Origin: Promethearchaeia archaeon
Lineage (GTDB): Archaea > Asgardarchaeota > Lokiarchaeia > Sigyniarchaeales > SOKP01
Length of the DNA stretch: 19,343 nucleotides
Assembly (NCBI GenBank): GCA_029856125.1
Contig: JAHQWJ010000123.1
Coordinates: 1 to 19,343 of the forward strand
Reading direction: 5' to 3'
This document shows positions 1-19,343 of this stretch, piece by piece. The notes under the pieces are model-generated. The model was not told the DNA's origin, ran no database searches, and saw nothing but the letters and a program-made list of their open reading frames with translations. The translations under genes and the position numbers were made by a program. The first letter of the stretch is position 1. The number at the start of each line of letters is the position of its first letter.

Positions 1-1
1 G

Positions 2-1000
2 CATTGCACCAACCCAGATTAAAATCCCACTATCGTTTACAAATGCGTATGGATTTGAACTATCCCAAAGAGCCATGCATGTGGGTACTGTAATGTTGGT
101 GGGGTTTGGAACGCCTGCTTCAAGACCGTAAGTATCTTCTGGTAGCGTATCCTTGAAGAGACTTAAATCAATTCCACCTTCGGCAATCGTGCCATTAGCC
201 CATTGTTCATAAAACATTAATTCGGCTACATATTCTATGGGAGCTGGTGAATATGTTGATTTGACCACAACATCCCATAAATAATTTACATTATAGCCCG
301 CAAGATATTCAAGTTGAGTCCATGTAGCATTGTAATAGAATTGCATGGTTGCATTTAGCGCCTGATCGCCTAAAGTTACATTAATGTAGAGTTCCATATA
401 TCCCAGAAGACCCATCCCTAATTCAAGATCTGTAATTAACCCTGGTAAAGGACCTACGCCATACAGTAAATTATTTTGAGCAGTAACTGTATAACCAAGG
501 TTTACCACATCAAAATCACCCATTAACGTATCGTAATAGTCTGAAACGCCTTGGGGCGTGGTATACCCATAGTCTGCTTGAAATGTAGGGCTATTAAAGA
601 ATTGATCCTTAGCAGCAGGATAACCAATGAAACCAGCAACACCAGTTATTGTTTGGTTTATCGCTTGGGCTGCACCTGTACCGTTGATAATAAGCGGTAA
701 TGCTGCTATTGCCTCTTCCTTAAGTCCATCTAAGACCGCAGGTGTTGTTAGAACGGGCAGTTGAGCTTCTAAGGTAATAAGTGCTTCTGCTTCAATACCC
801 AAAAGTACATCCGGTGTACCTAAAGGGGGTAACTGTTCTTCTAAAGATGGAAGAGCTTCCTCTTCGACAGCTAAAAGGGCGTCAGGAACGCCCTCAGCAA
901 TTTGGTCGACGAACATTTGGTTTACAAAAAATCCTGTTGGTATTAAACCACCACCAACAACGATTAAAATTATTCCTATTATTAATTTAGATTTGGACAT
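2..1000 (-). CDS. Membrane-anchored surface/secreted glycoprotein-like protein, 3' end beyond the window (partial, 333 codons seen)
   Basis: Missing from the ORF track because it runs off the edge. ATG at 1000 and an open frame to the window start. MSKSKLIIGIILIVVGGGLIPTGFFV is a basic N-terminus plus hydrophobic anchor. Acidic body with 8 N-X-S/T sequons. Confidence 0.85.
   Translation of the reverse strand, partial: MSKSKLIIGIILIVVGGGLIPTGFFVNQMFVDQIAEGVPDALLAVEEEALPSLEEQLPPLGTPDVLLGIEAEALITLEAQLPVLTTPAVLDGLKEEAIAALPLIINGTGAAQAINQTITGVAGFIGYPAAKDQFFNSPTFQADYGYTTPQGVSDYYDTLMGDFDVVNLGYTVTAQNNLLYGVGPLPGLITDLELGMGLLGYMELYINVTLGDQALNATMQFYYNATWTQLEYLAGYNVNYLWDVVVKSTYSPAPIEYVAELMFYEQWANGTIAEGGIDLSLFKDTLPEDTYGLEAGVPNPTNITVPTCMALWDSSNPYAFVNDSGILIWVGAM
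695..889 (-). repeat. About 2.7 imperfect tandem 24-aa repeats inside the surface protein
   Basis: VPDALLAVEEEALPSLEEQLPPLG / TPDVLLGIEAEALITLEAQLPVLT / TPAVLDGLKEEAIAALP. Confidence 0.75.
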
Positions 1001-1022
1001 AAATAATACTTTGTTAGTAGTA

Positions 1023-1030
1023 TATTTAAA
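1023..1030 (-). promoter_or_regulatory. Archaeal TATA box for the surface protein gene, probably a leaderless transcript
   Basis: TTTAAATA on the minus strand, 22 nt upstream of the ATG at 1000; no RBS visible. Confidence 0.5.
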
Positions 1031-1248
1031 GTTATCACATATGTGTAAAAAATTGATCGAACCAAAGTATTAGTAAATTCAGATAAATATTTCTCCATTT
1101 ATCCAGTTAAAAGATGCTAATAATATCTTTTGTCATGTGTTGCTATTCCTATTGATGATTAAATTTAGGTAATTTGGGGAATAGAGGAAAAATTTCCAGT
1201 CTTTATGAATATGATTTTAAAATTAGGATAAAAAAATATACTCTCTAA

Positions 1249-1950
1249 TTAGTGAGTTTTATTTGTAATTAATAAATCGAAAATGTCTTTTTTAATTTCA
1301 TACTTGTTTTTTAAGTCTGTTTGATCTAAAATATTTCGTATTTCTTCAGGCGTATATCCTGCCATAATCGATGTTTTCCAATAATAACTTATCTCTTTAG
1401 ATATCATTAATTTTGCAATATTAAATATTACCTTAGCACCTAATCCAATATCTCTACGACCGTCACCAACACAAAAGATTCCATTCGGTTTTATTACTCT
1501 AGCTATTTCGTTGAAAACACGTATTGGATTATCCCAGTGGTGTAAGCTATCGTGAGTTATTATAACATCAAATGAATTATCTTTTAATTGAAACATATTA
1601 GTAGCATCTCCGTGTAAAAACACGATACGATCTTTAACACCTTCTTCTTCTACGTTTTTATTTGCTACCCTAATCATATCTTCCGATATTTCCAATCCTG
1701 TTATTTTTAATGTAGGGTTTTCCTGAGCCATGATAATAGTTATCCACCCAGGTCCAGGTCCAATTTCAAGAACTTGAGAATTGTCCTTTACAAATAATTC
1801 GTATAGAATAAACTTCACAAAATTGCGATATTCTTTCATCCTTTTTTTAAATTCTTCGTTTAATTCTTCCATACTGAGCTCAGGCATATCTGTAATTGCT
1901 TCTCCTTCAGGAACTCTTGGAGGAATCTTTTTGCTTTTTGATTTACTCAA
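1249..1950 (-). CDS. Class I SAM-dependent methyltransferase (Methyltransf_11/UbiE-like)
   Basis: Motif I VLEIGPGPG, ITGLEISEDMI, GDA, FDVIITHDSLHHW, RVIKPNG. Start is probably TTG at 1950, since the track's GTG at 1962 lies within an RBS-like AGTGAT. Confidence 0.9.
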   Translation of the reverse strand: MSKSKSKKIPPRVPEGEAITDMPELSMEELNEEFKKRMKEYRNFVKFILYELFVKDNSQVLEIGPGPGWITIIMAQENPTLKITGLEISEDMIRVANKNVEEEGVKDRIVFLHGDATNMFQLKDNSFDVIITHDSLHHWDNPIRVFNEIARVIKPNGIFCVGDGRRDIGLGAKVIFNIAKLMISKEISYYWKTSIMAGYTPEEIRNILDQTDLKNKYEIKKDIFDLLITNKTH

Positions 1951-2014
1951 TTTTCTTATCACTTTTTTTTGTTATAGTACTAATAAAATCTGATTCATAT
2001 TTAAAGCTCAGTTT

Positions 2015-2036
2015 GTTGTCAACGAGCGTTGACAAC
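2015..2036. promoter_or_regulatory. Perfect inverted repeat, candidate operator between divergent genes
   Basis: GTTGTCAACG-AG-CGTTGACAAC (10-2-10); minus-strand TATA box TTTAAATA at 1998-2005 lies next to it. Confidence 0.75.
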
Positions 2037-2080
2037 TAGATTAAATTTTAATATAACCCGAGTGATTCAATTATATAGTT

Positions 2081-2962
2081 ATGGAAGAACACAATATAAA
2101 ATCAGAAATTGCCGAAAAATACAAAGACGATATTGTTACATTTGGATTATTGGAAGATGAAGCGATTGTATATTTATCACTGTTAAAACGAGGTTCAAGA
2201 GGAGAGGTTGTAGGACGCATTAAAAACGAATTAGAGATCGGTAGAACCACAATTTATGCAATAATGGAGAGGTTATCCGCAAAAGGATGGGTAAATGCTG
2301 AAGAGATCTCTGAGAATCCTAAACGGATTAAATACATTGCAAAGTCGCCTTATTCAGTATTTAATGAAAAGATTGAGAAAAAGGAAAAGGAACTAAAATT
2401 ATTAGAAGAATATAGTCTGTATATAGGAGATAACCTTGAACAAGTTTACCAAGGAGCAAAAAAGCTTACAATTGATACTATTCATCCAGGAGGATATAAA
2501 TATTTAAAACCGTTAGTGGAAAAAGGTTGGAAAATAAAGTCTGAAGTAATAGAATATTCAGATCCCTCTGAGAGATTAACGCTTGATTATGAATTAAAAG
2601 GTCATAAAGGATTTCCAAAAGATTGTGGCCTAATTATCTTTAATTTCAACCGAAATATTGAGAAGGATGAAAATCTTATAAATGAAGCAATTAGAGTATT
2701 TAAATTTAAAACCGAATATGAAATACGCAACGATAAAATCCCCGGATTTGAAGATGTAAATCTTAAAGATACAAAGTTTCATGATTATCCGGGATTAGAT
2801 GTATTTATTAAAGTGAAATATAAGAAGAAACAGTGGTTAGTTGGTAAAGAAGTTGTTCTTCCTATCCAGAATAAAATATTTTTGTTATTTGGAAATCCGG
2901 AAAATTTTCAATTTCTATATGACACAATAGTTCATTTAGAAGGTTTTCATCATTTAGTCTGA
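2081..2962 (+). CDS. TrmB-family winged-helix transcriptional regulator with an unassigned C-terminal domain
   Basis: FGLLEDEAIVYLSLL...ELEIGRTTIYAIMERLSAKGWV...PKRIKYIAKSP followed by a coiled helix matches the TrmB N-terminal pattern. Confidence 0.8.
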   Translation: MEEHNIKSEIAEKYKDDIVTFGLLEDEAIVYLSLLKRGSRGEVVGRIKNELEIGRTTIYAIMERLSAKGWVNAEEISENPKRIKYIAKSPYSVFNEKIEKKEKELKLLEEYSLYIGDNLEQVYQGAKKLTIDTIHPGGYKYLKPLVEKGWKIKSEVIEYSDPSERLTLDYELKGHKGFPKDCGLIIFNFNRNIEKDENLINEAIRVFKFKTEYEIRNDKIPGFEDVNLKDTKFHDYPGLDVFIKVKYKKKQWLVGKEVVLPIQNKIFLLFGNPENFQFLYDTIVHLEGFHHLV

Positions 2963-2969
2963 AATTCCA

Positions 2970-3560
2970 TTAATTAATCTGATTTTTGATTTTAGTATAG
3001 AAGTCTACAATAATCTTTTGTCTTTGCTCAGCTATTTTTTTTGATTCATCTAAGTATAATCTGTCATTTAAACCCAAAATTTTATTTTCTAAATGATGAA
3101 TAACTTGTTCGATTCCCCCGTAATTTTTTATCGTAAATCCTATAGTTCTATATAAGCCGATCGCCCCAATCGCATCCAATTTATCTGCGTCGGATAATAT
3201 TTTAGCTTCGAGAGTTTTAGGTTCCAAGTCATTAGAAAATGAGTGAGCTCGAATGCAATGGAGAATATTTTCAACATCCTCAATGGTAATGTTAAAGTTG
3301 TTTTTAATTATAAAATTTTCAGCGATTTCAGCTGAAATTTCAGCGTGGTTTTTTACTTCGTCATCTTTCCTAAGATATCTCCCCACATCATGAAGTAAAG
3401 CAGCAATTTTAATTACTAGTAAATTTGCGTTTAAAGCTGTTCCAATTTCTGAACTTGACTTTAGTACTCGCTCAACATGCTCAAAACCATGTATATCATT
3501 TTTCTCAGAATTATTGTAGGCAAAAGTTCTTACTTTTAAGAGGATCTCATCATTAATCAT
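2970..3560 (-). CDS. HD-superfamily metal-dependent phosphohydrolase (YedJ-like)
   Basis: HGFEHVERV, AALLHDVG, NHAEISA, AHSFS, LEAKILSDADKLDAIGAIG. Confidence 0.92.
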   Translation of the reverse strand: MINDEILLKVRTFAYNNSEKNDIHGFEHVERVLKSSSEIGTALNANLLVIKIAALLHDVGRYLRKDDEVKNHAEISAEIAENFIIKNNFNITIEDVENILHCIRAHSFSNDLEPKTLEAKILSDADKLDAIGAIGLYRTIGFTIKNYGGIEQVIHHLENKILGLNDRLYLDESKKIAEQRQKIIVDFYTKIKNQIN

Positions 3561-3643
3561 AATATTAGTTGTAAAAGTATATATGAATTTGATTAAGAAA
3601 TAGAATAAATAAAATGAAAATCATAAAAAATTGAATTTCGAGA

Positions 3644-5341
3644 TTAGACTTCTTCTCCACGCTTTCGAGCTTCAATATCTTTCAGATCTTTTCTTAAAAC
3701 TTTACCTACTAAAGTTTCGGGAAGCTCTTTTCTAAATTCTATGAATTTTGGAACTTTATATGGAGCTACAGTCTTTCTACAGAACTCTTTTATTTCCGCT
3801 TTGAGTTCTTCAGATTCATTGAATCCATCTTTAAGAACAACATAAGCTTTTACTTTTTCACTACCGGGTATTTTAGGATCAGGAAGTCCAATGACAGCAG
3901 CGTTTTCGATAGCTTCATATTCAAATAATACATCTTCCAATTCTCTTGGGTAAACTTTAAAACCGCTAACATTTATCATATCCTTCTTCCTATCAACTAT
4001 AAAGAAATAGCCATCTTCGTCCATTTTCGCGATATCTCCTGTTAAGAGCCAGTCACCCTTTAATTGATTTGCAGTAGCTTCGGGTTTATTCCAATAACCT
4101 TTCATAACTTGAGGTCCTTTTATCATAATTTCACCAGATTCGCCAAGAGGCACAATTTTGGTATAGTCGTCAATATCTACGATTTTTAGTTCAGTGTCAG
4201 GAATTGGCATTCCAACAGAACCTATCTTCCTTTCATTAATAACAGGATTAGTAGTAGCTACTGGTGACGTCTCTGTCAGCCCGTAACCTTCAAGAATCAC
4301 ACCACCAGTCCTCCTTTCAAATTCTTTAAGAACTTCAGGAGGCATGGGGGCAGCTCCGGTATTACATATTCTAATAGATTTCATATCCTTAGCATAATCT
4401 TCTAAATCATCCCGTTCTAATAAACGCATATACATTGTTGGCACTCCTGGAAACATTGCAGGCTTTGTTGCTTTAATTATTTCAAATAAAGATTTTTGAT
4501 CGCGCGGATCTGGATTTAAAGCGATGGTTGAGGCATTGTATATAACGCTATTCATGCATACCGTTTGACCATATATATGAAATAATGGTAAGTTAGTAAG
4601 AGTAGTATCTCTGCCTCTTTTAATTTCCGCGCCTAACCATTGGCGAACTGCTACACAATTAGAGACTATGTTAAGATGGGTAAGCATTGCTCCTTTAGGG
4701 AGTCCTGTTGTGCCTCCAGTATACTGTAAGCAAGCTATATCTTCTTTAGCATTTGTTTCGAACTTTGGAGGATTAGGCTTCGTATTTTCAATAAGATTTA
4801 TAAATTGCTTTGTTCCAGCGATTTCAGGGGGTTCTCTTTGACTTAAAGGATTTGCCATTGGAGCGTAATCAAACACATTCGTGATGATAACATGCCTTAA
4901 ACGAGTTCTATCTCTAATATTATTTATTTTTTCAACTTGGTTATCCCAAGCTATGATGATCTCGGCTCCTGAATCGTTTAATTGGTATGCTAATTCGTGT
5001 TCCGTGTGGAGAACGCTACAAGCAGTAACTATTCCCCCCGCTTTTAGTATCCCATAATAGCTGAACATAAATTGGGGGAAATTAGGGATCATTATAGCTA
5101 CTACATCGCCTTTCTTCAATCCTAAATCGACGAGCGCAGTTGCAAGTCTATCGGCTATGTCCTTAAATTTTTTATAGGTGATTTTGTTTTTCAAAAACCA
5201 AATAGCTGTTCTACCACCAAAATCCTTAGCAGAATTATCCAAAAAATCGTAAATATTCATGTTCGGATAATCCATATGATGAGGAACATTCTCATCGTAA
5301 TGATCTAACCAAGGTTTGGCAGCATATGGATTTTCACTCAT
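3644..5341 (-). CDS. fadD: Long-chain-fatty-acid--CoA ligase (ANL/AMP-binding family)
   Basis: YTGGTTGLPKG P-loop, EGYGLTETSP, TGD, VDRKKDMINVSGFKVYPRELE, LPETLVGKVLRK. ATG at 5341 preferred over TTG at 5353. Confidence 0.93.
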   Translation of the reverse strand: MSENPYAAKPWLDHYDENVPHHMDYPNMNIYDFLDNSAKDFGGRTAIWFLKNKITYKKFKDIADRLATALVDLGLKKGDVVAIMIPNFPQFMFSYYGILKAGGIVTACSVLHTEHELAYQLNDSGAEIIIAWDNQVEKINNIRDRTRLRHVIITNVFDYAPMANPLSQREPPEIAGTKQFINLIENTKPNPPKFETNAKEDIACLQYTGGTTGLPKGAMLTHLNIVSNCVAVRQWLGAEIKRGRDTTLTNLPLFHIYGQTVCMNSVIYNASTIALNPDPRDQKSLFEIIKATKPAMFPGVPTMYMRLLERDDLEDYAKDMKSIRICNTGAAPMPPEVLKEFERRTGGVILEGYGLTETSPVATTNPVINERKIGSVGMPIPDTELKIVDIDDYTKIVPLGESGEIMIKGPQVMKGYWNKPEATANQLKGDWLLTGDIAKMDEDGYFFIVDRKKDMINVSGFKVYPRELEDVLFEYEAIENAAVIGLPDPKIPGSEKVKAYVVLKDGFNESEELKAEIKEFCRKTVAPYKVPKFIEFRKELPETLVGKVLRKDLKDIEARKRGEEV

Positions 5342-5422
5342 TTTTTTAACCAACTGTTTTAATTATATTATTTTATAATGCTTTTATTTTTAATACATCT
5401 CTGAAGTAAAATAAGTTAATAT

Positions 5423-6769
5423 TTAAATATTTTCTGTGATGTTATCAATTGCAAAATCAGCCGATTCACAGACATAATCACACTCGTCGTGAATTAGGTT
5501 TTTTAAAGCAGTAATTATTTCTGGATTATTTACTCTAATTTTTCCTAGAGCCTCAGAAGCTCTCCATCTAACATCGGGTTTTTTATCTTCTAATGCTTTT
5601 AATAGAGATGGAACGGCTTTCTCTGCAATAGATCCAATCTTACCTAATGAAAGGGCAGCTTCTCTTCTTACAATATACTTCCCATCGTTTAAAGCCTCTT
5701 CTAAAGCTTTGAGCACTTCTTCTGAATCTTTGCCAATTGCACCTAAATTTCGAGCGGCCACTACTCGAATTGATTTTTTATTAACTGCTAATAAGCTAAT
5801 CAGATATGGGATGGCTTCATTAGCTTCTAAGCCTATTCCACCTATTGCTGAAATTATAACAACTTTCATTTTAGTATTAGCAACTTTAGCCACATTAATT
5901 AGAGCAGGAACAGCTTCTTTACCTAAACTTCTTAAAGAATTAGCTGCTTTTCCTCTTACTTCTTCTTTTGGATCTTTTAACATTAAACTTAAATTATCAA
6001 TAATATTTGGAGTTTTTAATCCCAACTCTCCAAGAGCTTCAACCGCTTCTTTTCTAACAAGTCTATTTGAATGATTTAAAATATTTAAAAGGTATGGAGC
6101 AGAAGCTTCACCGATCTGTTTAAATGTATTAACAATATGATATCTAACTCTCCAATCTTTGTCATCAAGCGCGTTAATCAAGGTAGGAATTGCTTTAACT
6201 GAATCTTTTCCTATAGAGCTCATTGCTCGAGCTGAAGATGTTCTTACTGCCCAACTTGGATCGCTAATGCTCTTCATTAAATCAGGTATAAGTTTGTATG
6301 CCTCTGGCCCTATCAAACCTAGTGAGTTTGCAGCTTCGATCCGTACTTTTTCAAACTTATCGCTTAACGCCATTTTTAGAGCGTTTAAAGACTCATTTGT
6401 AGCGATTCCAATTTTGCCCAGTGAGGTAACAACAGCAAGTCGAATCGAATCTTCATCGTCATCACAACATTTAGTTAATTGAGGAATTGTAGTTAAAGAT
6501 ATTTTTCCAATTTTTCCCAGTGATCTAACGGCTTCTCGACGAATACTCCAATCGTCATCGTCTAAATATTCAGATATTTTTTTAACAGCATTTTCGCCCG
6601 ATTTTTCTGCTATTTCTCCTAAAACAAATAATGAATTGAAACGAATAGAACGAATTTCACTATCAATATTTTTTATTACTTCTTCAATGACAGAAGAATC
6701 TTTTTCGATTCTTGCTAAAACTAAATCAATTCTAGCATCCCTTAATAATTGTTCTAATGAAGCTGACAT
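5423..6769 (-). CDS. HEAT-repeat (PBS-lyase-like) alpha-solenoid protein
   Basis: About 13 repeats of 31-33 aa of the form L.D....VR..AA.ALG.IG; RBS GGTGAT upstream. Confidence 0.92.
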   Translation of the reverse strand: MSASLEQLLRDARIDLVLARIEKDSSVIEEVIKNIDSEIRSIRFNSLFVLGEIAEKSGENAVKKISEYLDDDDWSIRREAVRSLGKIGKISLTTIPQLTKCCDDDEDSIRLAVVTSLGKIGIATNESLNALKMALSDKFEKVRIEAANSLGLIGPEAYKLIPDLMKSISDPSWAVRTSSARAMSSIGKDSVKAIPTLINALDDKDWRVRYHIVNTFKQIGEASAPYLLNILNHSNRLVRKEAVEALGELGLKTPNIIDNLSLMLKDPKEEVRGKAANSLRSLGKEAVPALINVAKVANTKMKVVIISAIGGIGLEANEAIPYLISLLAVNKKSIRVVAARNLGAIGKDSEEVLKALEEALNDGKYIVRREAALSLGKIGSIAEKAVPSLLKALEDKKPDVRWRASEALGKIRVNNPEIITALKNLIHDECDYVCESADFAIDNITENI

Positions 6770-6779
6770 TTTTTATCAC

Positions 6780-7484
6780 CTATATTCCTAAGTAAACAGT
6801 TTTAATTCGGGGTTCTTTTTCAAGTTCTTCTCTTGTACCTCTCATTTCTATTTTACCTTCTTCTAATAAATGTATATTTTCACTAACCTCCATAGCCAGC
6901 ACAGCATCCTGTTCGACTAATAATGTTGTAGTCCCCTCTTTTTTAATTTGATTTACAGCTACAAATATTTTATCTTTAATTTTGGGGGCTAATCCTAATG
7001 AAGGTTCATCTAAGAGAAGTAATTTTGGATTTGCCATAATCGCTCTTGCAATTGCTAACATTTGTTGTTCTCCTCCACTTAGCGTTCCAGCTCTTTGTTT
7101 CCTTCTTTCTCTAAGGCGAGGGAAAAGTTCAAAGACAAATTCTAACAGTTCATCATACTTTTTCTTATCTTTTAAACCATAGGCTCCCATTTCAATATTT
7201 TCCAGTACTGTCATATCGTAAAATAACCGGCGCCTTTCGGGACAATGAGCAATTCCTCTTTTAGCAATTTTATGAGCTTTCATATCGTCTATTCTTTCAC
7301 CTAAAAACTCAATTTTTCCTCTATCTGGTTCTTCCAATCCAGAAATAACTCGGAGCAATGTGGATTTTCCTGCTCCATTAGGGCCTATAACAGCGTCAAG
7401 AGCTCCTTCCTCTATCTTCAAATTAATTTCTTCCAAAGCTCTAGCACTCCCATAATAATGATAAATTTTTTTCATTTCAAGCAA
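6780..7484 (-). CDS. livF: LIV-type ABC transporter ATP-binding subunit
   Basis: GPNGAGKS, LSGGEQQMLAIARA, LLLLDEPSLGLAP, VEQ. GGAGG precedes the TTG start, which overlaps the livG stop. Confidence 0.93.
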   Translation of the reverse strand: MLEMKKIYHYYGSARALEEINLKIEEGALDAVIGPNGAGKSTLLRVISGLEEPDRGKIEFLGERIDDMKAHKIAKRGIAHCPERRRLFYDMTVLENIEMGAYGLKDKKKYDELLEFVFELFPRLRERRKQRAGTLSGGEQQMLAIARAIMANPKLLLLDEPSLGLAPKIKDKIFVAVNQIKKEGTTTLLVEQDAVLAMEVSENIHLLEEGKIEMRGTREELEKEPRIKTVYLGI

Positions 7485-8220
7485 GTTCTTCTCCTCCTTT
7501 TCCTAAATATGCTTCTAATACAATTTTATTGTTAGCAACCTCTTCTGGAGGTCCCTCGGTTATGTATTTTCCCTGATGCATCGCAATTACCCGTGGAACT
7601 AAGTGCATCAATTCACGTAAAACATGTCCAGTCATAAAAACAGATACTCCATCCGCATGTAATTTTATTATCAATTCTGTAATACCTTGTTGTTCTTCGT
7701 GAGAAAGACCACTAAATGGTTCGTCTAATAGTAGAAGTTGAGGATTAGTTCCTAAAGCTTTCCCAATTTGTAATTTCCTCAGATCTCCATGAGGTAGTAC
7801 TATAGGAGGTAGTCTCGCTTTGTCAACAAGTCCAACTGCTGCCAAAATTGAGCTTGCTGATTCGTCAATTCCGTATTCTTTAGATAATTTCCTACCTCGT
7901 GGTGATAAACATGAAACAGATATATTTTCTAATAGAGTCATCAAGCGAAATGATCTTACAAGTTGAAAAGTCCTTGCAATTCCTAAATTCACTATTTGAT
8001 AAGGTTTCATTCCTGTTATATCGCGTCCATCAAATCGAATTGTCCCAGAATTTGGTTTTTCAAATCCTGAAATTAGATTAAACAGCGTAGTTTTCCCCGC
8101 TCCATTTGGACCAATTAAACCCGTAAATTCACCGCGAGTCACTTCAAAACTAAAATCATTTACAGCCGTTAAACCGCTATATTTTTTGGTTAAATTCCTA
8201 GCCTCTAAAATTACACCCAT
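7477..8220 (-). CDS. livG: LIV-type ABC transporter ATP-binding subunit
   Basis: GLIGPNGAGKTTLFN, GIARTFQ, LLLLDEP, C-terminal V.EAYLG. Confidence 0.92.
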   Translation of the reverse strand: MGVILEARNLTKKYSGLTAVNDFSFEVTRGEFTGLIGPNGAGKTTLFNLISGFEKPNSGTIRFDGRDITGMKPYQIVNLGIARTFQLVRSFRLMTLLENISVSCLSPRGRKLSKEYGIDESASSILAAVGLVDKARLPPIVLPHGDLRKLQIGKALGTNPQLLLLDEPFSGLSHEEQQGITELIIKLHADGVSVFMTGHVLRELMHLVPRVIAMHQGKYITEGPPEEVANNKIVLEAYLGKGGEELA

Positions 8221-8264
8221 AATTTAGTTCACATTTATTTATTTTCCTTTTTTTAAGATTTTAC

Positions 8265-9266
8265 TTACCTCCCTAATAATACATCCCAAAGATCTTTGAG
8301 ACGTTCTAAAGCAGGTCTTAGAAGACCCATATCAGCGAATCTAATTATAAGGATTAAAATTATAGAGAAGATAAATACCGGATCAAATACATCAATTAAA
8401 ATAGCGTTAAGCCCGAAGAAAATAAAGGACCCAAGCGCAGAACCGCCAATTGTTGCTAGGCCCCCAATAGTAGTCATAATTATCGCATAAAATGAATAAA
8501 GGGGTTGAAAAAGCATAGGAGTAACACTTCTAAATCTCATAGCTAATAAACCACCAGCTATCCCGGCAAAAAAACCACTTATCATAAACGCAATAACTTT
8601 ATATTTTGTTATATTAATACCTGAAGCCTCTGCTCCAGTCTCATCATCGCGAATAGATTTAAAAATAGTACCAATGTTAGATTTACTAATGTATATCATT
8701 ATTAACATTGAGACTACCATAATAAAAGTATAAACATAGAATATTTCTACGACATCTGTAGAGATAGGAGGGACTCTATCTATTCCTGGTGTGCCAAAAA
8801 AGATCCAATTAGTAGCGATTGCTAATTTCTCGTTCATAAATACAGCCATAATAAAAGTACTTAGTGCCATTGTTCCTAATGCTAAATACGGTCCTTTTAA
8901 TCTTAAAGTAATTATTCCGATGATAAAGGCAACTACTACACTTGTGAGCGCCCCCAAAATCAGCGAAATTTGCCATGAAACATCGTAGAAACGAATAAGA
9001 TATGCTGTAATATAACCTCCCATCCCCAAGAAAATCGCATGTCCAAAACTTACTTGACCTACAAAGCCTGCTAAGAAATTCCAGCTTGATGCAAAAATAG
9101 CAAATACTGTTATTGTAACAAATATTCCTAGATAATATGGATTCTGAGTTAGTAATGGTAAAGCTAAGAGTCCAATTAAACAAATTAATGTTAAACCACC
9201 TTTGAACGTCCGTACCCAAGATATTAAACGACGAGTGTAATATGTTGGTTCCTTTAATTTTGCCAT
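8265..9266 (-). CDS. livM: LIV-type ABC transporter permease
   Basis: GQVSFGHAIFLG, LRLKGPYLALGT, SIRDDETGAEASGIN, multiple TM segments. Confidence 0.92.
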   Translation of the reverse strand: MAKLKEPTYYTRRLISWVRTFKGGLTLICLIGLLALPLLTQNPYYLGIFVTITVFAIFASSWNFLAGFVGQVSFGHAIFLGMGGYITAYLIRFYDVSWQISLILGALTSVVVAFIIGIITLRLKGPYLALGTMALSTFIMAVFMNEKLAIATNWIFFGTPGIDRVPPISTDVVEIFYVYTFIMVVSMLIMIYISKSNIGTIFKSIRDDETGAEASGINITKYKVIAFMISGFFAGIAGGLLAMRFRSVTPMLFQPLYSFYAIIMTTIGGLATIGGSALGSFIFFGLNAILIDVFDPVFIFSIILILIIRFADMGLLRPALERLKDLWDVLLGR

Positions 9267-9313
9267 TTTATTAATAAACTCCCTTATTTAATGATGGTAT
9301 ATTTTTTTATAAA

Positions 9314-10183
9314 TTAATCTATCTCTTTTTTTCCAAATATTCCTTGAGGTCTTACTACAAGCACTATTATAATGATTATTCCTGGAATCAACGGTGCAAA
9401 AGAGGGATCTAACACATAATTACAGATTGAAGTCGCATACCCAAGAATGTATGATCCCACTACACTCCCGGATAGACTCCCCATACCTCCAAGAATGACT
9501 ACAGCAAATGATTCTGTTAAGATACTCCAGCCTACATAAGGAGATATATATTGTCTTGGAACATTTAGAATTGCTGCAAATCCTGCGAGTGAAGCGGAGA
9601 GCATAACGACATACATAAGGATTCTGTCTGCATTTATACCCATGAGCATAGCCGCTTCTCGATCTTGGGCAACAGCTCTAATCGATTTTCCAAGTTTTGT
9701 TTTTCCGATAAATAAACTAACTAAAACTACAGTAATTACTGAAAGAATTATAATTAAAATATTCTGGGCACCAAATGTAACATCAAAGAGAGTAATGCTA
9801 CCTTCTATTAATGGATCCATCAATAAGGGCGATCCTATTCCAACTATTACTAAAATTAAAGCCTGAGCGAAGAAGGCAATGGCAAAAGTGATCATTAATG
9901 CCCCTATAGGAGATTTTAATAAAGGTTTAATACACAATAGGTATGAAGCAGCCCCGATAATCGATGCAGAAATCAATACAATGACGATTCCCCAAAAAAG
10001 ACCAAGACTCGCATAAACGACAACCCAGTAAAAAATATAGCCTGAAAGTAAATAAAATGCCCCATGAGCTAAGTTCATAACTCCACCTACTCCATAAACT
10101 AAAGAAAGCCCAATCGCAAGTAGAGAAATAACTGCTCCATGCACGGTACCGAAAATTATTATCTGAGGTATCTGAAATATCAA
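9314..10183 (-). CDS. livH: LIV-type ABC transporter permease
   Basis: AIGLSLVYGVGGVMNLAHG, TKLGKSIRAVAQDREAAMLMGIN, FAVVILGGMGS, RPQGIFG. Confidence 0.93.
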   Translation of the reverse strand: MIFQIPQIIIFGTVHGAVISLLAIGLSLVYGVGGVMNLAHGAFYLLSGYIFYWVVVYASLGLFWGIVIVLISASIIGAASYLLCIKPLLKSPIGALMITFAIAFFAQALILVIVGIGSPLLMDPLIEGSITLFDVTFGAQNILIIILSVITVVLVSLFIGKTKLGKSIRAVAQDREAAMLMGINADRILMYVVMLSASLAGFAAILNVPRQYISPYVGWSILTESFAVVILGGMGSLSGSVVGSYILGYATSICNYVLDPSFAPLIPGIIIIIVLVVRPQGIFGKKEID

Positions 10184-10377
10184 ATTAAATCAATCTCTTC
10201 AAAATAATATTATTTTTTTTTTTTATTTATCAGTTTTAATATTCTATTACTATCTTATATTATTTAAAAATAATCACAAATTTTTCTCTTAACCATCTTT
10301 ACAAATTAGTAATTAGCACTAAATTTAAGAAAATAAGAAAAAAAAAAGTTTATTTATATTTTAAATTTTGTTTTGTC

Positions 10378-11835
10378 CTAATTTATTCCCCACGTAGGCA
10401 ATAGAATAGTATTTGAACCTGCAAGCGAATCTGGATATACTCCTAACGGATAGTTTGACCAATCTCCATATGGACCTGCGTTATATCCGAGCGTATAAAA
10501 GGTGCTTTCTCCAGTAGGTATGCATTTTAGCTCTCCATCTTGCCATTGAGCAAATCTTGTCGTACCAAATGGCCAACCTTCCATGACATCGTGTCTTGTG
10601 TTTCCTAAATCTCCTGTTGTGTAAGCTAATTGTGGAGCCGAAACACCTCTGTCAGCAGTTAAATACGTAGTTCCGTTAAGTGTTTCTAGTTTTGCAATAA
10701 TATCTAACTCTTCAAATGATTGAGTTTCATTAATTGCCCATATTAACGTACCTACTGCATCATAAGTACCTGGTGCCGTATAGATCGTAGGACCATAACC
10801 AAATCTTGTGTTAAAATCAGAGTAAAATTGAGCGGAATAAGATGTCACATTCAATCCAGGAGTAAGCGTAGTCAATAACATTTGGTAATTACACGCTCCG
10901 CCCGTAGTTGCCCAATAATCTGTCATCTGTCCTTCAACATCTATGCCAAATACTGCACATTGAGGTTGTGTTATTCCGTATTGTTTCATCATTTGAATTC
11001 CAGTATCGCCTGAAACTACAGGTATAGCAATTTGAGCTCCATTTGATTCGACTAAATCCCAATAGGTTTCAAAATCAGGATTGGTAATATCGTAAGCTAC
11101 TTCGTACACTATACTGATATTAAGGGCACCTTCAAGGGCGTTGAAAAGATCTGACATACCCACAGTCCAATCAAGCTGCTCTCGAAGTATAGCTACGTTT
11201 CTCACTCTTCTTGATAAATTAGCTTCCATCTCATTTATTAGATGAGCCAATCCCTGTAAAATTTCAAAAGCAAGTTTACTACTTGAAATCGGTGTTTGTC
11301 TGAAGTAGTATTTATATCTTTCATAATTATCCTTAACATTTATACAGAATTCGTCAGTTGCAGAACCACAACCAAAGAACATTAAATCTTCGTCCATTGC
11401 TACTTCAACCATCGCTCTTGTAACTTCGGTTCTAAATCCACCAAATAGATATCTTGCTTCATCTACATAAATTAAGTTTTCGGCCGCAGCCAATCCGGTT
11501 GATATAGGTAACTGGGGATCATGTTCGTTTGTGTTTCGAGCTTTTACCGCAACATAATAGCGAGTGCCATTAACTACAATACCATTATCCTTGGTATTTA
11601 TATCGTATGCTGCTAACCAAGCTCCATTCCAACCTCCAGCACCTTGGATACCCTGTAAACCACCAAGATACCCGCATTTAATCCATTGATCGGAAGGTAT
11701 ACCTGAAACTCCTGGAGTCTCCCATCCTGCTTCTTGAGCTTGTGAAGTAAAAAACCAGACACCCACTCCAATCCCCGCGCCTGCGATTACTACTACTAGT
11801 ACTATCGCCACTATTCTTTTTGTGTTTTTTTCCAT
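10378..11835 (-). CDS. LivK-like ABC substrate-binding protein with an N-terminal membrane anchor
   Basis: Single N-terminal hydrophobic helix, GAWLAAYDIN, GGFRTEV, YYFR, VAILREQLDW, N-glycosylation sequons; first gene of the liv operon. ATG at 11835 follows AGTGAT. Confidence 0.88.
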   Translation of the reverse strand: MEKNTKRIVAIVLVVVIAGAGIGVGVWFFTSQAQEAGWETPGVSGIPSDQWIKCGYLGGLQGIQGAGGWNGAWLAAYDINTKDNGIVVNGTRYYVAVKARNTNEHDPQLPISTGLAAAENLIYVDEARYLFGGFRTEVTRAMVEVAMDEDLMFFGCGSATDEFCINVKDNYERYKYYFRQTPISSSKLAFEILQGLAHLINEMEANLSRRVRNVAILREQLDWTVGMSDLFNALEGALNISIVYEVAYDITNPDFETYWDLVESNGAQIAIPVVSGDTGIQMMKQYGITQPQCAVFGIDVEGQMTDYWATTGGACNYQMLLTTLTPGLNVTSYSAQFYSDFNTRFGYGPTIYTAPGTYDAVGTLIWAINETQSFEELDIIAKLETLNGTTYLTADRGVSAPQLAYTTGDLGNTRHDVMEGWPFGTTRFAQWQDGELKCIPTGESTFYTLGYNAGPYGDWSNYPLGVYPDSLAGSNTILLPTWGIN

Positions 11836-11910
11836 TTTTTTAATCACTTTATTTTTGTTAACTTTTTTTTTGACAAATTTAACTAACTAATTCTATTTCT
11901 GATAAACATA

Positions 11911-11925
11911 TATATAAACTTTCTC
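11911..11925 (-). promoter_or_regulatory. BRE-TATA promoter of the liv operon
   Basis: Minus strand GAGAAAG-TTTATATA, about 75 nt upstream of the ATG at 11835. Confidence 0.6.
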
Positions 11926-11959
11926 AATTAAAGACGCACTTATCATCCCAAAATTAATG

Positions 11960-11980
11960 AAAAGAGAAAAAAGCAAAAAA
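11960..11980 (-). terminator. Oligo-U tracts, candidate archaeal terminator of the acr3 operon
   Basis: Minus strand TTTTTTGCTTTTTTCTCTTTT, downstream of the SECIS-like hairpin and upstream of the liv promoter. Confidence 0.4.
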
Positions 11981-12027
11981 GCTTTTAAACCAATATAAAA
12001 CACTTCTTTTCACAATCTAGTATTAGT

Positions 12028-12093
12028 AGCATAAAGGAAGCAGTCCCTTTGTCAACCTTTCACTATGATTTTTTGAAAGGTCTCATCCATGCT
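12028..12093 (-). other. Candidate eukaryote/Lokiarchaeota-type SECIS element in the 3' UTR
   Basis: Minus strand AGCAU-GG-AUGA-GACCUUUCA-AAAAAUCAUAG-UGAAAGGUU-GA-C-AAAGGGA-CUGC-UUCCUUU-AUGCU. AUGA/GA core, 9-bp upper helix, A-rich apical loop, closing AGCAU/AUGCU helix. Confidence 0.7.
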
Positions 12094-12105
12094 TTTTGTT
12101 TTTTT

Positions 12106-12549
12106 TTACTTAAAATAGTGAGCAAAAGTTTTGTGTTCTTTTCCGTATTTTTTCATGATTACTCTCTTGAACATTCCAAAATCGAGTCGTTCTCTCATGT
12201 TATCAGCTCATCAATCGGCGTGGACTATAAGAGTTATGTCGCTGTTCGAATAAAGATTGAAGTTAACATCGTCCAGAAGAGGCATAAACTCTTTGTTCGG
12301 TCCATAGGCATTACATGCACAATCTTCGTAAATCGCATTCTTTTGTGGGTTCCAGATTAATTGGAGATAGCTCTTAATCAGTCCTTTATACATTGGAAAC
12401 GGTGAAAGCTTGGGATTGTTAAGGAGCTGTCTATCTATCGTAGCCAACGCTTCAATTATCGTTCCTTCTTCCTCAATAGATACTTCGTACTCAATTCCGT
12501 TTGCGAGCTCTTTTTCAGGTCCAAAAATTGTTAGTTTAATTTTTTTAAT
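12106..12549 (-). CDS. Candidate ubiquitin-like (MoaD/ThiS/SAMP beta-grasp) selenoprotein with tandem UGA-UGA, 147 aa if both are read through
   Basis: AGGTGA RBS then ATT at 12549. (M)KKIKLTIFGPEKELANGIEYEVSIEEEGTIIEALATID...EDCAC...NFNLYSNSDITLIVHAD-TGA-TGA-ADNMRERLDFGMFKRVIMKKYGKEHKTFAHYFK-TAA. TGAs at 12211-12213 and 12208-12210. The coding region 12211..12549 is well supported; readthrough is inferred. Confidence 0.7.
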
Positions 12550-12594
12550 CTAATATCACCTTTTTAAAAAAGAAATGAATGAAACGAATTAAGC

Positions 12595-13044
12595 TTATAA
12601 TAACCCTTTTTCCTTTAGAAGTCCGGGTAAATCTTTCTTTAATGCGAATGAAGTAATAAATTTCTTTGTACCATCAACGACAACGCAATTGCCATTTAAA
12701 TTAAGTTTACGAGCATCGTCAGAATCTAAGTCTTTTGTTTCAAACCTTATGTGTTTCATATAAGGGCTAAGTGCCGAAAATACAAGGTTCATAAATTGAG
12801 ACCAAACGCATTCGCAAGCGTTCAGAGGAACATATACATCTACGGATAGTTTATTCGTTTCTATATTTGCTGTCTCTTTCAAATTAATTTCGTGAGTATT
12901 AGGCGATTCTTTTGAAGTTGAGCCCTGACAACAAGAATCTGATGAACCACAACAAGAATTTGACGTACCACAGCTTGATTCCTCTAAGTTTATTTGACTA
13001 TTTTGGTTTTCGCTAACCGATATTTTTATTTCTTCTTTTTCCAT
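12595..13044 (-). CDS. Cys-rich protein with a thioredoxin-like/ArsD-like C-terminal domain, putative metalloid chaperone
   Basis: SSCGTSNSCCGSSDSCCQG low-complexity arm, then VDVYVPLNACEC-helix-strand...CVVVDG-helix; located in the acr3 operon. Confidence 0.6.
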   Translation of the reverse strand: MEKEEIKISVSENQNSQINLEESSCGTSNSCCGSSDSCCQGSTSKESPNTHEINLKETANIETNKLSVDVYVPLNACECVWSQFMNLVFSALSPYMKHIRFETKDLDSDDARKLNLNGNCVVVDGTKKFITSFALKKDLPGLLKEKGLL

Positions 13045-13104
13045 TTTTTCTACCTTTTAATTAATATTTTATAATTCCAAATTTGAGTAAATTTTGATAC
13101 ATTT

Positions 13105-13467
13105 TTAACCGCAGCAATTTGAAGTTGTTTCACTTTCATCTTCTGGACCACAAGCACAGCTATTTATGTCTTGATTTCCAGATTTGGCATTTTTTGCTTT
13201 TGCTCTCGCGTTCCATAAACAACCGCACCCTTTCTTTTCCATCATAATGATCGCTTCAACGGGACAATTCCTCTTACAAGCACTACACTCAGTACATAGT
13301 TCAGGATTTTTAATTTCGTATTTCCCAGAATCTGTTTGTTGTGGAAGCCCAAAGGGACACACTTCTGCACATAAACCGCATTTATTGCATAAATTTTCAT
13401 TTATAAATATTTTAAAATCTTTTATAGATAATTTGTCTAAACGAGCTTTAAATTCTGCTTCAGTCAT
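13105..13467 (-). CDS. HgcB-like 2[4Fe-4S] ferredoxin with a Cys-rich tail
   Basis: CNKCGLCAEVCP and CTECSACKRNCP, then GCGCLW, SCACG and terminal NCCG; directly follows the hgcA-like gene; GAGGT RBS. Confidence 0.85.
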   Translation of the reverse strand: MTEAEFKARLDKLSIKDFKIFINENLCNKCGLCAEVCPFGLPQQTDSGKYEIKNPELCTECSACKRNCPVEAIIMMEKKGCGCLWNARAKAKNAKSGNQDINSCACGPEDESETTSNCCG

Positions 13468-13520
13468 TATACATACCTCTTAAATATCAATTTCTTTTTA
13501 ATTTTTTGTATTATTTTTTA

Positions 13521-15188
13521 TTAGAAAAAAATGATTCCAATTACTAATGAAATCAAACTTATAGTTAATAAAACTTTATTTAAAATCTTAAAACGGGGGT
13601 ACTCTTCTTGTATTTCACTAGGACTAGTAGCCATCGTATATCCACTTAACGACATGGTTGAAAAAAATGAAACCCAAAGGAAAAAACTTAAGTTAAAAAG
13701 CGTGAAAATTATCGATTTGTGAAATAAAAAAGAGATTATTCCTAAAATAAAAATATTCAAAGTTCCAAAGAAGATTCCCTTAAGAATAAATCGACGAGTG
13801 AAATTTGCTAGTGGATATGTAAAAGTTATGATAAAATTTGCCGTAACTATCCAGAGTAATAATTCGCCAACCCACCATAATTTAGCGAATAAATTAAGAG
13901 AGTTAAGTATAAGGAATACAAGGAATAAACCTATAAGTGGTAACAAGAAAATCTTTCTTAATAAAAATGTTGTATGCGTGATAAAACCACGAAACCGATG
14001 TTTTAGGGTGAATTTCGCAAGTTTCATTCTATCGGGTTTTCGAGCAGGCCTTTTTTCAAGGAACTCGGGTAAATCTTTAGACCAAACAGGTCCATAAACA
14101 ACTCGAAAAGGAAAATCTTTAGATTTTTTCTGCAATTCTGGAGTAGCTACTCCTCCTGCAGATAATTGTGGGAGAATTAAAGTTTTTTTATTCGTTAAAC
14201 TTTCAATACCAGTAGCTTCAACTGCCTCTACTAGTTGGTTATTTCCAAAATCATTTCCTCTCGCAGCACACCACACATTAATACCGTTAGAGTCAACACA
14301 TAATACCCATGCATCAATACCCTTAAGATCTCTCATTACTTTAATGTAAGTGAATTCATAGTTAGCAGTCACTATTATAGGAGAGGATTCAGTAGGATTT
14401 CCAGATTTGTAAATACCGGGATCTATTGGAACGAGATCAATTTGTCCTGTATAAATGCAGCGATATATTCTTAACTGCGATTTTATTCCTTTGAATCGTT
14501 TTGGTCTAGGTTGATAATATCCTGGCTCAGTGATTCCTTCATCGTCGTTCTTTATGAGTTCGAGAGCTTGAATTGTTCCGTGTTTCCAGTCTTTATTACC
14601 TTTGATTTTGAATCCAATTGGTTCAATATAGGTGAAGAACCATTTTAATAGAAAAGTACTCCGTAATTTTAGACGCCTAAGTTTCTTTTTATATCTCCAT
14701 CTTTTTATTTTAAAGATCATTTTCCAAAAACCACTTGGAACAAATTCTGCAGCAATTATTAACTTACCACTTGGTTTTAATACTTTCCAAACATTTCTAA
14801 GGAAGATTTGTTGTTCAAAAGGTCGAAGTTCTGAAAGCATAAACGTGCTAATTACTAAATCTTGAGAATTAGCTTCCACAGGCATGTTGGAAAATGATCC
14901 AGTTTGATATAAGAGCGTTCCTTCCTTCAAATCTGAAGGATAATTCTGCATTGCATGATTAATCATCTGAAAATTTATATCTATCGCCGTAACATTATTT
15001 CCTTTTAACGCCATTTGAGAGGCGAGGCTTCCAGTCCCACATCCAACTTCTAAGATCGATTTAGAGGTACCAATTTTATCAAGTACCCATTCTCTAACGC
15101 TTAAATTTACACCTTTAGTAAGTGCTGTGAATTTAGAATCATAACTATCGGGCTCTTGTTCGAGTTTACGCATGTATACTACGGCCAT
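13521..15188 (-). CDS. Fusion of a class I SAM methyltransferase, an HgcA-like (CdhD-family) corrinoid-binding domain and a C-terminal transmembrane domain
   Basis: N-term ILEVGCGTG, VTAIDIN, VLKPSGKLII. Middle PGIYKSGNP..SPIIVTANY, AWVLCVDSNGINVWCAARG, LILPQLSAGGV, FRVVYGPV. About 5 TM helices with MSLSGYTMATSPSEIQEE. ATG at 15188 preferred over TTG at 15197. Confidence 0.88.
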   Translation of the reverse strand: MAVVYMRKLEQEPDSYDSKFTALTKGVNLSVREWVLDKIGTSKSILEVGCGTGSLASQMALKGNNVTAIDINFQMINHAMQNYPSDLKEGTLLYQTGSFSNMPVEANSQDLVISTFMLSELRPFEQQIFLRNVWKVLKPSGKLIIAAEFVPSGFWKMIFKIKRWRYKKKLRRLKLRSTFLLKWFFTYIEPIGFKIKGNKDWKHGTIQALELIKNDDEGITEPGYYQPRPKRFKGIKSQLRIYRCIYTGQIDLVPIDPGIYKSGNPTESSPIIVTANYEFTYIKVMRDLKGIDAWVLCVDSNGINVWCAARGNDFGNNQLVEAVEATGIESLTNKKTLILPQLSAGGVATPELQKKSKDFPFRVVYGPVWSKDLPEFLEKRPARKPDRMKLAKFTLKHRFRGFITHTTFLLRKIFLLPLIGLFLVFLILNSLNLFAKLWWVGELLLWIVTANFIITFTYPLANFTRRFILKGIFFGTLNIFILGIISFLFHKSIIFTLFNLSFFLWVSFFSTMSLSGYTMATSPSEIQEEYPRFKILNKVLLTISLISLVIGIIFF

Positions 15189-15225
15189 TAATATCAATCC
15201 TATTTAGTTTTTTAATACTTTTTTA

Positions 15226-16344
15226 TTACTTTGAATTAGATTTCCAAAACCCTCGTTTCCCAAGGAATTTTCCAAGATATACCATTGCAAGCATAACAGG
15301 CACTTCCCAAAATAAGCCCATTGTAGTTCCTAAAGCCGCTACGGACCCAACACCATACATTGCGACAGCTGTTGCGATAGCAATTTCAAAGTGACTTGAT
15401 GAGCCGATAATTATGGTAATAATCGCTTCTTTATACTTCATTTTGAAGATCTTAGTAATAAAAACATTGTAAACAACCACTATTACAAAACCTACTAAGA
15501 GTGGAATTGAGATTAGTAGCAACAAATCAGGATTATTTATAAGAACATCGCCGTTTAGGGAAAATAAAACCACTAAAGTTGTCAATAAAGCAACAATTGA
15601 AATTTTTCCTACAAATGGTTTATAGCTATCATTAAACCACGATAATCCTTTCGAAGTGATGATTAATCTCTTACTTACTATCCCTAAAAATAACGGAATC
15701 CCAATGAAGAATATTAAAGAGATTAACAGCAACCATGGATCAACTATAATCCCAGGCGTGAGAATATTTTGAATACCTGTTAATAAAGAAACCATTCCTA
15801 CGTACAAAAAGATTATTGTAATCGTATTTAAGCTTGTATTTACTACATTTTGCTCCTGATTACCCTTCGCCATCCACCCCCAAACTAACACCATAGCCGT
15901 ACAAGGCGAGCTTGATAGTAAAATTATCGCAACTTTTAGTTGTTGTATAGATTCAGTTGTACCCGGTAGAAATATATTAATCATTGCCAAACCTACAAAA
16001 GGAGCTATGAGCCAATTAGAAATTAGTGTTAAGATTATAGGTTTTGGATTTTTACGTAGTTTTTTCAATTCTGATGCTTGTAGATTTAACATCGCAGGGT
16101 ACATCATTAAAAATAAACAAATTCCAATTGGTATAGAAATACCTCCAATTTGCAAAGAATTTATTGCTTGACTTATCTCAGGTATAAACTGGGAGAGCGC
16201 GATACCTATGATGATACAGAGTACCACCCATATAGGGAGAAGCTTTTCGAAGTAGTTAATCTTTCTTGATTTTTGTTTTGCTTCTTCTGAATTATTGCTG
16301 TTGTCTAATATCTTATTTTCAATATTTTCTTCAACCATAATCAT
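15226..16344 (-). CDS. acr3: ACR3-family arsenite efflux transporter
   Basis: LFLMMYP, NWLIAPF, PCTAMVLVW, SSHFEIAIATA, EVPVML; about 10 TM. Start is ATG 16344 or 16338. Confidence 0.95.
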   Translation of the reverse strand: MIMVEENIENKILDNSNNSEEAKQKSRKINYFEKLLPIWVVLCIIIGIALSQFIPEISQAINSLQIGGISIPIGICLFLMMYPAMLNLQASELKKLRKNPKPIILTLISNWLIAPFVGLAMINIFLPGTTESIQQLKVAIILLSSSPCTAMVLVWGWMAKGNQEQNVVNTSLNTITIIFLYVGMVSLLTGIQNILTPGIIVDPWLLLISLIFFIGIPLFLGIVSKRLIITSKGLSWFNDSYKPFVGKISIVALLTTLVVLFSLNGDVLINNPDLLLLISIPLLVGFVIVVVYNVFITKIFKMKYKEAIITIIIGSSSHFEIAIATAVAMYGVGSVAALGTTMGLFWEVPVMLAMVYLGKFLGKRGFWKSNSK

Positions 16345-16396
16345 CAATTAATTTTTGAATTTTCTTTTCTAACTCTATATTCATTTTTAATTTTGG

Positions 16397-16429
16397 TTAT
16401 AAAGTTCATGTTCTTTATACATGAAACTT
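16397..16429. promoter_or_regulatory. acr3 TATA box overlapped by an inverted repeat, candidate ArsR operator
   Basis: TTCATGT-N7-ACATGAA at 16405-16425, extendable to 16402-16429 with one bulge; minus-strand TTTATAA at 16397-16403. Confidence 0.55.
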
Positions 16430-16449
16430 GAGATATAATATTATTAGTT

Positions 16450-16516
16450 AAATTTAAGGTTATCGATTTGAGTAAATATGGGGCTCTAAATCCTATAAAT
16501 TTATATTTATCGATTT
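16450..16516 (+). repeat. Imperfect 20-bp direct repeat upstream of arsR
   Basis: AAATTTAAGGTTATCGATTT (16450-16469) and AAATTTATATTTATCGATTT (16497-16516), 17/20 identical. Confidence 0.55.
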
Positions 16517-16525
16517 ATTCATTAC

Positions 16526-16954
16526 ATGTATACAAGAGATATTTTTGAAAATTGGCACGATATGAAGCAAAAAAGAGCTCAAGAAATTAAGAAGATGTTG
16601 TGTACCTGTAAAGATTGCTCAGATTCAAATCCTGATTTCGATAACTTACTAAAATTGGGTAAAATTTTAGAAGAGAATAGGAATTTAGATGCCATTGAAA
16701 GATTTACATCTGCGATTGCATCAAAAGAGCGACTAATTATTATTACTGCTTTAAAAGAACGGGATATGTGCGTTTGTGAGTTAGAAACTATATTGAATAA
16801 ATCACAATCAACAATTTCTCACCATTTAAGAAAGTTAGCTGCTGCGGGGTTAATTCAAGGATATAAAAAGCAGAAATTCACCTTCTACCACCTATTTAAA
16901 GAAGAATTGAAGCAGAACTTAACAACGTTTAATCAAAATTTAGCTGTAGAATGA
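16526..16954 (+). CDS. arsR: ArsR/SmtB-family metalloregulator
   Basis: RLIIITAL..RDMCVCELETILNKSQSTISHHLRKL...GLI (alpha3 CVC site plus HTH); divergent from acr3. Confidence 0.92.
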   Translation: MYTRDIFENWHDMKQKRAQEIKKMLCTCKDCSDSNPDFDNLLKLGKILEENRNLDAIERFTSAIASKERLIIITALKERDMCVCELETILNKSQSTISHHLRKLAAAGLIQGYKKQKFTFYHLFKEELKQNLTTFNQNLAVE

Positions 16955-17117
16955 ATTTATTCTAACCGTTTTGAGTGGAATACCTCAAGGAAGTATCATT
17001 ACGCCTAAAAATTAATAATCTATAAATATTAAATTTAATAGCTAAAAAGGACATTTCGATAGTAATTAGAATTTTAATAAATTGTAAAAATACACCTAAA
17101 TAAAGAGGAAACATAAA

Positions 17118-17366
17118 ATGGCTCCACTACCGGTTCCAGACAACGAAGAATCAATGGCAGTATGTCGTAGATTCTGTGGTCCTTGTCCTTCTTTCAAACC
17201 AAATAAACTCAACGAGTATGAACCGCATGCACTCTTTTGTGCACGAGGAAAATCTCAAAAACCAATGTCTGAAATTGAAAACAAAGGTTGTAGTTGTTTT
17301 GGATGTGATTTGTTCCCAAAGTATCAATTAGAGAAAGGATATTTCTGTATGCCTGATAAAATTTAG
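17118..17366 (+). CDS. Small Cys-rich protein, DUF2769-like
   Basis: C..CPSF...LFCARGKS...GCSCFGC...YQLEKGYFC; GAGG RBS upstream and a T-tract after the stop. Confidence 0.75.
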   Translation: MAPLPVPDNEESMAVCRRFCGPCPSFKPNKLNEYEPHALFCARGKSQKPMSEIENKGCSCFGCDLFPKYQLEKGYFCMPDKI

Positions 17367-17590
17367 ATATAAACACCTTCTTTTTTTTTATACATTTATA
17401 AAATTATCGCCTCCCTTTATTTATATTAAATATCTTCACATGGTTTTATGATTACGAAGTAAAACGATTGATAAATGAGATTTAAATGGATGTAATATTG
17501 TCGGGGGATAACCTATCGCTAAATATATATGTGATAATTATCTTGAAAATAATGTTTAAAAATTTAAATAAAAAATTGATGACGTTCTGA

Positions 17591-18868
17591 ATGGAAGAGA
17601 AAAAAGACGATTTGAAATTTTCTAAATTTTATCGATTAATCGCAGCAAATGAAATGGATATTGATAGGGAGGAGATTTTTTATCGTGAAAAATATAACGA
17701 TATAATAAATTATTTGAAAATTGTTTTAACAAATGACGAGGAATCAGTTGCTCAGAGTTATAATAAGTTCATTCACCCTAAAGGTGCGATTTTGATAAAA
17801 GTTAATCCTGGATCTGATATCGTAGATTATTTAAAATTAATATCTAAAAATTATTATTTAAATTTCTTCGAGTTGAATCATGAGGAAATCGTAAAGGCTC
17901 CTGACGACTTTATTTCTAATTTTATTGACATTTTAGAGAATATAATAGAACTGGCGCTAAAGAATATAGAAAATGAAACAAATAACAATGAAAAATCTCA
18001 AACAAATGATCACGATCTTGAACAATCTAAAATAAAGGGATTATTAGTTATAGACCAACAGAAATTTTCCGGTATTAACTTAAATGGGAAAAATTTATTA
18101 GAGCTTTTTATGGTATCATATAAGAATAGGGCAAGTCTTGAAAAAGATGGATTAATAATAATCTGGATAAATAATACAATGAAGGAAATCAAAAAAAGTT
18201 CGCAATTGATTTTTGATGTATTTGATCTCTTCATCAAAGTTCCAATTTTAGATAAGGCAGAAAGAGAGATGATATTTAAAGCTTTTTCTGAAAAAAATCC
18301 GAAAATTGTGTTTGATATCAAGACCTTAGTAGATTACACAGCAACTTGGGAGGTAAAAGACTTAATTCAGCTATTAAGAATAGGGATATTTAAACATTTT
18401 CTCAATTCTGAACTAAATGAGTCAAGTAATGAAATTACTGATGGCTTGATTAATTTAATTGAATCAGGAGAATATATCCCTACTACACCTGAGTTGAAAC
18501 GAAATATAGAAAACTCAGAATCAGACTTCTACAAACATGATGAATTTTCTAGTAAAAATTATATGTATGGAAGAAATACAGAAAGTAGAAACATTTATGC
18601 TCAAAATTTAAGCAGCGAAATTAAAGAGGAAAGATTTACAGATTTTATGCTAAATCAATTGTACGAAAACGCAGTATCAAAAAATTACAGCGAGCTTGTG
18701 CTGATAATTGATAAATTAAACAATAACGAGAATTTAGAAGAAATTGAGAGAAAAATATTGGCAAAATATGCATTTGTACTAAACGATAGTCCAAAGATGG
18801 CTCAAATTAATTTAGAAAAAGCAAAGAAACGTATCGATAATTTAAAGAGAGCGTTTGGAAACTATTAA
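17591..18868 (+). CDS. Degenerate, probably inactive classic-clade AAA+ ATPase-like protein
   Basis: PKGAILIKVNPGSD (decayed Walker A), LLVIDQ (Walker B), IIIWINN (sensor 1), FDLFIKVPILDKAEREMIF and DIKTLVDYTATWEVKDLIQL (lid). Confidence 0.65.
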   Translation: MEEKKDDLKFSKFYRLIAANEMDIDREEIFYREKYNDIINYLKIVLTNDEESVAQSYNKFIHPKGAILIKVNPGSDIVDYLKLISKNYYLNFFELNHEEIVKAPDDFISNFIDILENIIELALKNIENETNNNEKSQTNDHDLEQSKIKGLLVIDQQKFSGINLNGKNLLELFMVSYKNRASLEKDGLIIIWINNTMKEIKKSSQLIFDVFDLFIKVPILDKAEREMIFKAFSEKNPKIVFDIKTLVDYTATWEVKDLIQLLRIGIFKHFLNSELNESSNEITDGLINLIESGEYIPTTPELKRNIENSESDFYKHDEFSSKNYMYGRNTESRNIYAQNLSSEIKEERFTDFMLNQLYENAVSKNYSELVLIIDKLNNNENLEEIERKILAKYAFVLNDSPKMAQINLEKAKKRIDNLKRAFGNY

Positions 18869-18888
18869 GTAAGTAGGTGAGATAAAAG

Positions 18889-19343
18889 ACGGCTTTTTCC
18901 AGTAAAAAAAACACTATTAACACCTCAGATAAATCATTAATCGAGACTGGTACCTACATACGCAAGGTTATATTAGAGAATTTTTTATCTTTCCAAAGGG
19001 ATGAAGTAAATTTTTCAACCGAAAAAAATAAGGGTATCCCTCGTTTTGTTTTGATAATTGGCCCTAACTGGAGCGGTAAGACTTCAATTTTTCAAGCTAT
19101 TAAATTTGCTTTAGGTAGTAACGAAAGAGATGAGAGATATAAGAAATGGTCTAATTTTATAAGAAACAACCAAGCACACGCTATGGTAGAGCTTCATATT
19201 CAATATCATACAGAAATTATTAAAATTCGTAGAACTGTTGTAAAAGGGAAATCTCCATTTTTTGAATTACAACTTGATAAGGACACAGAATTCAAGAAAG
19301 CTCACGTAACTGAAGTTCAAAAACTAGTCTCCAAGTTAGATAT
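18889..19343 (+). CDS. SMC/Rad50-family ATPase, N-terminal part (partial; SMC5/6-like appearance)
   Basis: YIRKVILENFLSF, LIIGPNWSGKTSIFQAIKFALG, SNFIRNNQAHAMVEL, IKIRRTV. Open to the window end. In-frame TAA at 18883-18885; AGGTGA RBS at 18875-18880 points to ACG at 18889. Confidence 0.85.

Follow-up and report, generated by a model that had tools for sequence, protein, structure and literature searches.

The locus and its 3' element

The window, by which we mean the whole stretch of 19,343 nucleotides analysed here, is contig C122 of a 3.69-Mb metagenome-assembled genome with 32.7% G+C, whose relatives are labelled Promethearchaeota and are thus Asgard archaea of the Loki type. It carries an operon of arsR, acr3, HgcAB-like and Cys-rich-thioredoxin-like genes, the last gene of which contains two adjacent in-frame UGA codons (12213-12208) and ends with TAA at 12108-12106. 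Downstream of this stop codon lies a 66-base RNA (minus strand, 12028-12093), here treated as a candidate SECIS element. Its AUGA begins 19 nt after the TAA and 127 nt after the first UGA, in agreement with the original prediction, which had put these distances at about 20 nt from the stop codon and about 120 nt from the UGA pair. By direct reading of the minus strand, all motifs and helices lie at the following positions, exactly where the original prediction had put them.

12106..12549, minus: gene served by the element, 147 codons, with Sec113-Sec114 and a conserved helical tail, predicted beta-grasp (translation; orthologues; AlphaFold2)
12208..12213, minus: two adjacent in-frame UGA codons, motif HAD-U-U-ADN (translation; TGATGA in 49 of 49 loci)
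12028..12093, minus: whole candidate SECIS element, composed of lower helix, kink-turn-type core, upper helix with A-rich loop, and side hairpin (sequence; RNAfold minimum-energy structure; match to covariance model R1 at 12047-12096)
12088..12093, minus: 5' flank of the SECIS core, comprising G12088 and AGCAU (5' strand of the closing helix)
12093-12089, minus: AGCAU, 5' strand of the closing (canonical-side) helix, pairing with AUGCU at 12032-12028
12088-12087, minus: GG between AGCAU and AUGA, with G12088 pairing with C12051
12083..12086, minus: AUGA motif of the SECIS core (no variation among the 47 orthologous elements)
12054..12082, minus: upper (non-canonical-side) helix of 9 bp, GACCUUUCA / UGAAAGGUU (covariation; RNAalifold)
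12082-12074, minus: 5' strand of the upper helix, GACCUUUCA, forming nine standard pairs with UGAAAGGUU
12073-12063, minus: apical loop of 11 nt, AAAAAUCAUAG, starting with AAAAA and ending with AG (direct reading)
12062-12054, minus: 3' strand of the upper helix, UGAAAGGUU (direct reading)
12053-12052, minus: 3' GA of the core quartet (A invariant among orthologues)
12051, minus: C between the GA and the side hairpin, partner of G12088
12033..12050, minus: side hairpin AAAGGGA-CUGC-UUCCUUU, in the 3' (non-bulged) strand, 1 nt after the core
12050-12044, 12043-12040 and 12039-12033, minus: its pieces AAAGGGA, CUGC and UUCCUUU (direct reading)
12028..12032, minus: AUGCU, 3' strand of the closing helix (RNAfold; orthologue alignment)
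11962..11986, minus: oligo-U tracts AAAAGCUUUUUUGCUUUUUUCUCUUUU, about 45 nt 3' of the element

Archaeal transcription terminators are oligo-T tracts, and judged by this general knowledge the oligo-U tracts at 11962-11986 are likely the end of the transcript. At its other end, the gene probably starts with the ATT at 12549-12547, located 5 nt behind GGUGA, because a TAG directly precedes it in frame; the next ATG, GTG or TTG would drop the conserved first strand, and most orthologues start at an ATG a few codons earlier.

Predicted fold of the element

The minimum-energy structure returned by RNAfold contains the same three helices as originally drawn (-18.1 kcal/mol), with a z-score of -2.70 measured against dinucleotide shuffles, 4 out of 200 of which fold as well. 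When the RNA is folded within 171 nt of context, the local fold persists, with an overall z-score of only -0.68. In the window, the helices form a three-way junction without linker bases, as the G12088-C12051 pair, the hairpin pair A12050-U12033 and the closing-helix pair U12089-A12032 follow directly on each other. Furthermore, the core shows the sequence features of a kink-turn, namely the G12088-C12051 pair, a GAU bulge and GA/GA. The 3-nt bulge would consist of G12087-A12086-U12085, and tandem sheared G.A pairs would form between G12084 and A12083 on one strand and G12053 and A12052 on the other.

Agreement with lokiSECIS and with the SECIS elements of the same genome

The lokiSECIS, as defined in the text of Mariotti et al. 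2016 (PMC4989117), has a 9-bp stem with AUGA on its 5' side and GA (or AA) on its 3' side, and a loop of 11 nt; the first five bases of the loop are mostly A, the loop closes with an ultraconserved G that usually has an A in front of it, and the element is positioned close behind the stop codon. The same structure appears in the text of Huang et al. 2024 (PMC11227280) as the type I eSECIS-like structure of Asgard archaea. The candidate has every one of these features, namely the AUGA, the 9 bp of the stem, the 11 nt of the loop with its five initial A and its final AG, the GA, and the position after the stop.

For a comparison within the genome, a covariance model (R1) was built from five of its type I SECIS elements (those of VhuU, PrxL, two VhuD and HdrA), leaving the candidate out. 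R1 gives the candidate a score of 35.7 bits, with E = 1.6e-6 when the window is searched and 3e-4 when the search covers all 3.69 Mb of the genome; the second-best match in the window reaches 10.6 bits. A check with an Infernal model of this kind had been proposed with the original prediction. Genome-wide, R1 detects 13 sites at E <= 1, including the candidate, and those checked follow UGA-containing genes; further sites follow another VhuD, another PrxL (UxxC) and small unannotated ORFs. By a genome pattern scan, the same architecture was found behind a VhuU-type hydrogenase peptide (DCULSCAAH), the PrxL peroxiredoxin (WUHYU), HdrA and two VhuD/MvhD genes with two U each, while both selD genes are followed by the type II form with an apical ministem, side hairpin included. 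In SelD, HdrA, VhuD, VhuU and PrxL, all with this RNA type downstream, the UGA aligns with known Sec positions. The candidate hairpin is closely similar to those behind the known selenoprotein genes of this genome. Rfam, including its eukaryotic SECIS model, gave no matching family at E <= 10 over 11800-12700, with hits at chance level only, in keeping with the published observation that Loki elements escape standard SECIS tools.

More SECIS matches lie behind small unannotated ORFs at C8:48132 (minus), C50:19087 (plus) and C148:27155 (minus). Two examples of ORFs preceding such extra matches, one of 68 residues that is membrane-like and contains LAUGN and another that contains GGGUPSTC, are possible micro-selenoproteins. 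Among the orthologous loci, a SECIS match was observed behind a zinc-ribbon-like ORF (CPHCG...CQGC...) with several in-frame TGA codons, a possible multi-Sec small protein (L019:7412, L051:2655).

Conservation and covariation with the UGA pair

Orthologues were sampled as 50 species-representative Asgard loci, 49 of which reach the UGA site. TGATGA is present in all 49, followed by the conserved in-frame tail ADxMxERLDFGxFKRxIMKxYGKxHxxFAHYF. The SECIS pattern occurs in 46 out of 50 loci, 120-144 nt (mode 131) after the first UGA, and R1 locates an element directly behind the gene in approximately 46 loci, among them three that the strict pattern scan missed. The 9-bp stem and the 11-nt loop are kept in 45 of the 46 orthologous elements, the remaining one having a 12-nt loop.

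Covariation was measured on a 47-sequence alignment (A4). In the upper helix 93% of the cells are paired, with two-sided changes at 5 pairs (U-A to C-G, n=15; C-G to U-A, n=7), and in the side hairpin 95% are paired, with two-sided changes at 4 pairs, counts that overstate the independent events because many of the orthologues are close relatives. The bulge-flanking pair G12088-C12051 is paired in all 47 sequences (G-C in 46, A-U in one), and the next pair shows 7 two-sided changes. In slid registers, pairing drops to 42-57%. Among 500 column shuffles, no more than one equalled the observed covariation on four of five measures; for the remaining measure, which counts further pair types, 51 of 500 shuffles did so in one run and 10 of 500 in another. 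RNAalifold independently predicts the upper helix and the side hairpin. Bases without variation in the 47 sequences are those of the AUGA, three adenines and the final G of the apical loop, the A of the GA, and one G in the loop of the side hairpin; the G of the 3' GA is replaced by A in a minority of orthologues, corresponding to the known GA_AA variant. Both helices show compensatory changes, covariation also supports the bulge-flanking pair, and the element is conserved together with the UGA pair.

A recurrent side hairpin and a clade-specific closing helix

A comparable side hairpin, defined as a stem of 4 bp or more that includes two or more G-C pairs and starts within five bases of the GA/AA, follows 10 out of 12 scored SECIS elements of the genome. 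Of 20,000 random GA sites, 8% have such a hairpin, and 1% if its loop must also contain a GC. Of the two remaining SECIS elements, one was mis-parsed by the scoring script and one has a bulged hairpin. Nearly all side-hairpin loops in the genome contain GC (CUGC, UGCAC, GCG, AGCA and similar), and the stem sequences differ. Judged from these sequences, the side hairpin is a general feature of the genome's SECIS elements and of the orthologues, not a peculiarity of this gene. The main texts of both key Asgard SECIS papers (PMC4989117, PMC11227280) make no mention of a hairpin or junction at this place, and the models described there end at core, upper stem and loop.

The stable AGCAU/AUGCU helix is limited to the clade of the window (the window, L014, L015, L017 and L018) and is weaker in L016, which has a C-G to U-A change. 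As a family-wide closing helix it was rejected, its register being paired in 54% of the cells across the 47 sequences and the flank duplex energies outside the clade being no better than those of shuffles. Because it is not conserved outside this clade, the closing-helix part of the drawn structure may be non-functional. In the other orthologues a canonical helix of 2-4 bp (AUUG/CAAU) is possible beside the bulge, at the cost of the two outer pairs of the hairpin. The original prediction of a variant architecture, with a short upper helix and a three-way junction, has to be revised accordingly: the 9-bp helix with its 11-nt A-rich loop is the published Lokiarchaeota norm and the side hairpin is not gene-specific, leaving the tidy three-way junction as a clade-specific trait.

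Selenocysteine machinery of the genome

The proposal of a functional SECIS had presupposed a genome with tRNA-Sec, EFsec, PSTK and SepSecS. Of these, SepSecS is present (351.7 bits) and a PSTK-like gene scores 168.6 bits, which is under the NCBIfam cut-off. The genome also has two SelD genes, each carrying one in-frame TGA (GUNCK, GUSCK). The tRNA-Sec gene is located on C101 (minus strand, approximately 1406-1260; locus L089), adjoining SepSecS, and has a 9-bp acceptor stem, the anticodon UCA and a discriminator G. It contains two introns, one of 27 nt in the anticodon loop and one of 30 nt in the T loop, the latter position being already known for Loki tRNA-Sec; same-genus relatives have an intron-less tRNA-Sec of 89 nt. 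With aragorn and Rfam no tRNA-Sec was found in the genome, and the gene was recovered only by BLAST with a same-genus tRNA-Sec; standard tRNA finders miss this two-intron gene. A further candidate of 119 nt proved to be a tRNA that contains an intron and has the anticodon UAA.

The one component not found in the assembly is EFsec, the GTPases detected being EF1A, aIF2-gamma, aIF5B, EF2-like proteins and one SelB-like protein of 366 aa. In same-genus genomes, an EFsec of 485-489 aa is encoded 4-5 kb from the tRNA-Sec. When the EFsec region of a relative (L090) is aligned to this genome, the alignment breaks off at position 3578, where C101 ends, and continues from the end of C42 at position 1, and the missing 2.5 kb between C42:1 and C101:3578 is the place of EFsec in the same-genus relative. 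Since the gene of the relative thus falls between two syntenic contig ends, the absence is, on this alignment, best read as an assembly gap between C42 and C101. Two other candidates for EFsec were discarded: a 602-aa match on C70 is aIF5B, and the best solved relative of the 366-aa GTPase on C32 is the 370-aa EF1A/SelB-like protein 3wnb, ahead of SelB 4ac9. The gene of this GTPase (C32:34502-35602; L066 1315-2415) has, about 1.4 kb away, a type-II-like SECIS match with a side hairpin of its own (C32:36971-37028, minus).

UGA serves as an ordinary stop in this genome, ending 198 of 1547 long ORFs (approximately 13%), three of them in the window, which argues against a general reassignment of the code and means that any recoding has to be context-dependent. 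No SBP2-like protein was found in the genome, only two small ORFs of the L7Ae family.

A putative Sec-Sec protein with a predicted beta-grasp fold

Pfam and NCBIfam assign no family to the encoded protein. AlphaFold2, run on a 25-sequence alignment, predicts a beta-grasp body with a helical tail (pLDDT 90.3), for which the best PDB folds are SAMP1, Urm1 and MoaD (E ~2e-3, target TM up to 0.65), along with many ubiquitins, a weak but consistent signal for a ubiquitin-like fold in the model. In the predicted structure, Sec113-Sec114 directly follows the last strand, a site occupied by the Gly-Gly end in sulfur-carrier beta-grasp proteins.

All 143 database relatives are from Asgard archaea, and each either ends at ...HAD or reads HADWW, the latter because translation table 4 was applied to short contigs. 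No Cys-Cys homologues were found, the close matches ending at HAD or reading WW; distant relatives have G-C-[I/S][T/S] at the Sec-Sec site. A Sec-Sec paralogue of the same genome (C112:44497-44042, minus) is 39% identical and carries the motif DVGC-U-U-EKV. Its downstream element (to approximately 43930) has UUGA for AUGA and AA for GA, keeps the side hairpin together with a 7-bp closing helix and contains an extra 5' hairpin. In addition, several orthologous loci have a GC-U-U paralogue with its own SECIS on the strand of the HAD-U-U gene, at a distance of 0.5-3 kb downstream (L019:7050, L030:8256, L033:1774, L035:8503, L039:9193, L047:8241).

Over the 50 loci, the Cys-rich thioredoxin-like gene is upstream in 42, acr3 is a neighbour in 39 and a divergent arsR in 37, whereas a methyltransferase-HgcA-like fusion and an HgcB-like ferredoxin between acr3 and the Cys-rich gene occur in only 12-14. 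In the window, this fusion (13521-15197, minus) joins a CpaM-like SAM methyltransferase to an HgcA-like corrinoid and membrane domain (NCBIfam HgcA 177 bits, HgcAB-like 182 bits) and is followed by the HgcB-like ferredoxin, ending ...NCCG (13105-13467, minus). It is a reasonable inference that the Sec-Sec protein might handle arsenite or a similar soft metalloid via a vicinal diselenol.

Seven selenoprotein families are listed for Asgard archaea in the text of the 2024 survey (PMC11227280), and the Sec-Sec family is not among them; the list in the text of a 2026 review still holds only those seven. As described in its text, the 2024 survey searched for homology to known selenoprotein families through Sec/TGA pairs (PMC11227280), and this is why the family is missing from the list.

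Discussion

Our analysis makes it highly probable that the 66-base RNA is a genuine, functional SECIS of the published Loki type, which recodes both UGA codons of the upstream gene as selenocysteine. This assessment combines the sequence and its predicted fold, the match to the genome's own SECIS elements, the conservation and covariation together with the UGA pair, and the Sec machinery, and it upholds the original prediction of a functional element, for which the R1 match, the UGA-linked conservation and the likeness to known SECIS elements of the genome provide the support. In terms of class, the element, which lies in the 3' UTR of the operon's last gene, is very probably a Lokiarchaeota SECIS of type I (Asgard 'eSECIS-like').

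A kink-turn geometry, a binding partner and the actual insertion of Sec are what we infer beyond this, and the proposed mechanism would run as follows. The mRNA would fold into a kink-turn-type core made up of the G12088-C12051 pair, a bulge of 3 nt (GAU) and the tandem G.A/A.G pairs formed by AUGA and GA, above which would stand the 9-bp helix with its 11-nt loop starting with AAAAA and ending with AG. The side hairpin would be inserted in the non-bulged strand, and in the clade of the window the 5-bp closing helix would complete the three-way junction. This fold would be bound by a factor, possibly EFsec itself, L7Ae or a protein specific to Asgard archaea, and the bound factor would deliver EFsec.GTP.Sec-tRNA(Sec) to ribosomes paused at the UGA codons 127 and 124 nt upstream. 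Both UGA codons would then be read as selenocysteine, and translation would run 33 further codons to the UAA.

Two explanations that dispense with selenocysteine altogether have to be considered. The hairpin could be a generic 3'-end structure, i.e., a terminator or an mRNA-stability element, with UGA-UGA as a true double stop and the downstream frame as a separate small gene or a coincidence; its location in the 3' intergenic region just upstream of the oligo-U tracts would fit, as would the fact that most database entries have the protein ended at HAD by the gene caller. However, the 33-codon tail is in frame, has neither a start codon nor a ribosome-binding site of its own, and its protein sequence is conserved in 49 out of 49 loci. 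The RNA matches a model trained only on the SECIS elements of known selenoprotein genes, and a terminator hairpin would not need the invariance seen in the AUGA, in the A-rich loop and in the A of the 3' GA, so that we consider this explanation extremely improbable. Scarcely more credible, and still very unlikely, is a kink-turn bound by L7Ae for a non-recoding purpose (translational repression or RNA processing, for example), in which case near-cognate readthrough of the UGA codons would insert Trp or Cys. The kink-turn sequence features of the core and a genome with two small L7Ae-family genes but no SBP2-like protein speak for it, and some database entries do read WW, but only through table 4 on short contigs. 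Against it, UGA terminates about 13% of the long ORFs, two consecutive near-cognate readthroughs would be very inefficient, and the same RNA type is found behind SelD, HdrA, VhuD, VhuU and PrxL, with UGA at known Sec positions.

With selenocysteine insertion as the highly probable function, the role of the side hairpin is the next issue, and here our proposals are of lower confidence. We tentatively suggest, at well below even probability, that the side hairpin, whose loop has an invariant G and a GC motif, forms a k-junction-like module together with the kink-turn core and is the true recognition surface for the Asgard SECIS reader, be it EFsec itself, L7Ae or a new protein; if this holds, the hairpin would be the structural feature doing the job that SBP2 does in eukaryotes. 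A rather unlikely alternative is that in a real SECIS only the core and the upper helix matter, the side hairpin being a neutral passenger of SECIS copying between genes. New Asgard selenoprotein genes are suggested in the text of Huang et al. 2024 to acquire their SECIS from existing ones (PMC11227280), the models as published in the main texts require core, upper stem and loop only, and the closing helix is not conserved, all of which would be compatible with mere copying. Yet the pairing of the side hairpin is kept through compensatory changes, its loop G is invariant in 47 sequences, and it occurs behind unrelated selenoprotein genes with different stems and a shared loop GC, which is found at 1% of control sites; together these observations indicate selection rather than mere descent, and a neutral passenger fits the covariation and the invariant loop G poorly.

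The lists of archaeal selenoproteins are very short, and those for Asgard archaea were compiled by homology to known families. The element described here marks a widespread Asgard gene that these lists missed, encoding a predicted ubiquitin-like protein with two adjacent putative selenocysteines and tied to arsenite efflux. Asgard archaea read a eukaryote-like SECIS in the absence of SBP2, and a covarying side hairpin with an invariant loop base, at the place of the third helix of a k-junction, offers a concrete target for mutation and possibly a bait for the missing reader. The RNA type itself is already known, and the interest is in the gene that it exposes and in the overlooked, testable side hairpin.

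Comparison with known systems

With the euryarchaeal SECIS of Methanococcales and Methanopyrus, the candidate shares the 3' UTR position in an archaeon; in contrast to it, the candidate has an AUGA/GA core instead of the GAA_A bulge and the G/C-only upper stem. The eukaryotic SECIS (type I, an SBP2-bound kink-turn RNA) likewise resides in the 3' UTR and has the AUGA...GA quartet, unpaired loop adenosines and a distant action on UGA. It differs from the candidate in that the upper helix of the latter is shorter, as the original prediction had pointed out, and in that a hairpin stands between the 3' GA and the lower helix; in addition, the candidate has no Rfam match at E <= 10 and its genome no SBP2 (PMC4989117, PMC11227280).

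The k-junction of the TPP riboswitch (Wang et al. 2014, PMC4005666) offers a sequence-level analogy to the side hairpin: the insertion site and topology appear to be the same, the hairpin starting 1 nt after the bulge-flanking G-C pair. Unlike in the k-junction, a canonical helix of 2-4 bp (AUUG/CAAU) is possible before the hairpin in most orthologues, which have no third closing helix.

The lokiSECIS is the type to which the candidate very probably belongs. Compared with the published descriptions in their main texts, the candidate serves a family outside the seven listed Asgard selenoprotein families, and its side hairpin and the closing helix of its clade go beyond the published models. Both have the AUGA, a stem of 9 bp, a loop of 11 nt that opens with five A and closes with AG, and the GA after the stem, and in both a single element, placed within tens of nucleotides 3' of the stop codon, serves several UGA codons.

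Follow-up and report, generated by a model that had tools for sequence, protein, structure and literature searches.

Described relatives of the locus

What HgcAB-type proteins do natively is debated. In HgcAB, the Cys-ligated cob(I)alamin is methylated by SAM (PMC11588087), and high-stringency motifs are available for the hgcA cap helix, N[V/I]WC[A/S][A/G/S]GK, and for HgcB, C(M/I)ECGA (PMC10087281). Strain ND132, which has canonical HgcAB, makes neither MMA nor DMA as wild type, and deletion of hgcAB alters its tolerance of As(V) and leaves that of As(III) unaltered (bioRxiv 2022.10.17.512643). Cobalamin-dependent, ArsM-independent methylation of arsenic has a precedent in methanoarchaea, where it proceeds via methylcobalamin and MtaA as a side reaction (review PMC13262295). 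Lokiarchaeial selenoproteins with eukaryote-like SECIS elements have been assigned to seven families, in a search that used known families only (Huang et al. 2024, PMC11227280).

An arsenic-type operon in a selenocysteine-using archaeon

The window, a stretch of 19,343 nucleotides, comes from a selenocysteine-using Lokiarchaeia genome (G000) that is 99% complete. All seven genes of the original prediction were located: five co-oriented genes on the minus strand, for Acr3, a fusion protein, a ferredoxin, a Cys-rich protein and a protein with two in-frame UGA codons (gaps of 37, 53, 60 and 45 nt), divergent from arsR and a DUF2769 gene on the plus strand. The cluster indeed lacks arsC, arsA and arsM, although clusters of relatives carry arsC (7/80 fusion loci) and arsM (2/80). 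Four LMWP/ArsC-like genes lie elsewhere in the genome, as do genes for ArsA-family ATPases; no match to arsM was found anywhere in it. The small Cys-rich DUF2769 protein encoded downstream of arsR (17118..17366, plus strand; PF10967, E 1.7e-12) is probably accessory; its gene is present at 16/67 fusion loci, and DUF3795 takes its place in some relatives.

The divergent arsR (16526..16954, plus strand) encodes an ArsR/SmtB repressor that scores 70 bits against NF033788 (cut-off 55). Its alpha3 site, MCVCEL, is of the As(III)-type CVC kind, and CVCE is kept in 51 of 54 linked ArsRs. A candidate operator with the conserved core TCA-A-ATCGA-T/A-A lies at 16458..16479 on the minus strand, and a similar half-site at about 16503-16522. 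The core motif recurs in 45/50 arsR-divergent regions, also at acr3-less loci, in which the fusion lies opposite arsR. With a position weight matrix built including close relatives, the window site is the top genome-wide match in G000, and matches are near-absent upstream of fusions without arsR. The palindrome TTCATG-N9-CATGAA at 16405 was also considered as an operator and rejected as unconserved, the ATCGA motif being preferred. By sequence, then, both hallmarks of an As(III)-responsive ArsR are present, the alpha3 CxC site and, in the divergent promoter region, a candidate operator.

The first gene of the operon, acr3 (15226..16338, minus strand), encodes an arsenite/antimonite efflux antiporter. 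It matches TIGR00832 over its full length with 274.5 bits, just below the cut-off of 282.8, and SSPC147TAM, SHFE and FWEVP, which hold the catalytic Cys and the two Glu motifs of the Acr3 family, are all there. Conserved gene order, the conserved candidate operator, the CVC-type ArsR and the intact Acr3 motifs support putative control of the operon by ArsR. Acr3 had been expected to export either substrate or product of a methylation; its identity stands, but since Acr3 is established as an As(III)/Sb(III) exporter, efflux parallel to methylation is more likely than export of the product. RNA reads, searched as Logan contigs, gave one run spanning 12148-12670 at low depth, informative on neither transcription level nor co-transcription. 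A scan for sigma-70 promoters and terminators showed no excess over shuffled sequences, the model being wrong for archaea.

The fusion protein and the neighbouring ferredoxin

The second gene (13521..15188, minus strand) is a single uninterrupted ORF of 555 aa. Its product combines a CpaM-like class I SAM methyltransferase (residues 1-215), an HgcA-like corrinoid domain matching PF03599 and a C-terminal transmembrane helical bundle, and its top fold match is the HgcAB model 9a0b. The cap helix reads NVWCAARG and contains the invariant Cys307. The protein thus has the Co-ligating Cys, the corrinoid domain and the C-terminal transmembrane helices of HgcA. We nevertheless rejected its assignment to canonical HgcA: it scores 177 bits against NF040863 (cut-off 275), NVWCAARG, found in the window and at 97 homologous loci, departs from the high-stringency motif, and in a quick ML tree the fusion groups with Thorarchaeia in a separate clade, outside that of canonical HgcA with its 38 AAGK sequences (99% SH-aLRT). 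The same helix passes the looser filter N(V/I)WCA(A/G) (PMC12484752); such loose filters would count these abundant fusion genes, present in 112/161 Lokiarchaeia genomes (about 70%) whatever the context, as mercury methylators. The closest kin are CpaM plus the HgcAB-like fusion protein. CpaM is still the best-matching methyltransferase family, yet the protein belongs to neither, with 139 bits against NF043040 (cut-off 180), 182 bits against NF043039 (cut-off 285) and a different fusion architecture. Nor is its methyltransferase an ArsM (NF008823, 34.9 bits vs 263; C50 is the sole Cys of the domain). Zhang et al. are said to have reported hgcAB-like genes of Lokiarchaeota as putative Hg methylators in ISME J in 2023, and may thereby have published the fusion gene already.

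An HgcB-like 2x[4Fe-4S] ferredoxin (13105..13467, minus strand) directly follows the fusion in 77/77 loci. Like HgcB, it has two CxxCxxCxxxCP clusters, an hgcA-like neighbour, an extra Cys and a terminal CC; GCGC is kept in 64/64 and the CC in 51/64. It differs from HgcB in reading CTECSA (CTECSAC) where C(M/I)ECGA is expected, and scores 46.7 bits against NF040864, below the cut-off of 99. A complex of fusion residues 225-555 with the ferredoxin was predicted with ipSAE 0.64 (best control 0.00), contacts agreeing to at least 80% and partner pLDDT of at least 67, a mark reached by 51/78 solved pairs and 2/108 mismatched pairs; the good score could stem from resemblance to the HgcAB model.

The fourth gene (12595..13044, minus strand) encodes a Cys-rich protein with an N-terminal SCC tail and a VPLxxCxC motif. 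No Pfam or NCBIfam match was found (E 0.05/0.01), and the lead is Thioredoxin_3 (0.87/0.84, below 0.9). Its earlier designation as ArsD-like has to be dropped, as it matches no ArsD profile; in four relatives (G043, G045, G046, G047) such a thioredoxin-like protein is fused C-terminally to ArsM in proteins of 372-375 aa.

A beta-grasp protein with two predicted adjacent selenocysteines

The last gene (12106..12549, minus strand; ATT start after GGTGA) encodes 147 aa with TGA-TGA at 12208-12213. Its model (AF2, pLDDT 94) is a beta-grasp fold resembling SAMP1, CysO and MoaD (Z 6-7, residues 1-114). U113 and U114 stand where ubiquitin-like proteins end in GG, and a conserved 33-aa helical tail follows. 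The protein has the fold of SAMP/MoaD/Urm1 and lacks their C-terminal Gly-Gly, so that it cannot undergo the usual E1 activation. UGA-UGA is present in 93/93 family members, followed by 31-48 further codons, and among the matches listed, all 150 have in-frame TGA only. Non-Sec homologues, which lie on short contigs or apart from ars genes, have a Cys at the U113 position and a continuous tail; U113 of the window aligns with this Cys and with that of the DxGC-UU subfamily. In CUU-type members the two invariant UGAs pair with IT, ST or VS in homologues, not CC. The family was not found in 61 Thorarchaeia genomes searched, nor in five fusion-bearing Thorarchaeia and bacterial genomes.

A SECIS element (12028..12092, minus strand) follows, with AUGA at 12086-12083, a 9-bp helix, an AA/AAA loop and GA at 12053-12052, plus a second short hairpin. 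It folds with z -2.76 and ranks with the SECIS of the HdrA, MvhD and SelD selenoprotein genes of the same genome. Across the family a SECIS lies 101-138 nt after the UGA pair in 84/91 members (controls, 5/91 and 35/1820), and compensatory changes occur at all 9 pairs of the helix. G000 encodes SepSecS and Sec-type SelD, HdrA and MvhD with SECIS; tRNA-Sec was not found above the Rfam cut-off or by ARAGORN. Together with coding conservation beyond the UGAs, these results uphold the original prediction of a Sec-Sec protein with its SECIS, and we regard the gene as very probably encoding a genuine one. A first TGA acting as stop, with the tail as a separate ORF, was rejected. Full read-through is preferred because the first seven codons of the tail offer no start in 13 members and the tail is continuous in non-Sec homologues. 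At the third codon of the tail GTG is over-represented (32/40 Val codons vs 12% genome-wide), and internal restart may occur alongside read-through. The fold is absent from the seven families of Huang et al., to which a class-wide family (137/161 Lokiarchaeia genomes) would be added, apparently with two successive Sec codons decoded through a eukaryote-like SECIS.

Two modules and the arsM slot

The full order arsR/acr3/fusion/ferredoxin/thioredoxin-like/UGA-UGA recurs at 26 of 63 complete Lokiarchaeia loci; acr3 lies upstream of the fusion at 39/74 and arsR at 52/76. The arrangement arsR-acr3-fusion-ferredoxin also occurs in a second family (G016, G018, G020, G021) and in two single-contig Lokiarchaeia genomes, and in Thorarchaeia the fusion follows a CVC-type ArsR in 5/6 cases. 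This recurrence speaks for the originally proposed five-gene pathway only in part, as both halves occur alone: 12 loci have the acr3-thioredoxin-like-UGA-UGA core with an empty slot, and the fusion-ferredoxin pair stands without any ars gene at 23/63 loci, in MarR or flavoprotein context. No acr3, arsC or arsM neighbours were found for bacterial fusions (Anaerolineae and others). The operon thus consists of two modules and is not one fixed pathway.

At the same chromosomal site, beside a 425-aa gene and SMC, relatives have arsR/acr3/arsM/UGA-UGA gene. This occupation of the fusion's slot by arsM, sometimes fused to the thioredoxin-like protein, is what most strongly favours a cobamide-dependent methylation of As(III), and because it sits where relatives keep arsM, the fusion may methylate arsenic. 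The pathway was first proposed as ArsM-independent, but ArsM and arsC are often found in the same genomes or clusters: one locus reads acr3-arsM-fusion-ferredoxin-thioredoxin-like-UGA-UGA (G048) and another arsM-DUF166-fusion-ferredoxin (G023). Mutual exclusion of fusion and arsM was not found across genomes (arsM in 37/112 with the fusion vs 17/49 without; Fisher p 0.86, kin not being independent).

Proposed function and alternatives

We tentatively propose, at somewhat below an even chance, that this is a Lokiarchaeial arsenic-resistance operon of two modules in which the fusion and ferredoxin are a cobamide-dependent As(III) methylase. ArsR would sense As(III) and control both modules. In the core, Acr3 would pump As(III) out, and the thioredoxin-like and Sec-Sec proteins would bind or reduce trivalent arsenic and pass it to partners. 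The other module, whose slot arsM fills in some relatives, would be a self-contained cobamide methylase: the ferredoxin would bring the cobamide ligated by Cys307 to the Co(I) state, the CpaM domain would supply it with methyl from SAM, and methyl-Co(III) would pass the methyl to As(III) (or Sb) thiol-bound on the GCGC/CC cysteines of the ferredoxin or on the thioredoxin-like protein. The steps of SAM-to-cobamide transfer and cobamide re-reduction are drawn by analogy from HgcAB biochemistry, whereas gene context suggests arsenic as acceptor and a carrier role for the Sec-Sec protein; whether the substrate is As, Sb, Hg or another we can only infer. Of the interpretation first offered for this DNA, the likely ArsR-controlled arsenic operon, the Sec-Sec selenoprotein and the putative SAM-to-cobamide module in the arsM slot survive, and the single obligatory five-gene pathway does not. 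Counted against arsenic methylation are the ND132 result, the ars-free fusion loci, the lack of fusion-arsM exclusion, the ars-free cpaM plus hgcAB-like loci and the empty-slot cores.

Several of these points would suit a SAM-to-corrinoid methyltransferase of general type that acts on some organic or membrane compound and not on arsenic, and that only some members of the class recruited to a place beside ars genes. Besides the loci and most bacterial fusions lacking ars genes and the missing anti-correlation with arsM, the retention of the fusion irrespective of context favours it, as do its paralogues: true CpaM/HgcAB-like members (367 and 259 bits), present at 17 further loci of Lokiarchaeia and never with ars neighbours. 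It would, however, leave unaccounted for an As-type ArsR link in two classes, an operator common to acr3-less loci and a slot held in turn by arsM and an ArsM-thioredoxin fusion, and we consider it unlikely. We also think it unlikely that the module gives As/Sb resistance without methylating arsenic, by low-potential reduction or thiolation at Co(I) or by repair of As-damaged proteins or cofactors, SAM serving only reductive reactivation as in methionine synthase. The hgcAB deletion mutant of ND132 is indeed more As(V)-sensitive, with no methylarsenicals and a presumed thioarsenical produced (bioRxiv 2022.10.17.512643); arsC and flavoproteins are among the neighbours; and arsM and the fusion in one operon suggest that the two are non-redundant. 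Yet every member carries a fused, dedicated and intact SAM-binding domain, as would be expected if methyl groups flowed stoichiometrically, and arsM substitutes in the slot.

That the enzyme is a true, if divergent, Hg(II) methylase under metalloid control appears improbable. The Cys cap helix, transmembrane bundle and HgcB-like GCGC/CC cysteines are kept, the HgcAB model is the closest fold and canonical hgcAB often adjoins arsR or acr3; against this stand the failed high-stringency motifs, the position outside the canonical clade, the related fused HgcAB of Pyrococcus, which does not methylate Hg, and the lack of a known benefit of Hg methylation for which an ars operon might have kept it. 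Least probable is a halomethane dehalogenase with an incidental operon link: HgcAB-dependent dehalogenation of CCl4 and trihalomethanes is reported in a 2026 preprint (10.64898/2026.04.26.720869), but dehalogenation needs no SAM methyltransferase and leaves the ArsR/acr3/arsM context unexplained.

Comparison with known systems

The fuller form of the arsenic-methylation reading, a dedicated ArsR-regulated B12/Fe-S arsenite methyltransferase, widespread in Asgard as a second route besides ArsM and with a new Sec-Sec beta-grasp protein as its metalloid carrier, is possible, though we lean against it. If true, the HgcAB superfamily would count arsenic, not mercury, among its native substrates, and surveys based on arsM would overlook a large capacity of sediments for anaerobic As methylation. 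An HgcAB relative with its own SAM methyltransferase that trades places with arsM names a concrete substrate.

CpaM and the HgcAB-like protein share with the locus the methyltransferase family, the HgcA-like corrinoid/transmembrane protein and the 2x[4Fe-4S] ferredoxin. They differ in partition (CpaM with HgcA::HgcB, vs CpaM::HgcA with a free ferredoxin here), in cap helix (NVWCGACG vs NVWCAARG, in separate clades) and in their place outside ars operons. HgcAB (NF040863/NF040864; Pseudodesulfovibrio mercurii ND132) has in common the Cys-ligated cobamide domain, the transmembrane bundle, an adjoining ferredoxin that bears an additional Cys and a terminal CC, the probable use of SAM as donor and frequent ArsR linkage; the fusion adds an N-terminal SAM methyltransferase and has AARG for AAGK, and its ferredoxin CTECSA for C(M/I)ECGA. 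Operons of the type arsR-acr3-arsM(-arsC) likewise contain a CVC-type ArsR, Acr3, a methylase slot and a thioredoxin-like helper, with arsC in relatives, whereas here the slot holds a putative B12/Fe-S enzyme whose methyltransferase domain has the single C50 and is not ArsM, and a Sec-Sec beta-grasp protein is added. The latter uses the AUGA/AA/GA 3-prime SECIS and Sec machinery of known Lokiarchaeial selenoproteins (PMC11227280) but, with adjacent Sec-Sec, stands outside their families; it resembles SAMP1, MoaD, CysO and Urm1 in fold and in having reactive residues at the terminal-GG position, and differs in having C-U-U, U-U or U-G-U-U there, followed by a conserved helical tail. Finally, the MtaA/methylcobalamin reaction of Methanosarcina shares the ArsM-independent transfer of methyl from cobamide to arsenic, yet it occurs as a side reaction during methanogenesis and is not regulated, whereas the system proposed here would be a membrane enzyme dedicated to the task, fed by SAM and controlled by ArsR.

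Gene content of the ars operon and its surroundings

The gene cluster is most plausibly an ars operon in which one position, the methylase slot, is modular. The window is a complete 19.3-kb contig of a 3.69-Mb genome (G000, 99% complete), the closest protein relatives of which are labelled Lokiarchaeota or Promethearchaeota. Five minus-strand and two plus-strand genes lie where the original prediction had placed them, with gaps of 37, 53, 60 and 45 nt. Profile searches of the window proteins identified Acr3 (TIGR00832), an exporter of As(III) and Sb(III), a DUF2769 protein and an ArsR carrying the MCVCEL motif; the HgcB-like ferredoxin (Fd) scored below the profile cut-off, and the Cys-rich thioredoxin-like protein (Trx) and the UGA-UGA protein (UU) produced no matches. 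The remaining 555-aa ORF is a fusion, best matched by CpaM (NF043040) over residues 1−215 and thereafter by HgcA and HgcAB-like profiles, each below its own cut-off.

Across the family, the ars operon keeps the same chromosomal position, marked by an uncharacterised 425-aa gene (17591−18868) and by the 5′ part of an SMC-like gene (18868−19343) without a listed ATG, GTG or TTG start. After the SECIS lies an ordinary LIV-type ABC transporter operon (6780−11847, minus strand) encoding a binding protein, two permeases and two ATPases. Elsewhere in G000, three tandem LMWP/ArsC-like genes (contig C47, 35193−36636, plus strand) are unlinked to the ars operon.

Gene neighbourhoods in relatives

Predicted co-conservation of the five genes holds in part: among 63 Lokiarchaeia fusion loci having both flanks, 26 carry the full acr3, arsR, Trx and UU set, six have acr3 and arsR plus part of the remaining genes and eight only arsR, but 23 have none of these partners and, in a survey centred on UU, the arsR/acr3/Trx/UU order stands without a methylase in 12 loci, the genomes in these and the arsM counts being kin and not independent events. 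In five loci, at least one of them at the window's own chromosomal site, arsM is immediately upstream of UU. Moreover, in four genomes (G043, G045, G046 and G047) ArsM has the Trx-like protein fused C-terminally (372−375 aa; L208:1494−2620, L205, L210 and L229), which ties the latter to arsenite methylation. Genome-wide, arsM is equally common with (37/112) and without (17/49) the fusion; two genomes (G048 and G023) have both together, and seven fusion loci include arsC. In distant families UU is mostly unlinked and arsR-acr3-fusion-Fd is retained (G016, G018, G020 and G021). In 45 of 50 loci, among them the ones with arsR facing the fusion directly, a conserved motif lies between arsR and the first gene, and Thorarchaeia fusions are preceded by a CVC ArsR in 5/6 loci.

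Other frequent passengers of Lokiarchaeia ars/fusion loci are YdjM, HD-hydrolase and DUF3795 genes. A DUF166 gene, weakly matching the selenoprotein family DfsP, often sits between arsR and acr3 (L135:4353−5099 and 17 other loci), and DGC-domain genes flank three ars-UU loci.

The fusion, its ferredoxin and their relatives

The fusion is present in 112 of 161 Lokiarchaeia genomes and in Thorarchaeia, with more distant forms in Anaerolineae, Poribacteria and Desulfobacteraceae; the Fd gene follows it in 77/77 Lokiarchaeia loci. In a quick maximum likelihood tree of 98 corrinoid domains, canonical AAGK HgcA formed a single clade (99% SH-aLRT), Lokiarchaeia and Thorarchaeia fusions formed their own (96%), and NVWCGACG proteins a third, separate group. 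The latter correspond to a true cpaM plus hgcAB-like pair, a second Lokiarchaeia corrinoid system (L259−L276, 17 other loci); these 17 loci have neither ars genes nor conserved neighbours. We infer that this group probably corresponds to the fused-HgcAB clade described for Asgard archaea by Lin et al. 2023. A 647-aa methyltransferase::HgcA-like::ferredoxin triple fusion with cap helix NVWCAACG is encoded in G003 (L264:2115−4060).

The best structural match of the fusion AF2 model is the HgcAB model 9a0b. The corrinoid/TM part and Fd are predicted to form a complex (ipSAE 0.64 versus 0.00 for the best control), with contact agreement of 80% or more and a partner pLDDT of 67 or higher. Of the solved pairs, 51/78 attained this mark, as did 2/108 of the mismatched ones, although the score possibly stems from likeness to HgcAB. 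In HgcAB, cob(I)alamin receives its methyl group from SAM (PMC11588087); by analogy, the fused methyltransferase would most simply provide the SAM-to-cobamide methylation step.

A Sec-Sec beta-grasp protein

Reading TGA as Sec yields a 147-aa UU protein with an ATT start after GGTGA. G000 is a Sec-using genome: it encodes SepSecS, and its TGA-containing SelD, HdrA and MvhD genes carry the same AUGA/AA/GA hairpin as the UU gene. Homologues occur in 137/161 Lokiarchaeia, representing all seven families, and every one among the matches listed has an in-frame TGA and no other stop; UGA-UGA is present in all 93 distinct members examined. A SECIS lies 101−138 nt 3′ of UU in 84/91 members (controls, 5/91 and 35/1820). 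All nine pairs of its helix show two-sided changes, with the shuffle control for covariation inflated by relatedness of the members, and pairing is kept at 85% versus 41−54% in slid controls. Judging from sequence, the tail beyond UGA-UGA is coding, because its length and pattern are kept, it lacks any start codon in 13 members, and homologues without Sec continue uninterrupted into a GC-IT/ST-tail, their Cys aligning with U113. In the CUU subfamily, Val at the third codon after UGA-UGA (window about 12199−12207) is disproportionately encoded by GTG (32/40 Val codons; genome-wide share, 12%), and the HADUU subfamily has ATG at the fourth; these codons may reflect an mRNA signal or an internal restart that would yield a tail peptide of 30 aa.

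The model (pLDDT 94) has a beta-grasp fold nearest to SAMP1, CysO, MoaD and Urm1 with modest Z of 6−7, but places UU where GG would stand. The family is absent from the seven Asgard selenoprotein families of Huang et al. 2024 (PMC11227280), found by searches with known families only, and our literature search retrieved no report of it. Contig C112 of G000 carries two further genes of this kind on its minus strand. One (44045−44497) encodes a second UU beta-grasp paralogue, of DVGC-UU type, and has a degenerate SECIS (UUGA) and no ars context. The other, at about 46880, is Prx-like and has both a UxxU motif (WUHYU) and a SECIS; its selenoprotein family is already known from Lokiarchaeia.

Possible functions and comparison with known systems

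We tentatively favour cobamide-dependent As(III) methylation by the fusion and Fd, because of slot sharing, the ArsM-Trx fusions, control by ArsR in two classes, and a chemical precedent for As methylation from a cobamide (MtaA/methylcobalamin; review PMC13262295). The CpaM-like domain would pass the SAM methyl group to the cobamide of the HgcA-like domain, the Sec-Sec protein, given its genomic context, may serve as As(III) ligand or reductant, and Acr3 probably works in parallel with the methylase.

Methylation of some organic acceptor instead is unlikely, but would fit the bacterial fusion neighbourhoods, which have no ars context except one ArsR. A role in arsenic defence without methylation, likewise unlikely, is consistent with the HgcAB of Pseudodesulfovibrio mercurii ND132, which made no MMA/DMA yet raised As(V) tolerance (bioRxiv 2022.10.17.512643). 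We consider Hg methylation improbable: the Fd cysteines (GCGC in 64/64 and terminal CC in 51/64 sequences) resemble those of HgcB required for this reaction, but the invariant cap helix NVWCAARG fails the high-stringency hgcA motifs (PMC10087281), while passing looser survey filters (PMC12484752). Dehalogenation is very improbable.

Compared with known systems, we found no description in the literature of a CpaM::HgcA-like fusion in the arsM slot. A 2023 paper on Asgard hgcAB-like genes reportedly may already list the fusion gene as a putative Hg methylase. The linkage of hgcAB with ars genes is already known, and Acr3, ArsR, CpaM and HgcAB-like proteins are the operon parts with named relatives.

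Follow-up and report, generated by a model that had tools for sequence, protein, structure and literature searches.

Two adjacent UGA codons in a ubiquitin-like protein family of Lokiarchaeia: a predicted Sec-Sec selenoprotein with a possible link to arsenic and mercury chemistry

Within the window, by which we mean the whole 19,343-nucleotide stretch of DNA that was analysed, one short gene runs into two UGA codons standing back to back and continues behind them for another 33 sense codons, and this raises the question of whether the two codons end a small ubiquitin-like protein or are read as a pair of selenocysteines (Sec), and, in the latter case, what such a pair would be for. The first-pass annotation of this locus started from a 78-aa ORF, which it lengthened upstream to an ATT; the ORF has a TTG start (12211-12447), and our analysis confirms that the extension amounts to exactly 34 codons and ends on the ATT at 12549, with a Shine-Dalgarno sequence, AGGTGA, ahead of it (12556-12561, minus strand). 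Translated with TGA as Sec, the full coding sequence occupies 12106-12549 of the minus strand and gives 147 aa with Sec113-Sec114, and the translation displays the arrangement that had been described: TGA-TGA at codons 113-114 (12211-12213 for the first and 12208-12210 for the second), 33 sense codons (12109-12207) and a TAA stop at 12106-12108. ATT is the commonest start across the family (55/112), an SD-like motif accompanies it in 55/55 ATT-started homologs, and by a crude count ATT starts are not rare in the host genome. Two other frames were considered and rejected: the ATG contained in TGATGA opens no conserved ORF, most being 2-14 codons long, and the 103-aa ORF on the plus strand (12049-12360) is a shadow, plus-strand frames being often closed in homologs.

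Decoding of the paired UGA codons

A family profile built from 51 members was searched in Lokiarchaeia and other Asgard genomes. Of about 161 Lokiarchaeia genomes searched, 138 (about 86%) contain the family; they belong to seven taxonomic families and include the cultured Ca. Lokiarchaeum ossiferum. The family was not found in 239 other Asgard genomes, where the two weak matches obtained are ordinary MoaD/SAMP1 proteins. All listed full-length matches carry two or three TGA codons, and among the fetched loci (85 genomes, 28 genera) TGA-TGA is kept in 113/113 distinct full-length copies. Three subfamilies can be distinguished by the motif: G-C-U-U with 77 copies, all deep-branching members among them, D-U-U-A/S with 29, the clade of the window's gene, and U-G-U-U with 7, which has three Sec; in a midpoint-rooted tree the last two form one clade each inside the host's taxonomic family. 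The U-G-U-U copies (L067, L068, L078, L093, L096-L098) hold three in-frame UGAs within four codons and usually lie upstream of another member. Two irregular copies, L025 (G016:C78) and L095 (G191:C23), one of which has an extra TGA at a tail Gly codon and the other a frameshift, are possibly broken copies or assembly errors.

The spacing between an upstream Pro-x-Ser and a downstream Arg is equal in the G-C-U-U and D-U-U-A/S classes, so that the two can be aligned without gaps. In this register U113 stands on a Cys codon (TGT or TGC) of 77 homologs, U114 on UGA, and the window's Ala115 on the UGA of other members. An alignment of UGA to Cys in homologs, which the first-pass annotation had named as support for Sec, is therefore present at the first UGA; TAA or TAG, which it had named as the sign of ordinary termination, occurs at these codons in none of the 113 homologs. 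U114 has no Cys counterpart among the 113 copies and is UGA throughout. Compared by sequence, the U-U-A of the window reads as a derived variant shifted by one codon, the form in most homologs being C-U-U. Database searches returned no Cys-only homolog, the full-length matches being gene calls in which TGA was read as W, and the others stopping at the UGA.

The codons behind the motif evolve as a protein does, as had been anticipated for a translated tail. For the 28 codons that follow the motif pN/pS is 0.22-0.27, against 0.18-0.31 for the 12 that lead up to the UGAs, differences fall mainly at third codon positions, and R121, G136 and Y145 are conserved in what appears as a 33-codon helical tail under purifying selection. 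Past the UGAs, 112/113 copies keep frame 0 free of stops over 28 codons, whereas each of the other five frames is interrupted in between 46 and 108 of the 113. A plain TGATGA ends only 8/1962 long ORFs of the host genome and yet is kept in every one of the homologs, so TGA-TGA is not there by chance. Reassignment of UGA throughout the genome is out as well, since 256/1962 long ORFs end in TGA.

The SECIS-like hairpin that had been noticed past the stop proves to be a canonical lokiSECIS. This element was defined as AUGA, a 9-bp stem, an 11-nt A-rich loop ending in G, and GA/AA (PMC4989117), and the window hairpin matches the definition: its core (12051-12086, minus strand, with a lower stem to about 12028-12095) begins 22 nt past the stop and consists of AUGA, a stem of 9 positions with all upper pairs formed (8/8), an A-rich loop of 11 nt (AAAAA...AG) and GAC. 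The 3.69-Mb host genome contains 13 strict matches to this pattern, of which 7 follow VhuD (3), HdrA, VhuU, PrxL-type and similar known selenoprotein genes or a candidate, 2 follow the window gene and its paralog on contig C112, and the rest are without a convincing upstream Sec ORF. Across the family, a SECIS-like hairpin stands behind 100/113 copies versus 5/861 control windows; 98 of the family hairpins start with AUGA, 94 loops finish in G, and compensatory pairs occur in the stems, in a search that itself selected for pairing. Four tandem pairs have the SECIS behind the downstream copy only, which accounts for four of the SECIS-less copies and is the same kind of sharing as in HdrA-VhuD. 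A strict lokiSECIS also accompanies a small unannotated ORF with one hydrophobic helix and a GGG-U-PSTC motif on contig C50 of the host genome (G000, about 18930-19135, plus strand), a candidate for a further new selenoprotein.

The host has the machinery on which such decoding depends, as the first reading had presupposed: SecS and PSTK, a tRNA-Sec interrupted by introns, and two copies of SelD, each with an in-frame TGA; EFSec was seen in same-genus genomes only. The two SelD genes lie in tandem on contig C24 (553-2855, minus strand), with the in-frame TGA in both. The tRNA-Sec(UCA) is found on contig C101 (about 1260-1407, minus strand; L071), directly upstream of SecS, and is split by two apparent introns, in the anticodon loop and in the T loop, because of which Rfam and ARAGORN missed it; it matches the 5' half of the tRNA-Sec of relatives, and after in silico splicing it is recognised as a tRNA, untyped by ARAGORN. 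A T-loop intron in Loki tRNA-Sec has been published. EFSec was not found in the 153-contig assembly of the host and is present in same-genus genomes (G034/G007) whose copy of the window gene is 91-92% identical; the selB matches of the host were rejected as EFSec, being EF-1alpha, IF2-gamma, other translation GTPases and a truncated SelB-like protein. Known selenoproteins of the host are HdrA, VhuD, VhuU and PrxL. At least three components together with known selenoproteins were taken as the mark of Sec machinery in PMC11227280, and by this measure the host counts as possessing it.

From this comparative evidence we are highly confident that Sec is inserted at both UGAs with the aid of the 3' lokiSECIS. 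A dual outcome may be considered, in which ribosomes would frequently terminate at the UGAs and re-initiate at an ATG or GTG at codon 118, the gene mainly yielding two products, a short ubiquitin-like protein and, apart from it, a peptide of 30 aa, and Sec read-through being minor or selenium-conditional. Codon 118 (12196-12198) is indeed ATG in 26/28 of the window's subfamily, and in the C-U-U copies of the host's taxonomic family GTG makes up 42 of the 53 Val codons at this place, against 13% elsewhere in the same genes. However, ATG, GTG and TTG are absent from the six codons past the UGAs in 36/113 copies, Phe, Ile, Tyr or Thr stands at codon 118 in some lineages, codons 115-117 hold their amino acid through synonymous changes as a protein would, and re-initiation leaves the SECIS, the Cys/UGA swap and the third UGA unaccounted for, so we regard this outcome as very improbable. 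The ATG/GTG bias at codon 118 in the host's taxonomic family may reflect re-initiation or a constraint at the RNA level. An RNA-seq run that includes the locus of a homolog yielded flat contigs of 38 kb, which are uninformative on expression. That the pair is a plain double stop, or Sec followed by a stop, with the tail untranslated, which the first-pass annotation had allowed and which agrees with databases annotating the family proteins as ending ahead of the UGAs, has a next to negligible probability and is effectively refuted by the constancy of TGA-TGA (never TAA/TAG in any copy, though 71% of the host's stops are TAA), by the coding-type conservation of the tail and by the homologous second UGA having turned into an Ala codon, not another stop, in the window's subfamily.

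Fold, operon and proposed function

The first-pass annotation had placed the two UGAs on the di-glycine of a beta-grasp protein, and Foldseek, VIA, AlphaFold2 and hhalign agree with this. Residues 1-112 (12214-12549, minus strand) make up a SAMP1/MoaD-like beta-grasp domain with an insertion, and the best structural matches over residues 1-114 are SAMP1, CysO, MoaD and Urm1 (Foldseek versus SAMP1: prob 1.00, E 1.3e-3, TM 0.67 by target; VIA: CysO Z 7.3 with rmsd 3.2 over 83 aligned, SAMP1 Z 6.8), the structural Z values being middling and tied with those of transcobalamin beta domains. The AlphaFold2 model, with Cys for Sec, reaches pLDDT 93.6 and pTM 0.90 over the full chain and includes the tail in the folded chain, the UU loop being its least confident part (pLDDT 67). 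According to hhalign, which aligns the family with Asgard SAMP1/MoaD at 92.7% (E 4e-7), codons 113-114 come after the last aligned column, on the Gly-Gly of these proteins. A Gly-Gly end with a free carboxylate is absent, its place being taken by U-U or C-U and then 32-53 residues, and this puts the family outside the carrier families as defined. We propose that the old SAMP/MoaD Gly-Gly end would have become an internal Cys/Sec loop, capped by the conserved helical tail, and such a replacement would make adenylation or conjugation impossible for the protein as made.

The window gene is the last of a co-oriented run on the minus strand. The run opens with the Acr3 arsenite efflux transporter (15226-16347) and continues with a CpaM-like methyltransferase fused to an HgcA-like corrinoid/membrane domain (13521-15197, below cut-offs), an HgcB-like 2[4Fe-4S] ferredoxin with a Cys-Cys-Gly end (13105-13467, below the HgcB cut-off) and, directly upstream of the gene, a Cys-rich small protein (12595-13044) that has no Pfam, NCBIfam or PDB match and is a neighbour at 37/56 family loci; an ArsR/SmtB regulator (16526-16954, plus strand) is transcribed divergently. 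The HgcA-like domain carries the motif NVWCAARG, and the fusion together with the HgcB-like ferredoxin recurs at 16/56 family loci, with ArsM at 5; these two genes (13105-15197) may possibly serve a corrinoid-based methylation of arsenic or mercury. A perfect, AT-rich palindrome of 12 bp (16494-16505) lies between acr3 and arsR and is a possible ArsR operator. In the host's taxonomic family acr3, arsR, arsM or arsC is found near 41/56 loci (with flanks mostly of 4-5 kb per side), often as the adjacent gene. Outside it, ars genes are near 3/20 loci only; of the others, 3 lie by aldehyde:ferredoxin oxidoreductase, 4 by a cation-efflux gene, and the rest, the copy of Ca. L. ossiferum among them, by unrelated genes. 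The host's own paralog (contig C112, 44036-44497, minus strand; L051) belongs to the G-C-U-U class, has its own SECIS and does not belong to an ars operon, lying near an AOR gene and downstream of a Sec-peroxiredoxin-like gene.

Each main subfamily has three conserved Cys/Sec residues, as C-U-U, U-G-U-U, or U-U with Cys77 (12319-12321, minus strand), which is invariant in the D-U-U-A subfamily (28/28) and is a candidate third ligand. The internal CAC, to which the first-pass annotation had drawn attention, did not survive the comparison: C79 is present in 1/28 of the subfamily, and only C77 is kept. Cys77 arose once, in one clade, Val or Ile occupying the position in most other members, and it is absent from one D-U-U-S member; from the beta-grasp topology we infer that it would be close to the UU loop, and it may be buried. 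ArsR-family proteins hold As(III)/Sb(III) by three cysteines (PMC11212059), and CU motifs are present in organometal systems (10.1101/2022.07.06.499078).

It is the three conserved Cys/Sec residues, combined with the nearness of ars genes at 41/56 loci, that make the binding of As(III) or a soft metal the best mechanism, and we give an even chance to the suggestion, drawn from sequence and gene context, that the protein is a scavenger or chaperone for As(III)/Sb(III), for a methylated form of these or for some other soft metal. The Sec loop would then bind such a ligand with high affinity and would buffer the bound As(III), methylarsenical or soft metal or pass it on, while the protein as a whole would act in the cytoplasm, where its partners would be the exporter Acr3 and, from the same ArsR-linked operon, the methyltransferase/corrinoid proteins. 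The earlier proposal that the Sec pair binds As/Hg is plausible: gene context and the constant count of three Cys/Sec speak for it, whereas the argument from CAC is lost and the ars context is mainly that of the host's taxonomic family. This restriction weakens the case for metal binding, as do kin that are not independent of one another and a Cys77 that may be buried. No sequence homology to ArsD was found, and sequence searches of Pfam, NCBIfam (all 51 aligned members) and PDB gave no match to the family.

The same Sec-Sec protein might also be a general redox protein, a vicinal diselenide or selenenyl-sulfide reductant which restores partners such as ArsC, ArsM, corrinoid or peroxiredoxin proteins to the reduced state and has been drawn into ars operons in one taxonomic family only. 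Most selenoproteins are redox enzymes (PMC13188914), the deep-branching members lie beside AOR/ferredoxin, prismane or FAD oxidoreductase genes and not ars, and the second copy of the host is about 2.9 kb from the Sec-peroxiredoxin-like gene; however, the protein has neither a thioredoxin fold nor CxxU spacing, and a constant count of three residues with shifting spacing would be less expected of a fixed redox couple than of a site that binds a ligand, so we consider this role rather unlikely. Improbable, in our opinion, is a MoaD/SAMP descendant that still carries sulfur or now carries selenium, with a perselenide or persulfide on the Sec pair or with a cleavage that exposes a Cys/Sec end, and that is used to make the tungsten/molybdenum cofactor, to supply SelD or to store selenium. 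Descent from sulfur carriers and the position of UU on GG would fit a carrier, and so would three basal loci that lie between or ahead of ferredoxin and AOR genes, MoaD-like genes being found beside AOR genes. Against it, there is no free C-terminal GG, the tail is modelled within the folded chain, and no E1-like, JAMM or cofactor-synthesis gene appears among the recurrent clusters of the partly annotated neighbours.

Returning to the metalloid site, we put forward the whole picture tentatively, as somewhat short of evenly balanced: a near-universal Lokiarchaeial family would have turned the tail of a ubiquitin-like carrier into an obligate Sec-Sec (up to three-Sec) metalloid site, decoded with one eukaryote-type SECIS and tied to As/Hg methylation and efflux.

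Novelty and comparison with known systems

Databases hold the family as truncated hypothetical proteins. It is absent from the seven Asgard families of PMC11227280, from the five of PMC4989117 and from the table of PMC13188914, and the literature searched, which was for the most part outside subscription journals, held nothing relevant on tandem Sec or on ubiquitin-like Asgard selenoproteins; homology-based screens may have missed the family for want of a Cys-only homolog. We consider it a real selenoprotein family that is apparently not described in the searchable literature. The recoding system is already known, and the undescribed parts are apparently the family itself, the adjacent Sec-Sec and the ubiquitin-like scaffold.

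Archaeal selenoprotein families numbered 11 as of May 2026, with no adjacent U-U in the motif table (PMC13188914), and this short list would gain one more. Decoding of back-to-back UGAs with a eukaryote-like SECIS would be a strict natural test of the choice between Sec and termination on Asgard ribosomes. We know of no SBP2 in the Asgard lineage. A ubiquitin-like scaffold would have been repurposed to selenol chemistry, and, if the proposed function is true, cultured relatives of eukaryotes would have selenium use coupled to the methylation and efflux of arsenic or mercury. Since the gene is present in the cultured Ca. Lokiarchaeum ossiferum, at about 3628640-3629116 of CP104013.1 on the minus strand, proteomic spectra can be searched directly with the corrected sequence.

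Among known systems, the lokiSECIS genes HdrA, VhuD, VhuU, PrxL and SelD (PMC4989117, PMC11227280) are alike in the recoding signal and its 3' position, but the family is not homologous to any of the listed 7 Asgard or 11 archaeal families, and its two UGAs are directly adjacent. With SAMP1, MoaD, CysO and Urm1 it has in common the beta-grasp fold and profile homology, its Cys/Sec standing on their Gly-Gly positions; in contrast to them it has a domain insertion, a conserved 33-residue tail and no Gly-Gly or free C-terminus, and it matches none of the NCBIfam models for SAMP/MoaD carriers. The three-Cys sites of ArsD/ArsR, and SaoC, SaoL, SaoB, HgcA and HgcB (CU motifs, 10.1101/2022.07.06.499078), have clustered Cys/Sec as our family does, and these metalloid and organometal proteins, too, are found in operons with arsenic exporters, corrinoid or methyltransferase genes. 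Their folds, however, are unrelated to that of the family, and they carry one Sec per motif (CU), whereas the family, in which metal binding is only predicted, carries U-U or C-U-U.

Follow-up and report, generated by a model that had tools for sequence, protein, structure and literature searches.

The stretch of DNA analysed here, 19,343 nucleotides from a Promethearchaeia archaeon (GCA_029856125.1, JAHQWJ010000123.1:1-19343) and referred to below as the window, carries in this order a divergent arsR gene, acr3, a gene in which a CpaM-like methyltransferase is fused to an HgcA-like protein, an HgcB-like ferredoxin gene, a thioredoxin-like gene and a small gene containing two consecutive TGA codons. 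The first three minus-strand genes of this unit are separated by gaps of less than 60 nt. The features of the locus are as follows.

17118..17366, plus strand: DUF2769 Cys-rich small protein, directly after arsR; present in several related loci only
16526..16954, plus strand: ArsR/SmtB regulator, divergent, with a CVCEL site and an N-terminal Cys cluster
15226..16347, minus strand: Acr3 arsenite/antimonite efflux permease, directly upstream of the fusion (TIGR00832, 274.5 bits, cut-off 282.8)
13521..15188, minus strand: CpaM::HgcA-like fusion (P0001), 555 aa, ATG at 15188, stop at 13521
14562..15182, minus strand: CpaM-like class I SAM methyltransferase domain, residues 3-209 (NF043040, 139 bits, and conservation)
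14457..14459, minus strand: Cys244, second conserved cysteine, in the helix preceding the corrinoid domain
14049..14474, minus strand: CdhE/HgcA-type corrinoid-binding domain, residues ~239-380 (PF03599, NF003195 and CFeSP 2h9a alignment)
14256..14279, minus strand: cap helix NVWCAARG, with the Cys307 codon at 14268-14270 (translation and homolog alignment)
13527..14006, minus strand: HgcA-type membrane domain, five predicted helices (AlphaFold2 model and hydropathy)
13105..13467, minus strand: HgcB-like 2[4Fe-4S] ferredoxin (NF040864, 46.7 bits, cut-off 99)
12595..13044, minus strand: small Cys-rich protein that looks thioredoxin-like, with its CxC motif conserved
12106..12549, minus strand: probable double-selenocysteine small protein, ubiquitin/MoaD-like (fold by eye), with ATT start, TGA-TGA at 12213-12208 and TAA
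12051..12086, minus strand: eukaryote-like SECIS hairpin (AUGA...GA), 19 nt past the true stop, conserved and showing compensatory stem changes

The fusion gene contains no internal stop codon, and a TTG at 15197, upstream of its ATG, offers an alternative start that would add three residues. The sequence-only reading had described a single ORF made of methyltransferase, corrinoid and HgcA-type transmembrane domains, and this was borne out by Pfam (Methyltransf_11/25 at residues 45-145, CdhD at residues 239-344), by NCBIfam and by five hydropathy-predicted transmembrane segments between residues 406 and 555. Its suggestion that the N-terminus resembles CpaM likewise agrees with the NCBIfam search, in which CpaM (NF043040) was by far the best methyltransferase model, matching residues 3-209 over nearly the full model length with 139 bits, below the cut-off of 180, the runner-up model reaching 54 bits. 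The remainder of the protein matched HgcA (NF040863, residues 255-550, 177 bits, cut-off 275) and HgcAB_like (NF043039, 182 bits, cut-off 285), all three scores lying below their cut-offs. Elsewhere in the window, a stand-alone class I methyltransferase (1249-1962, minus strand) scored 65 bits against the CpaM model.

Out of the four cysteines of the fusion (residues 50, 244, 297 and 307), the methyltransferase domain holds one, Cys50, which lies inside the glycine-rich SAM motif. The single cysteine pointed out from the sequence was thereby confirmed: the domain has no As-binding cysteines and scores 34.9 bits against ArsM (NF008823, cut-off 263), and an identity as ArsM is rejected on both grounds. 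The cap helix reads NVWCAARG with its Cys ligand retained, as had been reported, and this cysteine (Cys307) is invariant in 61 of 61 homologs. Cys244 is kept in 52 of the same 61, and the canonical HgcA consensus has no equivalent conserved cysteine. Invariant positions of the methyltransferase domain comprise M6, L9, E10 and P13 of the N-terminal helix, the glycine SAM motif and E120, and a basic/aromatic helix at about residues 155-172 is conserved as well. An AlphaFold2 model built with the 61 sequences reached pLDDT 91 and pTM 0.88, on which latter value the architecture can be regarded as confidently modelled. Its top PDB fold match is 9A0B, a computed HgcA model, and it superimposes on an independently predicted Chloroflexota fusion with TM 0.74 over 520 residues.

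An assembly artefact, or a fusion unique to this contig, had been named beforehand as an outcome that would speak against the fusion; both are ruled out by at least 120 full-length homologs (identity 64-100%), several of them 99-100% identical and located on other contigs, and by the presence of the fusion in 53 of 68 genomes of the host family, three of these as contig-end fragments, within a 301-genome sample of the phylum. By name the homologs belong to Lokiarchaeia and further Asgard groups, and four additional families of that sample contain more distant fusions. Bacterial versions were found in Anaerolineae and Abyssubacteria. The same architecture is represented in two Atlas clusters of 67 and 110 proteins, mostly of Chloroflexota, one of which supplied the TM 0.74 match. 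The loci nearest to the window are 89-91% identical and syntenic and mark the host as an Asgard archaeon of the Lokiarchaeia type. One locus filed under a Nanopelagicaceae bacterium (DATKTW010000069.1) is 89% identical to and syntenic with those of Lokiarchaeia and is probably mis-binned. No plasmid copy was found. The host genome encodes one CdhE (contig C25), and no canonical hgcA was found in it.

Trees of the corrinoid and transmembrane part united canonical HgcA in a single clade (support 98-99) without the query, which falls into a Lokiarchaeia clade (support 100) inside a larger Asgard group sharing the NVWCAARG cap. The variant cap helix recognised in the sequence-only reading is therefore real, although not as a one-off change of HgcA: by the trees it is the signature of a non-canonical branch. 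Of the 54 columns with at least 90% conservation in canonical HgcA, the fusion matches 35; it carries the cap-helix Cys307 and a C-terminal bundle of about five transmembrane helices, but not one of the six cap-helix variants ending in GK that form the high-stringency HgcA motif (PMC10087281), and neither its NF040863 score, its clade placement nor the motif and score of the adjacent hgcB-like gene are those of HgcA. Canonical HgcA identity is rejected by score (177 against 275 bits), motif and tree. As for CpaM, the in-frame fusion itself provides the genetic association with an HgcA-like corrinoid protein, while the score remains under 180 bits; a deeper relative of the fusion bears the NCBI name CpaM. 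Membership in the HgcAB-like family is not supported either, with 182 bits against 285 and a ferredoxin encoded by a separate gene in place of a C-terminal fusion.

All 44 of the 44 non-canonical loci had CpaM, either fused or directly upstream, and none of the 51 loci of canonical hgcA did, each of the latter with at least 900 nt of upstream sequence, a comparison to be read in the knowledge that the CpaM profile was built from many of the same sequences and that the search query included the domain. Ten of the 44 loci were detected through the corrinoid/TM part alone, and all ten carry cpaM; split CpaM copies scored independently by NCBIfam gave 241-250 bits. The gene had been proposed to be a Rosetta-stone fusion. 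It can serve as such for the CpaM/HgcA-like branch, whose association NCBIfam already records, but not for true HgcA, because none of the 51 canonical loci has CpaM and because SAM methylated purified canonical HgcAB with no methyltransferase supplied (PMC11588087). Around the query four architectures were met: the methyltransferase-corrinoid fusion with a separate ferredoxin (query), CpaM with a corrinoid-ferredoxin fusion (the NCBIfam pair), a triple fusion, and all parts separate. The triple fusions of methyltransferase, corrinoid-TM and ferredoxin parts (L056-L063, L098) belong to two other Asgard families and to metagenome proteins. Fused and split forms are scattered over the tree. By the tree, fusion or splitting probably took place more than once. 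A derivation of canonical HgcA from CpaM-linked lineages by loss of CpaM, hinted at by a tree with one outgroup, was not upheld with eight CdhE outgroups, where the base was unresolved and the best tree kept every CpaM-linked row on the same side (support 69).

Among known families, the pair of CpaM (NF043040) and HgcAB-like protein (NF043039) has the same three modules and the same gene order as the fusion unit. In contrast to that pair, the methyltransferase is fused here and the ferredoxin separate, both scores lie below cut-off, the fusion forms a supported clade of its own with the NVWCAARG cap, and its ferredoxin keeps a Cys-rich C-terminal tail. Lokiarchaeia genomes carry, in addition, a split cpaM and hgcAB-like paralog pair that scores above both cut-offs. 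With canonical HgcA/HgcB (NF040863/NF040864; P. mercurii ND132; PMC11588087) the unit shares the corrinoid domain with cap-helix Cys, the five transmembrane helices, a downstream ferredoxin with extra cysteines, SAM as the likely donor and frequent ArsR/ars neighbours; it differs in the added methyltransferase domain and in a cap that continues with RG(N) instead of GK. ArsM (NF008823) shares the class I SAM fold and the place beside acr3 under ArsR, whereas the fusion scores about 35 bits against the ArsM cut-off of 263, with one cysteine in the domain and without As-binding cysteines. CdhE has a homologous corrinoid-binding domain, but no cap Cys, transmembrane domain or SAM domain. NCBIfam thus already contains the fused parts and their association, and the linkage of hgcAB to ars genes is on record in the literature; "fused HgcAB" was described by Podar 2015 (PMC4646819) and an Asgard clade by Lin 2023 (PMC10083202). 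A literature search found no paper on the fused, ars-embedded Asgard clade, though a prior description may exist.

In Lokiarchaeia the fusion mostly has arsenic genes in its neighbourhood. Among 49 loci, acr3 was found in the same gene run in 28, arsM only in one, arsR only in 10, a MarR-type regulator in five and none of these in five; acr3, arsM or arsR accordingly lies near the fusion in 39 of 49 loci, compared with 0 of 9 for the paralogous cpaM and hgcAB-like pair, the Lokiarchaeia loci being related, so that the counts are not independent. The partners vary: in one genome (G210) arsM (347 bits, above cut-off) lies between acr3 and the fusion, in another (G129) arsM accompanies the fusion without acr3, and in three (G135, G141 and G121) arsC-like genes follow downstream. 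Two closed genomes (4,324,194 and 6,035,313 bp) contain the minimal unit arsR-acr3-fusion-ferredoxin with an ArsR that has one N-terminal Cys only, and the smaller of them also carries the non-ars paralog. In several genera acr3 lies away from the fusion and has the thioredoxin-like and Sec genes beside it. In one subclade (L039, L043, L045, L191, L196, L197) ArsR is replaced upstream by a regulator of the MarR type that carries cysteines near each terminus. Lokiarchaeia ars operons also contained ArsC-like proteins of the thioredoxin-dependent kind (L031:4258-4473, L032, L187, L188:4511-4927; a fragment scored 78 bits); an earlier study (PMC10060404) had reported its Asgard genomes to be without arsC.

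Outside Lokiarchaeia the ars linkage mostly fades. An arsR neighbour is present in 2 of 6 loci of one family (f9), in 0 of 7 of another (f24), where arsM lies about 6 kb off in one, and in 1 of 5 loci from metagenome assemblies. Canonical hgcA loci had arsR in 18 of 51 and acr3 in 6 of 51, in line with their previously published ars linkage (PMC7438021). The fusion does not replace ArsM, as the two show no mutual exclusion (arsM in 17 of 53 fusion genomes and in 6 of 15 others of the family, p=0.56); no arsM above cut-off was found in the host genome.

The remaining genes of the unit were analysed as well. The acr3 of the window is a single-copy gene and the only acr3 found in the host genome. 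The ferredoxin gene begins 53 nt past the fusion stop and is found behind the fusion in nearly every locus for which downstream sequence is available; its product contains a GCGC motif (equivalent to HgcB Cys73) and C-terminal vicinal cysteines, and has CTECSAC in place of C(M/I)ECGA as its second cluster motif. The Cys-rich protein at 12595-13044, which matched no Pfam or NCBIfam model, is a candidate metalloid chaperone or reductant, and its gene stays with acr3 even where the fusion lies elsewhere. The same holds for the Sec-Sec gene, and the case for both as dedicated partners of the fusion is weakened. A palindrome at 16405-16425 was rejected as an ArsR operator since it is not conserved in relatives. 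Six loci (L002, L005, L010, L012, L084, L191) have, upstream of acr3 or of the fusion, a DUF166 protein that weakly matches the selenoprotein family DfsP; it is absent from the window. Further away (5423-6769, minus strand), flanked by an ABC transporter cluster and an acyl-CoA ligase, the window encodes a 448-aa protein with what appear by eye to be HEAT/PBS-lyase repeats.

The small gene downstream probably encodes a tandem-selenocysteine protein, as judged from its reading frame and conservation. Behind the TGA-TGA (12213-12208) follow 33 more conserved sense codons, the frame and extension being kept in 21 loci, and of the 88 matches in the phylum sample, 87 have two to three TGA codons and none has TAA or TAG. 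The gene occurs in 65 of 301 Asgard genomes, all of the window's own class, with one subgroup reading Cys-Sec-Sec; a second copy lies at G000 C112:44042-44467. Conserved in-frame UGA, a continued frame and an eSECIS-like 3' element are the marks of Asgard selenoproteins under the model in PMC11227280, and all three are present here, while the protein matches none of the five main Asgard families (of seven in all) named in that paper and is also unlike two further selenoprotein families named in a review. Rfam returned no SECIS model match for the region. The SECIS-type pattern has six sites in the host genome, three of them behind VhuD/MvhD-type selenoprotein genes, compared with 0, 0 and 2 in shuffled genomes. 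Two further SECIS-like hairpins (G000 C8 near 48132 and C148 near 27155, both minus strand) have no recognised selenoprotein upstream and are in the chance range. The Sec gene is part of the ars operon and is connected with the fusion only through co-transcription.

Taken from its context, the substrate of the fusion is probably arsenic or a similar toxic metalloid, which the protein would methylate. Our preferred reading, held tentatively and judged close to evenly balanced, is that of a self-loading, membrane-bound cobamide methyltransferase in the As (or Sb) stress response of Lokiarchaeia. Upon binding of As(III)/Sb(III), ArsR would let go of the acr3-fusion-ferredoxin transcript, and the 2[4Fe-4S] ferredoxin would reduce the cobamide to Co(I). 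We infer that the fusion binds its cofactors; the fused CpaM domain would bind SAM and pass its methyl group to Co(I), with Cys307 as the lower ligand as in HgcA. It is quite likely that the domain presents SAM to Co(I) in this manner and so loads the cobamide. Reduction to Co(I) by ferredoxin, methylation by SAM and a thiolate-ligated methyl-Co(III) would be carried over from canonical HgcAB, where SAM methylates Co(I) to Cys-ligated methyl-Co(III) and serves turnover (PMC11588087). The methyl group would then pass to a thiol-bound trivalent metalloid held on the extra cysteines of the ferredoxin, possibly also on Cys244, and the product would leave the cell; Cys244 and the cysteines of the ferredoxin tail are candidate metalloid-binding sites. 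As(III)/Sb(III) as the acceptor is suggested more weakly than the methyl loading, and As(III) is a chemically feasible one, because arsenite can be methylated by methylcobalamin and also, in a side activity, by MtaA (reviews PMC6950371, PMC13262295). For the split CpaM and HgcAB-like pair, complex prediction gave a score of 0.33 against 0.00 for the best control, with at least 71% of contacts common between runs and partner pLDDT of at least 82, which lends weak support to mutual binding; the mark applied to such predictions was reached by 58 of 80 solved and 2 of 110 mismatched pairs, among which 7 of the 80 solved pairs and both mismatches lay at 0.60 or below.

The preferred reading draws on the invariance of Cys307, the pairing with CpaM in 44 of 44 against 0 of 51 loci, the varied ars partners and the count of 0 of 9 at the paralog, and the ars operon context strengthens the earlier proposal of a non-Hg substrate, which we consider plausible. 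Against it counts that canonical hgcA is also ars-linked, yet has Hg as its proven substrate, and that no methylarsenic was detectable in the model methylator ND132 (bioRxiv 2022.10.17.512643). The fading of the ars link beyond Lokiarchaeia, the lack of ArsM replacement and the separation of acr3 from the fusion in several genera count in the same direction.

The same chemistry might serve an organic membrane substrate (lipid, quinone or xenobiotic), with the ars site explained by hitch-hiking under a stress regulator. The closest folds of the methyltransferase domain include the membrane-surface PmtA (8YS9, TM 0.75 by target) and Coq5/UbiE, its basic/aromatic helix is conserved, ars neighbours are missing from most members outside Loki, and a MarR-type regulator precedes five of the Loki loci. 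P. furiosus PF0729, which we take to be a fused hgcAB, is moreover among listed copper-induced genes. A class I methyltransferase, however, would need no Cys-ligated cobamide for methylating an ordinary nucleophile, the partner ferredoxin retains the extra cysteines of HgcB, and the ars link is maintained although its partner genes change; we consider an organic acceptor unlikely. A divergent methylase of Hg or another soft metal (Bi, Pb, Cd), HgcAB-like with a loading domain of its own, would account for the retained Co-ligating Cys, five-helix membrane domain and separate ferredoxin with Cys73 equivalent and terminal Cys pair; canonical hgcAB, too, is ars-linked. The ArsR of the window has, besides CVCEL, an N-terminal Cys cluster like that of CadC-type regulators, which are sensors of Cd/Pb/Bi. 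Yet the high-stringency motifs of both HgcA and HgcB (PMC10087281) are missing, and the match to only 35 of 54 conserved columns and the position outside the HgcA clade count against this substrate. Tested organisms with related fused HgcAB formed no methylmercury, and the ArsR of the two closed genomes has a single N-terminal Cys, so that we rate methylation of Hg or its like as rather improbable.

In another arrangement CpaM and the ferredoxin would form a reactivation module, rescuing Co(II) by reduction and SAM, and turnover would run in reverse, for instance from methylated arsenicals to Co(I). This is the design of MetH, in which reactivation relies on a SAM-binding domain plus an electron donor beside the cobamide; the fusion co-occurs with ArsM, twice directly adjacent, as would fit action on the ArsM product, and the host CdhE is a possible methyl sink. 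We nevertheless hold it to be a poor prospect, given that canonical HgcAB spends SAM on turnover (PMC11588087), that the host genome has no arsM above cut-off and that no conserved methyl-accepting partner gene lies nearby. An incidental fusion, in which the methyltransferase acts on a substrate of its own and leaves the cobamide alone, could be argued from the methylation of canonical HgcA by SAM without such a domain and from the weak complex prediction for the split pair; with both parts together in 44 of 44 loci, and fused and split forms spread over the tree, it appears very improbable.

Why microbes retain hgcAB is a long-standing question, and an arsenic link has so far been suggested only by loosely neighbouring genes and a single study of a regulator. 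The branch described here, sister to HgcA, lies in a compact arsR-acr3 unit across Lokiarchaeia, with a non-ars paralog in one closed genome as an internal control, and owing to this combination the native function of HgcA-like proteins becomes testable. The fusion is indicative of a domain dedicated to SAM loading and absent from canonical HgcA, which is useful for structural work on the transfer from SAM to cobalt. Abundant sediment genes of the fusion type could pass moderate-stringency hgcA searches and are not to be counted as Hg methylators without a test. A broader proposal, which seems to us possible if doubtful, is that Lokiarchaeia possess a second, ArsM-independent and cobamide-dependent route to methylated As/Sb, carried out by the fusion together with its Cys-rich ferredoxin and possibly a tandem-selenocysteine carrier, and that metalloid methylation is the native job of the CpaM branch. 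If this were true, Hg methylation by HgcAB would be a related or side activity within the HgcA superfamily.
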